From the NCBI GenBank assembly GCA_963815195.1, contig CAWFGE010000008.1, positions 256,001 to 320,000 on the forward strand: a stretch of 64,000 bases of DNA. Reading direction: 5' to 3'. The position numbers and the translations under genes are program-made. This document shows, in pieces, positions 1 to 64,000 of this stretch (positions are counted from its first letter, which is position 1; each line of letters starts with the position of its first letter). This DNA is from an uncultured Planctomycetaceae bacterium. Lineage in GTDB: Bacteria; Planctomycetota; Planctomycetia; Planctomycetales; Planctomycetaceae. The notes below the pieces were generated by a model. The model made no database searches. It was not told where the DNA came from and was given only the letters and a program-made list of their open reading frames with translations.

Positions 1-1
1 G

Positions 2-2905
2 TTCCATTTCGCATTGGTCGAGGGCGGTATTTTGTTCCTGGGCAGCAGCGAAACAGTCGGCCGGCATAAGGCGCTCTTCGAAACGATCCACAAGCGGTGG
101 CGGATTTATCGGCGCGTCGGTCCCACGCGATACGATCAGGTGGAGATCCCCGTGTCGGCCGCGTCCGGACCTCGCCACCGGATCAACGAACTGCCCGTGC
201 CCGGTCACGGCGATCGGAACCATCTGGCGCATTTGGCCCAGCAATATCTGTTGGATTGGCTTGCTCCGCAGGCGATTCTCGTCGATAGAAGCTGGCGGAT
301 GCTGTATCTGTCGGGGGAACTGGATCGGTATCTTTCGCGCGGGCCGGGGGTGCCGAACGATCATTTGCTGGAGAACTGCCGCCGGGGTTTGCGAACCCGC
401 TTGCGGAGCGCCGTTCATGAAGCACTGAATGAAAAACAGGCCGTTTCGGTCGTGGCGAAACTGCAGCGGAACAACCAGCTGGAACGCGTGCGAATCACGG
501 TGCGTCCCATCCCGCAGCGGGACGACCTTCCGGAATTGGCGCTCGTCGTGTTCGAGCCGGGGGCTTCGGAAGACGTGGAACCGGCCGGGAAGAAGCCCCT
601 CGCCGGGCCGGACAAGCCGACGGCCGCAGAGGAATCTCGTCCGGGCGAACAGCCTCGGGACATGGAACTCGATGAGCATGCCATCTTCAAGCAATTGGAA
701 GACGAGTTGGCGTCCACGCGCACGGAACTCCAGGCGGCAGTGGAGCAGTTGGAAACGTCCAACGAGGAATACAAGGCGGCCAATGAAGAAGTCATGTCGA
801 TCAATGAGGAGCTCCAAAGCACGAATGAAGAACTGGAGACCTCGAAGGAAGAGCTCCAGTCGCTGAACGAGGAGTTGAGCACCGTCAATAACCAACTCTC
901 CGGCAAAGTGGAGGAGTTGGAAACTAAGCATGCCGACCTGAAAAACCTGATTTCGGTGACCGACGTGGCCACCGTCTGCCTGGACACGGACTTGTGCATT
1001 CGCTGGTTTACGCCGGCGTCCAAGACGGTGATTCGCTTGAGCGACACGGATCAAGGCCGGCCGATCAGCGACTTCGCCCACGACTTTGTCGATAGCGATC
1101 TGGTGGCCGCGTGCCGGCGGGTGCTCGACAAGCTGATCCCCGAAGAGTCCGAGGTCGAGTGCCGCGACCACCGCTATTACGTCCGCCGGATCACGCCTTA
1201 TCGCACCGACGACCACCGCATCGGCGGCCTCGTGACGACGTACGTGGACATCACGTCCCGCAAGCAGTTCGAGCAGCAGCTCCAAGAGAGCGAACTGCGG
1301 TTGCGGCGGGCGGCGGAGTCCGCCGAGTTTGGGACTTACGATATCCAGCCTCTCACCGGGGTCGTGCATTGGTCGCCGGAAATGAAGCAGCTTTACGGGC
1401 TGCCTCGGGATGCGGACGTCCCCGTGGGACCGCTGGAAGTTCCTCCCCAAGTCTATCCCGAAGACCGCGAGAAAGTCAGAAAGGCCTGGGAAGCGGCCAC
1501 CGATCCGAAAGGCGACGGACGTTTGAGCGGCGAGCACCGGGTCGCGTTGGCTTCGGGAGAGATTCGCTGGGTCATGTTCCGCGGACTGACCTATTTTGAA
1601 GGGGAAGGCGAAAGCCGTCGGGCCGTGCGGGCGGTGGGCACCGCCTTGGATGTCACGCAGCGCAAGCAGGCGGAACTCGAGTTGCAAAAGCTCAATGCAT
1701 CGCTCGAAGAAGAGGTGGCCCGGCGGGTGGCCACGCTCGCGCTGCTCCAGGAGATCACCGTCGCCTCGAACGAAGCCAAGATCTTCCGCGAAGCGGTTTG
1801 CGCCGCCCTCGCGCGGATTTGCGAGTACAACGGCTGGGTCGTGGGCCATGCCTGGGAAGTCTCCGAAGAGAATCCCGAGGAACTGGTGTCGCTGCGAGCG
1901 TGGTACGTGTCCGACGAGCCGCAGCCGGAGACAGCCCGCCGCTTGGAGGAATTCCAGCGAATTACGGAACAGATCCGCATTCCGATCGGCGGCAACTTTG
2001 TGGGCCACGTCGCCCGCACCGGCGAACCGGCCTGGCTGGAGGACGTCGACGACTTCCCCGACTGGTCGCGTGGCAATCCGGGAAAGTTCGGCCTGGCCTC
2101 GTGTATTGCCTTTCCCATTCTGATCGACAACCATGTGGCCGCGGTCCTGGAGTTTTATGCGCATGACGCGATCCGCCGGGAAGAGCAGTTCATGGAGATC
2201 ATGTCCAACATCGGGATTCAACTGGGGCACGCGTTCCAGCGTCAACTGCTGGAACGGGCCATCGACGCGGCGACCACAAAGTACCAGCGCTACATCGCCC
2301 AGGAACTCCACGACAGCGTCGCCCAAGAGCTGACCGGATGCAGCATGATGGCCGAGGTGCTGAGGGAAAAAATCGTCAGCGGCGACGCCGATGAGGACCT
2401 CGCCGAGAAGCTGCAATTCCATCTTCGGGCCGCGGGGGAAGAGGTTCGCCGGCTGTCCCACGGCTTGATGCCCGTGGTGGTGGACGCGGAAGGCTTGATG
2501 CGGGCCCTCGAGGATCTGGCCGGGCACGCCCGCGAATGGCATTCGCTCCAATGCGAGTTTCACTGCGAGGCGCCGGTCGCCGTGGAAAACGCCGACGTGG
2601 CCACGCACTTCTATCGCATCGCGCAGGAAGCCCTCCAAAACGCCGCCAAGCACAGCCGGGCCGATCACGTCGATCTGACCCTTCGCCGCGAAGGCGATGA
2701 CGTCGTGCTTTTGATCCAAGACAATGGAAAGGGCGTTTGCGATCCCAAAAGTTCCGACGGGCAAGGCTTGCAGATCATGCGGCACCGGGCCAACCTCATC
2801 GGCGGAGAATTCGACATCCGCTCGAGCGATGGCGAAGGCGTGACCATCACCTGCCGAGTCCGGCAAGCCGAAAGCCAAACACCCGCGTCCGATTCCTGCC
2901 AATGA
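2..2905 (+). CDS. CheR-type methyltransferase C-terminus fused to PAS/GAF sensor histidine kinase (5' end outside window)
   Basis: The frame is open from the window edge (FHFAL..GGILFLGSSE, typical CheR end). It has a coiled coil 'NEELQSTNEELETSKEELQSLNEEL', PAS-like segments, HisKA_3 'IAQELHDSVAQEL' and HATPase 'QEALQNAAKH...DNGKG..G.GL'. Confidence 0.9.
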   Translation, partial: FHFALVEGGILFLGSSETVGRHKALFETIHKRWRIYRRVGPTRYDQVEIPVSAASGPRHRINELPVPGHGDRNHLAHLAQQYLLDWLAPQAILVDRSWRMLYLSGELDRYLSRGPGVPNDHLLENCRRGLRTRLRSAVHEALNEKQAVSVVAKLQRNNQLERVRITVRPIPQRDDLPELALVVFEPGASEDVEPAGKKPLAGPDKPTAAEESRPGEQPRDMELDEHAIFKQLEDELASTRTELQAAVEQLETSNEEYKAANEEVMSINEELQSTNEELETSKEELQSLNEELSTVNNQLSGKVEELETKHADLKNLISVTDVATVCLDTDLCIRWFTPASKTVIRLSDTDQGRPISDFAHDFVDSDLVAACRRVLDKLIPEESEVECRDHRYYVRRITPYRTDDHRIGGLVTTYVDITSRKQFEQQLQESELRLRRAAESAEFGTYDIQPLTGVVHWSPEMKQLYGLPRDADVPVGPLEVPPQVYPEDREKVRKAWEAATDPKGDGRLSGEHRVALASGEIRWVMFRGLTYFEGEGESRRAVRAVGTALDVTQRKQAELELQKLNASLEEEVARRVATLALLQEITVASNEAKIFREAVCAALARICEYNGWVVGHAWEVSEENPEELVSLRAWYVSDEPQPETARRLEEFQRITEQIRIPIGGNFVGHVARTGEPAWLEDVDDFPDWSRGNPGKFGLASCIAFPILIDNHVAAVLEFYAHDAIRREEQFMEIMSNIGIQLGHAFQRQLLERAIDAATTKYQRYIAQELHDSVAQELTGCSMMAEVLREKIVSGDADEDLAEKLQFHLRAAGEEVRRLSHGLMPVVVDAEGLMRALEDLAGHAREWHSLQCEFHCEAPVAVENADVATHFYRIAQEALQNAAKHSRADHVDLTLRREGDDVVLLIQDNGKGVCDPKSSDGQGLQIMRHRANLIGGEFDIRSSDGEGVTITCRVRQAESQTPASDSCQ

Positions 2906-2908
2906 CCG

Positions 2909-4177
2909 CTATTCCTCGACGGCGGCGTCTTCCGGTTTCTTTTGTCGAGCGGCCTGTTTCTCGGCGGCTTCTTCCGGCTGGACCTCTTTTTCGGATTGTT
3001 CTTCCTCGGCGGCTTCTTGCTCGCTTCGGGAATGGAACCACCGCGCGATCAAAACGTCGGTGGAGGAATGGGCCAGGATCGACATCGCCACCACCAGCCC
3101 GACGATGTGAAACAATTGCTCGCCGGAACCGAGGCCCATTTTCAGGAGATACATCCCATAAACGACGGAGGCAAATCCCTTGGGGCCGAACCACGCCGCC
3201 GCGATCCACTCCGGCTTGTTGATTTTTCCTCCCAAGAGCGCCAGCCCCAACGCAATCGGCCGGACGAGAATCAGGACCAGAACAACGAACGCCACTTCCC
3301 AGCCGGTCGTCTGGCCCAGGTATTCCAGCGACATCAAGGCTCCGAACACCAGCAGGCTAAGGAGCTTCAAGAGTTCCGAGATGATCTGGCCCAGGTATTC
3401 GAAGGACTCGCGGACGACGGGGTTGCAGGTGGCGACGGTCATCCCGCCCGCGAACGCCGCCAGAAACTGGTTCAAGTGAAAAGTCTTGGCGAGGATAAAG
3501 AGCAGAAGCCCGAGGGCAAAGGCGTTGATGGGGCGATAGTCTTCCGAGGCTTGGAAGAACCGCGTGCCCTCCAGTCGAATCGCCGTCCAGGGCAGCGCGA
3601 CGCCCAGGGCGATTCCGCCGAGAATCTCGCCGCCGAGTTTGAGAAAGTTCACCGTCTCGGAACTGGCATAGCTGACGAGTGCCACCACGACCGGGAGAGC
3701 CAGGCCGTCGTTGACGCCGCTTTCCACGTTCAATAAATGCCTTAAACGGTAGGGCACCTCTTCGCGGCCGACGATGGCCGAGGCGAACATCGGATCGGTG
3801 GGACTGAGCACGGCCCCCAACAAGAACGCGTGGAGCCAAGGCAGATCGACGAGCCAATGCGCAAGGGCCGCGATCATCACGAACACCAGCGGCATGCCGA
3901 GCACCAGGGCCCGGCCCGGCAACCGCCAGGCGCGGGTCAAATCCTTCAGCCCCACACGCATGCCGTCGGTAAAGAGCACGCTGAACAGCGCGACTTGCAC
4001 AAGCAGATCGACAAACGGATCGCCGGCGTGGACGGTGAGGATTCCCACCGGTTCCAGCCCCAGGACGAGTCCCGCGCCCAAAAACAGGACGGACGTGGAG
4101 AGGATGCTCCGGTGCGCGAAACCGGAGATCATCACCGCAAACAAAAGCGTGACGGCAAAGACGAGTGCTAATCCCAT
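2909..4177 (-). CDS. NhaP-type cation:proton antiporter (CPA1)
   Basis: Multi-TM protein with 'LSPTDP', 'ESGVNDG' and 'WFGPKG' motifs. Confidence 0.9.
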   Translation of the reverse strand: MGLALVFAVTLLFAVMISGFAHRSILSTSVLFLGAGLVLGLEPVGILTVHAGDPFVDLLVQVALFSVLFTDGMRVGLKDLTRAWRLPGRALVLGMPLVFVMIAALAHWLVDLPWLHAFLLGAVLSPTDPMFASAIVGREEVPYRLRHLLNVESGVNDGLALPVVVALVSYASSETVNFLKLGGEILGGIALGVALPWTAIRLEGTRFFQASEDYRPINAFALGLLLFILAKTFHLNQFLAAFAGGMTVATCNPVVRESFEYLGQIISELLKLLSLLVFGALMSLEYLGQTTGWEVAFVVLVLILVRPIALGLALLGGKINKPEWIAAAWFGPKGFASVVYGMYLLKMGLGSGEQLFHIVGLVVAMSILAHSSTDVLIARWFHSRSEQEAAEEEQSEKEVQPEEAAEKQAARQKKPEDAAVEE

Positions 4178-4509
4178 CAATCCATTTGTCCTGATGCCAT
4201 TCGCCGAGAAACGTGGACTGCGGGCCGAGAAAGAACTCTCGCGCCGCCGACGGCCTTCCGTCTCGCCTTGGCCGACCGCGAAATGGCACGGTATCCCGCA
4301 AACTGCCGGTTGATCGCACAGCCTGCTCGCTGATCGTCAGCCGTGATGATCCATGATGGATTTCACCTCCCAAGGGGAGGTGAAAAAGCGCGCACGAGGT
4401 ATTCTTTAATACCGTCCTATTTGCCCCCTGATTATCCGGAAGGACCATTTCAATTTATTTTATCAGCCGCAGGGCGCTCGCTAGACCCCGTTCGCGGAAC
4501 ACCCGGTCG

Positions 4510-5580
4510 TTAAAACCTCACCCGTTCGGCGAGCCGGTTGGGAAGTGACCGCTGCTTCTCGACGAGTTTTTTCGCTCCGCCCAGCGCCAAAACCGCCCCG
4601 CCGAGCGCCACGCCCGCCAGCCCCGCGGCGATGGTGCCCCAATGCGTGTTCGCCCACAATTGCCAGCTGTTGGACGAAGACCGCCGGTCAAAAATCCCGT
4701 GCGCATCATGCCCGTTATGCGCCGGGCTGAATAAATTGTCGGGCCGATCGGACGAGACGGGATCGTCCGTTTGCTGACTGTCGTATCCCATCTTTCCCAA
4801 ATACCAATCTAAGAGTCCGGGGAAAAACTTGTTGGCCCAGATGGCTTTCCAACTCGAGCCGCCCACGATCAACTCCCGCCGGGAATGATCCGCCGCCCAG
4901 ACAATCGCCGCCGCGGCGACTTCCGGCTGAAAGATCGGCGGAACCGGCTGCGGATGGTGCGGCAACCGCGTCCGGCACCAGTTGAACTGCGGCGTGTTGA
5001 GCGCGGGAAGCTGCACCATCGTGAGTTGAATGTTCTTCTTGTCATGCAAGAGTTCGCACCGGAGCGAATCCGTAAACCCGCGGATGGCGTGTTTCGCGCC
5101 GCAATACGGGGCCTGCAAGGGAATCGCCCGGTAAGCCAGCGCGGAACCGACCTGCACGATGCTGCCGCGATTGCGGGGCGACATCCGCTTGAGAGCCGCC
5201 ATCGTTCCGTAAACCGTGCCCAAATAGGTGACTTCCGTAGCCCGCTTAAACTCTTCGGGCGAGATTTTTTCCAGCGGAGCGAACACGGTCGTCATCGCGT
5301 TATTGACCCACACGTCGATCGGGCCGAACTCGCGCTCGATTTTTTCCGCGGCCTCTTCGACCGCGCCCGCATCGGCGACGTCGGTGGGCACCGCCAGCGC
5401 TTGCCCGCCGAGTTGCTCGACTTCCTCGCGGGCCGCTTCCAAACCGTGCGGATCGCGGGCCAACAGGCCGATCCTCGCCCCGCGTTTGGCAAATTCCCGC
5501 ACGACCGCCCGCCCGACTCCCGCGGAAGCCCCTGTGACCACGACCACTTGCTTTGGTGAAGATGGATTTGGATGATTCAT
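4510..5580 (-). CDS. SDR family oxidoreductase
   Basis: TGASAGVG, NNA and YCGAK (YxxxK) motifs. Confidence 0.92.
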   Translation of the reverse strand: MNHPNPSSPKQVVVVTGASAGVGRAVVREFAKRGARIGLLARDPHGLEAAREEVEQLGGQALAVPTDVADAGAVEEAAEKIEREFGPIDVWVNNAMTTVFAPLEKISPEEFKRATEVTYLGTVYGTMAALKRMSPRNRGSIVQVGSALAYRAIPLQAPYCGAKHAIRGFTDSLRCELLHDKKNIQLTMVQLPALNTPQFNWCRTRLPHHPQPVPPIFQPEVAAAAIVWAADHSRRELIVGGSSWKAIWANKFFPGLLDWYLGKMGYDSQQTDDPVSSDRPDNLFSPAHNGHDAHGIFDRRSSSNSWQLWANTHWGTIAAGLAGVALGGAVLALGGAKKLVEKQRSLPNRLAERVRF

Positions 5581-5800
5581 CGGCAACCTTTCCGCTTAAA
5601 ATATCGAGAGTTCGCGCGCCCGGCTGGGAATTTTTCCCAACCGCCGCTGGGTGGTTTCGCCTGGGAGGGGCTTCCAAAATTGAAAAGCCTCCAAGAGTCC
5701 AACGTGCAAATCGCACGCCATTCCCAAATCGCCGCCGGAGTTTTTCCCTTGCGATCGCGAATCGCCCGGCATGATCCTTGCGGAAACACGTCGCCCTTTC

Positions 5801-5873
5801 TTAAGCGGCAAAGCCGCAATCAACGGAGCAGCGGCATCCGGCCGCTTTCGATGGATTTCGGCGGCTGGAAGCC
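5801..5873. repeat. Intergenic palindromic REP-like repeat (family A; relatives at 44751-44833 and 46610-46636)
   Basis: Shared 'aagcggcaaagccgcaa...gcggcatc..gccgc...tcggcggctggaagcc' seen by eye. Confidence 0.65.
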
Positions 5874-5972
5874 ACGGTTAGGCGACACTTTGCAGCCTTT
5901 GCTCTCCAAGGTCGGCATGATTTCCAGGAAACCCGTTTTGAATTGCAGACCCAATTGCCTAAAGTTTGAACT

Positions 5973-7439
5973 ATGACTTTCCTGTTCTTGGCCGAGGTTT
6001 GGAACAACCTGTTCAGTTCGACTGTTGGAATCCTTGTCGTGGTCGGGTATTTCCTAACCTGGCTGCTGATCCCGTGGGTTCTATTGAAACGCCGCGTGCA
6101 TCAGTCGGCCGCCGTCGCCTGGCTGATTGCGATCATCTTCGTGCCGTTCCTGGGGGCGTTCTTCTGTGTGCTCGTCGGGAACATGCGCTGGGAGAAGCAG
6201 TCGGCCCGCAAGCGCGAGGCGTCTCGGGAAATCCATCGGCAGGTCGCGGGACGCCACGAGGCCTGGGAAGCGTCGCCCGATCAGCTCGGTCATCTCGCGC
6301 CTCTGGCCCGCCTCGCCACGCAAATGACCGGCGTTCCGCTGACATCGGGCAACCTCCTCGAGCACCTCCCGGACACCAACCGAAGCCTGGAAAAAATCGA
6401 GGAGATGATTCGCGCGGCCCGGCATTGGATCCACATCGAGTTTTACGTCTGGCGGCACGATCGCGCCGGACATCGCATCCAGAAAGTTCTGATCGAAAAA
6501 GCCCGCGAGGGGCTCGACGTTCGCTTGCTTTATGACGGGTTCGGTTCCGTTTTCCTGGGCCGGAGGTTTTTGAAAGCGATCGAAAACGCCGGTGTCAAGA
6601 CGGCTCCGTTCACGCCGGGCCTTCGGATCTGGCCGATCGGGACGCTGCATTTGCGGAACCATCGCAAGATCGTCGTCGCGGACGGAACGCTGGGGTTCAC
6701 CGGCGGAATGAACATCGGCGACGAGTACATTCATCCCACCAAAAGCTTCGGAAAATGGCGCGACACGCAGCTTCTCGTGCGCGGCCCCGCTGTCTTGCAG
6801 TTGCAACAGGTGTTCGCCCAGGACTGGTACTACGCCACCGGCGAAGCTCTTACGGGCGACCGTTATTATCCCGCTCCCGAACGGCCCGGCCACGTGCCCT
6901 GCCAGGTGGTCGCCGACGGACCCGACAACGATGTCGATATCTTTTCCTGCCTGCTGATCGCGGCCTTGGGTTTGGCGCAGGAGCGGGTCACGATCACCAC
7001 GCCCTATTTCGTCCCGCCCGATGCCCTCGCGGTCGCCCTCCAGACCGCCGCCCGCCGCGGCGTCGAGGTCCGCATGATGATCGCGGACCGCGGCAATTAT
7101 CTGTGGACGAAAATGGCCGGCCGCTCCTATTACCAGCGGCTGCTGGCCGCCGGCGTCGAGATCTTGGAATATCAAGCCGGCCTCTACCACGCGAAAACGA
7201 TCGCCATCGACGGCGAGTGGTCGCTGGTCGGCACGCCGAATTGCGACTACCGCAGCTTGTTTCTGAATTTTGAAGTCGCGGTGTCCTCGTTTGACCGGAC
7301 GCTGGCGGGGGAACTCGAAGAGCAGTTTCGCCGCGATGCCCAACAAGCCGTCCCGATTCGCCTCGATGATTGGAGGAAGCGATCCACCCTTAAGCGGCTC
7401 CACGAAGAGTTCTGGCGGCTCTTCGGCCCGGTGATGTGA
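5973..7439 (+). CDS. cls: Cardiolipin synthase
   Basis: N-terminal TM segments and two HKD motifs (HRKIVVAD, HAKTIAID). Confidence 0.9.
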   Translation: MTFLFLAEVWNNLFSSTVGILVVVGYFLTWLLIPWVLLKRRVHQSAAVAWLIAIIFVPFLGAFFCVLVGNMRWEKQSARKREASREIHRQVAGRHEAWEASPDQLGHLAPLARLATQMTGVPLTSGNLLEHLPDTNRSLEKIEEMIRAARHWIHIEFYVWRHDRAGHRIQKVLIEKAREGLDVRLLYDGFGSVFLGRRFLKAIENAGVKTAPFTPGLRIWPIGTLHLRNHRKIVVADGTLGFTGGMNIGDEYIHPTKSFGKWRDTQLLVRGPAVLQLQQVFAQDWYYATGEALTGDRYYPAPERPGHVPCQVVADGPDNDVDIFSCLLIAALGLAQERVTITTPYFVPPDALAVALQTAARRGVEVRMMIADRGNYLWTKMAGRSYYQRLLAAGVEILEYQAGLYHAKTIAIDGEWSLVGTPNCDYRSLFLNFEVAVSSFDRTLAGELEEQFRRDAQQAVPIRLDDWRKRSTLKRLHEEFWRLFGPVM

Positions 7440-7731
7440 GAACGTGTTGGAAAATCTGAGCGGCGGGTACCCTCTGGGTCGCTAGCCTCCGGTCTTGACT
7501 TCGCGCATATCGATTCATCGAAACCGGAGACTCGCCGCCGACCGCTCATGTATTTCGGCGGATAAGTCGAGCGAGGTCGCGCGAGGGTGTTCAGGTGCGC
7601 TTCAAGAGGTTCCCCCGGTGCAGAATCAGTCGTCAACGGATTCTCAAAACGAATGGGCGGGGAATAATGGCGTCAGGTGGCGAGATGTTCTCCCGCGACT
7701 TTTCAGAGTCTGATTCTTGCAAGGAAGATTC

Positions 7732-8451
7732 ATGTACCATCACGTCAAAAAGTTGATGTATACGGTCAATGTCGGAGAAGCCGATCCCCGTTTTGGAAAA
7801 ATGTTGCTCGAGCAATTCGGCGGTGCCAACGGCGAACTGGCGGCCGCACTCCAGTATTCCGTCCAGGGGCTCAACTGCGACGACCCCAAACGCAAAGACC
7901 TGCTGATGGACATCGGGACGGAGGAACTCAGCCATCTGGAAATCATCGGCAGCCTCGCGCGGATGCACTTAAAGCCGTTGAAGGACGGCTCCCGCAGCCA
8001 GGCGGAAGCCGACCCCCTGATTGCCGTGGTCGGAGGCGGCGGAGTCTCGCTGAACAACTCGCAAGGCAATCCGTGGACGGCCGACTATTTGAAAGTCACG
8101 GGCGAGTTGGATGTCGATCTCCGCAACAACATCGCCGCCGAAGCCCGCGCGAAAATCACCTACGAACGGCTCATCAAATTCTGCGACGATCCCGGCACCA
8201 AAGATGCGCTCAACTTCCTGATGACCCGCGAGATCACCCACATGAAAGCCTTCAGCATCGCCCTCGAAAGCCTGGGCAAGGACCCGCTTGAGGTGGGCGA
8301 ATTGCCCGTGATGGACGAATACGTCAACAAGTTCTACAACGACTCCACCGGCCAAGGGGAAATGGGCGAGGATGCCGAGGGCCCGTGGAACTCCGGCGGC
8401 GATTGGGAGAAGGTGGACAATCCGGCGTTTTCCGATCTGCAAAAAACTTGA
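7732..8451 (+). CDS. Manganese catalase family protein
   Basis: 'EQFGGANGEL', 'DIGTEELSHLE', 'NIAAEARA' and 'MTREITH' motifs. Confidence 0.93.
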   Translation: MYHHVKKLMYTVNVGEADPRFGKMLLEQFGGANGELAAALQYSVQGLNCDDPKRKDLLMDIGTEELSHLEIIGSLARMHLKPLKDGSRSQAEADPLIAVVGGGGVSLNNSQGNPWTADYLKVTGELDVDLRNNIAAEARAKITYERLIKFCDDPGTKDALNFLMTREITHMKAFSIALESLGKDPLEVGELPVMDEYVNKFYNDSTGQGEMGEDAEGPWNSGGDWEKVDNPAFSDLQKT

Positions 8452-8603
8452 CGCATTTCCGTTTTGAGCCCTTTCCCAACAAATCGGTCCATCGGGAACG
8501 GCTGGGGTTTATCGTACGTTCCATCCCGCCCCGGCCGTTTTCGATCCCCGGCGTGTTGAGTTTGTCTTTCCAGGTGAAACGCGAATTGCAGAATGATCCC
8601 GAC

Positions 8604-9668
8604 ATGCCGGATTCCCGTGTCGATCGCCCGTTCATCCAGCGGACGCTTTGCGTCCTGGCCTTGGGCACGGCCACGGCGGCGTTGGTCGCGGTGGCGATTC
8701 TCGGACAGTTTGTGTTTCTGCTCCTGTTCGGCAGCGTGCTCCTCGCCATTCTGCTCAAAGGCTTCGGAGATCTCCTCGAACACTACACGAAAATCCCGCA
8801 TCCCTGGAGCGTGACGGTCGTGATCGTCGTGTTGGCCGCGGGTTTCGGCGTGTTGACGGCCAACTTCTCCGTCCACATCGTTCAACAGCTTCACGAATTG
8901 AGCCGGCAGCTCCATCAAGCCAGAGATTCGCTCGAGGCCCAGCTTCAAAGCTCGCGACAGTTGGGGTCCGTAATCCAACATGTTCCCACGCTCGATGAGA
9001 TGTCTTCCTCCTCGTTTGGCGGCGGGTCCTCGATGCGAAGCTGGGTCATGCAGATCTTCGACGCCCTGTTTTACGGGTTCATCCTCGTGGTCGGATCGCT
9101 GTATTTCGCCGTCGATGGGGGCCGCTATCGCAGGGGCATCATCGCCTTGGCCCCGCCGCGGAACCGCGAGCTGACGGGCGATCTGCTCGACCACATCGGC
9201 TTTGTGCTGTGGCGGTGGTTTTTGGGACGGCTGTTTTCCATGACGGTCATCGGCGTGGCCACATCGGTGTTGCTCGCCGTCCTCAACGTTCCGATGCCCA
9301 TCACGCTCGGCGTGATCGCCGCGCTGTTTACGTTCATCCCCAACATCGGCGCGGCGCTCGCCGTGGCGATTCCCGCACTCTTGGCTTTGGAGCAGGGGAC
9401 GAACACGTTCCTCATCGTCGTGTGCGGTTACGTCATCCTCCAGATTCTCGAAAGCTATTGGATGACGCCGATCGTCCAGCAGAAGGTCGTCACCTTGCCC
9501 GCGGCGCTCGTGATCTTTGCCCAAATCCTGGCCGGCACGCTGTTCGGCATGCTGGGCATCGCATTGGCCTCTCCGATCGCAGTGTTCGTATTTGTGCTCG
9601 TGAAAGACCTCTACGTCCGGCGCGGCCTGGAAGACAAACCGGCCCCGCTCGAGTCGGACAAGTTGTAA
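8604..9668 (+). CDS. AI-2E family transporter
   Basis: Multi-TM protein with 'FIPNIG', 'QILESYWMTP' and 'G.LFG.LG..LA.P'. Start taken at ATG 8604. Confidence 0.88.
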   Translation: MPDSRVDRPFIQRTLCVLALGTATAALVAVAILGQFVFLLLFGSVLLAILLKGFGDLLEHYTKIPHPWSVTVVIVVLAAGFGVLTANFSVHIVQQLHELSRQLHQARDSLEAQLQSSRQLGSVIQHVPTLDEMSSSSFGGGSSMRSWVMQIFDALFYGFILVVGSLYFAVDGGRYRRGIIALAPPRNRELTGDLLDHIGFVLWRWFLGRLFSMTVIGVATSVLLAVLNVPMPITLGVIAALFTFIPNIGAALAVAIPALLALEQGTNTFLIVVCGYVILQILESYWMTPIVQQKVVTLPAALVIFAQILAGTLFGMLGIALASPIAVFVFVLVKDLYVRRGLEDKPAPLESDKL

Positions 9669-9711
9669 ACGGGTGTGTTTGAACAAAGTTCGCCGTAGGA
9701 AAAGCCGCTTC

Positions 9712-11961
9712 TCATTTCGCGAGGTCTTCGAGCTTCCGCACCACATCGTCCGGCAGGAACTTGTCGCGATGCCCCGCCGCGCGGTTGATTTGATCCAGCT
9801 CCAAAGCGGTTTTCGCTTCATCTCGCGCCCGTTCCCGATCCCCGGCGAGTTGAAACGCCGAGGCCCGCTCCGCCCGCAACGGGGCATAGTTTGGATACCG
9901 CTCCACGGCTTTCGAGAAATACTCGACGGCCCGGCCGGCCTCTTCGGGCGAACTCTCGATCGACGCCCGCTGCGCAGACATCTCGCCCAGCCGGCGATAC
10001 CCGGCGTAGCTCGCCGGGTCGCCCTTGACGGCCAACTTCCCGGCGAGGGCGGCCCGCTCAAAATCCCGCGGCCGCCGGCTGCCCTGCCAGATCTGAAAAT
10101 ACAATTCCGCCAGATGTTCGGCGGGTTCGGGCGAATCGGGATCCGCTTCCTCGGCCTCTTCGAAGGCCCGGGCCGCCGCCAACGGTTTGCCATCCGAAAC
10201 CGCCGCGTTGCCGATCAAAAGATACAAATTCCGATTCCACACCGGCCCCGTGGCCGAGACCAGGCACAGAAAAAACGCAAGCAGCGCCGCCGCCCGCGAT
10301 CGCAAAGTATTCGCTTCGGAGCGCGCTGGATGAGGAGAGAATGTTTCGCGTCGGATTCCCACGGCCCCCAATCCAAAAAGACCAACAGGATCAAAGCCGT
10401 TTGCGTGATCGCGGGCATTTCCATCCCGCCGGCTCCCAACAAATGCACCATAAGCGCTGCGATTCCCGCAAACATCGCCTCGCGCGGAACCTTGGCCAAG
10501 GGAGTTTTTCTGAGGATCGCCCACACAATGACTCCGGCCAAAAGCAGCCCAACCAGCCGCAGTCCGACGAAATCGCCGGAGACCCAGCGAACGAGCATCA
10601 CCAAAAAAAACGCCGCCGCCGCGCCCGCTTCCCAGGCGGAAAACGAAAGGCCGTTCTCCGCGGAGGCGTCGACCGTTCGCTCGCGGCGAACCTGGCGAAC
10701 CGCCCATCCCAACAGCAGGAAGGATCCCAACAGGGCCAAGAGGCCGCCGCTGGTCCAGAGATCGAAAATCCAATTGTGCGGGTCGGCGATTTCCTCGCTG
10801 GACTCGGGGAGCTTGTATTGCAAGTAATGTTGCCGAAAATTCCCCGGCCCCGTGCCCAGCCAGGGATGCTCTTTGACGACGTCCCAAGCCCCGGCCCAGT
10901 ATTGCAAACGATACGCGAGCGACTTGGGGGCCTCGGAAATCACTTCCCGATCGAACCCCCCGCTCTGGGCCGCGATCCAAAAAAACACGCCCGCCGCGAG
11001 GACCATGCCGAGCGCCGATCCAACCCCAGCGGCGGTTCCGTCCCGGCCCCGCCAGCTTTGCCGCGAAAAACCAGGCGGCAAGCCCCGCGGCGAATCCCAC
11101 CCACGCCGTGCGGCTTTTCGTCAAGATTAAACAGAACCCGATCAGCAGCAAACACAAGAGCTTGACCGCATCGCCCCACACAGCGCCCGACCGAAAACTC
11201 GAAAACCGCGTCCGGAATTTGAGAAAGCCCATCCCCGCGAACAACCACGCGACGAGAAAGCCCGCCAGGGTGTTGGCGAGCGCGAACGTCGCAAACGGTT
11301 CGGTGGACCGCAGCCGGTTTTCCCAAAGCGATCGGCTGACCGGATTCTCAGGCGCGCCCATCTCCGCGAGTTCCCGCTGGAGGCGAGCCGCTTCTCGGCG
11401 GGCGGCGATCGTGCCGATGCCCGATTGCTCGCCGAGTTCCCTGGTGATCCGTTCGTAGTCTTCCGCGAGCCGAGGCAGCTCGACATAGTGCTGCCAGATT
11501 CCCAATCCCGCCAGCAAAGCCGAGGCGGCAATCATCAGCACCAACAACCGCCGGCCGTCGCCCGCCGTTCGCAGCACCTGCCGGAGCACAAAAAACGACA
11601 GCCCCAATCCCACCCACTCCCAAAACATATTGAGGGCGGACCGCTGGTTGCCGTTCCCGGCGAGCACCCACAGCGTCGAGATCCCATGCCCCGCGACAAC
11701 GAGCCAAACCGCTGCATCGACCCAGCCGAGCTTCAAGCGGTAGTCGTCCCGCCGGTAGGCGTCCCAGCCCCAGAGGACCGCCGCGAGGATCCAAAGCTGC
11801 GTGATCCAAAGCGTCTCGCCGAGCACCGAGGCTTCCGCCGGGATGAGCAATCTCGCGACAATCAACAACGCCGCGAGCGCTTGGAGAAGGCGATACAGCG
11901 AGCCTTCGGCGAAGCGCTCGCTGTGGACGGTTTGGGCGGCGGGGGTTTGTGAGCGGACCAT
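9712..11961 (-). CDS. O-antigen ligase family membrane protein with C-terminal TPR (internal compensating frameshifts near 10.2-11.1 kb)
   Basis: 'TFALANTLAG' and 'LTKSRTA' lie in the main frame. 'RLQYW...HPWLGTGPGNF...DPHN' lies in the alternative frame 10215-11081. The C-terminus is TPR-like. Confidence 0.8.
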   Translation of the reverse strand: MVRSQTPAAQTVHSERFAEGSLYRLLQALAALLIVARLLIPAEASVLGETLWITQLWILAAVLWGWDAYRRDDYRLKLGWVDAAVWLVVAGHGISTLWVLAGNGNQRSALNMFWEWVGLGLSFFVLRQVLRTAGDGRRLLVLMIAASALLAGLGIWQHYVELPRLAEDYERITRELGEQSGIGTIAARREAARLQRELAEMGAPENPVSRSLWENRLRSTEPFATFALANTLAGFLVAWLFAGMGFLKFRTRFSSFRSGAVWGDAVKLLCLLLIGFCLILTKSRTAWVGFAAGLAAWFFAAKLAGPGRNRRWGWIGARHGPRGGRVFLDRGPERGVRSGSDFRGPQVARVSFAILGRGLGRRQRASLAGHGAGEFSATLLAIQAPRVQRGNRRPAQLDFRSLDQRRPLGPVGILPAVGMGGSPGSPRANGRRLRGERPFVFRLGSGRGGGVFFGDARSLGLRRFRRTAAGWAAFGRSHCVGDPQKNSLGQGSARGDVCGNRSAYGAFVGSRRDGNARDHANGFDPVGLFGLGAVGIRRETFSPHPARSEANTLRSRAAALLAFFLCLVSATGPVWNRNLYLLIGNAAVSDGKPLAAARAFEEAEEADPDSPEPAEHLAELYFQIWQGSRRPRDFERAALAGKLAVKGDPASYAGYRRLGEMSAQRASIESSPEEAGRAVEYFSKAVERYPNYAPLRAERASAFQLAGDRERARDEAKTALELDQINRAAGHRDKFLPDDVVRKLEDLAK

Positions 11962-11997
11962 TCGCGATCGGGTAAGGCGCGCGGACAGCGGACCGCG

Positions 11998-13374
11998 CTA
12001 CGCAATGATGTCGTGCACCACGTTGCCGTACACGTCCGTCAAGCGAAAATCGCGGCCGGCGTATCGGTACGTGAGTTTTTCATGATTGAGGCCGAGGAGA
12101 TGGAGCATCGTCGCGTGCAGGTCGTGCATGTGGACGCGGTTCTCGATGGCGAAATACCCGAACTCGTCGGTGCTCCCATAAGCGAGGCCCGGCTTCACGC
12201 CCCCGCCCGCGAGCCACGTGGTAAAGCCCTGCGGGTTGTGGTCGCGGCCGTTCGTGCCCTGGGCGATCGGGGTCCGGCCGAACTCGCCGCCCCACACCAC
12301 GAGCGTGTCGTCGAGCATGCCCCGCTCTTTCAGATCGGCAAGCAAAGCCGCGATCGGCTGGTCGGTCAGCAGGGCGTTCTTTTCGTGGCCGGATTTGAGG
12401 TTGCTGTGCTGGTCCCATTTGTTGCCGGTGGAGACTTCGACGAACCGCACACCGCTTTCCACAAGCCTTCGGGCCAACAGGCATTGGCGGCCGAAGTTGT
12501 CCGTGGCCGATTCGCCGATGCCGTAGAGCTTGTGAACGTGTTCCGGCTCCCGGCTGAGATCGAGCACATCCGGCGCGGCGTTCTGCATGCGGTAGGCCAG
12601 ATCGACCGATTCGATCGCCCCCTGGATTTGCTCATCCTGCTTCGCCCGCTCGAGATGATCGCGGTTCAACGATTGCAAAAGCTGAATCTGCCGCCGCTGC
12701 TCTGCCGTGGACAAGCGGTCGTTGCCGAGGTATTGGATTTTCGCGTTGCCGAGGTCCCCCGAATGCCCGATGGTCGTGGCTTGATGAATCGCCGGCAGAA
12801 ACGCGGAGCCATAGTTCCGAGGGCCGCCGTGCCCGCTCGCGGGGCTGATGGACACGAACGACGGCAGATCGGGATTGTCCGTGCCCAAGCCGTAAGACAC
12901 CCAGGCTCCGACCGACGGCCGCACCAGGTTGTCGCTGCCGGTGTGGAGCATCGAGACCGCCTGCCCGTGCGATTGGCCCCGGCTGTGCATCGAGTGGATC
13001 ACGCACAGATCATCGATGTGCCGGGCGGTGTGCGGCAGGAGTTCGGAGACCCAGTTCCCGCACTCGCCGTGCCGGGCGAACTTCCACGGGGACTTCAAAA
13101 GCTTGGGCGTGGCGTCGATGTTCTTCGCCGGCTCGAAGGGCAGCTTTTGCCCGTCCATCTCCTGGAGCTTGGGTTTGTAGTCGAAGGTATCGACCTGGCT
13201 CGGGCCGCCGTGCATGAACAGAAAAATCACCTGCTTGGCCTTGGCCGGATGATGGGCCTTCCGCGCATGGAGTCCCGCCTGAGCCAGCGAAGCCGGCATG
13301 GTCTGAAGCGCCAACCCGCCCAAACCGAGCGCGGAGAGTTTCAAAAGATCGCGGCGCGTGTAAGAAGTTTTCAT
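11998..13374 (-). CDS. DUF1501 domain protein (Tat signal)
   Basis: TRRDLL signal, '[15 protein letters not shown]', 'GEFGRTP', 'GRDHNP', 'GRDFRLTDV'. Confidence 0.92.
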
Positions 13375-13481
13375 GGCGGGATATTTCCGGAGGACTGTTG
13401 AAGAATATCTTTTATTCTTATGTTTCCCAAGCCGACGCCGCTGGCGTCGGACCGACGACAAGTCGTCGGCTTGGGACCTCG

Positions 13482-16411
13482 TCAATTCAACATGCGAAAT
13501 TCGGTCGAGGCAAACAAGGTGTGGATCAACTGCGCCAGCGGGCGGGGCGAATCGGTCTTCTTGTTGGCCGACTTGGCTTCTTCCGCGGCTTTCAAGAAGG
13601 CTTCCGCGCGCGCGGCTTCCGAATCCGTGGGCGGGCGGGAGAGCACCAATTCATACGTTCGGTCGATGAGGTTTTTCGGATCATCGGTTTCCGCCGAGTT
13701 CTCCACGCGGGCCGCGGCGCGTTCGGCTTGGTCCATGACGAACGGGCTGTTTAACAGGAGCAAGCGCTTGAGCCGGGACGTTCGTCACCGACCGCCGGCC
13801 TGTGACCAGATCGGGATCGGCGAAATCGAACACCAAGAGGATCGGCGGGAGTCTCGGCCCGGATGATCGGCAGATAGGCGCTGCGATGCTCCGAGGCCTT
13901 TCGCTCGAACTTGGTTTGCTCGGATGTGTTCTGCGTGACCAGCGTGCCCAAGCCTTCCACGGGCGTGCCGCCGGGCGAAAGATCGACCGCGCCGCTGATG
14001 GCGAGCATCGCATCGCGAACAGCCTCGGCCGGGAGTCTGCGGCGGTTCGCCCGCCAGAGCAGGCGGTTCTCGGGGTCGGCGTTCCAGGCGGCAGGGTTAA
14101 GTTCGCTACTCATCCCGTACGCCCGGCTGAGCACGATCCGCCGAATGGTCTGCTTCGTCGACCAGCCGTCCGCGATGAAATCCGCCGCCAGCCGGTCGAG
14201 CAATTCGGGATGCGAAGGCCGATCGCCGAGCTTGCCGAAGTTGTCCACGCTGGGCACGATGCCCTGGCCGAAGAGATGATGCCAAATCCGGTTGACAAAA
14301 ACGCGGGCCGTCAGCGGATTGTTGGGATCGGCGATCCAATCGGCCAGTTCCTTCCGGCCGCTTTGTCCGGGCGAAAACGCCGGCAGTTCGCCCCACGTCG
14401 CCACTTGCAAAACCCCGCGGGGCACGACCTCGCCGCGATTTTGATGATCGCCCCGAACGCAAATCGCGCAGTCGGCGACCTTCGGGGCCTCGGTGACCGC
14501 AATCGCCTTGGGCAAAGGCGGCGGGGCGTTTTTTTCGAGCGTCTTGAGCTCCGCTTCCAACCGCGCTTGTTTGCCCTTCGCTTTTTCCAAAGCCGACGCG
14601 GCCTTCTTGAATTCGGGATTGTCCGCCGCAACCGCCGCATGCACCGGCTTGCCGTTTTTGTCGAGTTCCACGAGCCGGACGGCATCCGCGATCACATAGC
14701 CTTCGGTGCCGCGCGTGGAGATCGTAATCACCGCCGGCTGTTTTTCGCTAAAGGGAAACTTCCCGACGGAAGCAAACAACCCATCGATCGGCGGTTTCTT
14801 TGACTCATTCAAAGTGACTTCGACCTCGGCGTCGGCGTGCTTGATGCTCACCGGCACATTGCTCGCCCGATTGCCGCCCGTTGTGTAAGACAGCCGCACC
14901 TCGTAAGTCGCCGCGCGGGGAATCTCGATCGTATATTCAATCCACTTCTCGCCCTTCTCGGACTGGTCATCGTGCACATAGCCCGTGCCGATGAAGGAAG
15001 GCGAATACGTGGAATCCTTCCACACGCCGGTCTTCTTGGCGTCGGCATCGTCCGCCGTCAGCGAACGTTCGCCCGCCTTGAGCTTCGCCAAAGATTTCTC
15101 CAGGTTCGTCTGCTGTTTCTTCGCCTGGGCGATGGCGGACTTGAATTCCTTCTGTTTGGCCTCAAACTTTTCGACGGCGGCGAGATGCTCAGGCGAAGTC
15201 GGCAAAGTCCGGCGGGGCCAGGTGGAGACGTATTGCTGGCTTTCGCCTTTGAGGGTTTCCGTGCTTTGAAAAATGCCCGCCATCGCGTAGTAGTCGGCCG
15301 TGGGGATCGGATCGAACTTATGATCGTGGCAGCGGGCACAACCGACGGTCATCCCCAAAAACGCCTGCCCGATCGTATTGATCTGCTCGTCCACGACATC
15401 CATCGTGAGCTTCATCTTGTCCCGCTCGCTGAGCATCTTCGCCCCCATCATCAGAAACCCCGTCGCCACGACTTGGTCGGTGCGCTCGGCATCGGTTTCG
15501 CTCGAAAGCAAATCGCCCGCGATCTGCTCGCGCACGAACTGGTCGAACGGCTTGTCGCGGTTGAAGGATTCGATGACATAGTCGCGGTACTTCCAGGCGT
15601 TGTGGAAGGTCGCGTTGAAATCGCCGCCGTTGGAGTCGGCGTAGCGGGCGACATCCAGCCAATGCCGGCCCCAGTGGACGCCGAACTCCTTGGAATCGAG
15701 CAGCCGATCTACGACCCGCTCCCAAGCCCCGGGTGAGTTATCGCTGAGAAACTCCTCGACCTCGGCCGGCGAAGGCGGGAGGCCGATGAGATCGAAATAC
15801 AGCCGGCGAATCCGCGTCCGGCGGTCCGCGTCGGGGGCAGGCTTCAAGCGGGAGTGTTCTAACTTCGCCAGCACGAAAGCATCAATGTCATTAAGCGGCC
15901 AATTCTTGTCCGAGACCGCCGGCGCCTCCGCCCGCTTCACCGGCTGAAACGCCCAAAACTTTTTGCCGGCTTCGATGTCGATCGTCCGCGGGGCCGCTTT
16001 GGGTTCCGCGGCCGGCGTCTCGGTGCGGGGATCGTAGGCCCCGGTTTTGATCCACCGCTCGAAGTCGTCGATGATCTTCTTCGGCAACCGCCCGGCGGGA
16101 GGCATCTCGAAACTTTCGTAGCGGAGGGCTTCCATGAGCAGGCTTTCCTCCGGCTTGCCCGCCACCAGAGCCGGCCCCGAATCCCCGCCGTCGAGCAGAC
16201 CCGCCGCCGAGTCCACACGCAGGTTTCCTTTAATTTCCTTCGCCGTCGCGGAATGGCATTCGTAGCAATGCTTCACGAGCACCGGGCGAATCCGCGACTC
16301 GAAAAACGCCCGCTCCTTCGCATCCTCGCCCAGCGATACGCGTGTCCCCCAAAGGGCGGACACCAATGCGGCCAGCATGATCAGCGTGCAGCGAACCATA
16401 AAACGAACCAT
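13482..16411 (-). CDS. Planctomycete cytochrome c / DUF1549 / DUF1553 (PSD1) protein with inserted golvesin-like beta domain; frameshifted near 13.76-13.85 kb
   Basis: CYECH, '[10 protein letters not shown]', '[12 protein letters not shown]', '[13 protein letters not shown]', 'PSHPELLD'. The C-terminus continues in ORFs 13681-14013 and 13482-13763. Confidence 0.88.
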
Positions 16412-16710
16412 TCCAGGTAAGACAGGTCTCGAGCGGATGGAATTTTCGGGGGGGCGGGTCTATTCGGCAGGCGTGATGCTCCCATGATACAAGACTCCAT
16501 CAAAAAATGCACCGCTCAAACTCGCTCCAAATCCAACTCGCCGGCGAATTTCCGATCCCAGTCAATGAAGCCGAACCCCGCTCGAATCGGGAACCGCCTT
16601 AACAATCCCCGCCGCTCTCTTGACCGGCCCAGTCCACAAAATTAGGATCAACACACAAACGGTCATCAAGATTTCCCCCGCCCCAACCGATACAACCAAA
16701 AAAAGTCTCA

Positions 16711-16783
16711 GGCGCCGTAGCCAAGTGGCCTAAGGCAGCGGATTGCAAATCCGCCATCGCCGGTTCAAATCCGGCCGGCGCCT
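16711..16783 (+). tRNA. tRNA-Cys(GCA)
   Basis: Cloverleaf: acceptor GGCGCCG/CGGCGCC, anticodon arm GCGGA-TTGCAAA-TCCGC, T-loop TTCAAAT. CCA is not encoded. Confidence 0.97.
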
Positions 16784-16786
16784 CTT
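16738..16786 (+). repeat. Left attachment site: 49-bp direct repeat (3' part of tRNA-Cys)
   Basis: Identical to 31758-31806 (gcggattgcaaat...ggcgcctctt). Confidence 0.96.
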
Positions 16787-18307
16787 CGGACATCAGCGGA
16801 CATTCGCGGCTCATCATCGCCCAAACCCTTAATTTTCAAAGGGTTTGGGCGATTCGCTTTTTTTGGCGTCGGATCGGGGTTTTCCCCACTTCCGGACATC
16901 TGCGGACATACGCTGCCGGGGGCTGGTCCAAGTTTTGGTCCAAGTTTTTGCGGAGCCTGCCCGTCCGTCCCGGTCGCCTGGAGGGATTCCGGGCGGTCCG
17001 ATCCGCCCGGTTTCGGAACGACGGGAACGCCCACCAGAGCCGCCGCCACGTCCCGGGCCTGCAAATGACTGTATCGGTCCATCGTGAGCTTGAATCGTCG
17101 AATGGCGGGCCAATTCCTTGGCCGTGTTGGGGTGAACCTCGGCCGTCGCGAGGGACGAAATGAAAGTGTGACGCAGGGCGTGGAAATCGAAGACGCAGCC
17201 GCGGGCGTCTTCGTACTTGAACAGGTCGGATCGTTCCCGTTGCTCCCGGACGAACGATTTCGCATCGTCGATCCAATTCGTTCGCGCGGCTTCCAGGTCG
17301 ATGCGAAGCATCTTCGCGGCGGTTCGCCACCACGAGCCGGGCCACAAGAGGGCGTCCGGGTCATCCTCCCGCCGTTTCGCAATCCAATCGGACAACCAGG
17401 CCGCGGCCTCAGGCGAAAGCGGTTGGACATCGAGCCGGCGGCGTTTCGAGTAGGCTGCAGCGACGGTGATGGTCGGGGGATTCGCGGCGAGGTTGAACGA
17501 CCTGGGCGTGAGGGACGCGAGTTCCTGCGCCCGCAGCCCCGAATAAGCGGCCGTGAAATAGAGCATCATGCGATCTTCGCCGGCGAGCCGCCGATAAACT
17601 TCCTCGGATTCCTTCGCGGCCTTGATGAGCCATTCCAATTCTTCGGGCGTCGCGGCCCGGCGTTCCCGCTTCACGTCCACGTCTTCATTCACCGGCGAGA
17701 GATGATGCGAAAAGATTCTCCGGCCAACGGCGTTCCTTGATGAGCCAGGTTCCGAAGTTCTTGATGACCTGCAAATAATCGTTGCTGGTCGCCGCGCCGA
17801 TCCGGCCGGAATCCGCGTTCATTTTTCAGCCAGTCCGCCACGCGATGCGCCTGCAGGTGTTGCAGCTTGATGAAATCGGCATCCGTCGAAAAGCCGTTGA
17901 AGGCGGTTGGCTTGCTGTTGAACATGGTCGGGGGAATTGTCTTTCGATTCGAGATGCCGGCGGAAATCCTCCACGTGTTCCGAAAGCATCCGCTCGCGAT
18001 GCTCTTCATAGGGATCCGAGTAGCCATTCTTTTCGCGGTTCGCTTTGCGGACGATCTCGCGGAGCATCTCGGCCGCTTCGTCCTTGTCCGCCGAAAGCGG
18101 CTCGCGTTGAATGACGCCATCGGCATCCCGATACTTGCCGTACCATTTTCGGGTCTTGCGTAGGCAGCGTTCGCCATCATCGGTGAGCGGGGCCGTGATC
18201 ACCCGGCCGCGGGTTCGGAAGCGGGCGAACTTCCGCCCGTCCTTCTCGACGATCTCGGCTTGTTTCGGGATGGGGGCGGGGTAGGTGTGCTGATACAGAT
18301 GGGCCAT
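16765..18307 (-). CDS. Tyrosine recombinase/integrase (split over 3-4 frames)
   Basis: 'YSGLRAQEL', 'DFHALRHTF' and 'LARHS', then after a frameshift 'LTMDRYSH'. N-terminal part 'RKWYGKYRDADG' is in ORF 17819-18385. Confidence 0.9.
16924..16948 (+). repeat. Tandem 12-mer (TGGTCCAAGTTT)x2, putative integrase arm-type site
   Basis: The same tandem occurs at 31701-31725 inside the other end of the element. Confidence 0.75.
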
Positions 18308-18405
18308 TGGATTCGATCCTTTCTGATACGCGCCGGCCACGCGGGGCGGCGGGGTATCAGTCCCGCTCGCCCCGGCAGCCGGCAAAGGTCAATAACACCA
18401 TAACA

Positions 18406-18711
18406 TCACCGATGGCCGATTTCATCTCGGATTCGCTGCTCTTCCATCGCCTGCCATTCGCTGCGGGTTGGGAGCGTTCCGTCTGGCTTTTGGGATGCCA
18501 GCCAGCGGACAATCACATCCCGAAGCCAACGCTTCGAGCGCGTGCCGATCGTCAGGGCCTTGGGGATCTTGCCTTCCGAATCCAACCGGCGGACTTGGCG
18601 TTCATCCACCCGCAATTCGCGGGCGAGTTCTTCGGCCGTCATGGTCAAAGGCGGCGGAAGTTCATCCGCAGATTGCGGCGGGGGGAACGGGATGGTTTCG
18701 GGTTTGCTCAT
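18406..18711 (-). CDS. AlpA/excisionase-like helix-turn-helix protein
   Basis: 'MTAEELARELRVDERQVRRL..GKIPKAL.IG.RSKRW'; located directly upstream of the integrase. Confidence 0.8.
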   Translation of the reverse strand: MSKPETIPFPPPQSADELPPPLTMTAEELARELRVDERQVRRLDSEGKIPKALTIGTRSKRWLRDVIVRWLASQKPDGTLPTRSEWQAMEEQRIRDEIGHR

Positions 18712-18882
18712 GTCAATTCGCTTGATCTATAGCGTTTGCGATTGTGAAAAATGATGAACCGTCAGTCGCCATTGCTGTTCCGATCCGCGGCCGGGCTGAT
18801 GGAGAAGCCCAACCGCCTGAAGAGTTTGCCGGCCTGGGCCGTGTTTGTAATTTCTTCCATTCGGCTTTTTGGTAACTAGGAT

Positions 18883-19176
18883 TTACCGTTCACGGCAGAG
18901 TTTCACGGCCTCTTTTGAGGCATGTTTCCATTCCCCGCCCCGCTTCTTTTTCAGCCGGTTCAAGGCTTTCTCCGCATCCTCACCCGGTAGCGGCTTCGGC
19001 GGCGGTGCAGTTCGCGGGGCGAAATCGGCCCAGCCGAACCGAGACAGGTCAAAAGGTACTTCCCCCCGATCGCTCTTATTTTTCGTGAACGAGAAGTACC
19101 GCAGGTATAAAACACACTTTGTTTCTTCGCCGATACGGGCCATGTTTTGGTGTCCTGACGCCATTGACACTGACAC
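18883..19176 (-). CDS. Small hypothetical protein carrying a duplicate of the DUF3987 protein C-terminal winged-helix-like segment (probably frameshifted)
   Basis: DNA 18928-19021 resembles 19289-19386 ('PRELHRRRSRYR..EKALNRLK.KRGGEW'). Confidence 0.45.
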   Translation of the reverse strand: MSVSMASGHQNMARIGEETKCVLYLRYFSFTKNKSDRGEVPFDLSRFGWADFAPRTAPPPKPLPGEDAEKALNRLKKKRGGEWKHASKEAVKLCRER

Positions 19177-19213
19177 TTTTGGTTTTCCCGCGGGATTGAA
19201 CGAATAACGTCAT

Positions 19214-21147
19214 TCAGCCCGCTCGCCAGTCCTCGAAATCCAACAGCCGAAACTCCCGCCGGGGGCGTCGGCGGGTTTTCACCAACCGCCATTCCCCGCC
19301 CCGCTTCCTTTTCAGCCGGTTCAAGGCTTTCTCGGCTTCTTCGCAGGTGCGGTAGCGGCTTCGGCGGCGATGCAGTTCGCGGGGCGTGATGGATCCCCCG
19401 TTGGCTTTGATGACCAATTCCAGATCCCGAAATTCCATCAGTTCTTCATCAGCCCCGCCGGGAACCTGGAAGGCGGAATAGATACGTTTCGTTTCCCGGC
19501 CGAACCATTCCGCCAAACGGATCCCAGCCCGCAAACTCTCCAGCCCCACGGCTTCGCTCTCGGCGTTCAACGTCACGAGTTCCACCAAATGCAACAGAAG
19601 AGCCAGCCGCGCCGCATAGCTTTCCAGTTTCGACCAGGCCGAAGCCAAAGCCCCGAAAGGTCGGCTTGTTCCTCCCCGTGCCGATCCATGAATGCAATCC
19701 ATTCGGTCCGGGCGTCGGGAGTCAGCCCCACCAGCTTGGGGCGGGGCATTCCCATATCATCCCGTTCGGGTTCCAAATCCAAGAGTCCCTGATAAACGTC
19801 GGCCAATTGAGCTTGAGCGGTTTCCCCCACTTCGGCATCAATCCAGCGGCGGGGCGTGCGGGGCGGCATGGCCATCAGAAACCGGGCGGCCAATCCGTTC
19901 TGAAAATGCTCCCGTCCCAAAACGGATTTCAGGATCTCCGGCTGAATGCCCCCGGTGATCGAAACCGCGGCTCGGCTGATGTGAGTCACGGGAACGGAAG
20001 TCTTTCGATCCACGGTGATGGAATCCGTATCAAACAGCGAAAGCCATTTCGCCACATCCCCGCCGTTCCCCGAACGGTACTGATTGAAACTCTGAAACCA
20101 GCCGCTCAATTCATCGCGCTGCACCAACAGCCCTTTCGGGTTTTCCATCAACCGCACGGGCAGGGCTTCGGTTGTGGTGTCATCGATCAACAGGCGGCGG
20201 GCGGTGGGCGGGGCCGGCGAATCGGGCGGCGGTTCCCCGCGGCGGCGGCCGGCCCGCTTCCATTCCGCCAGGTCCGCATCGAATTGGGTTTTGTCTTGGG
20301 CGTGGCGCTCGAGGTCTTCATCGAATTGGGCGAACCATCGGCTTTGAATCGCCCGCAGCGGCCGCAAGGCCATCTTCATGGCGGGGGATTTGCCCGTTCC
20401 CGATTCGCCGATGGTGCAGGTCCAAATCACGGGCGGGACGATCCATTCCTCTTTAATCCGAAGCGCCGGGAGATGCCCACGCATCCGCCCAAGGCGGAAA
20501 GGATCGGCAGAGCGATGAACGCGGGATCGCAGCCGGCGGACAGGGCGGCGCGGGACGTAAACTCTCCGAGCGGTTTCGGCAGACAATCCACGGGGAACGG
20601 CTCGAACGTTCCCAGTTCGCCCAGTTTTTCGGAAGGCGGGCAGGAATCAAACAGGGCGGCGGGATCATCTTCTCCCAACCAACGCGCTTGGATTTCTTCC
20701 CAGGATTCGGCGGGGTTCATCAATGCGGCTTGCACGGTCTTCGCTCGCGCGAGCAGCCGACGGCGTTTCGCACATTCGGCCACGATGCCCGCGTAATTCC
20801 GCACGTTGGCGGTGCTTTGCGGGGCTTCCATGATTTCCGCAAGAAACAGCGCCCAGCCATCGGCGGGCGCATTCTTGGGGGGCAAGCGTTGCGCCAGAAT
20901 CACCGAATCCACGGGCAGCCCGTCGCGGTCGAGTTCCAGGGCCAAAGCGAAAATCGTTTGATGCTGGTGCGTTGTAAAAATCGCCTGGCGCAATGATTTC
21001 GCCGGCGGCTTCGATCGCTTCGGGACTGTTGAGAATGACCGAACCCAACACGGCCCGCTCCGCATCGGGATTGTTCGGGGGCAATTCAATCGACCGTTGC
21101 CGGCCGTTGTCGGGTTGATTGAAGAGACGATTTATCATCGGACTCAC
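19214..21147 (-). CDS. DnaB N-terminal-like domain fused to DUF3987 (YfjI-like) P-loop protein; putative replication protein, split over 4 frames
   Basis: 'PPNNPDAERAVLGSVIL...DFY..HQTIF' (DnaB-N); 'FEPFPVDCLP', 'GESGTGKSPA', 'RDELSGW', 'SITGGIQP', 'GLAARFL', 'KLESYAARLALLLH'. Confidence 0.82.
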
Positions 21148-21305
21148 TTCGTTGAAGTCTGGTGAGTCCCGGCAATCGTCGCGGAATCCGCGTTCCCAAA
21201 ATCGGTTCTGGTCCGTAAGATGGTGTTGCGAGATTCCGGCAAACCGCCGGGGTTCCCACGGCCGGCCCGGTCATCACGGGTTGGCCGTTCCCTTTGCGCC
21301 CATGC

Positions 21306-21333
21306 AAAAAGCCCACGGGGGATCCGTGGGCTT
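21306..21333 (-). terminator. Hairpin followed by T-tract on the minus strand
   Basis: aagcccacgg-N5-ccgtgggctt followed by a T-run on the minus strand. Confidence 0.5.
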
Positions 21334-21354
21334 CAGTGCGCACGGCGGTTTGGT

Positions 21355-21552
21355 TTACTTGGGCTTCGCGTTCGGTGAAAAATTCCACTGGCGTTCTTCA
21401 ACGTCGTCAGCGGTCCAATCCCAAGACTTCGATGAATTGAGTCTTGGGGCCGGGAATTTGCCCGTTTTGAGAGAGTGGCGCAATTGCCAATAGCTGAAAG
21501 AGTCGGAAATCCGCGGGATTGGATTTCCGAAAAGTGCTTCTTGAGTTGTCAT
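21355..21552 (-). CDS. Small Xis/AlpA-like DNA-binding protein
   Basis: 'YWQLRHSLKTGKFPAPRL...WDWTADDVE'; GGAGG RBS upstream of the ATG. Confidence 0.5.
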   Translation of the reverse strand: MTTQEALFGNPIPRISDSFSYWQLRHSLKTGKFPAPRLNSSKSWDWTADDVEERQWNFSPNAKPK

Positions 21553-22142
21553 TAATAACCTCCACAAACATGTAGTTTTAGCTGGAGGGTCGATTCCGAT
21601 CGCTGGGCACCATTTGACAGGTTATAGCGGGCCATGACCGCTCGCGAAATCTTCATCAAACATCCTCCAAGAGGAAAATTCGGTCCGGTTGACGCTGGCA
21701 TTTAGACAGGCACCCTCCAGATTCCCCCAGATGTGGGGCAATGCCGGCCAAGGTCGCTGCAACAGTTCTAGCAAGTTGTGGGGGAATGTCAATCCGCAAA
21801 CACAAGATGTGCGGCCCACATTGTCCCGCGTTCGCAAAACTTTCGGCGATTTCTGAGGAGCCCAATGACAATATTCGTTTTCCCGCTTTGTTTCACGTAA
21901 AACTGTCAGTGTCAACGGCGTCATCGGCTGGGAAAGCCGGTCAAAAAAACTTGGCGATATTTTTTGCCGGTGCGGGTCCTTCCGAGACCCTGCCCCCGTC
22001 CCGCGGGTATCCAATCGCTGGTTTTTCGCCGATAAATCGGATCTTTATGGGGGTTCTTCTTCTTACTCTTTGGTGGAGCGAATCGGCGAACTCGCGGACA
22101 GAAGTGGCGGGATGCCAAAGGACCTGGCTACAACGAAGCGGG

Positions 22143-23148
22143 CTAATCAGCGGATTCGTCGGGATGTGGGAGATCTGGTTTGGTTTTGGGCGGTTCGAGT
22201 TCTTCGGCCGTCGGTTGATCGGGTTCGGGGGCCTGGTCCTCATCCTCTCCCATAACGGTGTACCCACTTTCCGTTTCCGCCCGCATTAACTTATCTCTCC
22301 GCTTCGCGATCGTTTCGTTGATCTTTCCGTACTTATCGTCGGTGTCGCCCCCGATGAATGGGCGAAACAATGGGGGCGTATGCTCGTCGATGAACCGTCT
22401 TAGAAATTTCCTGAAATCGTCCTGCGATCCTGCACGGTCGCGATGCAATGTTGCCACGGTATCTTCCAATTTATCTAGGCAGTTATCCTCAGCCGCATCT
22501 ATCCAAACAAGGGGATAGGGGTTTCCGTTCAAGACGCCTTTGAGTTCTTTTCGCCCATCGCACCGAAATTCGCAGAAGTCCTTTTCCAATTCGAGTTTCT
22601 CGATGGCGTCCAGCAGCATCAAAGCCAAATCCGCGGTCAGCATGAATTTCCGGGGGGTGGCTTGACTGGCCACGCGAAAGCCCAAGTCGATGGAGGGTCC
22701 GACAAAATCCCGAAGTGATTCGTTATCGGCCGTCGAAAGGGCAAGTTCCGTGTTGGTGACGGGAAAACCAGCCAACCAACCGGAGGCTTTCAGCCGGAGG
22801 GGAACTTCCTTTTTCTGCCATTCCTTCGGATATTTGGTCACGGCGTTTTTGAACGCGGCGATATGGGTGGCCACGTGCCGATGATCCGAAAGCTTCGCTG
22901 TAAAGAGAATTTCATCCCCGGAGAATTTCCAGGGCTTCACTTCCTCGGAGCAGTCGGGCAGTTTTGAGTCCTCGAAGTCCGCGAGTTTTCCATACTCGCC
23001 ATGAAGGAAGCGTGGGAAATCTCCGAAAAATGAACGGAAGGTTTCCGCCCATTGCGTCGGATCTTCCGCGTGAGAGATTTTGTAGGCGGTGGAACCGGCA
23101 AGATCGGCGCTCAGAAACAAACGAAGCTTCCAGCCCCAGCACCATCAT
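22143..23148 (-). CDS. Stand-alone class III nucleotide cyclase-like protein
   Basis: 'SADLAGST', 'WKFSGDE', 'DFVGPSIDLGFR' and 'LKG' motifs in canonical order. The start probably overlaps the upstream stop (ATGA) with a 1-nt indel. Confidence 0.8.
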
Positions 23149-23682
23149 CCGGCAACTGCTTTGAGGGATTCATTCCTGACTCGTGCGGCATCCTCTGAGA
23201 CGTAGAACTTCACCGCAAGATCGGCAATTGACTTCCCCTGTTGCATCTCGGCCAGAAACTCGTGGCACGGCATAAGCAACTCAGCCGCAAACCAATTCGC
23301 TTCCCACTCGATTCGATTGGAGCCGGAACGAAAGGCAATTATGGGCTTTTCGCCTTGCCGAGAATGTAGGAAATAATGCCCCAACTCGTGAGCGGTAGTG
23401 AATCGGTCTCTCAAGGGACTGGTGAACGAAGGAAGGACAATATCGAACTCCGTTTCTCCATGCACGTAAATGGAGCCATCTTCGGCGAACCATTCGTCAG
23501 CCGGTTCAAAATGAATGCTGCCCCCAAGGCGCTCGACCATTTCCCCAATGGGTTCGCCCACGCGGAATGTCAACGCCTGCGCCACTTCGCGCATACTCCT
23601 CAACTCGATATTTGGGCAGATTGGAAGGGCGGATGTTTTCGCCCTCAACGTATTCCTTACCTGGTCGGCGAAAGGAGGGCAT
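23145..23682 (-). CDS. ImmA/IrrE family zinc metallopeptidase (frameshift near 23585)
   Basis: 'RDRFTTAHELGH' and 'EWEANWFAAELLMP'. The N-terminus (MPSFRRPG...) is in ORF 23506-23787. Confidence 0.9.
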
Positions 23683-23817
23683 GGTGCTTGGTTTTCTATC
23701 GGATTTGGAAAGGATTGTTTTCAGCATCATTGCGGGAAGGGAATCAAATTTCCAGTCCTCCGCTAAAATAGAGATACAATTTCCCAAATCGGTTCGCCAT
23801 CGGTGCTTTTCCGATTT

Positions 23818-25135
23818 CTACTTCACCGCGTAAACTTTCAGCACTTCGTCGCCGTAGTGGTTGATGACCTTCACCGCGATTTTGCCCGTGTCGGCTTGGG
23901 GAACGGTTCGCTTTTTGTGCTGTAGAGGCTGGCCCAGGCGTCTTCGTCGATTTCGGCTTTGAGGGCGCGCTTCAGGTTGGCGTAGGGTTCTTCGGCCCCC
24001 GTGAAGTAGGCGTGGCGGACGAAGAAACTCTCGGCATCGTAGTTGGTGTCGATGAACCAACACGCGATGTCATCCGTCGAATCGCTGCGGATTTGGCCCG
24101 TGGTCGGGTCGTAAACGTCGATCCCGTGGATCTCCACCACCATTTCCCCATCTTCGGTTTCGTCCAAGGTGATGTCCGGTTCGCCGAAGATCATAAACAG
24201 GTTGCCGGCCCCGGTCTTTTTGAGCAGTTCATCGCCCATGCTGAGATCGGGATTCATCCGGCAGATTTCCACTTGCAGTTTGCCGTAGGTTTTGGATTCC
24301 TCTTCCACCATCGGATCGAACGCGAACCCGCAGACCAACAGCAAATCGTTCCCGAAGCCCTGCATGGCTTCCTTGGCGGCTTCGCGGACCAAATCCGGCC
24401 CCACGGTCCCGAACTCCGGCCCGATGCACACCGCCACGGTTTTCAGGTTGCCCGATTTGTCGGTGTATTCGCCACGGGCGTGAATCCATTCGCCGGGGAA
24501 GGGTTCCAGCACATCGAACTTGAGGCGTTCGGTCTTGATGCGGTTTTGAACGCCGGCCGAACGCAGGTTTTCGATGATGGCATTGCCGAAATGATCCGGC
24601 CCCACCACCCGCATTTTCACCCCTTCATTGGCCAGCTTCGCCTTTTCCTGCACGTCGATCCGGCGGTGGGGCGAAAGGCTTTCTACGGTAAACGGCCCGG
24701 TCACGCGGAGCGTGTGCTTGTCTTCGTAGGGCTGATCGTAGAGCAATTCTTGATCGGCGTTCCGGGCGATGGATTCATCAATTTCGGCCTGGCGCTTGCG
24801 GCGGAGTTCCCACCACTTTTTGAGATGCTTTTGATCTTCGCTGCTCCAATCGCCCTCGGCTTCGCGGGGGATTTCCCATTCCTCCCAGGACTGGCCGCGC
24901 GAGGCATTCAGGCTTTCGCGGATCGGTTCCAGTTTCTTCTGCCACTTTTCGTGAATCGCATCGATTTCTTCGTTGTTGGCAATGTGCTTGAGCATGACGT
25001 GCGGCACGCGCTTATAGACAAAGCCCTTTTTGATGTCCCCATGCGTGGGATAATCCGGCGGCGTTTTGCCGGTGATCTCGGCTTCCTTCCGCACCCCTTC
25101 GGCAGAATCGGCCATCAGATACCACGGATACCGCA
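23818..25135 (-). pseudogene. C-terminal half of a type III-like site-specific DNA methyltransferase (N-terminal catalytic half missing)
   Basis: 'GFVYKRVPHV.LK.IANN', 'RVTGPFTVESLSPHR', 'WFIDTNYDAESFFVRHAYF', 'IAVKVINHYGDEV'. It begins abruptly and no DPPY or SAM-binding motif is present. Confidence 0.8.
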
Positions 25136-25287
25136 CCACACCACCCGCCTAAGCCGGCGATGGCCCCGATTACCCGGTCCACGTCATCGCCCTATGCCCC
25201 AACTGCCACCACCGCGCCCATCACGCCGACGATGCCGCGTCCTTCAATCAGGAATTGAAGGATGGGTTGAAAGAGTTGGGAAGGTGA
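25131..25287 (+). pseudogene. C-terminal fragment of an HNH endonuclease
   Basis: Manual translation gives PHHTTRL / GDGPDYPVHVIALCPNCHHRAHHADDAASFNQELK... (one frameshift). Confidence 0.75.
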
Positions 25288-25322
25288 TGGGAAAATAAGC
25301 CGCGTTCAGACCACTATTGAAA

Positions 25323-26114
25323 TCATGTTGATGTGGAACTCCCACCTTTCTTAAACCTCACTCCAATCGATTCCATCTTTCCCTGGCTGGAATTGTGAGA
25401 AGCATCTAAGGGAAATGAAGCTTCATCAATACTTGTGGGAGTGTAGGCGGTTTCACGAACCGTCTGAGCGGAGCGATTTAGCGAGTGAAGCACATAGCCA
25501 GCAAGAGCAATTCGCCACGGTTCTTCACCTTCAATTCCCGCCTGTACCCGTCGTCGTTCGTCTTGGACGCCGTCTCCGTATGAGTTGGTGAGTGTCGCCA
25601 GATTCACTTCCGGAAACTTTGAGGGATCAAGATTAAGAAGTTGAATGTCGGCGCCCTCTTGATAGCACTCGCAGACGAATCCCACACAACTGAACTTCCG
25701 AAATCGTTTGTTGCCAGTCCGCTTGTCATTAACCCAATCGACGGGTGGATTGACGATGTAGTGCGTCAAAAACCCTTTGGGCTGTGTTGCCATTGGTGGA
25801 GTTTGAGTGTCGATTTCAGCGAGAATCGTTTGGATGCCCGCCACATCGTCGGGTGATAGATCGTCAAGAAACCCTGCAGCATGCACCTTGCACTCATCGA
25901 ACGCATGATTGGAAAAAGCACTTGCTTTCTCTCCTGCAATGATTGGCGGAGTACAATGCCAAACCGCGACAGAATGACCAAAAGCAAGATCAGAACCATC
26001 ACGTAGCAATGCCACATGAAGCACAAATTGATCCTGCTCTGGCCGGGCATACATACCCACTACTGCAAACTTCGGAACAGGTGTTGGGGCAGCCTTCAAG
26101 CGAAGTCCAGGCAT
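25323..26114 (-). CDS. Hypothetical protein, probable permuted papain-like (NlpC/P60) thiol hydrolase
   Basis: N-terminal 'HVALL' strand precedes the 'FSCVGFVCECY' helix, the His-before-Cys order of permuted members. Confidence 0.55.
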   Translation of the reverse strand: MPGLRLKAAPTPVPKFAVVGMYARPEQDQFVLHVALLRDGSDLAFGHSVAVWHCTPPIIAGEKASAFSNHAFDECKVHAAGFLDDLSPDDVAGIQTILAEIDTQTPPMATQPKGFLTHYIVNPPVDWVNDKRTGNKRFRKFSCVGFVCECYQEGADIQLLNLDPSKFPEVNLATLTNSYGDGVQDERRRVQAGIEGEEPWRIALAGYVLHSLNRSAQTVRETAYTPTSIDEASFPLDASHNSSQGKMESIGVRFKKGGSSTST

Positions 26115-26138
26115 TCGCGAAATCCCGTGTCGTGCAGG

Positions 26139-27449
26139 TCAATCTTGGTGTTCGAGTTTTCCTAACTGTTCCTTCACAAGTTTCGCAGCGGGGTGTTTCA
26201 TGACATCCGACTTTTGTGACCACGCTTCGAGCAAATTCATCAATTTGCGTTTAACCTGCCGGGTAAGCCATTTCATTTCGAGTTGTTGAATCTTCTCTAC
26301 ACACTCGTTCAAACGTGAATCTCCCAGCGCGGCCAACGCACACGTTGCGTTTTGGCCAAGGGCGGCTTTTTCACCCGCCACTAACCAATCCCGATCCAAG
26401 AACTTCACGGCCAACTCATGAATCCGATTTGAGAGATTTTCATGCTGTGTTGTATCATCCGGAGGCTGAACTTGGAATCGATGCGTCACGCAAAGCAATG
26501 TTACCAGCCGCGTTTCAATTGGCTTCGGCGGTTCAAGAAATGGCAAAAGCGTCTCGGCTTGCTCGGGGCGAATCATCGAGACATAGGTGCGAATTGCTGA
26601 TTGAACGATCGGCTTCATTTCCGTAGCGGTCGAGTGCAGAAGGGTCGAGGCAAGATCATACAGCCGTTGAGTGAGACGGTTACGAAGTTGCTCATCCGTG
26701 AACTGGACCATCTCTGCCGCCAAGATCATAGTGTTCCGCCAGCGTGCGCTAAGCCCTTCCCGTTCCAATTCATCCACGATGAAGTTGGCTACAGAATCAG
26801 GCTCCTCAAAGTGAAGTTCATTCAGGGCTTCAACACGTCTTTCAATTTCCGCGTGCGCATCTTTCACAATGGCCCAGAAATCTTCACCAGTATATATCTC
26901 TGCTTCGGTTTGGCCTTGTTGAGGATCCAGTGGAGGAGATTCTTGTAAAGACTCTTGACCGCCCCATATTGCAGCCGCTTGGTTTTTGCGTTTAATCCAA
27001 AAATTCGAGAAATTCGCGTATTGATTCCGAGGATCGTCTCTCAGATCGGATTGTGTCAAGAACCTAATATAATACCGAAGCCATGCGGTATAGCCACCAG
27101 GGCTCGACGGAACCCAAAGTGCACCAAACTCGGGCTGTTGGCTGACAAGTTTTGTTTCGGTAATGATCAGCGGGAAATTCTTTTGGGCGGATTCAATAAG
27201 AAGATCTACCAAATCTGCGTGTTCACATTCTGTGGTTGTGTAGAACTCACGATGAAAGGTTCCGGAATTGAAGACATTTTCAACAGCGGTACCTGCCGAA
27301 CTCGGTTGCTTCTCGTCCGATTCGAAGCCTTCTCTGGCTGTGGAGAGAATCCGGCGTGGAATTGGAGGATCAAGTTCATCGCAGTATGGTTTACGTGCAA
27401 CTCTGCGTGTCCGCTTCGCATAATCTACCAGAGTGGCGGTCTTGCTCAT
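26139..27449 (-). CDS. Hypothetical protein with helical (HEAT-like) C-terminal region
   Basis: Intact 436-aa ORF with an ATGA overlap to the upstream gene; amphipathic helices in the C-terminal ~240 aa. Confidence 0.6.
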   Translation of the reverse strand: MSKTATLVDYAKRTRRVARKPYCDELDPPIPRRILSTAREGFESDEKQPSSAGTAVENVFNSGTFHREFYTTTECEHADLVDLLIESAQKNFPLIITETKLVSQQPEFGALWVPSSPGGYTAWLRYYIRFLTQSDLRDDPRNQYANFSNFWIKRKNQAAAIWGGQESLQESPPLDPQQGQTEAEIYTGEDFWAIVKDAHAEIERRVEALNELHFEEPDSVANFIVDELEREGLSARWRNTMILAAEMVQFTDEQLRNRLTQRLYDLASTLLHSTATEMKPIVQSAIRTYVSMIRPEQAETLLPFLEPPKPIETRLVTLLCVTHRFQVQPPDDTTQHENLSNRIHELAVKFLDRDWLVAGEKAALGQNATCALAALGDSRLNECVEKIQQLEMKWLTRQVKRKLMNLLEAWSQKSDVMKHPAAKLVKEQLGKLEHQD

Positions 27450-28150
27450 TGTTCTGTCAATTCCCCGTAAGTCACTAAATTTGAGCCCTTCTCAATTGCT
27501 TCCCGTTTGACGACGCCAATCTTCTGCCTCGCCCGATTCATTTCGATCTGCAAATCTTCCAAATCGGAACTGTCCAAACTCACGTGCAACGTTCGGTTTT
27601 GCCCATCCCAGTATTCCAGCACCAGCGTGTTTGTTTGAAGTACAGCAAGGGTTCTGGATTGTTCCTCATTAAAGATTGGCCGAAATTCCGTCAGAATCCG
27701 GGCAGACTGAAAAAGAGTGGGGCGTTCGGAAAGAAGATCAAACGCCTTGCTAACCTGTGCGAAGAAGTTGTCCGGCTCAAAAAATGGGGAAAGATGTGGA
27801 ACAATCGCCTTCCAAGAATCCAGATGGTTTTCCCTCCATTTTTGGGGCGACTGATTGGTGAGGGTATGGTCAAGTGCTGTAAGAAATTCTGCAGCAGGCA
27901 ATTCCAGGCGGCGCCTCAATCCATTGAACGAAATCAAGGCATTGAGAATTCCGAGTTGAAGTGTGCGACGATCACATTCGAGGTCGGCGACCAAGCGATC
28001 GTAGACATTCGACAAATTCAATTCGAGTGGCTGCTGACATTGGATTCGTGCGAGTTTGGCCAAATTCTCCTCCCCCAACTCAATGAGGGCTTGAATGCCG
28101 ACAATATCTTCGTTTTGAATCGGGATTGTTTTCGGGGGAGATTCGGACAT
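27446..28150 (-). CDS. Hypothetical protein, possible prokaryotic COMMD-like protein
   Basis: Intact 234-aa ORF. Helical N-domain, then 'KAFDLL..FQSARILTEFRPIF..LVLEY..LHVSLDSSDLEDLQIEMNRARQK' (three strands plus a long helix). Confidence 0.5.
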   Translation of the reverse strand: MSESPPKTIPIQNEDIVGIQALIELGEENLAKLARIQCQQPLELNLSNVYDRLVADLECDRRTLQLGILNALISFNGLRRRLELPAAEFLTALDHTLTNQSPQKWRENHLDSWKAIVPHLSPFFEPDNFFAQVSKAFDLLSERPTLFQSARILTEFRPIFNEEQSRTLAVLQTNTLVLEYWDGQNRTLHVSLDSSDLEDLQIEMNRARQKIGVVKREAIEKGSNLVTYGELTEQ

Positions 28151-28384
28151 GTCTCAATTCCATTATACCATTGTTAGCCTTGGATTGTGGCAAATTCAAG
28201 CCAGGGCGGAAGTTGCGAAGAATCAACGCTCAATCCGTTCTTCCGGAGAGTGATGATACCGAAATCTACTTTGGACGAACACCCAGGCAGCGGGGAATTG
28301 GGATCTTGCATCCTCCAACTCAAGGGGGGGAGGATGACAAGGATCGTTCCCAATGGGATTGCCGGGAATTCCTGAAATCTGTGG

Positions 28385-29727
28385 GTAAAGGCTTTGAAGC
28401 ACCCCTGCAACACGGCCGGAAGGCGGGGTTCTTCGGTGAGCTGGGCATCCTTCCGGCCCACCTTGGGGAGTTCATCGCGGATTTCCGGCCAGAGATTGCG
28501 GTACTTCGGCATCGTCCCGACCATCGAATCATCGGCCACGGGAACGCGGGGCACTTTGACGATTCCCGATTCGATGGCATCGATCAGAGAGAAATCGGAC
28601 ACCACCCAGGGAAAGAGCGTTCCTTCCTGGTAGCCCGAACCGCTCAGGAAGAACGGCGTGGCCGAGAGATCATAAACCGCCTTGATGCCGAGTTTGTCTT
28701 CGATGGCTTTCAGGCCGGAAATCCACAACTGGGCCTGTTGGTTCCGTTCTTCGGCTTCCTTCTTGTCTTCCCGGCTGAGTTTCGGCCCGTTGGAATCGTC
28801 TTTTTCCTTGCGAAGATAGCAATGGTGGGCCTCATCATTGATGACGATGATATTTCGTTTGTTGCCGAGTTCCCGGCAAACGCGGTTGACCATCTGCTGC
28901 GGAGTTTCGCGGAAACGGTCGGGATCATCGCCGGCAAGAATCTTTTTCGTCAGCCGCGCTGCCTGCACCTGTTCCTTGCGATGGAAGGCGTGGTAATTGG
29001 TGATGATGATTTTGGCCGATTCCAGATGGGGAATCTGCCACGGGGGAAGGATGTCCCGCTGCCGGTAATAGTTTTCGGGATCGTTGGGGAGCAAAACGCG
29101 GAGCCGGTCGCGGATCGTGATTCCCGGCGTGACGATCAGGAAGGCATCGGTAAACCGGGCATCTTGGCGGTTGGAAAGTTTGTTGAGGATTTGCCACGCC
29201 ATCAGCATGGCCATCACCACGGTTTTCCCGCTGCCGGTGGCCATTTTGAACGCCAACCGGAACAGCCCCATGTTGAAGGCTTTGTTTTCTTCGCCGAGCG
29301 TGTTTTCGATCCAATGATCGTTGAACTTGCCGGCCACTTCGGTGATGTAGATGGCGGTTTCGACGGCTTCCCGCTGGCAGAAGAACAGTTTGCGTTCCCG
29401 TTCGGTGTCGCCCCAATAATCGAGCAAGCGCTGCGTGGCCCGTGTCACGCCGGCATAACCGCCTTCCCGCCAAATCCGAATCTTTTCCCGCACCTGGTTG
29501 ATGAAGGGATTATCGGCGAGGGCGTTGCTTTCCGGGTCAAAATCGAACGTGGCCTGTTTGGAATTCGCCTTCGGTTTGGCGATGGGAACAAAATAAGCGC
29601 TGGGCCGGCGGCTTTTGATCACCGTGCTGGTGATCCCATCTTCCTTGAACCGAAAATGCCGATTCGGTTCGACAAACGGGGAATTGAGAATCGGATTCTT
29701 GATAACATCCTGCTTCATGGCGTCCAT
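28385..29727 (-). pseudogene. N-terminal half of a type III-like restriction helicase/endonuclease (BPTD_3080-like), C-terminally truncated
   Basis: 'LFFCQREAVET', 'KMATGSGKT', 'INDEAHHCY', 'LSATP', 'DAIESGIVK.P'. Family-like sequence ends near 28385 although the ORF runs to 28174. Confidence 0.82.
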
Positions 29728-29967
29728 CCTGACAACGGGGCGAGAACCGTATCAGTTTCCATCGGCACGTGAAGCGCCTATCGGTGAAAACCCGGCCATC
29801 AATGCGGATCGGCGGGAAAATGCGAAATATGCGGCCGGTGGGATTGTGCGGATTTGGCTCCAGAAACGAGGTTTTTCAACAATTGACGTTGTGTAGCCTC
29901 CTTCCGCCACCTTTTGAAGTCCAAATCCGGCGGGATTTTGGAAGGCACTGCCTTCCAGGAGGTTTTT

Positions 29968-30186
29968 ATGGTTGCACCAACCTCGCAACCGCACGAGTGG
30001 CGAACGGGGCAGGACTGCCCTCTCGCCGGTGTGTATCGCTTCGACCGCTACACCGATGGCACATCGTCGCCATCGCCAACGCATGAGGAAGCATACATTC
30101 CGATGATCTCACCCGGCCGCACCTTTCCACCGATTAAATCGGCAAATAAGGGGGCCGTTTGGCGCTTTGAGAGACTCATCGAATGA
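29968..30186 (+). CDS. Small YjzC-like protein
   Basis: GGAGG RBS; 'TGQDCPLAGVY...G.TFPP...W'. Confidence 0.65.
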   Translation: MVAPTSQPHEWRTGQDCPLAGVYRFDRYTDGTSSPSPTHEEAYIPMISPGRTFPPIKSANKGAVWRFERLIE

Positions 30187-30196
30187 CGTTGTGACG

Positions 30197-30234
30197 ACGA
30201 AAAGGGGAGGCCCAATTGGGCCTCCCCTTTTCGT
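30197..30234. terminator. Bidirectional intrinsic terminator
   Basis: Perfect 38-bp palindrome acgaaaaggggaggcccaa/ttgggcctccccttttcgt between convergent genes. Confidence 0.88.
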
Positions 30235-30281
30235 TTTCTTGGCGGGGTTTCCTTGGCGGGCCACGAAAGAAAGTAGCACCA

Positions 30282-30717
30282 TTATGAAACAAACTCTTCT
30301 TCCCTGACATCAACATTCGATTTCAGTTCCACGCCGAAAATCTCCAAAAGCCGATTCGCACGATCGAGCGTGATGTTGTGGTACTCGTTTCGCTCATCGC
30401 GTGAGACTTGGGACTCATGGCAGCCCAACTTTTCGGCCAGTTCTTTTTGGGTGAGTCCACGAAAGATGCGCAGCCCAATGAGCAATTCGCCGATTCCGGC
30501 AAGATTGTGGAGTTCTTTAAACTCGCCCCGTTTCAGTCGTTCGTAGGAACCGATTTCTTCGCGGATTTGCTCCATGAAAGAACGGACGGGTTCGAGGGCG
30601 CGTTCCACTTCTTCGGGCGAGAGAGTTTCGCCAAGCTTCTCACTTCCTTTTCAATCGCTCTGTTTCGGCTTTCAAACGGCGGTTTGCTTCCTGATATTCT
30701 GATTCACTGCGAATCAT
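30282..30717 (-). CDS. XRE-family HTH regulator/antitoxin-like protein (frameshift near 30640)
   Basis: 'MIRSESEYQEA' N-terminus; 'LRIFRGLTQKELAEKLGCHESQVSRDE'. Confidence 0.82.
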
Positions 30718-30722
30718 GTGAT

Positions 30723-31280
30723 TTACTCCACAATTTTGACAATGCCCCGCGGCGTATGGTCGCGGGCTTGTCGGAATGCTGAAGGGAAAGTGAGTTCGTG
30801 GCCGTGTTCGTCCCGGAATGCCAGCATGATTGACCATAATGGGGATAAAGTTCCACGCGGTATCGATGCCACATCGGGAGTTGCCGTTTCGAGGAATCCG
30901 GGTGAGGCCTTCGGCTTTTCCGGATCCCAAGTCCAAACTTTATGCGGATCAAGCAAGTTCAATTGGCGTTGAAGTTCACCGCTCGCCAATTCGTGCAGGT
31001 CACATTCAAAATAACCATCAATGTCGTTCGGATGGTCCTTATCTTCCACAAATGACCCATCAATGAAGATCTCAGTGATTCCGACGGTGCGGAGTTGGTC
31101 CACGAGCGTTGCAAGGTTGAAACAGAGCTTTTCCCGCCAGCCCAATCCCAGTTTGGCGAGCTTGGATTTCCTAAAACGAGATGAGACGCGGCCAATTCGG
31201 ATTCTGTGAGTTCGTAGTCGCCCGGAGGGAGAAAGCCATCGGAATTGAAGGGTGGAAGATATTGTTGTTTTCATCGGCAC
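30723..31280 (-). CDS. DUF6932-like nucleotidyltransferase-fold protein (multiple frameshifts)
   Basis: 'LPPFNSDGFLPPGDY' (alternative frame) and 'IFIDGSFVEDKDHPNDID' (GS...DxD). Confidence 0.7.
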   Translation of the reverse strand: MPMKTTISSTLQFRWLSPSGRLRTHRIRIGRVSSRFRKSKLAKLGLGWREKLCFNLATLVDQLRTVGITEIFIDGSFVEDKDHPNDIDGYFECDLHELASGELQRQLNLLDPHKVWTWDPEKPKASPGFLETATPDVASIPRGTLSPLWSIMLAFRDEHGHELTFPSAFRQARDHTPRGIVKIVE

Positions 31281-31292
31281 TCCTCGGAGGGA

Positions 31293-31321
31293 ATCTTAAC
31301 AGGCTTGACATTTATGTCAAG
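31293..31321 (-). promoter_or_regulatory. sigma70-like promoter (TTGACA-N16-TAAGAT) overlapped by inverted-repeat operator CTTGACAT-N2-ATGTCAAG
   Basis: Read directly from the sequence; GAGGAG RBS just downstream. Confidence 0.65.
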
Positions 31322-31700
31322 ATTTTATGCAAGGTGGTTCCAGCACCGCCGGGTTCAAAACCAAAACTTTTGATTCAAAACCCTTCAAAAAATGTGCGCG
31401 GCTGCCGTGCGGTATCCGGGCCAAAAGCCCTCAGCGATTTTGCCACCCCCCCCGGTCGAACCGTGGGCCAGAATGCCGGCCCGCCGTTGAAACAAACTCT
31501 CTCTTTCATGCCGGGTCTTTACCACGCCCCGCCGATCACACCGATGTTGGGGAAGAACCTAGGCGGCGACATCAGGTCGGCTTCGCCGATGCTTCGATCA
31601 TCGCCAGGATCCCCGCTTTGATGGCATCGGGCAGCGTGGGCCATGACTTCGATGACGCGGGAGAGTTCCGGACATTCGCGGCCATGCGATGACGGCAGGT

Positions 31701-31725
31701 TGGTCCAAGTTTTGGTCCAAGTTTT
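31701..31725 (+). repeat. Tandem 12-mer (TGGTCCAAGTTT)x2, putative arm-type site
   Basis: Matches 16924-16948. Confidence 0.75.
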
Positions 31726-31757
31726 CGCCCAGATCCCTTGTTTTTAAGGGTCCGCTC

Positions 31758-31806
31758 GCGGATTGCAAATCCGCCATCGCCGGTTCAAATCCGGCCGGCG
31801 CCTCTT
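31758..31806 (+). repeat. Right attachment site: duplicated 3' part of tRNA-Cys
   Basis: Identical to 16738-16786; lacks the tRNA 5' half. Confidence 0.96.
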
Positions 31807-31838
31807 GCTTAATTCCCTTGTATTTCAGAGATTACGCC

Positions 31839-31871
31839 AAACGCCTTGCGGAAAACCGCAGGGCGTTTTTT
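31839..31871 (+). terminator. Intrinsic terminator downstream of the tRNA 3' copy
   Basis: aaacgccttgcgg-aaaa-ccgcagggcgtttttt. Confidence 0.7.
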
Positions 31872-31909
31872 GCTGATTTCCGCTTGGTTGCACGGATTTT
31901 CGTGAAACC

Positions 31910-32130
31910 AACCGGCCGCAGAATTCCAATGACCACGGGACCGGGCACACGCTGACAAAACGCCACGATCGGCACACGGCCAAGCCCCATTCGCGCCGCC
32001 ACTTGATCAACCACGGTCAAAAGATTGTTGTCGGGCGGTATCTCTGCAGGGCGTCGCAATCGATGACCGCCATAAAAAGACGCCACGACTCGCAAGAGCA
32101 TCAGGCTAATGCCGAACAAATACGCCGCCT
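31910..32130 (-). pseudogene. Fragment of M56 (BlaR1/MecR1-like) peptidase
   Basis: 'LMLLRVV..GGHRLRR...AARMGLGRVPIVAFCQRVPGPVVIGILRP'; it breaks off before HExxH. Confidence 0.7.
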
Positions 32131-32258
32131 CCGATTGCGGCCCCTTGCCACAGAAAATGCGCCAGCGTTACGGTCAGTTGCTCGTAGACCACCACATCGA
32201 ACGGAAATGGATTCCACGTGAGCTTCCCCTTTAAGGCGAAGTTGGGATATGGGACCAA

Positions 32259-32441
32259 TCATTGCTTGCGGGCTTTTCGATTGATGATCCGGCGGATTTC
32301 CTTGATTTCCTCAAGATCGAGATCTGTCGTTTCCAAAAGTTCCAGCATCATCGCCTTGGCGGACCCCTCGAAGACGCGATCCAAGAGATTGCCTCGCATT
32401 CCGCGATTGATCTCCTGGTTGGAAACACACGCCTGGGTGAA
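32259..32441 (-). pseudogene. C-terminal fragment of BlaI/MecI/CopY repressor
   Basis: Manual translation: ...NLLDRVFEGSAKAMMLELLETTDLDLEEIKEIRRIINRKARKQ*; lies upstream of the M56 fragment. Confidence 0.72.
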
Positions 32442-32453
32442 AGCCGGAAACTG

Positions 32454-33680
32454 TCAATTCCTGAGCAGGGCATCGACATCATCGAGTGAGACGTGGAAGA
32501 CTTCCGTTTCAACCTTTCCTCGGGAAAAGGCAATCAACAGGCGACCGTTGTGTTCAATAATGTGGGGATACTGTAGGCTCGCGATTCCCGAACGCAGTTT
32601 CCTGGCAACGCGAGAGACCTCTGGAGGGATGCTCTGAGGCGAAGGGATATTAAGCCGGGCGAGGCGGCTAAAGGTCTTGCCGTCCCGGCTCACCGCGAGG
32701 TGGAGTTCCCGCCGGCCGACGTGGGGATTCGCATTGAGTACGATTACCCGGTAACCTCGGCTGGTCTTTAGGGAAAACAACTTGCTACTGGCGTTCGGAA
32801 AATTCGTCCGCTTCGGAGCTTCCCAACTTCGCCCCTGATCGCGCGAGCGGGAATGAAACAGGCGTTGCGATCCTCCGTTGTCCCGAAACAGTGCAGACAA
32901 CGTTCCGTCGGGTAGCGCCCAGAAGATGGGTTCATCGGGCCGGAAGGCGGGGATCTGGTCCGTTCGCACGATGGGAAACGCCTGCCAGTCGCTGAGCGAT
33001 TTTCGACCGCCGATGAGCACGCTGACATTGAAACGAGAATCTCGCCGCGTCAGTATCCAATCTCCAGAAGGGAGCTTCTGGGGCGGAAAATTGTTAATGG
33101 CGTTCTCATAGAGTGTGCCTTTGAAATTCCATCTCTCACCGGCGGGGTTGTAAATGTAGGCCTGGAGTTTGAGTTGTTTTTCGGTTAGAGGCCCGAAGGC
33201 CCCTTTGCCGCGATAGTGCGCTCCCAGAGCCAGCAATTCCCCATTCCTAAGCCAAAGCCCCCGAGCAATGAAGGCAAACGGTTCTTCGGGGATCCCCGTC
33301 ACACTTCGAGCAGGTTCCCATGTGAAACCGTCCCGGCTGGTGGAGTATTTGATTTCCTGTGTCGGCCAGTCTTCGATTCTAGGTCCATCACTCCAGATGC
33401 ACCAGAACTTCCCCTCGTGGTGGATCAAATAGTTGTGCAGATTCAGCCTGAGATCCTGCATGTCAACCTTGTCCGGCGTGCGGGCGTGCGGTCCGAGCGA
33501 AGCGGGATTGATCACGGCAAGTTTCCCCGAAATCGTCGGCAACTCGGCATAGCGGATCGCGGCGGGATCCGTACCTGAGTCCGGTAGATCCAGAATGGGC
33601 AACGCATCGCCCCCAGTTGTCGGCGCGGGCGACCAGAGAATGGCGGTGAGGAACAGAACGGTGATGAACGGCTTTGGCAT
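32454..33680 (-). CDS. Secreted sialidase-like BNR/Asp-box protein
   Basis: Signal peptide; Asp boxes SRDGFTW, SRDQGRSW, SRDGKTF; C-terminal QYP. Confidence 0.8.
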   Translation of the reverse strand: MPKPFITVLFLTAILWSPAPTTGGDALPILDLPDSGTDPAAIRYAELPTISGKLAVINPASLGPHARTPDKVDMQDLRLNLHNYLIHHEGKFWCIWSDGPRIEDWPTQEIKYSTSRDGFTWEPARSVTGIPEEPFAFIARGLWLRNGELLALGAHYRGKGAFGPLTEKQLKLQAYIYNPAGERWNFKGTLYENAINNFPPQKLPSGDWILTRRDSRFNVSVLIGGRKSLSDWQAFPIVRTDQIPAFRPDEPIFWALPDGTLSALFRDNGGSQRLFHSRSRDQGRSWEAPKRTNFPNASSKLFSLKTSRGYRVIVLNANPHVGRRELHLAVSRDGKTFSRLARLNIPSPQSIPPEVSRVARKLRSGIASLQYPHIIEHNGRLLIAFSRGKVETEVFHVSLDDVDALLRN

Positions 33681-34015
33681 TATGGGCCTCACGAATAAAG
33701 TGCATTGAGGAAAAACTCGCGTCAAATCGCGGTTGTTGATCACAACAATGTGTGCCCCGTGGCTTGGCGTCAATGGCACGTTTATCTGATGAGTGCCAAA
33801 TGCAACCGCATTCGCCGAAGCAACGCCCCTATTTCGATTCATTGGCGGGCCTCGCGCGATTTGAGCCGGGAGAGCAAATCGAGGGCTTCCCCGTCGGTGC
33901 GATGGTGGAGAAGCCCCGGAATTTCGGCCCGGGCGTCGAATGCAGCGCTTTCCGCAGCGCTCGATTGTTGGGCATTCCCTAAGTCGTTATCGTGAATGCC
34001 GGTTATGTCAGACCT

Positions 34016-34086
34016 ACCCCGTTGGTCTAAGAGCGAAGACGCCGGAACCGTGCCCGGAGATGGGGGTGCAAGTCCCCCACGGGGTC
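34016..34086 (+). ncRNA. tRNA-like cloverleaf with aberrant anticodon arm (identity unassignable)
   Basis: Perfect 7-bp acceptor ACCCCGT/ACGGGGT, D stem GTCT/AGAC, T arm GGGGG-TGCAAGT-CCCCC. Anticodon arm is CCGG-AACCGTGC-CCGG. Confidence 0.75.
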
Positions 34087-34103
34087 TGTTTTGATCCCAG
34101 GCG

Positions 34104-35222
34104 GTGCCGGTGCGAATTGCGATCTTGTTTGAATTCGGCAGCCTCAACGGCGGCGAGAACTCGATGCTGGCCGTCATCGATTCGCTTCAGGGGCGGGACA
34201 TCGAGTTTGCCACGTTTGCGCCTTCGCGGGGACCTTTGACAGCCGCGCTCCGTGCACGTGGGGTTTCGCCGATTGCGTTTGATGTCCGAGACGTGAAGGG
34301 CCAACGCCGGCCGCGCGGAATTGTTGCCGGAATTGGGCGGCCGATTGCTCGAAACGGATTGCGACCTGGTGCACGCCAACAGCTTGTCGATGGGCCGGCT
34401 GACCGGGCGCTCGCCGATGAATTGCCCATCCCCGCAACAGCCCATTTGCGGGACATCATCAAGCTCAGCGGGGCGGCGATGGCGGATCTCAATCGCAACG
34501 CCCGGCTCGTGGCCGTCTCCCACGCGACGCGGGCGTTTCACATGTCCCAAGGCCTGCGGGCGGAGCGCGTGCACACGATTTATAACGGCGTCGAGACCGG
34601 CCGCTTTCAGCCGCGCGTCTCCGACGGCTCACTGCGGCGCGAGCTTGGCTTATCGGCGGAGGATTTTTTGGTGCTCACCGTCGGGCAGATCGGTTTGCGG
34701 AAAGGCCAGGATGTGTTGGCGGATGCCGCGGTGCGATTGTCCCGCGGGCTGCCGAGCGCGCGGTATTTGCTGGCGGGCCAGCGGTTTTCCGAGAAAGCGG
34801 AGAGCCGGGCGTTTGAAGAGCGGGTGCTCCAGACGTTGGAAAGCCTCGGCAAAGGCCGGCTGTGTGTTTTAGGCTACCGCGACGATGTGCCCCGCCTGAT
34901 GAACGCCGCCGACGTGCTGGTGCATCCCGCCCATCAGGAACCGTTGGGGCGGGTGCTGTTGGAGGCGGCGGCTTCGGGGTTGCCGATCATCGCGACCGAT
35001 GTCGGGGGAACGGCGGAAATCCTCCGCGATGGCGAATCCGCTCTTTTGATCCCGCCCGGCGATGCGGAGGCTCTGGCCGATGCGATGCTCAGAATGGCCA
35101 GCGCCCCCGATTTGCGGACCCGGCTCGCCGCAAACGCCCGCCGGCGAATCGTTGCAAATTTCTCGATCGCCCAGGCGGCCGAGAATCTGCACGCATTTTG
35201 GCGGGATGCGTGTTGCCGGTGA
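34104..35222 (+). CDS. Glycosyltransferase family 4 (internal compensating frameshift ~34320-34410)
   Basis: 'NGGENS', 'IYNGV', 'RKGQ', 'EPLGRVLLEAAASGLPIIATDVGG'. 'DLVHANS' lies in another frame. Confidence 0.88.
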   Translation: MPVRIAILFEFGSLNGGENSMLAVIDSLQGRDIEFATFAPSRGPLTAALRARGVSPIAFDVRDVKGQRRPRGIVAGIGRPIARNGLRPGARQQLVDGPADRALADELPIPATAHLRDIIKLSGAAMADLNRNARLVAVSHATRAFHMSQGLRAERVHTIYNGVETGRFQPRVSDGSLRRELGLSAEDFLVLTVGQIGLRKGQDVLADAAVRLSRGLPSARYLLAGQRFSEKAESRAFEERVLQTLESLGKGRLCVLGYRDDVPRLMNAADVLVHPAHQEPLGRVLLEAAASGLPIIATDVGGTAEILRDGESALLIPPGDAEALADAMLRMASAPDLRTRLAANARRRIVANFSIAQAAENLHAFWRDACCR

Positions 35223-35226
35223 CGGT

Positions 35227-36090
35227 TCAGCCTTTCACGACGGGATTGGACAGCGTGCCGATGCCGGTGATTTCGATGGAGACCACATCGCCGTTTTCGA
35301 GGCTGAAGTCGTCGTCGGGCACGATGCCGGTGCCGGTCATCAGGATCGCCCCTTTGGGAAAATCATTTTCCCGGCCGAGCCAGGAAATCAGGTCCTCAAA
35401 CGAGCGGGCCATCTGATCGAGGTTCGTTTCGCCCGCGAACACCGTCTTGCCGCGACGGTCGATGCGGAGGGCAATCTTCGTCGCGGCGCGGTCCAGCGGA
35501 GATTCCGGCAGCAAGACGCATGGTCCCAGACCCGCGCACTGCTTGTAGAGCTTGGCCTGCGGCAGATAGAGCGGGTTTTCGCCTTCGATGTCGCGGGCCG
35601 ACATATCGTTGCCGATGGTGTAGCCCACCAGCTTCATCTCCGGCGAGATGACGAGCGCCAATTCCGGTTCGGGCACCGACCAGGAACTGTCGGCCCGCAC
35701 GCGGACGGGATCGCCTGGCCCCGAGACCCGGCCGGGATTGGCCTTGTAAAACAGTTCCGGGCGGTCGGCGGTGTAAACGCGGTCGTAATGCGAGGCCCCG
35801 GTTTCCGATTCTTCCATCCTCGCGACCTGGCTGCGTTTGTAGGTCACGCCCGCCGCCCAGACTTCCTGATGATCGAGCGGGGCCAACAGCGTGACGCTCT
35901 TGAGCGCGATCGGGGCGGCATCGGGATCGATCAAAAACTTCGCCATCCCCAACGGGTTCGGCGAGTGCAAAACGTCGCTGAGCGTGAGCACGTTATCCAC
36001 CTGCGAGAGATCCAGCAGACGCACATCCTCGCCTTCGATCACGCCCACTCGCAGTTCCCCGTCCGCCAGCAAAACCTTCGCAATCCGCAT
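35227..36090 (-). CDS. Fumarylacetoacetate hydrolase family protein (2-keto-3-deoxy sugar acid dehydratase-like)
   Basis: 'EVWAAGVTY', 'PEPEL', 'GNDMSARDIEGENPLYLPQAK', 'MTGTG'. Confidence 0.88.
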   Translation of the reverse strand: MRIAKVLLADGELRVGVIEGEDVRLLDLSQVDNVLTLSDVLHSPNPLGMAKFLIDPDAAPIALKSVTLLAPLDHQEVWAAGVTYKRSQVARMEESETGASHYDRVYTADRPELFYKANPGRVSGPGDPVRVRADSSWSVPEPELALVISPEMKLVGYTIGNDMSARDIEGENPLYLPQAKLYKQCAGLGPCVLLPESPLDRAATKIALRIDRRGKTVFAGETNLDQMARSFEDLISWLGRENDFPKGAILMTGTGIVPDDDFSLENGDVVSIEITGIGTLSNPVVKG

Positions 36091-36545
36091 CGAAAAAACT
36101 CCGCAATAGGAGAGACTCTTTTCAGTAAGGCAATCGAGATTGAGGATACCAACTTGCCCGAATACCACAACTCTCGCCCGCGATCGGGCAGCGTCCCCGC
36201 CGGTTCGCCTTCGTGGGACCTCGTTTGGCCGTGGAAAAAAACGAATCGGCACCCGGGGATTTCTCCGCGGATTGTTAAGATTTTTTTGCAGTTTGCCCAC
36301 GAATTTTTTCCGGCGGTTGCGTATGCTTAATATATCCCGAAACACCGCGATTCCGCCGAGACGCCCGCCCACGATTCCAAATTCCCCGCGCTTGTGATAA
36401 GAAAGAGCATGCGAATTTTCCCGGAAACCGAGATTTTGTTTCCCGGTGGTCTTCGTTTAGAGCCGGCGGCGCCCCTCGTTTGCATGTTGGCGGACGTGTT
36501 GCGGAGCGCTTGTTTTTGGAGTCCGAGGAGAAAACCGCTCTATCT

Positions 36546-36579
36546 GCGCCCGGTGCCGTGTCGGCATAGGGCGTTTTTT
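36546..36579 (+). terminator. Hairpin plus T-tract in the leader of the HNH gene
   Basis: gcgccc-g-gtgccg-tgt-cggcat-a-gggcgt-ttttt. Confidence 0.5.
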
Positions 36580-36675
36580 ATTGGCGGAATTCCGGAGGCG
36601 GGCCGCTCGATTTCGGCGGAGCCGGCCGGTGGAAAGTCTCGTTTCGTCCGTTTTCCATTGGGAGGAGAGTGACGC

Positions 36676-37272
36676 ATGGTCTCGGCGGTTTTACAGCGGC
36701 CCACGCTGATGCTGAACCGGAACTGGCAACCCGTCGGGGTCGCCACCGTTTCGCGTTCGCTGGTCATGGTGTGGAACGGCACCGCGCGTGTGGTCGATCC
36801 CGAAGACTATCAACTCTACACCTGGGCCGATTGGGCGGCCCTCAAGCCGTCGGACAACGAACCGGTGATCCAGACGGTCCGCTCATCGCTCCGGGTTCCC
36901 GAAGTCATCGCGCTCACGCGCTACGACCGCGTGCCCAATAATACCGTCACCTTCAGCCGGCGGAACATCTTCAAACGCGACCGCTTCACCTGCCAATACT
37001 GCGGCGTGCAACCGGGCAAGGAAGAACTGACGATCGACCACGTCGTCCCGCGTTCCCGCGGCGGCGTGTCGAGTTGGGAAAACTGCGTGCTCGCCTGCGT
37101 CGACTGCAACAGCCGCAAGGCCGACTTCTTGCCCGGCGAAGCCCGCATGCCGCTCTTGAGCCTCCCCGAACGCCCCAAATGGCGGCCGGTGTATGCGACC
37201 CGCGGCCAGCGCTTCCGCAGTTGGTCCAAATTCCTCAGCCAGGCTTACTGGGACGTGGAACTGCAGGAATAA
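36676..37272 (+). CDS. HNH endonuclease
   Basis: 'FSRRNIFKRDRFTCQYCG', 'LTIDHVVPRSRGG..WENCVLAC..CN..K'. Confidence 0.92.
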   Translation: MVSAVLQRPTLMLNRNWQPVGVATVSRSLVMVWNGTARVVDPEDYQLYTWADWAALKPSDNEPVIQTVRSSLRVPEVIALTRYDRVPNNTVTFSRRNIFKRDRFTCQYCGVQPGKEELTIDHVVPRSRGGVSSWENCVLACVDCNSRKADFLPGEARMPLLSLPERPKWRPVYATRGQRFRSWSKFLSQAYWDVELQE

Positions 37273-37444
37273 CTTAAACCCCACAGCACTTTCGCGGCGG
37301 CTTTGTTTTCCGTTCTTGACTCGGCATTTCCCGCGACTCGCTAAAATTGGACCTTGACATCCAGTTTTAGGCGTGTTAGCTTGGCGGTGTGGAAAAGTGG
37401 TTGCTGTCGCGGGACAATTCCCCCAGCCTGGGAGCGGAGACGTG

Positions 37445-38761
37445 ATGATTTCCAAGCCGAGTGTTCTTTTTGCAGCCGTGGTGCTCGGATTGTTTTGGCC
37501 GACCCATTGCCTTCGCGCGCAAGTGGAGTTTGAGCGGGAACCGATTCTCTACGAAACAAAGCCCCCGCAGGATCCCATCGCCCGGCTTATCAAAAGGCTG
37601 AAACTGGGCGAATCGAAACTGGCTTATGACGAGAAGCTCGGCTACCTGCCCGCCTTGCTCAAAGAGCTGGAGATCCCCGCCTCGTCGCAGATGCTCGTGT
37701 TCTCAAAAACGAGCTTTCAACTTCGGCGAATTTCCCCCCGCCGGCCCCGCGCGCTGTATTTCAACGATGACACCTACGTGGGTTTCGTGCAGAACAGCGA
37801 TATGCTCGAGATTTCCTCGGTCGATCCGCAGCAGGGGGCGATCTTCTATACCCTCTCCCAAGAGCCGGCCGGCGTGCCGGTGGTTCTTCGCGACAAGGGG
37901 CAATGCCTGATCTGCCATGCTTCGTCGCGCACGCAAAACGTGCCGGGGCATCTGGTGCGTTCGGTGTTTCCCGATGCCGACGGCCAGCCGCAGTTCGGTT
38001 CGGGCACGTTTACCACCGACGACCGCAGCCCGTTTTCGGAGCGTTGGGGCGGCTGGTATGTCACCGGCACCCACGGCGGCATGCGGCACATGGGAAATGC
38101 GACCACCGCCAGCCGGCAGAATCCCGAAGCCTTGGACCGCGAAGCCGGCGCCAATGTGACGGAGCTGTCCAAGCGCGTCGATACGTCGCCTTACCTCGAG
38201 CCCACGAGCGACATTGTGGCGCTCATGGTCCTGGAGCATCAAACGCAGATGCACAACCTGATCACCCGCGCGAACTACGAAGCCCGGCACGCGGCCCATT
38301 ATGATAGGGTCATGAACGCCGCCTTCGACGACCGCCCGGCCGATTACGAAAGCGAAACCACCAAACGCCGGATCGCCTCGGCGGGAGATAAGCTGCTCGA
38401 CTCTTTGCTGTTTAAGGACGAGTTTCCGCTGACGTCCGAGGTCAAAGGCGTGTCGAGCTTTGCACGCGATTTTGCGAGCCGCGGCCCGCGCGACAAACGC
38501 GGACGATCCTTACGGGATTTCGATCTCCACCGGCGTCTGTTCAAATACCCTTGCAGTTATCTGATCGATTCCGCGTCCTTTGACGGGCTGCCGAAACCGA
38601 TCAAGACCCACGTCGTTCGCCGGCTCCACGAAGTGCTCACGCGCAAAGACGCCGACGACGAGTTCAAGCACCTCTCGCGGGAAGACCGGGCGAATATCCT
38701 CGCGATCCTCAACGACACGAAGCCAAATCTTTTCGCCCATCTGAGCGAAGAAGTTCCTTAG
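37445..38761 (+). CDS. Secreted hypothetical protein with CxxCH motif
   Basis: Signal peptide; 'LVFSKTSFQ', CLICH, 'ERWGGWYVTG'. Confidence 0.75.
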   Translation: MISKPSVLFAAVVLGLFWPTHCLRAQVEFEREPILYETKPPQDPIARLIKRLKLGESKLAYDEKLGYLPALLKELEIPASSQMLVFSKTSFQLRRISPRRPRALYFNDDTYVGFVQNSDMLEISSVDPQQGAIFYTLSQEPAGVPVVLRDKGQCLICHASSRTQNVPGHLVRSVFPDADGQPQFGSGTFTTDDRSPFSERWGGWYVTGTHGGMRHMGNATTASRQNPEALDREAGANVTELSKRVDTSPYLEPTSDIVALMVLEHQTQMHNLITRANYEARHAAHYDRVMNAAFDDRPADYESETTKRRIASAGDKLLDSLLFKDEFPLTSEVKGVSSFARDFASRGPRDKRGRSLRDFDLHRRLFKYPCSYLIDSASFDGLPKPIKTHVVRRLHEVLTRKDADDEFKHLSREDRANILAILNDTKPNLFAHLSEEVP

Positions 38762-38783
38762 CGGCGACGGTTGCTGGATCGCG

Positions 38784-40874
38784 TTATGTTTTCTCGGCCA
38801 TCGCGCCCCAGGGCTCAATTTGCTTGAGGTTCTTGGATTGGAGGGCCGCGTAGCAATCCGGAAGGTCGAATTGGGTCAGCACGTTTGGAAGCAACGCCGA
38901 GAGCGGCCAGGTATATTCTTCGCTTTGGGCGATCTCGTCGTAAGAGGTCAAGGCGTGTTTCAGCGTGACCTGCTTGACGTTTTCAGCAAACAGCGCTGCA
39001 AACGTCGCGGCGAGGGCTCCGCGTCCCAGGCCGGCCAGATGCACTTCGGTATGCCCCAGCGAAGCCAGCCAATCCAGCGTTCGCAGCACGTCGAAGGTCT
39101 TCTGGCCGAGATACGGGCGGTCGAGCATCAGGCTGTGGATCGCGTAAAAATAATCGCTGCCGTAGGGCGAATGGAACGAGTTCGGCCCACAAGTGTCGGG
39201 CTGAGATTCTCCGCTGCCCCGCACATCGCAGGTAAACACCGGCGTCTGGGGATCGGCTTGGATCAACTCTTTGATTAAGGGTTCCCCGCGAAGCTCCGCA
39301 TCGCTGGAAAGATGCGCGACGTAGAGGATCGCCTTCGGGCCGGTCTTCGGCGGGCGGGAATAGAGCCGTTCGTCGGAGAGCCGATACACAATCGCCTCGA
39401 TGCCCGGTTCGGTTTCCACCGCGTAGGCGATCCCGGAACGCGTCGGATAACCCCGGCCGCCCAGGTAGCGCCAAATGCGATACTCCGGAGCGGACTTCGG
39501 CAACCGCGGTAGTTTGAGCACATCGCGAGCCGCCGACAGCAAAGTTCTGGCCGGCGGCTTGCTGCGGTTTTTCGCGAGTTCCCGGGCCTTGTCCCGCGTG
39601 AATTGAAACACGGTCCGCGTGCCCTCGAGTTCCGCGACCTGGCCGTGCGGCGTGCATTGGAGAGTTTCGTCGGTCTCGATTTGAATGGCCGGCTCGGATT
39701 GGGCCTGAGAAATCTGTGTGGCCCGGTTGAACCACCGATACATCGCTTCGCGGTTCTCCTGCGAATAGCCGTGATAGGTCGGCCCCACGGCGAGGGCGAT
39801 GTTGTCCTCGGCCCCCAAAAGTTTGTAGAGCCGTTTGAGCCGGGCGTAAGCTTCTTCGGAGCCTCGCACGTCGAAGAAGTCCCGCTCCTTGGCGAGAATG
39901 ATCACCGGCTTGGGGGCGAGGGCCGCGAGAAAATCGTCGTGATCCAAACTGAGGGCGAGCGCCTTGGGCGGGCATTGCTCGGTGTCGGCGGGGAGTTCGT
40001 TTTCCAAATTGCGGCGGAAGGTGGTGACGAAGCACGCGGGGGCGGCCATCGTCCAGCGGGACTCCACGCCCGAGAGCCAGGTCGTCATCGTGCCGCCGCC
40101 GGAGTTGCCGGTGACGCCGACGTGCTTGGGATCGACTTCCTTGCGGGACAGAAGATAATCCAGGGCGCGAATGCCGTCCCACGCCCGCCACATCCCGAAG
40201 AACTCGCCTACCAGAAACTGCTGGTTGCCGGCGTAAAGATGTTCGCTCACGCCGATGCCCATCTTCGGGGAGAGGTCGTCTTTGACATATTGCAGCCGTT
40301 CGCCTTGGCCGATGGGATCGTAGATCAAACAGATATAGCCTTGCTTGGCGAGGCCTTGGGCGAAGGATTGATACGCCTCCGCCGCCTTGCCGTTGTTGGA
40401 ATGCCCGCAGGTGCCGACCACGCCGGGGCGCGGGGCGGTGATGTTTTTCGGCAGATACAAATTGGCCGTCACCGGGAAGTGGGGCCGGCTCTCGAAAATG
40501 ATCTTTTCGATCGTGTAATCTTCGCGGTCCACGATGCCGGTCGTCTGGGCTTTGAGCGGCGTGCGTTCCGGTTCGGGACCGAAGCATTCGCGGATCTTGG
40601 CTCTGACGGATTTGACATAGGCCTCGGCGTCGGCTTTGGATTTCAGCCCGTTCATCAATTTGAGCTTTCGCCGCTCGGCCTCGCGGACTTGCTCGGTGAA
40701 CCAATCCTGCACCATCCGCGGGTAGCGATTGAGCGGTTCATATTCCGCCGCCCGCGCTGCCGTCTGCCAACCACTTAAACAACTGAAACCGACTGTCTGC
40801 GCCACGGCGGCCCGCAACCAATGCCGCCGCGTCAAAGGGCTGGGCAAGAAACTGTGTTGTTCTGGATGTGCCAT
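38784..40874 (-). CDS. Tat-exported alpha/beta hydrolase (acetylxylan esterase-like)
   Basis: TRRHWL signal and GNSGGG nucleophile elbow. Confidence 0.82.
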   Translation of the reverse strand: MAHPEQHSFLPSPLTRRHWLRAAVAQTVGFSCLSGWQTAARAAEYEPLNRYPRMVQDWFTEQVREAERRKLKLMNGLKSKADAEAYVKSVRAKIRECFGPEPERTPLKAQTTGIVDREDYTIEKIIFESRPHFPVTANLYLPKNITAPRPGVVGTCGHSNNGKAAEAYQSFAQGLAKQGYICLIYDPIGQGERLQYVKDDLSPKMGIGVSEHLYAGNQQFLVGEFFGMWRAWDGIRALDYLLSRKEVDPKHVGVTGNSGGGTMTTWLSGVESRWTMAAPACFVTTFRRNLENELPADTEQCPPKALALSLDHDDFLAALAPKPVIILAKERDFFDVRGSEEAYARLKRLYKLLGAEDNIALAVGPTYHGYSQENREAMYRWFNRATQISQAQSEPAIQIETDETLQCTPHGQVAELEGTRTVFQFTRDKARELAKNRSKPPARTLLSAARDVLKLPRLPKSAPEYRIWRYLGGRGYPTRSGIAYAVETEPGIEAIVYRLSDERLYSRPPKTGPKAILYVAHLSSDAELRGEPLIKELIQADPQTPVFTCDVRGSGESQPDTCGPNSFHSPYGSDYFYAIHSLMLDRPYLGQKTFDVLRTLDWLASLGHTEVHLAGLGRGALAATFAALFAENVKQVTLKHALTSYDEIAQSEEYTWPLSALLPNVLTQFDLPDCYAALQSKNLKQIEPWGAMAEKT

Positions 40875-40890
40875 CGTCAATTTTCCTCAT

Positions 40891-41042
40891 GAGCCGCGAA
40901 GCGGCGGCAGCAATGCTTAATTCACAGGAGAGAGGTTGTCCCTCATAACATTCTGCTATCGCCGCTTCGCGGCTCAAAATTTTTGGACGAATCGTTCTCA
41001 GGCTTACGCCTGCAGCGACATGCTGTCGCCGCTCCGCGGCTT
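40891..41042. repeat. REP-like cluster (gagccgcgaagcggcg...cgccgcttcgcggctc plus a third copy)
   Basis: Inverted pair 40891-40975 and a further copy near 41021-41041. Confidence 0.7.
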
Positions 41043-41045
41043 TTC

Positions 41046-42305
41046 TTAAATCATTTCAAGGCCCGGCAACGTGCCGGTGCATTCGGCGAACGTGTCGGTT
41101 TCCAGGCCGAGACGCTCGAGCATGGAGACGAACAGCTTGGGCAGCGGGTGGTTGTTCCTTGGATCGAAGGCCAGATGCCGCCCGTGCTTGAATCCGCCGC
41201 CCGCAAGCAGGATGGGCATGTTTTTCGTGTCGTGGCTGCTCGCGTTGCCGAGGTTCGAGCCGAACAGCACCATCGTGTTGTCCAACAGGCTCGCGCCGCC
41301 TTCGCCGGAGTCGGCCAATTTCTTGAGGAAGCCGCCCAGGACCTTCATCATTTCGGTTTCCACGATGGTGAGTTGGGCGATCTTGTCGGGGTTTTTGCCG
41401 TGGTGGGAGAGCATGTGGTAATCGGTATCGACGCCTCGAATCGCGGGCACGGCATTCATGCCGGTATCGAAGAACGTCAAAAACCGCGTCGAGTCGGTTT
41501 CGATCGCCAGGTGCATCATGTCATACATCAGGCCCAGGCGTTCGAGCATCTTGCTGCGGTCGGTTTCGTCCCGCGGCGGTTTGACGTCCACCGGGGGCTT
41601 GGGGCGTTTCTCCCACGCCTGGGCTTTGACGAGCCGTTCCTCGGCTTCGCGGACGGCGTGGAAGTATTGGTCCATTTTCTCGCGGTCCCGGCCGCCCAAT
41701 TGCTTTTGCATCCGCCCCGCGTCGGCCAGCACGACATCCAGCACGCTTTGCCCGTCCTTGAGCCTTTGGACCTGCTTGGCCTTCTCGCTGGGTTTGCCTT
41801 CCAGGAACAATCGCTCGAACACCTGCGACGGGCGGGTCTCGGCGGGAATCTCCACGCCCGACCGCGACCACGACAACCCCGGACCCGACGAAGACAACGA
41901 CAGCGACCGAAACCGCGTTTCGGTGCCCAACTGCTCGGCGGCAAGTTGATCGAGCGAGATCGAGTTTTTGAAGCCCGCGCTATTGGGATGTTTCGCGGCC
42001 GTCAAAAACGATTTCCCCGACTGATGCCCGCCGTCCACCCCGGGATGCGAGGCTCCGGAAATGAACGTGAACCGGTCGCGAAACTCCGCGATGGCTTTGA
42101 GATACGGGGGCAAGTCATAACCCCGCCCCGTTTGCTCGGGGACGATGTTCGGCGCATGGAGGCCCAATCCCACATTCACCGCAACCAGCCGACGGCGCGG
42201 TGCCGGTGCCGCGGCGAAGGCGCGGAGTTGAAACGATTCCAAGAACGGCAAACCGACCGCGACGCCGGCGGCGCGGAGAAAAGTTCGTCGGGAAAGCCTG
42301 GGCAT
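41046..42305 (-). CDS. DUF1552 domain protein
   Basis: SRRTFLR Tat signal, 'ISLDQ.AA', 'HMLSHHG', 'LLDNTMVLFGS', 'PILLAGG'. Confidence 0.88.
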   Translation of the reverse strand: MPRLSRRTFLRAAGVAVGLPFLESFQLRAFAAAPAPRRRLVAVNVGLGLHAPNIVPEQTGRGYDLPPYLKAIAEFRDRFTFISGASHPGVDGGHQSGKSFLTAAKHPNSAGFKNSISLDQLAAEQLGTETRFRSLSLSSSGPGLSWSRSGVEIPAETRPSQVFERLFLEGKPSEKAKQVQRLKDGQSVLDVVLADAGRMQKQLGGRDREKMDQYFHAVREAEERLVKAQAWEKRPKPPVDVKPPRDETDRSKMLERLGLMYDMMHLAIETDSTRFLTFFDTGMNAVPAIRGVDTDYHMLSHHGKNPDKIAQLTIVETEMMKVLGGFLKKLADSGEGGASLLDNTMVLFGSNLGNASSHDTKNMPILLAGGGFKHGRHLAFDPRNNHPLPKLFVSMLERLGLETDTFAECTGTLPGLEMI

Positions 42306-44682
42306 TTAGGGTCTCCGAAAGAGTTCGCTTTGGACAATTTCATGAAGCAGCCCCCGAAAGCCATAGTTCTTCGGGGCGACGTTGTGGACGATGCGTTCGA
42401 TCTCCGGCCGATCCGAAAATCCCAGCCGCCGGCCCAGCGCATAAGTCAGGAGTTTTTTCGTCAAGCCGGCGGCGATGGCGTCTTGGTCGCTCAAGAGGAT
42501 TTTCTTGAACTCGCGAATGTCGTGGAAGGATTTTCCGTCGGGCGTGTGGCCGGTGGCATCGACCGGCAGGCCGATGCGGTAGCGGATCCAGGCGAACGTA
42601 ATCGGATGCTGCGAAAACCCGGGCCGTTTGCCTTCGCCCACCGTGCGGTAATTTTCCCGCCAACCGCCGATGACGTCGAAGTTTTCGAGGGCAAACCCGG
42701 GGGGATCGATCTGGTTATGGCACACCGCGCAGGATTCGACGTTCCGGTGCTTGGCGAGTTGTTCTCGCAGTGTCGTCGCGCCGCGGATGTCGGGTTCCAC
42801 CGCGGGCACGTTCGCGGGCGGCGGGGGCACGGGGCGTCCCAGAATGTTCTCCATCACCCACGCTCCGCGAAGGACGGGCGACGTGTTCGTGCCGTTGGCG
42901 GTGACTTTGAGAAGGCTCGCCTGCGTGAGCACGCCGCCGCGGACGCTGTCTTTCGGCAATGTGACTTTGCGGAACGCCTGCCCTTTGATGCCGGGGATGC
43001 CGTAGTGCTTCGCGAGGCGTTCGTTCAAAAACGTGAAGTCGGAATCCACAAAGCTGATCAGGCTCAAATCCTCATCGAGCACTTCCCGGAAGAAGCGGTG
43101 GGTTTCCTCGATCATCGAAATCCGCAACAGCTCGTCGAACTCCGGATACAAGTTCGCGTCCGGCGACGTGAAGTCGATGTCCCGCAAATTGAGCCATTGC
43201 CCCGTGAAGTTATCGACGAATACGGCGGCTTTGGGATCCTTCAACAACCGCTCGACTTGCCGGCGGAGGATTTGCGGATCGGCGAGCTTGCCTTGATCGG
43301 CGAGCGTCAACAGTTCCTCATCCGGCATCGAGGACCACAGAAAATACGACAACCGCGAGGCGAGCGCGTGCTGGCTGATGGTCTTTTCACCAGCCTCGTT
43401 GAGAAACAGAAACCCCGGCGAGCACAGAATTCCCTTGAGCCCCAACCGCAACGCCTCTTCAAAAGATCGGCCCGCAGCGAGGGCCTGCTCCACCAAATTC
43501 AGGTACGGTTCGAGTTCTGCAGGCTCGGATCGGCCGGCGGAAGGCGCGGGGCAGGATTCGGTTCAGAATGATTTTCGCGTCCGCCAAGGTTCCCGTTTGC
43601 GGATCGACATCGCCCAACAATTTCTTGCGGCTCGCGGGCGGCCATTTTTCCAAGGGGCCTTCGATGAGGATGTCGCCGATCTCGAGGCCCGGCTCGGGAT
43701 AGGTGTCGGCATCTTTCCGCGTGTCGCGGGTGCCGTAGCATTTGGGCTGAAACGTGCCGCCGTCTTCGAGAAGCTCATCGGTGAACTCGATCGTGGTCCA
43801 CTCGCCGGGCGGGACGTCGAAATAGCCCACGAGATGATTCTCCCGCCGGCCCACGATCGTATCGCCTGCGTAAATCCGCAAGGTCACCGGCTCGTCGCTT
43901 TGGATGGCCCGCACCTTGAACCGGCCGCGATACGTTCCCGCCGGGGCGCGGAGGCGGGCGAAGTTCACGAGGTTGGTCGGGCAATAATTCGATTGAAAAA
44001 TCACGAGGCCGTTCTCGGTCCGGCGAAACATCGAGCCGATGTGGCTCGCCAGGTAGGGCTTGCCGTCGTGCGTTTTTTGATCGAGCAGGTTCGTCGCGTG
44101 CCGGATGTGCTTGGGCGGTTTCGGCGGACCGAACACGGCATCGAGCGTGACATCCGCCGCCCGCAGATACGCCTGAGCCGCCTCCGCCGAGACCGCGAGG
44201 CCTTCGCCCACGTTGTCGAAGCCGGCGGTGGGATTGTCCTGCGGCAGCACATCTTTCACGCGGACGGCGACGCCGAACAAATCCCGCACCGTGTTTTCGT
44301 ATTCGTTGCGGTTGAGCCGCCGCAGCACCACATCGCTCCGGGCGCGATCCGCTTCGGTCAATGCGCGTTTCAATGTGGAAACGGCTTGGGATTTTTCCGC
44401 GGGCGACGGCCGCGGGTGATCCTTCGGCGGCATTTCGCCGGCTTCGAGACGGTCGTGAATCAAAACCCACCGCCGTAGGGATTCGGCATCTTTCAGATCG
44501 CCCGCCAGCGCGGAGAGATCCAATCCGCCCTCCGGCTCGGCTCCGGCGTGGCAGTCGAGGCAATGGGCTTTGAAGAACGGCTCCAAATCCGTGTGCCACG
44601 ATTCCGCGCGGCCTGGAACCGGGGGCGATCCCCAAACGGAAAGGACTGCAAAAAAATGAAGGATCGCGGCGGAGTATTTCAT
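42306..44682 (-). CDS. DUF1587/DUF1592/DUF1588/DUF1585 cytochrome c protein (frameshift near 43510)
   Basis: CLDCH, 'RRLNRNEYENTVRDL', 'LASRLSYFLWSSMPD', 'TSPVLRG.W', CAVCH. Confidence 0.88.
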
Positions 44683-44750
44683 GATCCCATCTTATCCAAA
44701 GGCCGGCCTCTCCGCGAATCGCCCATCAAGAAATCTTGACGCGTTTTCCC

Positions 44751-44833
44751 TTAAAGCGGCAAAGCCGCAACCAACGTCGCGGCGGCATCTTGCCGCCGTA
44801 GATCGATCTCGGCGGCTGGAAGCCGCCGCTACG
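44751..44833. repeat. REP-like repeat family A
   Basis: Similar to 5801-5873 and 46610-46636. Confidence 0.65.
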
Positions 44834-45076
44834 AAAGGTACGCGCACGCTGCCCAGAAGTTACAAACTCAGACTGTAAGCGGTTGGGTGGCTGGGGCGCC
44901 AATCCCGCTTTGAATAGGCCTCGAATTAAGAATTCTGGGGCTGTGGTCGGGCGAGAAAAATCTCGGACGGCCCCAGGACTCAAAGCCCCTTTTTCCTTTT
45001 GACATTTCTTTGCGCCCCAGCCACCCCTTCCACTTTCGGCTATAGTTTGAGTTGCAAACTCAGACACGATTCGTGT

Positions 45077-46585
45077 TCAGCCATTGCTGACCTCGCCGCT
45101 CCACAAGTCGCGCACGGCGGGCTTGGCGACTTTTCCCATCGCGTTTCGAGGCAACGCTTCGACGGCCAGGAACCGCTTGGGGATCTTGTATGGCGAGAGA
45201 CGCTCCCCGCACCAGGTTTGCAGGGCTTCCCAGTCGGGCGATCGGCCGGGACGCAGAACCGCCGCCACGGCGACAATCTCGCCCCAAGTGTCGTCGGGCA
45301 GCCCCACGACGGCGCACTCCGCGATGTCCGCGTGCTCCAAGAGGACCGCTTCGATCTCCAAGGCGGACAATTTGTATCCGCCGCTCTTGATGATATCGAC
45401 CGATTGGCGTCCCAGGATGCGGTAGTAGCCGTTTTCGCGGACGGCCAGATCACCAGTGCAAAACCAGCCGTCCTCGAAGGAGTCCCGCGTCACGCCGGGG
45501 CGGTTCCAATACTCGCGAAACACGCCCGGCCCTTTCACCTGGATCTCCCCCGGTTCGCCTTGGTTTTCGACGACTTCGCCCTCTTCCGATTTGAGCCGCA
45601 CCTCGACCCCCGGCAGCGGCTGGCCGACGGTTCCGGCCCGGCGTTCCCCGTGATAGGGGTTGGACAAAGCCATGCCGATCTCCGTCATTCCGTAGCGTTC
45701 CAACAGGACTTGCCCGGTCAAGGCGGACCATTTGTCGTGGATCGATTCCGGGAGCGCCGCCGAGCCGGAGACCATCAACCGCATCAAAGAAAAGCCGGCG
45801 ACGATGCGGGACCGCTCCTCGTCGGATCGATGCTCCAAGTCCTCGATCAGCTTCACATAAACTGTGGGCACCGCCATGAACAGCGTGTAGGCTTGGGCGG
45901 CGATCCGGTTCAAGATCGCTTCGCGGTCGAAACTCGGGAACGGTTCGAGCACGGCCCCGGACCACAGGGCCGAGCAGAGGATATTGATGATGCCGTGGAT
46001 GTGATGCAGCGGCAAAAACAGCGGAACGCAATCGTCTGCCTCCCATTCCCAGGCTTGGACCAGGGACTCGATCTGGGCGGCGATGTTGGCGTGCGTGGTG
46101 ACTACGCCCTTGGGTTTGCTGGTTGTGCCGCTGGTATAAAGGATCATCCCCCGCCGGTCCGGGGAGACTGTTGGCAGAGTCTTCTCCTTTGGTTCGAGGT
46201 CCTCATCGAGAATCAAAAGAGGCAGCCCAAGTTTTCGGCAGAGCGGCCGCAGTTGGTCGGCCATTGCCGCGGTGACAGCCACCTGGGACGACTCGGAATC
46301 CCGCAGCGTGTATTCGAGTTCCGGTTCCGCGGCCGAAAGGCTCAAGGGCACCGCGATCCCTCCCGCCCGCCAGGTCGCCCATTGGGCGGCGATGTAATCG
46401 GAACCGGCGGGCGCGAGGAACGCGATGCGGGCCTCGTTCAAATCCTCCGCGTCGCCCAGCATCGCCGCCGCGAGCCTCGCCGAGCGATCGAGAAGCTGCT
46501 GGAAGCTGGCTTCACCGCCAACCGAGCGAACAGCGACCGCATTTCCATGCCGACGAGCGTGGGCGATCAAAGGCAAGTCGTTCAT
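45077..46585 (-). CDS. Acyl-CoA synthetase (malonyl-CoA synthetase MatB-like)
   Basis: 'YTSGTTSKPKG', 'ERYGMTE', 'GWFCTGD', 'LPRNAMGKV'. Confidence 0.88.
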   Translation of the reverse strand: MNDLPLIAHARRHGNAVAVRSVGGEASFQQLLDRSARLAAAMLGDAEDLNEARIAFLAPAGSDYIAAQWATWRAGGIAVPLSLSAAEPELEYTLRDSESSQVAVTAAMADQLRPLCRKLGLPLLILDEDLEPKEKTLPTVSPDRRGMILYTSGTTSKPKGVVTTHANIAAQIESLVQAWEWEADDCVPLFLPLHHIHGIINILCSALWSGAVLEPFPSFDREAILNRIAAQAYTLFMAVPTVYVKLIEDLEHRSDEERSRIVAGFSLMRLMVSGSAALPESIHDKWSALTGQVLLERYGMTEIGMALSNPYHGERRAGTVGQPLPGVEVRLKSEEGEVVENQGEPGEIQVKGPGVFREYWNRPGVTRDSFEDGWFCTGDLAVRENGYYRILGRQSVDIIKSGGYKLSALEIEAVLLEHADIAECAVVGLPDDTWGEIVAVAAVLRPGRSPDWEALQTWCGERLSPYKIPKRFLAVEALPRNAMGKVAKPAVRDLWSGEVSNG

Positions 46586-46743
46586 TATGGCCCCCTATCA
46601 AACGCGGTCGATCGATCTCGGCGGCCGGAAGCCGCCCGTACAGAAGAGGCCTTATCCTGGGCTGTTAAATAATTGGTATTGAAGTCTAAAAACGCGGGTT
46701 CTGGCTTGCGCCACCTTGGTTCTCGTTTTTTGAGAAAGCATTA

Positions 46744-46990
46744 GGGCCGGACCTTCGGTCCTTTTTCTCAAATTCAGAAGTTCCAAAAAAGCTCAGGAAA
46801 TTGGTTTTGTTTTCAAGAGCCGCGCACGAAGTAAGCGGTTTTCAGGGACTCAGACAACGCAAGACCGCTTACTTCGTGCGCGGCTCAGGCATTTTTGGAA
46901 GTACTCAAATTTGAAACAGTTGAATTTACGAACGGTCGAAAAGCTGCGCAAAGACAAATCGTCGTCAACACCAATTTTCTAACGGCCCAG
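46744..46990 (+). repeat. 247-bp repeat (MITE/REP-like), inverted relative to 52925-53171
   Basis: 7 mismatches by manual alignment; internal 23-bp inverted repeat gagccgcgcacgaagtaagcggt. Confidence 0.93.
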
Positions 46991-46992
46991 CC

Positions 46993-47209
46993 TTATCCCT
47001 TGGGGGCGAGCCAATGGAGTTCGGCCGCGAGGGTTTGTTCGCGGTCCCGGTCTCCGCCGGCTTGGGCTTGTTCGATTTCCGAACGCAAGTATTCCACGCG
47101 GCGATGCGCGGACCACCAAACGCAAATCCGCCTTGCACCGCCGGCAGGTGTCTTGCGGCGCTTGCCTGGCCCGGCACACCGGACAGCGGAATTCGGGATC
47201 ATTGGACAT
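46993..47209 (-). CDS. Small CxxC/CxxC zinc-finger protein (one frameshift)
   Basis: MSNDPEFRCPVCRARQAPQDTCRRCKADL..., continuing as HRRVEYLRSE...LAPKG*; overlaps the Hsp70 stop. Confidence 0.6.
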
Positions 47210-49022
47210 AGAACAAGATGTCGTCCAACTCTTCACAAAGGCTGACCACCGCGGAGGGATCGTCGGCGGCCATCGCCTGGTTGAGGTTTTCGCAAAGCGA
47301 TTCGATATCCCGCGCGTCCTCGGTTTCCACGGAGGATTTGAGAGACTCCGCTTTTTTGAGGAGCGCCACGGCTTCGGGGAATTTCGATTCGAAGTTGGCC
47401 GCAGTCGCCGTCCCGGCCGCGGGAGAAGCTGACGTCTCGGCCGTTTGAACGCCCCACTGTTTCGGCGAGGGCAAATCCGCGTCATCCAGCAACTCGTCGG
47501 AGGCGTCGAACATCGCCCCCAACCGGGCCTCCGCGCGGTCGCGCTCGTCGGCTTGGAATTGGCTCAGGGCGTTGTCGATCGTCAATTCCTTGCTGATCCC
47601 CGTCGCCGGTTGGGTCGCGGTGACTTTCAACGTGCCGTCCAAGGTCAAATCGAACCGCACAACGATCTTGCTCCGATCCCCGCCGCCGGCTTCGAGATCA
47701 AGCAGAAACTCTCCAATGGACCGGTTGCGGTGCACTTCGGAGTACTCGCCTTGGAGCACGTGAATCGCCGCCACCTCCTGGTCGTCGTACATGGTCGAGT
47801 AAGCGTGTTCGTAGCGGGCCGGCAGCGGGCTGTTGCGATGAATGATCGGCGAGAACACCAGGCGCGGCCCGAAAATCGACGCGCCTTCGCAGGCTTCGAT
47901 CCCCAGCGTGTGCGGAGTGACATCCACCAGCACCGGTCCCACCGATTGCCCTTCGATCATCGCCGCTTGCACCGCGGCACCGAGCGCAACCGCCAAATCG
48001 GGATCGACCGCCCGGCTGGGTTCCCGCTGGAACTCGTCCCGCAGGCGTTCTTCCACGAGCGGAATCCGCGTGGACCCGCCGACCAGCACCAAATCCGCGA
48101 TTTGATGAATCGTCAACCCCGCATCGCGGAGGGCTTCATCCACGCTGTGGATCGTGCGTTCGACGAACGGTTCGATCAGATCTTCGAACTCCCGCCGCGT
48201 GACGGTCGCCGTCAGGTTGAGCGGCGCGCCGTCTTTCTCCGCGATGAACTCCTCGGCGATTTGCACGGTTTCTTCGGTGGATAGCCGGCGTTTGGCCGCT
48301 TCGCAGGCTTGAAGAACTCGATACCGCGTCGAGGCGTTTTCGCGGAGGTCGACTTGATGCTCGTCCGCGAACCGGTCGGCGACATGATCCAAGAGCGCCT
48401 GGTCGAGATCATCGCCGCCCAGTTGCGTGTCGCCTTTGCTCGAGAGCACTTCGACCACGCCGGCTTCCATGCGGACGATCGAGACGTCGAACGTCCCCCC
48501 GCCGAAGTCATAGACCAGGATGTGTTTCTGGTCGTGTTCCCCGGCATGGTAAACCAGCGTCGCGGCGGTGGGCTCGTTGATGATCCGCTCCACCTGGAGA
48601 CCGGCGAGTTCTCCGGCTTCGCGGGTGGCCTGCCGCTGGTTCTCGTCGAAAAACGCCGGGACCGTGATCACCGCGCGGTTCACGGCTTGCCCCAAAGCCC
48701 GGCTCGCGCGGTCCCGCAGGCGGCGGAGAATCATGGCGCTGATCTCCGGCGGCGTGAAAGTCTGGTTGCCCAGGGAGATCGGATCCATCGTTCCCATCCG
48801 CCGCTTGATCGAGGCGATCGTACGGTCGGGAAACGCCGCCAATTGATTCCGGGCCACCACGCCGGTGATGAGCTGCCCGTTTTGATTGAATCCCACGACC
48901 GACGGTAGAATCTTTTCGCCGTCTTCCTCAAGAACAGTCGGCTTCCCGTCAATAATCGCGGCCACCACGCTGTTGGTGGTTCCCAAATCGATTCCCACAA
49001 TTGGGCCTTCCGCATTGGACAT
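47199..49022 (-). CDS. Hsp70 family protein (non-housekeeping DnaK/HscC-like paralogue)
   Basis: GIDLGTTNS, TVPAFF, INEPTAA, DFGGGTFDVS, LVGGSTRIP. Confidence 0.95.
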   Translation of the reverse strand: MSNAEGPIVGIDLGTTNSVVAAIIDGKPTVLEEDGEKILPSVVGFNQNGQLITGVVARNQLAAFPDRTIASIKRRMGTMDPISLGNQTFTPPEISAMILRRLRDRASRALGQAVNRAVITVPAFFDENQRQATREAGELAGLQVERIINEPTAATLVYHAGEHDQKHILVYDFGGGTFDVSIVRMEAGVVEVLSSKGDTQLGGDDLDQALLDHVADRFADEHQVDLRENASTRYRVLQACEAAKRRLSTEETVQIAEEFIAEKDGAPLNLTATVTRREFEDLIEPFVERTIHSVDEALRDAGLTIHQIADLVLVGGSTRIPLVEERLRDEFQREPSRAVDPDLAVALGAAVQAAMIEGQSVGPVLVDVTPHTLGIEACEGASIFGPRLVFSPIIHRNSPLPARYEHAYSTMYDDQEVAAIHVLQGEYSEVHRNRSIGEFLLDLEAGGGDRSKIVVRFDLTLDGTLKVTATQPATGISKELTIDNALSQFQADERDRAEARLGAMFDASDELLDDADLPSPKQWGVQTAETSASPAAGTATAANFESKFPEAVALLKKAESLKSSVETEDARDIESLCENLNQAMAADDPSAVVSLCEELDDILFYVQ

Positions 49023-49175
49023 GGCGATTCCTTTTCGTTGGGGATGCTGGTTTGCTCAAACCCTAAGGCAGGCATTTCATTTCGTGAGTTTTTATTGCAT
49101 TCAAATGGGATTTTCCAGGCCGCAAGGGCCAGTAAAGGATAAAACATGCGGAGACGAGTTTGCGGTTTACGTCGA

Positions 49176-49892
49176 TTACTTCGCCACGCGGACATCCGCG
49201 AACCTGAGGACTTGCCCTTGCCAGCGGTAGCATGGGGAAATCTGTTCCGCGACGTGTCCGGAGGGATGCTCCGAGGAATCCATCGTGCCGATGGCGTTCA
49301 TGGTGTTCCCGTCGAACGGCTGCCCTTCGGTGTCGACTCGCTGAATGTCAAGATCCTTCATCGACCGGCGAAGCCGAGCCAAAACGAGGTTCAATCCTTC
49401 GATGGCGGAGCTTTCCTGGGTCTGTTCCCGGGCGCGGTGTTGCTCCTCGAGGAGTTTCAATAGCGGGCGGGCCAACCAGCGGGCCAAGGCGCTCAGGCTC
49501 GAAATCGATTGCTTAACCGCGTGCGATTCCGCCTCGTCGCAAAGGCGGCGGTTGGTTTCCGCCTGCTCGATGGCGCGGACCGCGCGTGTGAATTGATGGT
49601 CGCTTTCGGCGATCAGTTGGGCGAGTTGTTTGGATGCCTCGCCGGCCTGGTCGCTACTCTCCGGGACGCGGTCGAGGAGTTTCGCTTCGAGGTCTTGAAT
49701 CGCGGCGACCGCAGCTTGGATTTGCTCGGCGATGCCGCGGCTTTCTTTCGATTGCCCGCGCCATTCGTGGCGCATCGCCGTGAACGCTTCCACGATGTCC
49801 ACCGCGCCGAACTGCGGCCCCTCTTCTTGCGGTTGGTCCTCCTCGAAAGACGTTTTGTCGGAAGAAGAAAAGTCATAGGGCGAATCGCTCAT
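49176..49892 (-). CDS. GrpE-like nucleotide exchange factor
   Basis: Coiled coil, then 'GQPFD..MNAI...G.VAE..Y.W.G.VLR.ADVRV'. Confidence 0.85.
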   Translation of the reverse strand: MSDSPYDFSSSDKTSFEEDQPQEEGPQFGAVDIVEAFTAMRHEWRGQSKESRGIAEQIQAAVAAIQDLEAKLLDRVPESSDQAGEASKQLAQLIAESDHQFTRAVRAIEQAETNRRLCDEAESHAVKQSISSLSALARWLARPLLKLLEEQHRAREQTQESSAIEGLNLVLARLRRSMKDLDIQRVDTEGQPFDGNTMNAIGTMDSSEHPSGHVAEQISPCYRWQGQVLRFADVRVAK

Positions 49893-49908
49893 AGAAGATC
49901 CAACTGGG

Positions 49909-50268
49909 TTATTTCGGCTTCGTTTGATAATCGGGCTTGGTGTTCGAGGGAACGGGCTCGTCCGGATTGCGGTTCCCCAGGCTCAACAGGAACGCGGGCG
50001 TCAATTTGGGCGGGACTTTCTTCTGGGCGTCAATCGCCGCTTCCCAGGAAGGGGGTTCGTCGTCGGGCGGGGCGATCAGCCGCCGGGCGATCGACAACGG
50101 ATCCTTGGCGGCTTCGAAGGCCGCCCGAATTTCGCGAAACCGGTCCGGATCGCGGTCGGGTGGAAACTGCTTGACGAGTTCCAAGTACCGCGCGCGGATT
50201 TCCTCTTCGCTGGCGTCGCGGGACACGCCCAGAACGGTAAAGGGATCGCCCGCAGGTGAAGTGTTCAT
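49909..50268 (-). CDS. J-domain-like protein (PPD instead of HPD)
   Basis: 'DPFTVLGVSRDASEEEIRARYLELVKQFPPDRDPDRFREIRAAFE'. Confidence 0.85.
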   Translation of the reverse strand: MNTSPAGDPFTVLGVSRDASEEEIRARYLELVKQFPPDRDPDRFREIRAAFEAAKDPLSIARRLIAPPDDEPPSWEAAIDAQKKVPPKLTPAFLLSLGNRNPDEPVPSNTKPDYQTKPK

Positions 50269-50309
50269 CCGAGAATCTTTCAAACAAAGGGAATTAAGCC
50301 GACGACGAA

Positions 50310-52661
50310 TTATCTTCTCGAGGCTTCATAAGCCCAGCGGGCGGCCGTGCAAGCCCGGCAGTTGCAATCCGGGTCAAAGCCCAAGTCCTCGTCCTCCTCA
50401 TCGTCGTACTCGTCCTCGTCGTCTTCCCCAAAACTGTTCGCAAACGCGTTGAAACTGAAGCCGAAAGGCCCGGACGAATCGTTTGCAGCCAAGTCGTCCA
50501 ACTCATCGGCCATCGAAGCGAACCAATAGCGGTAATAGGCATCCCGCTGCGATGACGCCATCTCGCGGACTTGCGAACCAAGTTCCCGGTATTCCGGCAC
50601 GCGCCAGCGGTAGCGGAGCTTGAGCACGGCATTCAGCTTGGCCGCCGCGAACATCGGGTGCTCTCTAACGGCTGGTTTGGAATACCAATGAGGCAATTTC
50701 AAGTCGTAGCCGTCATCCAGGAAACGAAGGTGGGAACATAACAAAATCGCCGACGGAACTCGCTCATCGTCGAGATGCTTGATCACCCAATTCGGGTTTT
50801 TCCGGAGGCACGCAAAGAGTTCGTTGGCGATCTTTCCGCCGTGCATGCGGTAAGCCGGGTAGACAAGCTCCGTGCGGTGCAGGTCCCAGAAAAAGCCGCT
50901 GACGTCAAGCAACTCTTCGTCGTCCAACTTGGAAAGCCTCTTGACGGTTTGATCGACCGAGGCCCGCAGCGGCTTCAGATTGGCGGCGGGCACGCGCATG
51001 TGTTGAGCCGCCCCCAGCATCATGCAGGCATCGGCCAAGGAATCCCTGGGCCTCCCCGCCTCTTCGCAGATCCGCTGCCGTTGGGCTTCGAACTCTTCGG
51101 TATGGCCCGCCCGCAAGGTGACGGCCGCCCGGAGATAAGGCAGCCAGTCCCGCGACAGCCAAGCGGGCCAGAGCCGCTCGGCTTCGTCCAGGCGGGCGGG
51201 AACGTCGGCCAGCCAGGCTTTCCGCCGGCACAGCCGCATCGCTTCCAGCAACTGCCACTTCCAAGGCGTGGCCCGCACGCGGGGGTCATCCTGCCGAGCC
51301 CCCGCCAGCCAATCGACATGCGGCTTGGCCTCGTCCATCTGCTCGTTTTCCAAGAGATAATCGACCAGCCACAGCCGCGGTTTGACATCCTCCGGCAAAG
51401 CCGCCGCCCAGTCTTTCATCACCTGGGCCTCTTCGTCCAAGATCGGCTCTCGCTCTGGCTTGGTCAGCCGGTCGTTCTCCAGCTTCGTTTCGAGCCAATC
51501 CACGTAAGTCTTGTAGGCGGACCGATTGGCAGGATAGGCTTTCATGGACGTCTTCAGATGCTTCCGCACGGCCTTGTCATCTTCCGAGTTTCGGAACATT
51601 AAGCCGAACGGCCCTTCGGGCGGCCGCATTTCCAACCGGGCTTCTTCCAGATGGATTTGACTCGCAATCGCCGCCCGGAGCGGTTCGGAAAGCTCCGCGT
51701 TTTTCGGCAGGTCGATTTCGAGATACTCTTTGAGTGCCCGGTTCGTGTTCCGGTCCGCATAGCCATCGTCGTCAAACTTCGCGAAATAGAAAAAGCTGAG
51801 CAGCAGGTTTCGGCGATCGTGACGGGGTCCTTGGAAGGTTCGGACCGCCTCTTCAAACATGTCAATGAAGTCCTGCGCGAACGCCCGGCCCAGCGCCGCG
51901 TGCTCTAAGGCGGCGACGAGATCCGGCTCGGTCTCCCGATACTCGGCCATAAAGCGTTTGAGCCAGCGAATTTTCCTCGGACCCAAGACCAATTCGGTGG
52001 ACTCCTCCGGAACGCGAACGCCCGTTTCCGCGATCTTGATCGCCGCCCGCTCGAACCGCACCCGCCGGAGGAGCTTGGCGTGATACAGCAGTTGATCATC
52101 CAACCGGCCGGCCCAGTCGCCGGGAAACGCCCCGTCCCCTTCCTCGGCTGATTTCGTTGCCGAAGCGTCTTGCAGGTCGGTGCGGAGGGCGTTCATCATC
52201 GCCGTCGCGATTCGCCCGGGCCGCCGGTCGAAGTCCAACCGCTTCCAAGCTTCGCCGGCGGTATCAAAATCGCCGGCCAACCACGCCGTCAGTCCGCGGA
52301 CGAACAACCGCCATTCGCTGAGCGGACTGCTGCGGGCGATCCCGGAAACTCGCTCGACAGCCTCCTCGCCGCGGGAATCACACGCCAGTTGCAGGGCTTC
52401 GCGAACCGCGAGGATTTGATGGATCAACTCGGGGTCGAATTTGACCAAGACCGAGTCGTCGCAAACGGCGGCGTCTTCCGGAGTCTCGCCGGGCCACGGG
52501 TGGGGAACTTGCCGCAACACCCGCTGCTGGTGCCGGGTGTTGCCCCCGGACGCGGTCTGGTTCTGTTGTCGAGAATCGCCCTGGCGTTCCTGCTGCGGGT
52601 TTTTTTTCTTCTTCCGTTTCTGCTTTTGCTTTGCCTTCCGGCGTTGTGATCTGGTCGCCAT
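50310..52661 (-). CDS. Large helical/TPR-like hypothetical protein
   Basis: Basic N-terminus, helical repeats, acidic tail ending CNCRAC; first gene of the Hsp70 cluster. Confidence 0.7.
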   Translation of the reverse strand: MATRSQRRKAKQKQKRKKKKNPQQERQGDSRQQNQTASGGNTRHQQRVLRQVPHPWPGETPEDAAVCDDSVLVKFDPELIHQILAVREALQLACDSRGEEAVERVSGIARSSPLSEWRLFVRGLTAWLAGDFDTAGEAWKRLDFDRRPGRIATAMMNALRTDLQDASATKSAEEGDGAFPGDWAGRLDDQLLYHAKLLRRVRFERAAIKIAETGVRVPEESTELVLGPRKIRWLKRFMAEYRETEPDLVAALEHAALGRAFAQDFIDMFEEAVRTFQGPRHDRRNLLLSFFYFAKFDDDGYADRNTNRALKEYLEIDLPKNAELSEPLRAAIASQIHLEEARLEMRPPEGPFGLMFRNSEDDKAVRKHLKTSMKAYPANRSAYKTYVDWLETKLENDRLTKPEREPILDEEAQVMKDWAAALPEDVKPRLWLVDYLLENEQMDEAKPHVDWLAGARQDDPRVRATPWKWQLLEAMRLCRRKAWLADVPARLDEAERLWPAWLSRDWLPYLRAAVTLRAGHTEEFEAQRQRICEEAGRPRDSLADACMMLGAAQHMRVPAANLKPLRASVDQTVKRLSKLDDEELLDVSGFFWDLHRTELVYPAYRMHGGKIANELFACLRKNPNWVIKHLDDERVPSAILLCSHLRFLDDGYDLKLPHWYSKPAVREHPMFAAAKLNAVLKLRYRWRVPEYRELGSQVREMASSQRDAYYRYWFASMADELDDLAANDSSGPFGFSFNAFANSFGEDDEDEYDDEEDEDLGFDPDCNCRACTAARWAYEASRR

Positions 52662-52924
52662 ACCACGTGTTCCACATTGTCCATGGGTGTCTGCTCGACT
52701 CGTCACGAAACAAGCCGAGAGGTCGCTCGAACCTCAAGTCGATTATCTCTTTTGACCGGATTTTTTGAAAGTCCCGGCCCGGCTTCCCCCCGCCCGAATG
52801 AAACGTCCTTCCGAATCAACATCGGGGTGAGAAATGGACTCATTTTCCAAAAAAGCGCGGATTCCGCAACCGACTGGCGAAGCGAAATCATGATTCACAC
52901 AATGATAACTCTGTGAACCTTGGC

Positions 52925-53171
52925 CTGGGCCCTTAAAAAATTGGTGTTGACGACGATTTGTCTTTGCGCAGCTTTTCGACCGTTCGTAAATTCAACTGTT
53001 TCAAATATGAGTACTTCCAACAATGCCTGAGCCGCGCACGAAGTAAGCGGTCTTACGTTCTCTGAGTCCCTGACAACCGCTTACTTCGTGCGCGGCTCTT
53101 GAAAACAAAACCAATTTCCTGAGCTTTTTTGGAACTTCTGAATTTGAGAAAAAGGACCGAAGGTCCGGCCC
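52925..53171 (-). repeat. 247-bp repeat, inverted copy of 46744-46990
   Basis: Manual reverse-complement alignment. Confidence 0.93.
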
Positions 53172-53339
53172 GATGTCAGCCCACGGCGCAGCCCTGGGAA
53201 CGGGAACGAACAAAATGCTGAAGCCCCAACGGGGCGGCCCGAAATCGGAAATACGCAATGCCTTGTTCCGTGGCGAGAGCGGCCGCCCCCGTGGGGCTTG
53301 CGTTTCAGCCGGAACCGAAGCAGATGATGCCGGACGCCG

Positions 53340-54224
53340 CTAGGTCGACGGGATGCTCTTCCACGCGCGGGCGATGTAGTCGGGCAGATCGGAGGAAATC
53401 AGGCCGGGTTCGGAAAAATCCTCCGCGGCGAGGTCGGCGGCGCGGCCGTGGAGATAAACGCCGAAATGGGCGGCGTCAAACGCGGACAGGCCTTGTCCCC
53501 AAACGGCGGCGATCAGGCCGGTGAGCACATCGCCCGAACCGCCCGTCGCAAGGCCGCTGTTGCCGGTGGTGTTGATCGCCAGTTTTTCGCCGTCGGTGAT
53601 GATCGTGCCCCGCCCTTTCAGCACGAGGACGATGCCGTGCCGGGCGGCGAACTCGGCGGCGAGGGATTCGCGGTCTTTGAGGACCTCGGAAATCGGCCGA
53701 TCGATCAATCGCCCGAACTCGCCGGGGTGCGGCGTCAAGATTCTCGGCACGGGGCCGGCGTCGCAAGGAGGACGTTGGGACAAAACCTCGGGCGTGCGGG
53801 CGAGAAGATTGAGGCCATCGGCATCGACGACCAACCGCTTGGGGACCGAACGATAAAGCCAACCAACGAGCGCGGCCAAATCGTCCGATTGGCCCCACCC
53901 CGGCCCGCAGGCGATCACGTCGGCCTGTTCCGCGGGCGACGCGAGCCGCTCTTGTGCACCCGCGGCGATTCGGCCGTCCGCATCGTCCGGGAGCGGGATC
54001 GTGAGGTACGAAGGCTCCGCGCCGGCGACGATGGCAAGAATCCCCTCCGGGACGGCGAGAAACACGAGGCCCGCGCCGCCGCGCAAAGCCCCTTGCCCGG
54101 CGAGACAGGCGGCTCCGCTCATCCCGCGGCTGCCGGCCACAATCAGCACGCGGCCGAACGTGCCCTTGTGCCCTTCCGCCGGCCGCCGCGGCGCCGCGGG
54201 AATTTTTTCGATACGCTGGGGCAT
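53340..54224 (-). CDS. nnrD: ADP-dependent NAD(P)H-hydrate dehydratase
   Basis: 'HKGTFGRVLIVAGS', 'VVDADGL', 'LTPHPGEF', 'LATGGSGDVLTG'. Confidence 0.9.
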   Translation of the reverse strand: MPQRIEKIPAAPRRPAEGHKGTFGRVLIVAGSRGMSGAACLAGQGALRGGAGLVFLAVPEGILAIVAGAEPSYLTIPLPDDADGRIAAGAQERLASPAEQADVIACGPGWGQSDDLAALVGWLYRSVPKRLVVDADGLNLLARTPEVLSQRPPCDAGPVPRILTPHPGEFGRLIDRPISEVLKDRESLAAEFAARHGIVLVLKGRGTIITDGEKLAINTTGNSGLATGGSGDVLTGLIAAVWGQGLSAFDAAHFGVYLHGRAADLAAEDFSEPGLISSDLPDYIARAWKSIPST

Positions 54225-55915
54225 CACTCTTGCAAATTCTCTTCGGAGAAGTCGGCGAGGTATTTGCCCAGGAACCGGATCCAGCCCGGAGCGACCATCC
54301 ATTGGCCCGCCATGTCGTTGCCTTGGCGGGTGAACCGTCCCGCGAACTGGTCGTCGCCGGGCTGGCCGGCTTCGATCATCAGGCGGCGGTATTTTTTGAA
54401 GAGGTCGCTCCCGGCGTCCGCGTTGGTTTTGACCTGCAACTCGAGCCAGGGCGAGATCCGCCCGCTCACCGTCACAAACGGATCGCTGGCTTTGCCCGTG
54501 TTGGGCTTGGCCGCTTCCCGGATGGCGGCTTTCATGTCTTCCACGGCACTCGGACCGGACCCGAACCACACGGTGTCCGGCGACGTTCCGATGTGAACCT
54601 CATAACTTCCGAAGAAGTCCCGCAGGCCGGGGAATTGCTCTTGGGAGATCAAGAAGGAATGGATCTTCACGCCGCCTTCTTCGGCGACGTTCAGTTGGAC
54701 CTTTTGGCCGCCGCGGGTCTTGTCGAGCAATTTCAGAATGTCGATGACGGAATTCCCATTGACGGCTTTGAAGGCCCCGATCGCGGTGTTCGTGCCGTCG
54801 GCGCTCGGGTGGGCTTCGAAGAAGCCGTCGGCCATGCCCGCTTTCACGTTGTCGTTCAAAAACTTGAACGAGAGATCGATCACTTCTTCGGTGGCGTCTT
54901 TTTGCGATTCGGACTTCTTCGTGTTTTTGTCCACATCGTTGTGGGCGATTTTGCGGAGCAGATCGAACGTCTCCATAAGGTGCTTTTGATGCATCTCATC
55001 CAACGGCAGCCGGGCCCTGAGGCTCATGTTGGATTGGGGGGCCTTGGGCACGTTGGCGAAACTCAAGGGAGCTGTGCCGGTGTTCTGGATGGACCGGGCC
55101 AAAGGCGTGCCGGGGAGGGGCGTCAGCAGAAAATCGAGCGTGCCGATCTTTTTGTTCTGATCGAACTTCGCCACCAGCCGGGAATAGGCCGCTTCCGCGT
55201 AGATGCGTTCCAATTCATCGAGTTGATGCCCGAAGGTGAGCTTCCGCAGATCGAAGGCGTCTTGGGTTTCGGTTTTGGTTTTTTTCAGGTCCTTCGTCAA
55301 CTGCTCCCGCAAGCCGACGTCGCTGTTGAACGAATCGTGCCGCTGCTCCACGCCTTGCGGAACGTTGGTCAATTCGACGGCCGCGTTGTCGGTGAACGTC
55401 AACAGGTTGGCGACGGCCTGTTCGGGGGGCGGGGCTCCAAACGGCAGGTCCTGAAGTTTCTCCGCGAAGACGGCGTATTTATCGTGAAACCGCAGATAGC
55501 CTTTGAAGGTGCCGTTGGTGGAATACAGCCCGTTTGAAACGCGGCGCTGTTTGTTGATGCCGTTGGGGATCAGGTTTTGCTTCCAGAAGATTTGCTCGTC
55601 CTGCGGGTTCACGGGGATGGCGGGGCGATAGCGCACCGGACCTTCGCCGAAGATCCAATCCATCCGCACGAGCCGGGTTTTATCCACGCCGACGAGGAAC
55701 ACGTCCAGGTAATTCTTAATCACCTGGGTTTGTTTTTGCTCCTTGACGTTGGCGAGGCTCATCACGGCCTCCAGGTCCGCCAGCAGCCGGTTTGCGCCGG
55801 TTTGCATCATGCGGACTTGGGGTTCCAGGGAGGGCTTTTCCTGTTCCTGGGCCGGTAGCGGGGCGGTCCAGGAAAACACACCGACCAGGCAAGCGGCTAG
55901 CATTATGCGAGTCAC
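54224..55915 (-). CDS. Exported hypothetical protein
   Basis: Signal peptide; long intact ORF coupled to nnrD; GGAG RBS. Confidence 0.75.
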   Translation of the reverse strand: MTRIMLAACLVGVFSWTAPLPAQEQEKPSLEPQVRMMQTGANRLLADLEAVMSLANVKEQKQTQVIKNYLDVFLVGVDKTRLVRMDWIFGEGPVRYRPAIPVNPQDEQIFWKQNLIPNGINKQRRVSNGLYSTNGTFKGYLRFHDKYAVFAEKLQDLPFGAPPPEQAVANLLTFTDNAAVELTNVPQGVEQRHDSFNSDVGLREQLTKDLKKTKTETQDAFDLRKLTFGHQLDELERIYAEAAYSRLVAKFDQNKKIGTLDFLLTPLPGTPLARSIQNTGTAPLSFANVPKAPQSNMSLRARLPLDEMHQKHLMETFDLLRKIAHNDVDKNTKKSESQKDATEEVIDLSFKFLNDNVKAGMADGFFEAHPSADGTNTAIGAFKAVNGNSVIDILKLLDKTRGGQKVQLNVAEEGGVKIHSFLISQEQFPGLRDFFGSYEVHIGTSPDTVWFGSGPSAVEDMKAAIREAAKPNTGKASDPFVTVSGRISPWLELQVKTNADAGSDLFKKYRRLMIEAGQPGDDQFAGRFTRQGNDMAGQWMVAPGWIRFLGKYLADFSEENLQE

Positions 55916-56015
55916 GCTGAGACTCCTTTATTGAATAAATGACTCGGATGATTGGGCGGAGCGCGCCTCGTTCCGTTCGCGAGGACAAACTGGCGCACGC
56001 GCTATGTCTCCAACG

Positions 56016-58535
56016 TCAGTTGGCCTTTGAGGACTTGGGTTTGGTTTCTGCTTTTGTTTCTTCAGGAGGCGGCGGCTCGACGGCGGCGATGAATCCGCGG
56101 TAGGCCGCGATTTGTTGGGTGGGGGACCAGGTTTGCTGTTCGAGTTCCTGCCAAACGGTCTCGCCCCGGCCGGTCGCCGTCGCCAGGGCGGAAATCAACT
56201 CGGCCGCGTCTTCGCCCATAAAGGGATCCCGCTTGAAGAGCACCCGTACGAACGACAAGGCTTTTTCCGTTTCGCCGGAGAGCACGGTTTGGGAGGCCAG
56301 GCGGAGAATCCAGCGGCGGCGCGCGACCTCAGGCAGGGCCTCCGTGCGGCCGCCCAGGTTCTCGGCCAGCTTGGCGATCTGGTTGTCTTTCATCCACCCG
56401 CGCGAATTTTCGACCAGCGCCTGACCGGGCGGTTTTGACAGGCGGAGTTCCTTGAGCTTCGCGGCCAAGGCGTCGGCTTGGGCGGAACCCTGCCCGCGAA
56501 GTTCGGCCAAGACGATCCAGGGCAGATCGGTTTCGAGATACGGTTCGGACGGGCCCGCGTCGCCGGAGGTTTTCAGGATTTCCGCTTGCACTTTGTCCGC
56601 CAGTTTCCAGCGGGCCGCGTGGGACAACAGCGACGCCTGCAATCCAAAGCGGAGCTCCGCGCGGGCTTTGAGGCCATTGACTTTCTGCGAATACGTGCGA
56701 AACGCCCGCCGGGCTTCGTCGCCGGATTGGATCCCGAGCGCGCTTTGCAAATCGCTCCGCACGAAGTCCGGAGAGGATGTCACTTCCCGTTCGAGCGTCG
56801 CGACCGCGGTGGGCGAAGGCGCGAGCGACCGCAGAATGTTGAGGCCTTGTTGAATGGACTGCCACGCGGCGTCGGTCTGCTGGAGCGCTGCCTGCAACCG
56901 GGCGACCTCGAACGCGGCGGCGGCGGTTGTGTTTAAGGGACCCGTCGCCGGGAATTTGGCTTCGTAGAGATCCTTCATCCCCGGAAGCGGCATCGGTTTG
57001 AGTTTCGGAAACGACTGAAGCGCCGTTTGGGCGGTCTTGAGCATCGACTCGGCTTGGGCTTGATTCCCAGCGGCCGCATACCGCTGCCCCATCCGCGCAT
57101 AAGCCCGCGCGGTGACCACCGGCTGCCAATCCGGGCCGGGCAACCCGGCGATCGCGGCCTCGAGGGCCTTCGCGTCCGCGGGTTGTTTCTCCAGGAGAGC
57201 ATTCGCAACAACGGCTTCGCCCCAGGCAATGAGCGCTTCGCTTTGCTCTGGAAGACTCGGAGCGGACTTGGCCCAATCGAGCCCGGCTTTGGCCTCGTCG
57301 TGGAACACCAACTGCCACACGACGCCCGACCACGCCGGATTCGCCGGCAGGATCAGCGGCCGATTGGCTTGGGCGGCTTCCAGGTTGAAGGTGCGATTCA
57401 GCGAGACGCTCATCACGTCCAGCCAAAGCTGCCCGTCGTCCGCATCGCCCAGGTCCCGTTTCATCAGCGGGGCGGTTTCGCCGGCTCGATCGAGGGCCGA
57501 CAACAGGGCGCTCAGCGAGACGGCTTCGTTCCACGACCCCTGGAGCGACGCCGGGACGTTCTGGGAAAACCGAAGGGCCTTGTCCGCGGCGTCTTTGGCC
57601 GACTCTTCCCGCTCCCGCTGTCTCCAGCCGATCTCCACCCAAGGTAGCACGCGGTAGTGCGGCTCATCGTCGCCGAACTTCGACAGCCGATCCATCTGGG
57701 CCTGGGCCTTTTCCACTTCGCCCATCTCGGCATACGCCACTGCGATCCAATGCACGCTGAGCGGTTTGTTGCGGTTCTGGAGCCGGCCGCCCGTCTGCTG
57801 TGAAATGCGAACCATCCGCTCGGGGGCCTCGGCCCGGAGTTTGGCCAGGTCCGGGCCTTCGGGCTGGACCGCGACCTGCGGTTTGGGATTGGGAGCGGTA
57901 TTTTCCGGGGAATCGGTCCGGTTGGAATTTTTATCGTTCGAGACGACAGGATTCGTGCCGTTCGCGGGCGGGGCTGTGGTGCCGTCGTTTCGGAACACAA
58001 AGTACCAGAGCCCCGCGCCGACGGCCGCGAGAAACGCGACGGAAATCAATCCCAACTGCGTGGTGGACAGGCCCGCGGGTTCAGGCGGAGCCTCTTCGAC
58101 CGGTGCGGGCGGCGGTTCGGGGCAGGTGAAGATCGGCACCAGGCATTTCGGGTTCGCACATTTGACTTCCCGCCCGCCGGCTTTCGGCGAGGTGTAGCCC
58201 GGGGTCTCGCACATCGGACACACGACTTTGTAGGTCCGTCCCTTGGTGGGTTTCGGCCTCATAGGAATCGCGCTCGACATCGCGACCTTGTCCACGGCGA
58301 ACGGCTCGTCTTGGCCGGGCGATTCCGAGGCGGGGGCGGTTTTTTTGGCGGGGGCTTTGGCTTTCGTCTTGGTTGCGGTTTTTTGGGGAGCGGGTTTTTC
58401 CGCCGGGGCGGGAGCAGGCTGGGCTTTCTTTTTTCCGGAAGGCTTCGCGGACATCGACTCGCCGCAAAACGGGCACTCGTCGACCTCGTCGTCGAGCACC
58501 GATTGACCGCAATGGGGACAGGTGGGCAGATCCAT
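56016..58535 (-). CDS. Membrane-anchored protein with N-terminal Zn-ribbons and C-terminal TPR-like region
   Basis: CPHC/CPFC, CPMC/CANPKC, one TM helix, helical repeats. Confidence 0.75.
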   Translation of the reverse strand: MDLPTCPHCGQSVLDDEVDECPFCGESMSAKPSGKKKAQPAPAPAEKPAPQKTATKTKAKAPAKKTAPASESPGQDEPFAVDKVAMSSAIPMRPKPTKGRTYKVVCPMCETPGYTSPKAGGREVKCANPKCLVPIFTCPEPPPAPVEEAPPEPAGLSTTQLGLISVAFLAAVGAGLWYFVFRNDGTTAPPANGTNPVVSNDKNSNRTDSPENTAPNPKPQVAVQPEGPDLAKLRAEAPERMVRISQQTGGRLQNRNKPLSVHWIAVAYAEMGEVEKAQAQMDRLSKFGDDEPHYRVLPWVEIGWRQREREESAKDAADKALRFSQNVPASLQGSWNEAVSLSALLSALDRAGETAPLMKRDLGDADDGQLWLDVMSVSLNRTFNLEAAQANRPLILPANPAWSGVVWQLVFHDEAKAGLDWAKSAPSLPEQSEALIAWGEAVVANALLEKQPADAKALEAAIAGLPGPDWQPVVTARAYARMGQRYAAAGNQAQAESMLKTAQTALQSFPKLKPMPLPGMKDLYEAKFPATGPLNTTAAAAFEVARLQAALQQTDAAWQSIQQGLNILRSLAPSPTAVATLEREVTSSPDFVRSDLQSALGIQSGDEARRAFRTYSQKVNGLKARAELRFGLQASLLSHAARWKLADKVQAEILKTSGDAGPSEPYLETDLPWIVLAELRGQGSAQADALAAKLKELRLSKPPGQALVENSRGWMKDNQIAKLAENLGGRTEALPEVARRRWILRLASQTVLSGETEKALSFVRVLFKRDPFMGEDAAELISALATATGRGETVWQELEQQTWSPTQQIAAYRGFIAAVEPPPPEETKAETKPKSSKAN

Positions 58536-58877
58536 AAATCCTATCTTCTCGCGTCAGAGAACAGACAGCGGGGAAATCTCAAAAGTAGGGGACTTGAGTC
58601 GATTGAAGATACCATCTTAGAGAGCCGGTTGGCCAGTCTATGAACAATCGGGTGTGTGCAGAGATTATCAGCCGGTACGCGCTAGCCTCAATGAACCGGG
58701 GCTAGCGCCCTGCGGCGAATTGCGACACGTCTTCCTTTATTGATCCCCAATTCTCCGCCACGTCCCGATTCGATTCCGATCAGAGAATCCCGCTGGCATT
58801 TTGACGCGGCCAGCCAGGCGGGTTACCATGCAGAAAACCTTTTGTTGTTCGCCTGTTGTGATTTCAGCGAGATGCTC

Positions 58878-61850
58878 ATGCGGGTCCTTGGCTTCGTGTC
58901 TGTGGTTCTGTCGATCGGGTTCGCGGTCCCGGTTCTTCAAGCGGACAAGCCTCAATCCTCCGAGTCGACGGCCCGAGGTCGTGCATCGGCGGATCGGCCC
59001 AACAATCGCGTTTCGTGGACGACTTCCCGGGTGAAAGGTTCCCCCGATCCGCCTCCGCCTTACCGCATTGACAGGGTTTTCCCTCAATTGCACTTTGAAA
59101 ACCCGATTGCCCTCGTTTCCGGCCCCTTGGGACATCGGCTGTTTGTCGCGGAATTGGGGGGGACAATTTATTCCTTTCCATCAAATGGGAGGGATGTTAA
59201 ACCGGAAGTTTGCTTTGCGGGGAATACAGAAATTCCCGGATTAAGGAGACTTTACGGCTTCGCGTTTCATCCGCAATTCCGCAAAAACCGGCTCGTCTAT
59301 CTATGTTACGTCACTAAGGATCAACAGGATACTGGAACGCATGTTTCGTCGTTCCGCATGCGGGACACCGATCCGCCCGCCCTCGATCCCGCCAGCGAGA
59401 CCGTTTTGATCGAGTGGCGGTCCGGCGGGCACAACGGGGGCTGCTTGAAATTCGGCCCCGACGGGTTTCTCTACATCAGCACCGGCGACGCTTCGCCTCC
59501 CAACCCGCCGGACATTTACGCCACCGGGCAGGACTTGAGCGATCTTCTGGCGTCGATTTTGCGGATCGACGTGGACCACAACGATGCGGGGCTCAAATAT
59601 CACATTCCCCAAGACAATCCCTTCGCGGGACAAGCCGGGGTTCGGCCGGAAATTTGGGCGTATGGATTTCGCAACCCGTGGAAGATGAACTTCGACGCCG
59701 ACGGCAACCTGTGGGTCGGCGACGTGGGCTGGGAATTGTGGGAGATGATCTACCGCGTGGAGCGCGGGGGCAACTACGGCTGGAGCGTGATGGAAGGCCC
59801 GCAGCCCGTCCGCACCGAATATCGCCGCGGCCCCACGCCCATCCTGCCGCCCGCCGCCGTCCATTCACACATCGAATCCCGCTCCATCACCGGAGGCTCT
59901 GTCTACCGCGGCCAGGCCCTTCCGAAACTTCGCGGAGCCTACATCTACGGCGACTACGTCACCGGCAAAATTTGGAGCATCCGCTACGATTCCAAAACCA
60001 AAGCGGTGAGCGAACCGCAAGAACTCGTGGACTCGCCGCTGCAAATCATCACCTTCGGCGAAGCAGCCGGCGGCGAGCTTTACATCGTCGATTACCACGG
60101 CGGCATCTACCGCCTCGCCGACAACTCCGGCCGCCAGGCCAACCGCGATTTCCCCACGAAGCTCAGCGAGACCGGCCTGTATCAATCAGTCAAAGCTGAC
60201 AAACCGGCCGCGGGGGTGATTCCGTACTTCATCAACGCCGCGCCCTGGGAAGATGGCGCCGACGCGGAGCGGGTGTTGGCGATTCCCGGTGCACCGACCT
60301 TGGGGCTTTATCAAACCTCCGACGCCCAGATCGGTTATTTGAAAGGCCACTGGGAATATCCGTCGGGCACGGTGTTCGTCAAGACGCTGTCGCTGGAAAT
60401 GGAAGCCGGCCGGCCCGAAACCGCCCGCCGAATCGAAACGCAAATTCTGCACCGCGATGAAGACACCTGGCGGGGCTACACGTTTGAATGGAACGAAGAC
60501 CAGACGGATGCGGCGCTCGTTCCCGCCGATGGCCGGTCGCGAACCTACAAAATCAAAGATGACGCGGCCCCCGGCGGGAAGCGCGAGCAAACCTGGCGTT
60601 TCGCGAGCCGCACGGAATGCCTCGTCTGCCACGTGACGCGGGCGGGCACGGTGCTCGGTTTTCACGTGCCCCAGTTGGACCGCGCGTTGGATCAACAGGG
60701 GGGTTCCCCGAACCAGCTCGAGGCGTTCGTAAAACTCGGCCTGTTTGAAGAACCCTCTTCGGCCCTCAAAAAGCTCAACATCAAACCGGAGCCGGCGTAT
60801 CCCGATCCGCAGGATGCCTCGGCTTCGCTCGATCGGCGGGCTCGGACGTATCTGCAAATCAACTGCGCCCACTGCCATCGCCGGGGCGGCGGGGGGACGG
60901 CTCCGTTTGAACTCTTATCGAGTCTGCCGCTTTCCAAAACCGACGCCCTCGCCGCCCGGCCGACGCAGGGAGCTTTTGACATCTTTGGAGCGGAAGTCAT
61001 CTCGCCCGGTGATCCGTATCGTTCGGTGCTCTACTACCGCATGGCCACTCTCGGCAAAGGGCACATGCCCCACATCGGTTCGCAGCGCATCGATCGGCGC
61101 GGGCTTGGACTGATTCACGATTGGATTGCTTCACTTCCCCCCCAGTCAAATCGGGACAACAGCGACGGCGTCCGGCAGCGATTGCGAACAGCCGACGAAA
61201 AGGCAATCGCCCAATTGCCCAGCCAGAAAAGCCTCGATCATCTGCTCGGTTCCACCAGCGGGGCATTGATGCTGATGCACAGGACCGATCTGGATGACAA
61301 GGAAGTCCTCAAACTCGCTGCGGAAACGTCGGCTCCGATTCGCGGGTTGTTCGAGCGGTTCCTGCCGCCGGACCAGCGAACGAAGCAGTTGGGCACGTCG
61401 GTGAAGGCGGAAGAGATTTTGGCCCTCAATGGCAGCGCCGATCGGGGCCGGCAGTTGTTTCTCACCGGAGAGGGCGTCCAATGCCGAAACTGCCACCAGG
61501 TCGGGAGCGCCGGCAAAGAACTCGGCCCGAAATTCGACGAGATTGCGAAGCGGCTCTCGCCAAAGGACCTCTTAGAGAGTATTCTGGAACCGTCCAGGAA
61601 AATCGATCCCAAGTACGTCTCCTACCTGTTGGAGACGTCCCAAGGGCAGGTGCATTCGGGGCTCTTGGTGAAGCGGTCGGCGGACGAAGTCGTGCTCAAG
61701 GATGCCGCCGGGAAAACATTGACAATTCCCGCCGCCCAGGTCGAGCAACTGGTCCCGCAGCAGAAATCGATCATGCCGGAGCTCTTGCTCCGCGACCTGA
61801 CCGCCGAGCAAGTCGCGGATCTTTTGGCGTTTCTCAACGCATTGAAATAG
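58878..61850 (+). CDS. PQQ-dependent sugar dehydrogenase family protein with cytochrome c domains
   Basis: 'HNGGCLKFGPDG', 'GFRNPW', 'GGNYGW', and CLVCH, CAHCH, CRNCH. Confidence 0.9.
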   Translation: MRVLGFVSVVLSIGFAVPVLQADKPQSSESTARGRASADRPNNRVSWTTSRVKGSPDPPPPYRIDRVFPQLHFENPIALVSGPLGHRLFVAELGGTIYSFPSNGRDVKPEVCFAGNTEIPGLRRLYGFAFHPQFRKNRLVYLCYVTKDQQDTGTHVSSFRMRDTDPPALDPASETVLIEWRSGGHNGGCLKFGPDGFLYISTGDASPPNPPDIYATGQDLSDLLASILRIDVDHNDAGLKYHIPQDNPFAGQAGVRPEIWAYGFRNPWKMNFDADGNLWVGDVGWELWEMIYRVERGGNYGWSVMEGPQPVRTEYRRGPTPILPPAAVHSHIESRSITGGSVYRGQALPKLRGAYIYGDYVTGKIWSIRYDSKTKAVSEPQELVDSPLQIITFGEAAGGELYIVDYHGGIYRLADNSGRQANRDFPTKLSETGLYQSVKADKPAAGVIPYFINAAPWEDGADAERVLAIPGAPTLGLYQTSDAQIGYLKGHWEYPSGTVFVKTLSLEMEAGRPETARRIETQILHRDEDTWRGYTFEWNEDQTDAALVPADGRSRTYKIKDDAAPGGKREQTWRFASRTECLVCHVTRAGTVLGFHVPQLDRALDQQGGSPNQLEAFVKLGLFEEPSSALKKLNIKPEPAYPDPQDASASLDRRARTYLQINCAHCHRRGGGGTAPFELLSSLPLSKTDALAARPTQGAFDIFGAEVISPGDPYRSVLYYRMATLGKGHMPHIGSQRIDRRGLGLIHDWIASLPPQSNRDNSDGVRQRLRTADEKAIAQLPSQKSLDHLLGSTSGALMLMHRTDLDDKEVLKLAAETSAPIRGLFERFLPPDQRTKQLGTSVKAEEILALNGSADRGRQLFLTGEGVQCRNCHQVGSAGKELGPKFDEIAKRLSPKDLLESILEPSRKIDPKYVSYLLETSQGQVHSGLLVKRSADEVVLKDAAGKTLTIPAAQVEQLVPQQKSIMPELLLRDLTAEQVADLLAFLNALK

Positions 61851-61930
61851 GTTGACAGTTTTGGCGAGCCGAGGCCGCGCCAGCGGCCGGGTGATAACAG
61901 TTTTGAATTTTCAGTTTGCGGTTTTAAATA

Positions 61931-63505
61931 ATGGATGAGTGGTTTTACAAAGCGTTTGGCGAAGAACACGGACCGGTTTCGTTTGGCCGATTGCAGGAGA
62001 TGGCTCTGAAAAACCAGCTTTCCCCGCAGGACCAGGTGCGGACTGCGGAATGGAAAGAATTCGTCGCGGCCCGCACGGTGCCGCAGTTGTTCCCCAAGCA
62101 TCGGCTGGAAGACGAAGCCCACGCCGCGGAGGAAATTGACGACCTGGATTTCGCGAGCATCGAATTGTCCGACGGCAATAAAGAAAGCGAATTGAGCAGC
62201 CTGGACGACTTGGACATTCAGGTGTCCGATGCGCCCACCGCCGCCAAAGTTTCCGGCCCCGTGGATGCCTATGGCTCGGTGATTGAGGAACAGCATTCGC
62301 CGCGTGAATCGGAATTCGCGAGTCTGGACGATTTGGACATCCAGATTTCGAACGCCCCGAGCGCGGGCCAATCCTCCGGGTCGATGGGTGCGTATGGCGC
62401 GCCCATCACAAAGACCGTGGAAGCACAATACATCTGCCTGGCGCTGGGCCACGAACTCGGCCCGATGCCTTTCGAAGACCTGCGGATGATGGCCCGCAAA
62501 GGGGAACTCGGCCTGGACGACGACGTTCGCCGGGAGGATGAAACCGAATGGCGGCCGGCGCGAACTGTTGACGGCTTGTTCCCGGGGTTTCAATACATGC
62601 CGGCCCCGGAGTCCGACGCCGCGGTCAGGATACCCGCATCGGAAGTTCCCGCCGCTCCGCCCGTGGAAGCACCGCCGCCCAAGCCGCAGACCGCAGGGTC
62701 CAACGGCCGGTCCGCCGCCAAGCCTGCGGAGAAACATCCTGAGAAACCCGCGGCTCGGAAACGCGCGAAGAAAAAACGCGCCGCAAAAGAAAAAAAAGAA
62801 GACCTCCAAAAATGGCTCTCGGATGAAGTTCCTTCCGCACCGGAAATACCGGCGGAGCCCGAACCGCAACCGGAGCCGGCGTCCCCACCCGCCGAGGAAG
62901 CAGCGCCCGCACCGGCTGCGGACACACCGAATCCGGCCGCGGCCTACCAGGCCCGCATGGCCGAACTCGCCCGCCAGCAATCCGTCGCCAAAACCCCCGC
63001 CGCCAAAGCCAAGGTGCAGGGCCCTTCGATGGGGGAACGAATCTCCGGCCTCGGGGAAAAGCTCAAAGGGAACCCCATCGCGTTGGGGATCTTCGTCGTG
63101 TTGGCGCTGGTGTTGATCGTCAAATACGTCCCCTGGCCGTTCGGCGCCGGGAATCAAGTCTTTTTCGATGAGATCACAACCATCGGCAGCGGTGTCAAGG
63201 AACTGCGGACGAAAAATGCCGGCCAGTCGCAAATCGACACTTACAAACGGCAAGTCATGCCCCGACTCGACGCCCTGGAACAGGAATTAAAAGATGCTGG
63301 TGCGGGATCAAAGGATCGACCGAAGCAGGAAATGCTCTGGGCCGTCGGAAATCTGAAAACCATCCTTGAAGGCGGCAAGCTCCCGAAGGAACCGACGCAA
63401 ACCGAGAAGCTTTACGACAGCCAAATGGCGACCGCGAAGGACTTGATGGAGGGAAAAACTCCCCAACCGCCCCCTCCGGCCACACCGGCTTCCAACGAGC
63501 CATAA
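61931..63505 (+). CDS. DUF4339 (GYF_2) domain membrane protein
   Basis: Two GYF_2-like repeats ('WFY...GPVS..L', 'LGPMPFEDL...W'), a Pro-rich linker and a TM helix. Confidence 0.8.
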   Translation: MDEWFYKAFGEEHGPVSFGRLQEMALKNQLSPQDQVRTAEWKEFVAARTVPQLFPKHRLEDEAHAAEEIDDLDFASIELSDGNKESELSSLDDLDIQVSDAPTAAKVSGPVDAYGSVIEEQHSPRESEFASLDDLDIQISNAPSAGQSSGSMGAYGAPITKTVEAQYICLALGHELGPMPFEDLRMMARKGELGLDDDVRREDETEWRPARTVDGLFPGFQYMPAPESDAAVRIPASEVPAAPPVEAPPPKPQTAGSNGRSAAKPAEKHPEKPAARKRAKKKRAAKEKKEDLQKWLSDEVPSAPEIPAEPEPQPEPASPPAEEAAPAPAADTPNPAAAYQARMAELARQQSVAKTPAAKAKVQGPSMGERISGLGEKLKGNPIALGIFVVLALVLIVKYVPWPFGAGNQVFFDEITTIGSGVKELRTKNAGQSQIDTYKRQVMPRLDALEQELKDAGAGSKDRPKQEMLWAVGNLKTILEGGKLPKEPTQTEKLYDSQMATAKDLMEGKTPQPPPPATPASNEP

Positions 63506-63777
63506 ACAAACATCCAGAATCAAATCCGATCTCGAGCCCCTCTCCCGGTTGACGCCTCCATCTCGAACCGTAGAATGACTGCGCGTTTCGCCTCGTCACC
63601 GATAACCGATTTTTGTTCATATAATTGGGCGAGCGAAGCGATTGTGATTATCCGGGCGGCGGGGCCAACCGAAACCGGCTTTGCGATATAACCTCTTAGG
63701 TTTCTTGAGCTTTTGGCTATCATCGAATCCGTCCCGCCGCGGAATGTGTTTTCTCCTTTGCGAGTGCTGACTCAATC

Positions 63778-64000
63778 ATGTCTTACCGTTTGCTGACCGC
63801 CCTGCCTGTGTACAACGAGGCAAATCATGTGGCGGATGTGCTCCGCGAAGTCACCCGGCACGCGGATGAGTTGTTGGTCGTCGATGATGGATCGGCCGAC
63901 GAGACGCCCCAAATCCTGAAGGATCAACAGAAGCTCTACGGCCGCAAGGTGTTGCAAATCCAACGCCACCGCAAAAATCAGGGATACGGGGCGGCCCTCA
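63778..64000 (+). CDS. Glycosyltransferase family 2 (partial)
   Basis: Manual translation MSYRLLTALPVYNE...VVDDGSAD...HRKNQGYGAAL. Confidence 0.88.
   Translation, partial: MSYRLLTALPVYNEANHVADVLREVTRHADELLVVDDGSADETPQILKDQQKLYGRKVLQIQRHRKNQGYGAAL

Follow-up and report, generated by a model that had tools for sequence, protein, structure and literature searches.

Stand-alone class III nucleotide cyclases on mobile or defence-related DNA are known from Pycsar, in which the cyclase PycC acts with a PycTM or PycTIR effector. How Pycsar-type cyclases are switched on has been left open (PMC11224242). Pycsar clade F (PMC13069673) and Pucsar are newer relatives, and none of the five Pucsar subclades treated in that text has an M78 peptidase as partner (10.64898/2026.08.12.744502). 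Peptidases of the M78 family are known from CapP/CapH, IrrE/DdrO and ImmA/ImmR, and their described substrates are XRE repressors (PMC6868357). They also occur in the RosmerTA / NetFlax ImmA (D25) hub, where RmrA-type M78 proteins are described as antitoxins and not as activators (PMC10440598; 10.1101/2022.05.11.491447). Proteases that activate latent enzymes have been described for zymogen effectors (MBL, alpha/beta-hydrolase, Pepco as well as EACC1 modules; main text of 10.1101/2025.11.14.688446) and for CBASS CD-NTases (PMC12991175). The proteases at work there are trypsin-, caspase- or subtilisin-like enzymes or come from phages, and the words cyclase, M78, ImmA and IrrE have 0 occurrences each in the main text of the former.

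We analyzed a 64,000-nucleotide stretch of DNA from an uncultured Planctomycetaceae bacterium (the window), in which an M78 peptidase gene directly precedes a predicted class III cyclase gene. The pair is carried by a frameshift-rich 15-kb element that is integrated at a tRNA-Cys gene (Table 1). Its attachment repeats are 100% identical with a spacing of 15,020, and the GC content is 0.49-0.55 across most of the element vs about 0.60-0.62 outside. The integrase gene shows frame changes, and the methyltransferase match spans profile positions 532-962 of 983, with the gene end running on in another frame. This methyltransferase is defence context for the pair and no conserved partner. The nearest XRE gene (30282-30608) lies about 6.6 kb off, adjoining a DUF6932 gene, and was rejected as a partner since it is not conserved. 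A promoter scan at the locus returned no sigma-70-like site and terminators at chance level.

Table 1. Features of the peptidase/cyclase locus and of the integrated element, in window coordinates.
Feature	Coordinates	Strand	Evidence
M78 peptidase, N-terminal piece	23590..23682	-	ATG at 23682; tblastn with L001, L003, L008 peptidases
M78 peptidase, main part	23145..23591	-	Pfam PF06114 E 1.6e-20; PADLOC; profile matches
Probable true cyclase start region, TTG at 23155 overlapping peptidase stop	23145..23155	-	Inference
Core (residues 1-221) of the predicted class III nucleotide cyclase	22482..23144	-	AlphaFold, Foldseek, VIA, hhalign, conservation
C-terminal helical extension specific to the family, about residues 222-292, P-F motif	22269..22481	-	AlphaFold helices; P262
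Variable low-confidence tail and stop codon of cyclase	22143..22268	-	pLDDT 51-72
Left attachment repeat, overlapping 3' end of tRNA-Cys (16711-16784, ARAGORN)	16738..16786	+	49-bp direct repeat
Right attachment repeat of integrated element with the pair	31758..31806	+	49-bp direct repeat
Fragmented tyrosine integrase; excisionase-like HTH_17 gene	16829..18711	-	Pfam Phage_integrase 1.7e-11, HTH_17 1.2e-6
Type III methyltransferase, C-terminal half, directly upstream of pair	23818..25139	-	PADLOC MTase_III 1.4e-134

Both genes of the window's copy are frameshifted as assembled. The peptidase frame that opens at ATG 23682 matches the N-termini of relatives (45-59% identity) down to about 23590 only, and the remainder is found in another frame. 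The cyclase body continues in the same frame after the peptidase TGA, with no start codon before a conserved W-x-W-K-L-R-L strand; the database call begins at TTG 23120 and gives 325 aa. The cyclases of close relatives start 8-17 bases ahead of the peptidase stop, in the frame of the TTG at 23155, and some begin with M-P-D, while the window's junction has 14 additional bases vs L001, L008 and L002 and a frame relation one base off theirs. On these grounds the true cyclase start is probably the TTG at 23155, out of frame with the body as assembled. The frameshifts may reflect an assembly error or decay, and this copy may be inactive. A contig assembled from one read run spans 22220-22645 only, short of both frameshift sites. 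Stop-codon readthrough as a family feature was rejected because the frame relation of the two genes differs among relatives.

The cyclase motifs named in the original prediction are present on the minus strand in the order given there: numbered from base 23144, these are SADLAGST with D14 (23105), KFSGD with K73 (22928) and D77 (22916), DFVG with D146 (22709), D153-x3-R157 (22688/22676) and LKG with K202 (22541), to which K119 (22790) can be added. The AlphaFold model (pLDDT 90.9) matches CyaC and CyaB in Foldseek (E 1.1e-9) and aligns with CyaB 3r5g in VIA (Z 15.9, rmsd 2.8, 184 aligned), and the family profile aligns with 22 canonical cyclases in hhalign (prob 95.5, E 1.5e-8). No match came from sequence searches of the PDB with the protein or its profile, nor from our copies of Pfam, NCBIfam and PADLOC. 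With 1,567 relatives after clustering at 50% (E<=0.001), the confident model and the class III fold, the motif pattern is more than chance, and the protein is predicted to be a very divergent class III nucleotide cyclase, in line with the fold and the Lys/Asp pair at purine-specifying positions that had been proposed for it.

D14, K73, D77, E78, D146, D153 and R157 are found in 75/75 sequences of alignment A4 and in 113-120 of 120 in the independent alignment A2; K119 is present in 120/120 (A2) and the K202 position is K or R in 70/75 (A4). The metal and pyrophosphate roles of class III cyclase residues, applied through the hhalign alignment, predict metal binding by D14/D77 and pyrophosphate binding by K119/K202. 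In class III cyclases, Lys and Asp at the base-specifying positions go with adenine; on sequence grounds Lys73/Asp146 thus suggest an adenine substrate, which would differ from the pyrimidine substrate of Pycsar and the GTP of Pucsar. The fold and residue layout resemble those of CyaB/CyaC and of class IIIc adenylyl cyclases (Rv1264/Rv1900c type), with D-F-V-G-x3-D-x3-R paralleling D-Y-F-G-x3-N-x3-R of L288/L290. The family differs from these enzymes in its invariant G-D-E and W-x-A-G-F-P, its extra C-terminal helices and the lack of a sensor domain. It also has Asp for the catalytic Asn (D153 in 75/75 in A4 and 120/120 in A2), so that the N-x3-R pattern is absent while R157 is kept. Since this replacement is found in every member, together with an invariant Glu (E78) after the second metal Asp, the chemistry or the product may differ from the canonical one. 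D-x3-R also occurs in the otherwise canonical-looking cyclases L347-L350.

In the AlphaFold model the C-terminal extension consists of three helices (222-234, 241-254 and 277-292) and a loop at 231-240 that is modelled with low confidence, and its P262 is kept in 73/75 relatives. Folded alone (pLDDT 83, pTM 0.57), it gave no structural match above Z 2.5. We regard it as a candidate regulatory or cleavage region. The acidic, Pro-rich tail beyond it had been proposed as the cleavage target, which we rejected: its top-residue conservation is 0.11-0.24, and the last 45 residues are acidic in 40/75 relatives and neutral or basic in 19/75. A complex prediction of the peptidase with cyclase residues 1-310 scored 0.00 and gave no interpretable answer.

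In the peptidase, HELGH occupies 23390-23376, and a Glu at 23309, kept in 75/75 relatives, is the third zinc ligand. The protein matches the PADLOC models capP (3.9e-24) and RmrA (1.9e-16), and its profile matches the structures of CapP (7t5t, 2e-16) and IrrE (3dte, 3.5e-7). The original prediction described a peptidase without an XRE HTH partner; no XRE gene indeed adjoins it, but the protein, about 175-180 aa long, itself has a CapP/IrrE-like HTH linker at the C-terminus, and the peptidases end 4-13 residues past the conserved HTH Arg in 70/75 relatives. The Arg equivalent to CapP R90, which contacts ssDNA (PMC13228613), is kept in 68/75. The likeness to CapP/CapH, IrrE/DdrO and ImmA/ImmR thus extends from the M78 family, HExxH and third Glu ligand to the HTH linker and this Arg. 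The differences are the missing GAF domain, which ImmA also lacks (PMC6868357), the lack of a conserved XRE substrate gene and the constant partner, which is an enzyme. Pfam, profile comparison and the alignment of 75 relatives revealed no recognisable ligand-binding domain in the peptidase.

We found the two genes to form a conserved module, as had been anticipated. The peptidase lies directly upstream of the cyclase in 77/80 GTDB genome loci and 27/28 viral loci, and in 18/25 strong Pseudomonadota loci, of which 2 lie at contig ends. Counted from the peptidase side with a profile built from cyclase-linked peptidases, 49/51 evaluable peptidases of >=140 bits have the cyclase directly after them, vs 1/90 below 110 bits. 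The nearest cyclase start lies -26 to +24 bases from the peptidase stop in 56/61 loci with an assignable start, a distance biased by the choice of the nearest start. L049 is an in-frame peptidase/cyclase fusion of 545 aa and L107 a NUDIX fusion of 481 aa; a search for longer forms of 756-2155 aa, a range above both fusions and therefore weak evidence, found none. Distances in the two families correlate (rho 0.32, 0/999 permutations as high; nearest neighbour agrees in 57/75), which reflects shared descent and is no proof of binding. ORF clusters common to >=3 of 80 loci include no third gene conserved with the pair and no XRE cluster. The pair occurs in about 150 distinct sequence clusters from more than ten phyla, prophages included, with a patchy distribution (5/401 Planctomycetota genomes, 0/20 genomes of the same family). 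Carriers of intact copies include Paraburkholderia strydomiana (L022), Robiginitomaculum antarcticum (L070) and the cultured temperate phage LE1 of L. biflexa, whose Orf1/Orf2 (AAG16684.1, AAG16685.1) are the same gene pair, with Orf2 and Orf1 in the order peptidase-cyclase.

Each gene is also found without the other, which fits latent parts. Six cyclase clusters have no upstream peptidase despite room for one: L002 retains a 21-residue peptidase remnant only, with no other copy in the genome, and the other five genomes, which are incomplete, contain no cognate peptidase (best 66 bits). One of these solo cyclases is broken, one is truncated and others have single motif changes. The solo cyclases may be silent. 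L004 was rejected as a solo case because its peptidase, severed at the junction, is found roughly 64 kb upstream.

The search with RosmerTA and Pycsar HMMs that had been suggested left the cyclase without any PADLOC entry, the peptidase matching capP and RmrA. With respect to Pycsar, 0 PADLOC families matched the cyclase at E<=0.1 in a library that holds neither clade F nor Pucsar, while true PycC controls scored 1e-102 and 1e-138; a PycC model search for the tree set returned mostly canonical cyclases. The model is nearer CyaB/CyaC (Z 15-16) than PycC structures (Z 11.8-12.6). Like Pycsar, the family offers a stand-alone class III cyclase located on mobile or defence DNA, and five loci have a PycTM neighbour. 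The differences lie in the adenine-type Lys/Asp, the D-x3-R, the dedicated M78 peptidase as constant partner and the about 95% of loci that are effector-free. Panoptes is more distant: its mCpol (9mnr) aligns with the cyclase model at Z 7.5, far below class III cyclases, and is paired with a 2TM-beta effector, whereas most loci here have no conserved membrane effector. RosmerTA shares the two-gene layout of an M78 peptidase and a partner of unknown function in prophages or defence islands. It differs in that RmrA has an N-terminal XRE HTH (models of 357-400 positions, of which the peptidase here matches about 165-300 only), that the validated RmrT is a membrane toxin according to PMC10440598, and that solo cyclases exist here. 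The PADLOC RmrT models do not match the cyclase, while a true RmrT in L066 scores 2.3e-43. PHROG 18024 contains the same family (window protein, E 4.4e-32) with function unknown, and neither its annotation nor that of LE1 Orf1/Orf2 mentions the cyclase fold or the pairing.

The locus had been described as having no visible receptor. This holds for the window, with no PycTM or PycTIR effector in it or in its genome, and likewise for some 95% of loci. In 5/110 clusters from four lineages, however, the pair has an orphan PycTM-type membrane gene as its neighbour (L034, L050 from Methylomonas fluvii, L029 from Sphingomonas sp. BK235, L208 and L107), with no PycC seen near these five pairs. The neighbour scans at E 1e-12 and 1e-10, which covered 127/130 and 146/149 ORFs (six long ORFs omitted for size), missed these genes, and they were detected by genome search and a purpose-built profile. 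PF18967 has 11 matches in 50 host genomes, 3 of them adjoining the pair. On the cyclase tree the PycTM-adjacent loci are dispersed (4 changes); the PycTM tree does not resolve the branching. Because orphan PycTM-type effectors adjoin the pair in four lineages, the cyclase product is likely a diffusible signal.

The expected mobile, defence-rich settings were recovered beyond the tRNA-Cys element. Prophage copies occupy cargo sites by repressor, integrase or lysis genes. R-M genes lie <=6 kb from the pair in 12/80 loci (a raw count without background rate), and RosmerTA, CapP, PARIS-like and FRG neighbours occur in a hand-picked locus set.

We tentatively favour, at somewhat less than an even chance, a mobile two-gene cassette in which the M78 peptidase gates the predicted cyclase as an anti-phage defence module. 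The data establish the pairing and how exclusive it is, the fold, the conservation of the catalytic residues and the mobile settings; the steps that follow are inferred. A DNA-damage or infection cue would switch the peptidase on, as with ImmA, IrrE and CapP; without a GAF domain the trigger may be ImmA-like rather than the ssDNA groove of CapP. The peptidase would then cut or bind the cyclase, for which the conserved helices of the C-terminal extension are the most plausible site, and so release a latent enzyme. For this step the zymogen effectors and CD-NTases mentioned above are precedents; as in the zymogen modules, protease and partner are linked across distant genomes. The cyclase dimer would convert ATP, through Lys73/Asp146, to cAMP or a related adenine nucleotide. 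The product would open the neighbouring PycTM-type protein, as in Pycsar, in the roughly 5% of loci that have one; elsewhere, and so for the window's copy, growth would be stopped by the burst itself, through ATP drain or a nucleotide flood that acts on host binders, or by an unlinked receptor. Several observations count against a gated cyclase: the Asp in place of the catalytic Asn together with the invariant Glu, the chance that the solo cyclases are just silent, the XRE substrates and antitoxin roles of described M78 proteins, the missing GAF half of the CapP/IrrE ssDNA groove, the 105/110 clusters without a cis receptor, the 35/50 host genomes, the window's among them, without PycTM and without a PycTIR TIR domain, and many insertions amid housekeeping genes.

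The original prediction left room for signalling or toxin-antitoxin function under protease control. A RosmerTA-like toxin-antitoxin pair, in which the cyclase-fold protein is a constitutive toxin that the peptidase neutralises by cutting or binding until phage infection removes the peptidase, is unlikely in our estimation, if the least so of the alternatives. The peptidase-first order, the tight junctions and the rarity of cis receptors would suit it, as would the role of ImmA-type proteases as an antitoxin hub with many toxins (PMC10440598) and the rmrA deletion reported as not obtainable (10.1101/2022.05.11.491447). Sister M78 genes in our scans are likewise followed by DarT, SIR2, beta-protein or small-membrane-protein genes. 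The conserved two-gene module stands, but its toxin-antitoxin version is weakened by the six solo cyclases, five of them in (incomplete) genomes with no cognate peptidase found. The XRE HTH of RmrA is also absent, the recurrence of orphan PycTM genes beside the pair speaks for signalling, and NetFlax, whose search included the carriers LE1 and Robiginitomaculum antarcticum, predicted 0 TA pairs in each.

The order of events might also be reversed, with the cyclase as sensor and its product activating a peptidase effector that cuts XRE repressors of host or prophage or another essential protein. This would explain the absence of a third gene, and it accords with the cleavage of XRE repressors by M78 enzymes, with the CI/XRE gene beside the pair in several prophages (L097, L098, L103, L107 and LE1) and with known protease effectors downstream of nucleotide signals (type IV Thoeris). 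We consider it quite improbable, given a peptidase without a recognisable ligand-binding domain, no conserved XRE gene beside the pair, a separate ordinary ImmA by the integrase of L107, and orphan PycTM genes that suggest a different receptor. Least probable of all is a non-defence role, in which stress would set off cAMP production and prophages or islands would thereby adjust either the CRP-type regulation of the host or the course of their own life cycle: the adenine-type residues, the prophage copies in the immunity region, the chromosomal insertions amid housekeeping genes and a host that uses cyclic-nucleotide signalling, judging from its 16 canonical class III cyclase matches, agree with it, but the patchy distribution, the R-M and other defence neighbours and the PycTM adjacency do not.

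The gated cyclase could be taken further, to a widespread, ancient immune module in which a host M78 protease, of the type known to cut XRE repressors, has a class III cyclase zymogen as its substrate, the altered site (G-D-E, D-x3-R) makes a non-Pycsar adenine signal or kills receptor-free, and PycTM-type pores were recruited at least 4 times as optional outputs; this wider version is doubtful. The cassette is unnamed, and the cyclase has no catalogued function entry, as had been supposed: Pfam, NCBIfam and PADLOC give no match, and PHROG 18024 lists the family without a function. A literature search over openly accessible main texts and the accessible part of NetFlax Dataset S1 returned no description of the peptidase/cyclase pair. 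Our copies of Pfam, NCBIfam and PADLOC do not reveal the cassette. It is present on a cultured temperate phage, LE1, and its natural two-gene, three-gene, fused and solo forms are ready controls. If the gated-cyclase reading is true, an M78 protease-cyclase unit would give a testable activation mechanism and a new class of M78 substrate, and perhaps also a novel nucleotide messenger or a cyclase toxin that needs no receptor.

The pair under study consists of an M78 peptidase gene and a 333-codon frame that follows it, in which we found all of the class III cyclase motifs named in the original prediction. The product of this frame has no match in Pfam, PADLOC, or NCBIfam, and no Pfam cyclase model matches any of its 75 aligned relatives; it falls in PHROG 18024, a family of unknown function (4.4e-32). 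A word-indexed search gave 179 relatives, and 1,567 clusters were found at 50% identity. The AlphaFold model (pLDDT 90.9, pTM 0.85) has adenylyl/guanylyl cyclases as its top structural matches (CyaB, Z 15.9, rmsd 2.8, 184 aligned; CyaC, 15.0), with lower scores for structures of the Pycsar cyclase PycC (11.8-12.6), GGDEF (at most 9.0), and mCpol (7.5), and the ESM Atlas likewise leads to class 3 cyclase clusters.

A profile alignment against 22 canonical cyclase domains (probability 95.5, E 1.5e-8) places D14 and D77 (counted from base 23144) at the metal aspartates, K73 at the base-specifying Lys, D153 and R157 at N-x3-R, and LKG at the pyrophosphate Lys. D146, three residues before a Gly, occupies a base-specifying position as in the D-Y-F-G-x3-N of short-arm cyclases. 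We take these residues to have the roles assigned to their counterparts in canonical cyclases. D14, K73, D77, E78, D146, D153, and R157 are invariant in the 75-row alignment derived from the loci and nearly so in an independently collected 120-row set; K119, W123, and AGFP are also invariant in the 75 rows, though partly because these residues were built into the scan pattern. Two departures from canonical cyclases may matter: Asp stands in place of the Asn, and the second metal Asp is followed by an invariant Glu. The latter resembles GGDEF enzymes. Conserved stand-alone class III cyclases of ~300 aa in Pseudomonadota (L347-L350) also show D-x3-R in place of N-x3-R and lack a peptidase; this small, more canonical family is a possible bridge to canonical cyclases. 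C-terminal to the core, a conserved set of three helices bearing a P-F motif is followed by a tail without conservation, acidic in 40 of 75 relatives and neutral or basic in 19. A PcrA/UvrD tudor domain (PF21196, best 3.5e-5), an RNA-polymerase-binding module, forms the C-terminus of two sphingomonad cyclases (Table); one of them is inserted between nusG and rplK.

Table. Positions of the pair and of associated features.
Locus	Position	Strand	Feature	Placement
Window	22143-23682	minus	M78 peptidase gene, cyclase frame	
Window	25323-28150	minus	three ORFs (263, 436, 234 aa; GC ~0.49-0.51)	between Res N-terminal half and Mod C-terminal half
Window	30282-31280	minus	DUF6932 gene (PADLOC PDC-M63A, 1.2e-10), then XRE HTH gene	
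Window	16784-16951; 31666-31728		two shorter repeats (30 nt, 80%; 31 nt, 94%)	shared between integrase end and right end of element
Window	13482-16411		PSD1 gene, frameshifted	outside element
Window	43459-44691/42306-43562		frameshifted host gene	outside element
G000 (window's genome), contig C7	~92000-106000		related element; DnaB-DUF3987 protein up to 90% identical to window 19177-21332	
L382/L383 (G004:C1)	738014; ~802200		split pair	
L035	5986-7233		sphingomonad cyclase with tudor domain	
L057	5986-7236		sphingomonad cyclase with tudor domain	nusG/rplK
L183	331-3453		canonical Pycsar (PycC, 8.4e-138; PycTM-like gene)	~1 kb from unrelated M78 peptidase gene
L107	3328-8148		prophage: XRE, PycTM-type gene, peptidase, cyclase-NUDIX fusion, second ordinary ImmA, integrase	in row
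L034, L050		same as pair	PycTM-type gene	upstream of pair
L029		convergent	PycTM-type gene	downstream of pair
L208			PycTM-type gene, overlapping	downstream of pair
L107			PycTM-type gene; cyclase fused to NUDIX	upstream of pair

The coupling proposed from the window is conserved, with a peptidase gene directly upstream in 77 of 80 GTDB loci (the top-scoring 80 among 120); of the three exceptions one lies at a contig end, as does the only exception among 28 viral loci. The same arrangement is found in 4/5 further Planctomycetota loci and 18/25 strong Pseudomonadota loci, some of whose genomes overlap the first GTDB set. When searched from the peptidase side (best 80 of 467 metagenome and best 80 of 414 viral hits), the cyclase follows in 49 of 51 evaluable hits of at least 140 bits, in 3 of 5 at 110-140, and in 1 of 90 below 110. 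Collapsing the pooled loci at 90% identity, including those found peptidase-first, left 149 clusters: 139 with the peptidase, three at contig ends, and seven without it. Solo cyclases occur at L002, L336, L337 (broken), L338, L341, and L344 (truncated), with no cognate peptidase found in these six genomes, and solo peptidases at L144, L198, and L199. One of the seven clusters, L004, was rejected as a solo cyclase: its pair is split precisely at the junction by a ~64-kb insert. Both genes of this split pair (L382/L383) are 85-94% identical to the intact L007 pair.

Occurrence is patchy: the family turns up in 5 of 401 Planctomycetota genomes, in none of 20 from the family of the host, and, counting strong matches, in 25 of 401 from Pseudomonadota. 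The cyclase tree, built by a quick method, roughly tracks phyla. The cyclase family is also present on seven plasmids and in phage LE1, where Orf2/Orf1 are flanked by the parA region and a CI gene, and the pair occupies prophage cargo sites.

The window peptidase is a CapP/IrrE homologue (7t5t, 2e-16; 3dte, 3.5e-7) that matches Pfam Peptidase_M78 (1.6e-20), PADLOC capP (3.9e-24), and, over the peptidase part only, the RosmerTA peptidase RmrA. It has a peptidase domain and an HTH linker but no GAF domain. Of 77 upstream ORFs, 75 carry HE-x-GH and the other two are cut or broken; in the 75-row alignment, filtered on this motif (L049, L054, and L077 left out), the unfiltered third zinc ligand is found in 75/75 and an Arg equivalent to CapP R90 in 68/75. 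In CapP and IrrE, ssDNA is bound in a groove formed by the peptidase and GAF parts (PMC13228613); half of this groove is therefore missing in the cyclase-linked peptidase. ImmA is likewise described without GAF (PMC6868357) and as responding via RecA or RapI (10.1101/2022.04.27.489752).

Sister short M78 peptidases precede a small protein that has membrane helices at its C terminus, forming a recurrent uncatalogued two-gene unit (L215, L218-L220, L227, L229, L235, L241, L253, L254, L256, L181) that is possibly RosmerTA-like; none of six such proteins tested (L215, L253, L218, L220, L229, L181) has a PADLOC match. Other M78 genes precede beta-protein (L214, L160, L180, L182), DarT (L186), SIR2-like (L230, L247), and metallophosphoesterase-like genes (L151, L154, L164).

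Clustering of all ORFs in the 80 loci revealed no third conserved gene. The flanks are mixed, with housekeeping operons, R-M genes (12/80), and other defence genes. Across 50 host genomes (the window's own and 49 of the 80), the Pycsar effector PycTM is found in nine and PycTIR/Cap12 TIR in eight, while 35, including the window's, have neither. Three of 11 PycTM matches are the gene adjoining the pair, and a profile search found such a gene beside the pair in five loci (Table); at L197 one lies beside the peptidase at a contig end. These genes match PADLOC PycTM (1e-16 to 1e-26) as well as 2TM effector models of CBASS, and their surroundings showed no PycC. Among the 110 clusters for which both flanks are available, five show the adjacency, in four lineages scattered on the tree. 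Shared hotspots could lie behind some of it. The cyclase likely makes a diffusible nucleotide, for which these orphan receptors in four lineages are the best evidence.

In the window the pair is carried by an element of 15,020 bp, inserted at tRNA-Cys and bordered by a perfect 49-bp repeat. Its cargo comprises a split integrase, a DnaB-DUF3987 gene, type III R-M halves, and the DUF6932/XRE HTH genes, a candidate toxin-antitoxin or defence pair. Three ORFs without clear Pfam, PADLOC, PHROG, or NCBIfam matches lie as if replacing the middle of the R-M operon. The host genome (94.6% complete) has one copy each of cyclase and peptidase and no further M78 match to the peptidase profile.

For bench work the window copy is ill suited. 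The frame opened by the peptidase ATG at 23682 agrees with that of relatives as far as ~23590 and no further, and the cyclase body, lacking a start codon ahead of the first conserved strand, is shifted by one base against the frame relation that its closest relatives show. Frameshifts abound in the element (four in the DnaB-DUF3987 gene, others in integrase and methyltransferase), and host genes of the same assembly carry four in 47 genes over 52 kb. Since frameshifted host genes also lie outside the element, the assembly has indel errors. The breaks that could be placed are frameshifts, and consensus errors are their rather probable source, though decay may be behind them instead. Read-derived sequence spans 22220-22645, away from both breaks in the pair.

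Both active sites are under selection, and peptidases of this subfamily partner almost exclusively with the cyclase. Because of these two features, and because each gene is sometimes found alone, we tentatively favor a mechanism in which the peptidase would gate the cyclase. Precedents include zymogen effectors (10.1101/2025.11.14.688446) and protease-activated CD-NTases (PMC12991175). A RosmerTA-like arrangement with the peptidase as antitoxin, close to the original prediction that the cyclase may be a toxin, is rather unlikely: solo cyclases and solo peptidases fit latent parts better than an antitoxin-held toxin, although silent copies would look alike. It is still less likely that the protease is the effector, switched on by the cyclase, and a cAMP source outside defence is the most doubtful reading.

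The pair partly resembles three known systems and belongs to none: compared with Pycsar, the cyclase has no PycC match and mostly no effector; compared with RosmerTA, the peptidase has no XRE HTH and there is no toxin RmrT; compared with CapP/CapH, GAF and repressor are absent. The available part of the Pucsar preprint (10.64898/2026.08.12.744502) gives none of five Pycsar-related subclades an M78 partner, and clade F is described with PycTM in that of PMC13069673. By the accessible account, NetFlax searched two carriers of the pair and predicted zero TA in either (PMC10440598). Makarova 2009 (PMC2701414) mentions the temperate phage of L. biflexa as one of the carriers of COG2856, with no cyclase link in the accessible portion, and the available parts of PMC11224242, 10.1101/2022.05.11.491447, PMC12657230, and 10.1101/2025.09.30.679545 contain no such pair. 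No description was found in the literature, covered mostly without subscription papers. The peptidase-cyclase cassette is real, widespread, and uncatalogued, and joins known parts in an undescribed combination.

Follow-up and report, generated by a model that had tools for sequence, protein, structure and literature searches.

Toxin–antitoxin–chaperone (TAC) systems such as HigBAC, CmdTAC and MqsRAC are three-gene modules that combine a swappable toxin–antitoxin (TA) unit with an oligomeric accessory, and their addiction tails are described as disordered, aromatic-dependent and removable (10.1101/2024.02.24.581848). Their accessory is SecB-like, its gene follows the TA pair, and the tail is C-terminal. 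Rings are also formed by prokaryotic COMMD-like proteins: MBK5214510 assembles into octamers and decamers (Liu et al., Nat Commun 2026, PMC13392464; PDB 9q6a, 9q6c, 9q6d), with obligate dimers building the 8- or 10-subunit ring. Liu et al. left the function of these proteins unknown; the contexts they covered were Myxococcota (T6SS-like), Chlamydia and Halobacteria, and in none of these did AlphaFold predict COMMD-like proteins in complex with their neighbours (PMC13392464). The main text of that paper does not contain operon, defen-, phage or peptidase, and a search of its supplement for toxin, peptidase and defen- returned nothing relevant. In the eukaryotic complex, COMMD HN domains bind the N-terminal regions of CCDC proteins (10.64898/2026.02.02.703414). 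Pairs of DUF433 (COG2442) and PIN genes appear in passages of two reports as predicted two-gene TA modules, presented there without a COMMD-like partner (PMC2701414, PMC5499597). Here we describe a planctomycete locus in which a COMMD-like gene precedes a helical partner and a putative thiol enzyme. Its best reading, to which we give an even chance, is a TAC-like system with a COMMD ring in the place of SecB.

The locus lies in the window, that is, the whole 64,000-nt stretch of an uncultured Planctomycetaceae genome that was analysed, and consists of gene A (27446-28150, 234 aa), gene B (26139-27449, 436 aa) and gene C (25323-26114, 263 aa), all on the minus strand. An initial annotation, made from the sequence alone, had described three intact, co-oriented, tightly packed ORFs that are AT-richer than the host. 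The coordinates, the 4-nt ATGA overlap joining A and B and the 24-bp spacing between B and C all agree with that description, and the GC content of the trio is 0.49 versus 0.597 for the genome (0.16% of 3,134 equal-size genome segments are as low), with a GC3 of 0.44-0.52 versus 0.72-0.75 in the adjoining Res and Mod halves. A sequencing or chance artefact was ruled out because the trio is syntenic in 18 loci: the same genes stand in the same order in L001, L002, L003 and 14 further loci of a class-wide sample, and other planctomycetes thus carry the trio. An extended -10-like motif read by eye (28162..28170, minus strand) ends 11 nt before the ATG of A and could serve as a promoter giving a very short leader; a consensus promoter scan that requires a -35 element at 16-18 nt does not list it, and the promoter and terminator scan of the locus gave results at shuffle level.

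The trio is carried by a 15-kb element (15,020 bp; 16738..31806, no strand assigned) integrated at tRNA-Cys, which is flanked by a perfect 49-bp att duplication at 16738-16786 and 31758-31806 and contains integrase remnants and HTH_17, DnaB-N and DUF3987 genes. Upstream of A lies the 5' half of a BPTD_3080-family Res gene (28174..29727, minus strand; NF046055, E 3.8e-173, profile positions 2-447 of 970), whose homology stops at about residue 453. Downstream of C lies the 3' half of a type III Mod gene (23871..25139, minus strand; PADLOC MTase_III, E 1.4e-134, profile positions 532-962 of 983). A tblastn search of the genome found no second copy of either half. Between C and the Mod half sits a 3' gene remnant (25153..25287, plus strand), convergent with C, which we take from its translation and a motif read by eye to be HNH-like. 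Since this remnant separates C from Mod, the trio may originally have had Res on one side and Mod on the other and have survived a deletion on each flank, rather than having broken the pair by inserting. Among the sequencing runs, no RNA run was listed, and one DNA run contained short pieces only, which do not span the junctions. The initial annotation had placed the trio where an RM pair was broken inside a mobile element; the broken pair and the att-flanked element hold.

Protein A belongs to a large COMMD-like family. Its family profile (A1) matched PDB 9q6a with an E-value of 3.8e-18 over positions 10-221, and the single sequence matched the same entry with 1.5e-10 over residues 15-217. 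With a helical HN domain, a C-terminal COMM domain and homology to 9q6a over its whole length, A is a full-length homologue of MBK5214510, which bears out the COMMD guess made at first sight. Its relatives number 3,724 representatives (50% identity, E<=0.001). No family was assigned to A by Pfam, NCBIfam or PADLOC; 140 A homologues gave just two single-member matches to unrelated families in PADLOC and no family in Pfam, with no SecB family among the Pfam matches. No relatives of A were found in the viral contigs or phage records searched, and three COMMD-like queries gave no plasmid match. From family membership we infer that A forms 8- or 10-subunit rings (PMC13392464), and we propose it as a ring chaperone or sensor. 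The cassette context seen here differs from the contexts treated in that paper, which left function open.

Protein C shows the residue order of permuted NlpC/P60 enzymes, with a conserved His N-terminal to a conserved Cys, and His33, Cys143 and Tyr151 are invariant across 27 of 27 homologues. The VIA comparison gave YiiX 2if6 as the best match (Z 6.2, below the tool's safe Z of 8; rmsd 4.7; 140 aligned residues) for a model with a mean pLDDT of 63, and six of eight VIA rows belong to the permuted papain-like class, in which we group YiiX 2if6, 3kw0, TseH 6v98, DeSI 2wp7, PLAAT4 7zot and MARTX RID 5xn7. C shares the His-before-Cys order and, putatively, the fold class with these enzymes (3kw0 being from B. 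cereus), and differs from them in its solenoid partner, in an identity of only 6-14%, with Z at most 6.2, and in matching no Pfam family. Foldseek returned no match at E<=0.001, PDB searches with C profiles gave nothing better than E>=0.07, and Pfam, NCBIfam and PADLOC (E<=1) assigned no family; the relative L007 matched Peptidase_C92 weakly (E 0.018). The invariant residues and the weak fold match thus point to the permuted papain-like enzyme that the initial annotation had supposed, and we propose it as the toxin. A secreted polymorphic toxin with an immunity protein was considered for C and rejected: neither a signal peptide nor a trafficking domain was seen by eye in C, which lies behind its partner gene.

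In the AF2 model of B, pLDDT is below 50 at residues 1-137 and 154-184 and lies between 79 and 97 by block from residue 191, with a folded C-terminus. Residues 188-433 (26151..26888, minus strand) form an ARM/HEAT-type alpha-solenoid core, with armadillo/HEAT repeat matches in Foldseek (best E 2.7e-4) and a VIA Z of 12.3, a score common for helical repeats. The alpha-solenoid first suggested for B therefore holds for about residues 188-433 and not beyond. Residues 1 to about 157 (26979..27449, minus strand) make up a low-confidence, poorly conserved N-terminal extension, which cannot be aligned among homologues and whose length tracks the COMMD gene; it is a candidate for an element like those of chaperone addiction. 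Type II antitoxins usually, though not universally, carry a DNA-binding autoregulatory domain. Pfam found no domain in B, none recognised as DNA-binding, and the N-terminal part of the model is of low confidence. PADLOC gave one match (E 0.018) with no family assigned, NCBIfam gave no family, and all ESM Atlas leads for B were below 0.8.

The solenoid core also carries a predicted C-binding surface. The B–C complex was predicted with an ipSAE of 0.87, versus 0.00 for the best of three controls; 116 of 157 solved complexes and 2 of 215 mismatched pairs attain the ipSAE mark, figures that are only rough for the alignments used. The model runs share at least 63% of contacts, and the partner pLDDT is at least 83. 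The interface residues of B fall at 203-401, within the core, and include R287 and W394, which are invariant in 18 of 18 B homologues. His33 and Cys143 are absent from the listed interface residues, so that the modelled complex could be activating instead of inhibitory.

The class-wide sample yielded 47 COMMD-like matches at E<1e-9 in 38 of 401 genomes, 13 weaker ones having been dropped; the contexts are almost only in Planctomycetota, and those outside it are one Rhizobium plasmid and metagenome contigs. In all 47 loci a tightly packed partner gene follows the COMMD gene. The partner is followed by a permuted papain in 21 loci (15 of the window type and three of each of two other types), by an MBL-fold hydrolase in 14, some of them interrupted (two more show that partner and then a contig end), by DUF7689 in two and by a PemK-like gene, so named from its motif only, in three; DUF433 with DUF5615/PIN fills the slot in four loci, and two small membrane proteins do so in one. 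The DUF433–PIN pairs (VapB45/VapC45-like) thus occupy the position of B and C behind COMMD-like genes, none of them in this window. The middle genes fall into families that match those of the third genes, which suggests that the COMMD-like gene heads interchangeable cognate pairs; the third-gene MBL and DUF7689 enzymes are only putative toxins. The labels 'PemK-like' and 'ART-like' of some third genes are our impressions of motifs, and PDB, Pfam and PADLOC did not confirm them (1 of 12 matched PDC-M32B, E 0.003). The match in L004 is a fragment of just 60 residues. Several cassette loci adjoin RM, CRISPR-CARF or integrase genes; L002, L003, L013 and L014 sit among ordinary genes. The latter setting, and the presence of a deSUMOylase and PLAAT4 among the closest folds of C, would suit a housekeeping or stress module with no conflict role, such as one in which a protein deconjugase or a lipid acyltransferase works with a binding partner, but the patchy distribution, the foreign base composition, the mobile element and the replacement of C by PIN or MBL enzymes in other cassettes make such a module very improbable.

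A reverse search with the peptidase gave 26 loci, three of them uninformative (contig end or truncated). The helical partner stands upstream of C in all 23 informative loci, and the COMMD gene is present in 18 of them, so that B–C pairs persist without it. For the COMMD-less pair L126/L128, both genes are under purifying selection, with a dN/dS of 0.27 for B and 0.20 for C. B and C thus form a cognate two-gene unit as in type II TA systems (23/23 loci, matching clusters), and the direct complex expected of such systems is found for them by prediction. These data argue that B and C are quite probably a TA-like pair, in which the solenoid would be the antitoxin. The initial annotation had instead cast B as an adaptor between a ring scaffold and a hydrolase effector; in such an assembly the A ring would sense a trigger, and B would assemble and activate C by binding it. 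The catalytic residues lying outside the listed interface would be compatible with activation, solenoids are often adaptors, and the genes are tightly coupled. Against this stand the unrelated folds that fill the middle slot, including the predicted antitoxin DUF433, and the selective retention of B and C in the absence of A, and we consider this arrangement unlikely. Because of the DUF433 slot, the predicted binding to C and the retention with C where the COMMD gene is missing, a cognate antitoxin or inhibitor of C fits B better than an adaptor, with A as an accessory.

The N-terminal extension of B, measured as the residues before anchor L228, varies with the lead gene. All 18 COMMD-linked loci have 139-242 such residues, and the three COMMD-less loci that are intact and unfused have 73, 69 and no more than 56; the 69 residues in L128 are counted from the Met aligned with the start in L126, the longest open frame giving 144. 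The other COMMD-less loci are L134, a fusion with 337 N-terminal residues, and L133, which is broken. The short forms fall in two separate well-supported clades nested among COMMD-linked ones, so that the contrast rests on about two independent events. The same trend was found in two unrelated partner families. Of 27 stand-alone DUF433 genes, 24 have their farthest possible start fewer than 48 codons ahead of the domain, and in the three COMMD-linked ones measured this distance is 63, 69 and 121 codons. In the DUF7689 partner family, 17 of 21 stand-alone loci have no more than 60 open codons ahead of the anchor, compared with 79-161 in all four loci linked to a lead gene (8 of 33 loci were not measurable). 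Start codons were inferred, and two of the seven linked DUF433 and DUF7689 cases would count for less if the nearest ATG were taken as the start, since L158 has internal ATGs at 15 and 26 and L139 has one at 12. Aromatics are also more frequent in the extension of B (8.3%) than in the core (5.6%), which holds in 15 of 18.

An extra tail on the putative antitoxin, found mainly alongside the lead gene, suggests that the ring may serve as a chaperone or virus sensor that holds the toxin off, and whether A acts through the extension of B seems to us evenly balanced. Tail-less pairs without the chaperone-like gene recur in three partner families, a pattern that joint deletion could also produce: a single deletion that took out A together with the 5' end of B would yield the same correlation of length without any binding. 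B and C would then be an ordinary TA or addiction pair, and A a co-travelling regulator or independent unit. The lack of conserved sequence in the extension, the nesting of COMMD-less pairs among COMMD-linked ones as deletions would leave them, and the published modelling in which no COMMD-neighbour complex was seen (PMC13392464) fit this explanation; yet all 18 linked loci keep the extension open over 139-242 codons, the trend repeats in two unrelated families in which stand-alone short forms are the norm, and the tightly packed partner gene is found behind COMMD in 47 of 47 loci. We therefore hold a purely co-travelling A to be rather improbable.

In the preferred, TAC-like reading, B and C would be a type II-like TA pair, and A an accessory COMMD-like ring controlling the pair as SecB does in TAC. 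A, COMMD-like by sequence, would form the 8- or 10-subunit ring of its family. In the model, the solenoid core of B grips C beside, not on, the catalytic residues, and C would presumably be inactive in that state. The extension, judging from the gene patterns, would leave B unstable or insoluble except when bound by the A ring. By analogy with TAC, a phage protein or stress might compete for the ring, whereupon B would be freed and degraded and C released; C, a cytoplasmic thiol hydrolase or acyltransferase in this scheme, would then act on an essential target, and the infected cell would be arrested. Dependence on A would make the cassette addictive, which could explain an intact trio among broken neighbours. 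An anti-phage role is slightly favoured. The three genes, the swappable putative TA unit and the presumably oligomeric accessory resemble TAC, as do the mobile setting and an aromatic-rich, probably disordered tail on the putative antitoxin, which may be dispensable like the tails of TAC (10.1101/2024.02.24.581848). Membership in TAC was nevertheless rejected: the accessory is COMMD-like rather than SecB-like, the gene order is COMMD-like, partner, enzyme, and the low-confidence variable region of B is N-terminal. The putative antitoxin and toxin, an alpha-solenoid and a thiol enzyme, also set the trio apart. PADLOC-DB 2.0.0 (2023) gave no match for the trio to a recognised defence system, and with no PADLOC, Pfam or NCBIfam family matched, the initial description as a candidate undescribed conflict system stands. 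The literature searched, which included few subscription papers, held no relevant prior description of the trio; a row in a defence-prediction table is possible.

If this reading is correct, a function would be assigned to the prokaryotic relatives of the Commander core, whose rings were set out in 2026 with their function left open (PMC13392464), chaperone-controlled TA immunity would reach beyond SecB, and a solenoid antitoxin with a permuted-papain toxin would be a new pair. The cassette is easily testable: it has only three genes, all of them small, its catalytic Cys is predicted, the tail is defined, and tail-less controls exist in nature. More tentatively, prokaryotic COMMD-like rings might be a second, SecB-independent class of antitoxin chaperone and phage sensor that binds disordered N-terminal tails grafted on unrelated antitoxins; binding of partner N-termini, as by human COMMD rings with CCDC22 and CCDC93, might then be ancestral, the Commander core might descend from a component of bacterial immunity, and TIGR04255 might represent a third class.

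TIGR04255-led three-gene cassettes, which the TAC-like reading would flag as a parallel class, share the lead position and some partner–enzyme pairs with the COMMD-led ones. The TIGR04255 lead protein has no detectable COMMD relationship (COMMD profile A6 gave no match in L015). The ESM Atlas search with TIGR04255 returned self-family names only, the term was not found in the literature searched, and the small PemK-like and ART-like profiles labelled no TIGR04255 locus. TIGR04255 heads the same partner families, with 4 of 30 TIGR04255 loci matching the partner profiles, and one plasmid carries TIGR04255 together with a helical partner and a papain.

The three genes of the trio were confirmed as intact, co-oriented and tightly packed open reading frames (ORFs) on the minus strand of the window: A, encoding the 234-aa COMMD-like protein (27446-28150), B, encoding the 436-aa partner (26139-27449), and C, encoding the 263-aa permuted papain-like enzyme (25323-26114). 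A and B overlap at an ATGA junction and a 24-bp gap separates B from C. As the initial annotation had noted, the trio is AT-richer than the host DNA (GC 0.49 vs 0.597 for the genome), a level at least as low being found in only 0.16% of 3,134 size-matched genome windows. Upstream of A, the sequence shows an extended -10-like motif, the end of which is 11 nt from the A start; a consensus promoter scan did not list it. The trio lies inside a 15,020-bp element at tRNA-Cys, the ends of which form a perfect 49-bp repeat. On one side of it lies a BPTD_3080-type Res gene of which the 5' half is left, and on the other a type III Mod gene of which the 3' half is left; no second copy of either half was found in the assembly. 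These halves uphold the earlier placement of the trio at a broken restriction-modification pair in a mobile element. However, a short HNH-like remnant situated between C and Mod suggests that Res and Mod may originally have enclosed the trio, which two deletions then spared.

At 22143-23648 on the minus strand, the same element contains two further genes: a stand-alone IrrE/ImmA-type metallopeptidase gene (PF06114 E 1e-20, PADLOC capP E 3e-24) and, after it, an intact ORF of 325 aa that has no family match and appears nucleotide-cyclase-like by eye; together they are possibly a second intact conflict module. At 30282-31280 on the minus strand, a DUF6932 gene followed by pieces of an HTH_3 gene looks like another, damaged toxin–antitoxin-type pair. 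The broken DUF3987 region contains, at 18928-19386, a pair of short direct repeats of 54 and 37 nt with spacings of 361 and 365.

None of the three proteins matched a family in Pfam, NCBIfam or PADLOC. A aligned over its whole length with the COMMD-like protein MBK5214510 (PDB 9q6a; E 1.5e-10 as a single sequence, 3.8e-18 as a profile), and on this sequence evidence belongs to the COMMD-like family, which comprises 3,724 representatives at E ≤ 0.001. MBK5214510 assembles into rings of 8 and 10 subunits, in a paper whose authors state that the role of the prokaryotic members is not known (PMC13392464). The model of B contains a confident helical solenoid at about residues 188-433 behind 185 low-confidence residues, with armadillo/HEAT repeats as fold neighbours at scores common for such repeats. 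In C, His33, Cys143 and Tyr151 are invariant in 27/27 homologues. Its model was mediocre (mean pLDDT 63); Foldseek returned no match, and a wide structural search with this model placed YiiX on top (Z 6.2, rmsd 4.7, 140 aligned), six of the eight entries being enzymes that we take to be permuted papain-like. The COMMD-like, alpha-solenoid and permuted papain-like folds first guessed from the sequence thus hold, the last more weakly. The trio also matched no system in PADLOC 2.0.0, in agreement with the initial annotation, which had recognised no known defence system in it.

The trio recurs in other genomes: homologues of A, B and C lay on contigs of equal length in protein searches, and the order A-B-C was found at three loci (L001, L002 and L003). 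At L001 (12842-20684), the immediate neighbours of the trio are a gene for a CARF–adenosine deaminase and a CRISPR locus of type III, Cmr-like by eye. A broader profile gave 60 matches in 47/401 genomes of the class, and we kept the 47 with E < 1e-9 (38 genomes), dropping 13 weak ones. At all 47 loci, a partner gene is packed tightly behind the COMMD-like gene, then comes a third gene where the contig permits, and the partner and third-gene families match each other. The gene contexts examined come almost entirely from Planctomycetota. The combinations were the window-type solenoid with papain (15/47), a second helical partner with papain (3/47), a small helical partner with a third papain type (3/47), a beta-rich partner with an MBL-fold hydrolase (14/47, some interrupted, plus two with the same partner at a contig end), DUF433 with DUF5615 (4/47), a small helical partner with DUF7689 (2/47), a partner with a gene that is PemK-like by motif only (3/47), and two small membrane proteins (1/47). 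DUF433 with a PIN-family gene has been described as a predicted toxin–antitoxin pair (PMC2701414, PMC5499597). Given this prediction and the matching families, B looks like the occupant of the antitoxin slot, and C of the toxin slot, of a modular cassette. We regard a housekeeping module as very improbable. COMMD-led toxin–antitoxin cassettes were not described in the openly accessible literature searched, and as far as searched the trio is real, conserved and undescribed.

The lead gene is swappable too. On a Rhizobium plasmid (L015), TIGR04255 is accompanied by a papain homologue and by a small helical protein that by eye belongs to a partner type found behind COMMD. TIGR04255, present in 34/151 class genomes and not mentioned in the literature searched, heads many different partner–enzyme pairs (L170-L199, L015), some common to COMMD-led cassettes: in 4 of 30 loci, profiles for the partners and enzymes gave a match (DUF7689 in one, MBL in three). 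Judged by eye, the 30 loci include about 11 ART-like and 7 PemK-like third genes, labels that follow-up searches did not confirm, together with 2 PIN pairs and 1 membrane pair. The arrangements with two small membrane proteins behind COMMD and with MBL behind TIGR04255, both seen among L076, L170 and L193/L195/L196, appear to be variants of one common design. In the window's own genome, TIGR04255 leads a cassette (G000:C17:128576-129178, L197) in which a partner and a third gene, again ART-like by eye, follow. The Rhizobium cassette (L015:3657-8639) adjoins multiubiquitin, ThiF and DUF6527 genes, neighbours that raise a ubiquitin-like deconjugase role for its papain type.

B is predicted to bind C. 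For C(1-238) with B(155-436), the ipSAE was 0.87 vs 0.00 for the best control, with at least 63% contact agreement between runs and a partner pLDDT of at least 83. The ipSAE mark was reached by 116/157 solved complexes and 2/215 mismatched pairs, counts only roughly valid with the alignments used here. The predicted interface includes the invariant R287 and W394 of B and residues 63-67, 89-117, 128-138, 152-156 and 187 of C. His33 and Cys143 are absent from the listed contacts, so the model is silent on whether B binding inhibits C; an activating scaffold, with which such a contact would also be compatible, seems to us improbable.

The reverse search, with the peptidase profile as query, yielded 29 matches (22/401 genomes), corresponding to 26 loci, 3 of them uninformative. 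A helical partner lies upstream of the peptidase in 23/23 informative loci, with COMMD in 18 and absent in 5. Among these five, L133 is broken, a long N-terminal region is fused to B in L134, and three are intact and unfused. At L134 (2783-5235), the 569-aa B homologue, whose extra region is GAF-like by eye, adjoins a C homologue; the region is possibly a built-in sensor in place of the ring. In the three intact unfused loci, B has 73, 69 and ≤56 residues before the anchor L228, vs 139-242 in all 18 window-type proteins linked to COMMD (L001-L003 and 15 of the class sample). For L128, where the longest open frame gives 144 residues before the anchor, we used the Met aligned with the L126 start. 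The three short-B loci fall in two separate well-supported clades in trees without L133, and the contrast rests on about two events. The pair can occur without A, B then being short; between L126 and L128, dN/dS is 0.27 for B and 0.20 for C. About 190 bp upstream of B, L126 and L128 share a conserved stretch with a -10-like hexamer, perhaps a promoter of these A-less pairs. A plain B–C pair with an uninvolved lead gene is the least unlikely of the alternatives.

The trend towards a longer N-terminal part with a lead gene recurs in two unrelated partner families. Start codons were inferred in these comparisons, and internal ATGs lie near the domain in L158 and L139. For DUF433 (30 of 40 matches), the farthest possible start lies <48 codons before the domain in 24/27 stand-alone genes vs 63, 69 and 121 codons in the three COMMD-linked genes measured. 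For the DUF7689 partner (33 loci, 8 not measurable), the open frame extends ≤60 codons ahead of the anchor in 17/21 stand-alone loci vs 79-161 codons in 4/4 lead-gene-linked loci. Aromatic residues make up 8.3% of the B part absent from short forms vs 5.6% of the core, and are higher in 15/18.

We consider, with moderate confidence, that the best explanation is a toxin–antitoxin-like B–C pair under the control of an A ring acting on the B extension. The ring would bind this N-terminal extension, A-bound B would stay available and hold C inactive, and loss or titration of A would release C. In humans, the HN domains of COMMD proteins reportedly bind CCDC proteins at their N-terminal regions (10.64898/2026.02.02.703414), making tail binding plausible for the fold. 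On the other side, Liu et al. obtained no predicted complex between COMMD-like proteins and their neighbours in the lineages examined (PMC13392464), and one deletion could have taken A and the 5' end of B together. Also against this reading, several COMMD-led loci are situated among ordinary genes, and the queries used brought up no relative of A in plasmids, phage records or viral contigs. In toxin–antitoxin–chaperone (TAC) systems, a SecB-like chaperone stabilises the antitoxin via a disordered, aromatic-dependent tail, tail removal makes the pair chaperone-independent, and a phage protein competes for the chaperone and thereby releases the toxin (10.1101/2024.02.24.581848). The COMMD-led pattern parallels TAC and may work alike; a phage trigger for C release is suggested by this analogy only. 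Unlike in TAC, the accessory is not SecB-like, its gene comes first and the tail of B is N-terminal, differences that rule out membership of the trio in TAC. With the cassette, a few constructs would suffice to test directly what prokaryotic COMMD rings do.

DUF7689 and a small helical partner encoded upstream of it are a common gene pair in planctomycetes (L200-L229): DUF7689 occurs in 24/221 genomes and the partner was detected in 27/30 loci. The two are by themselves a candidate toxin–antitoxin pair.
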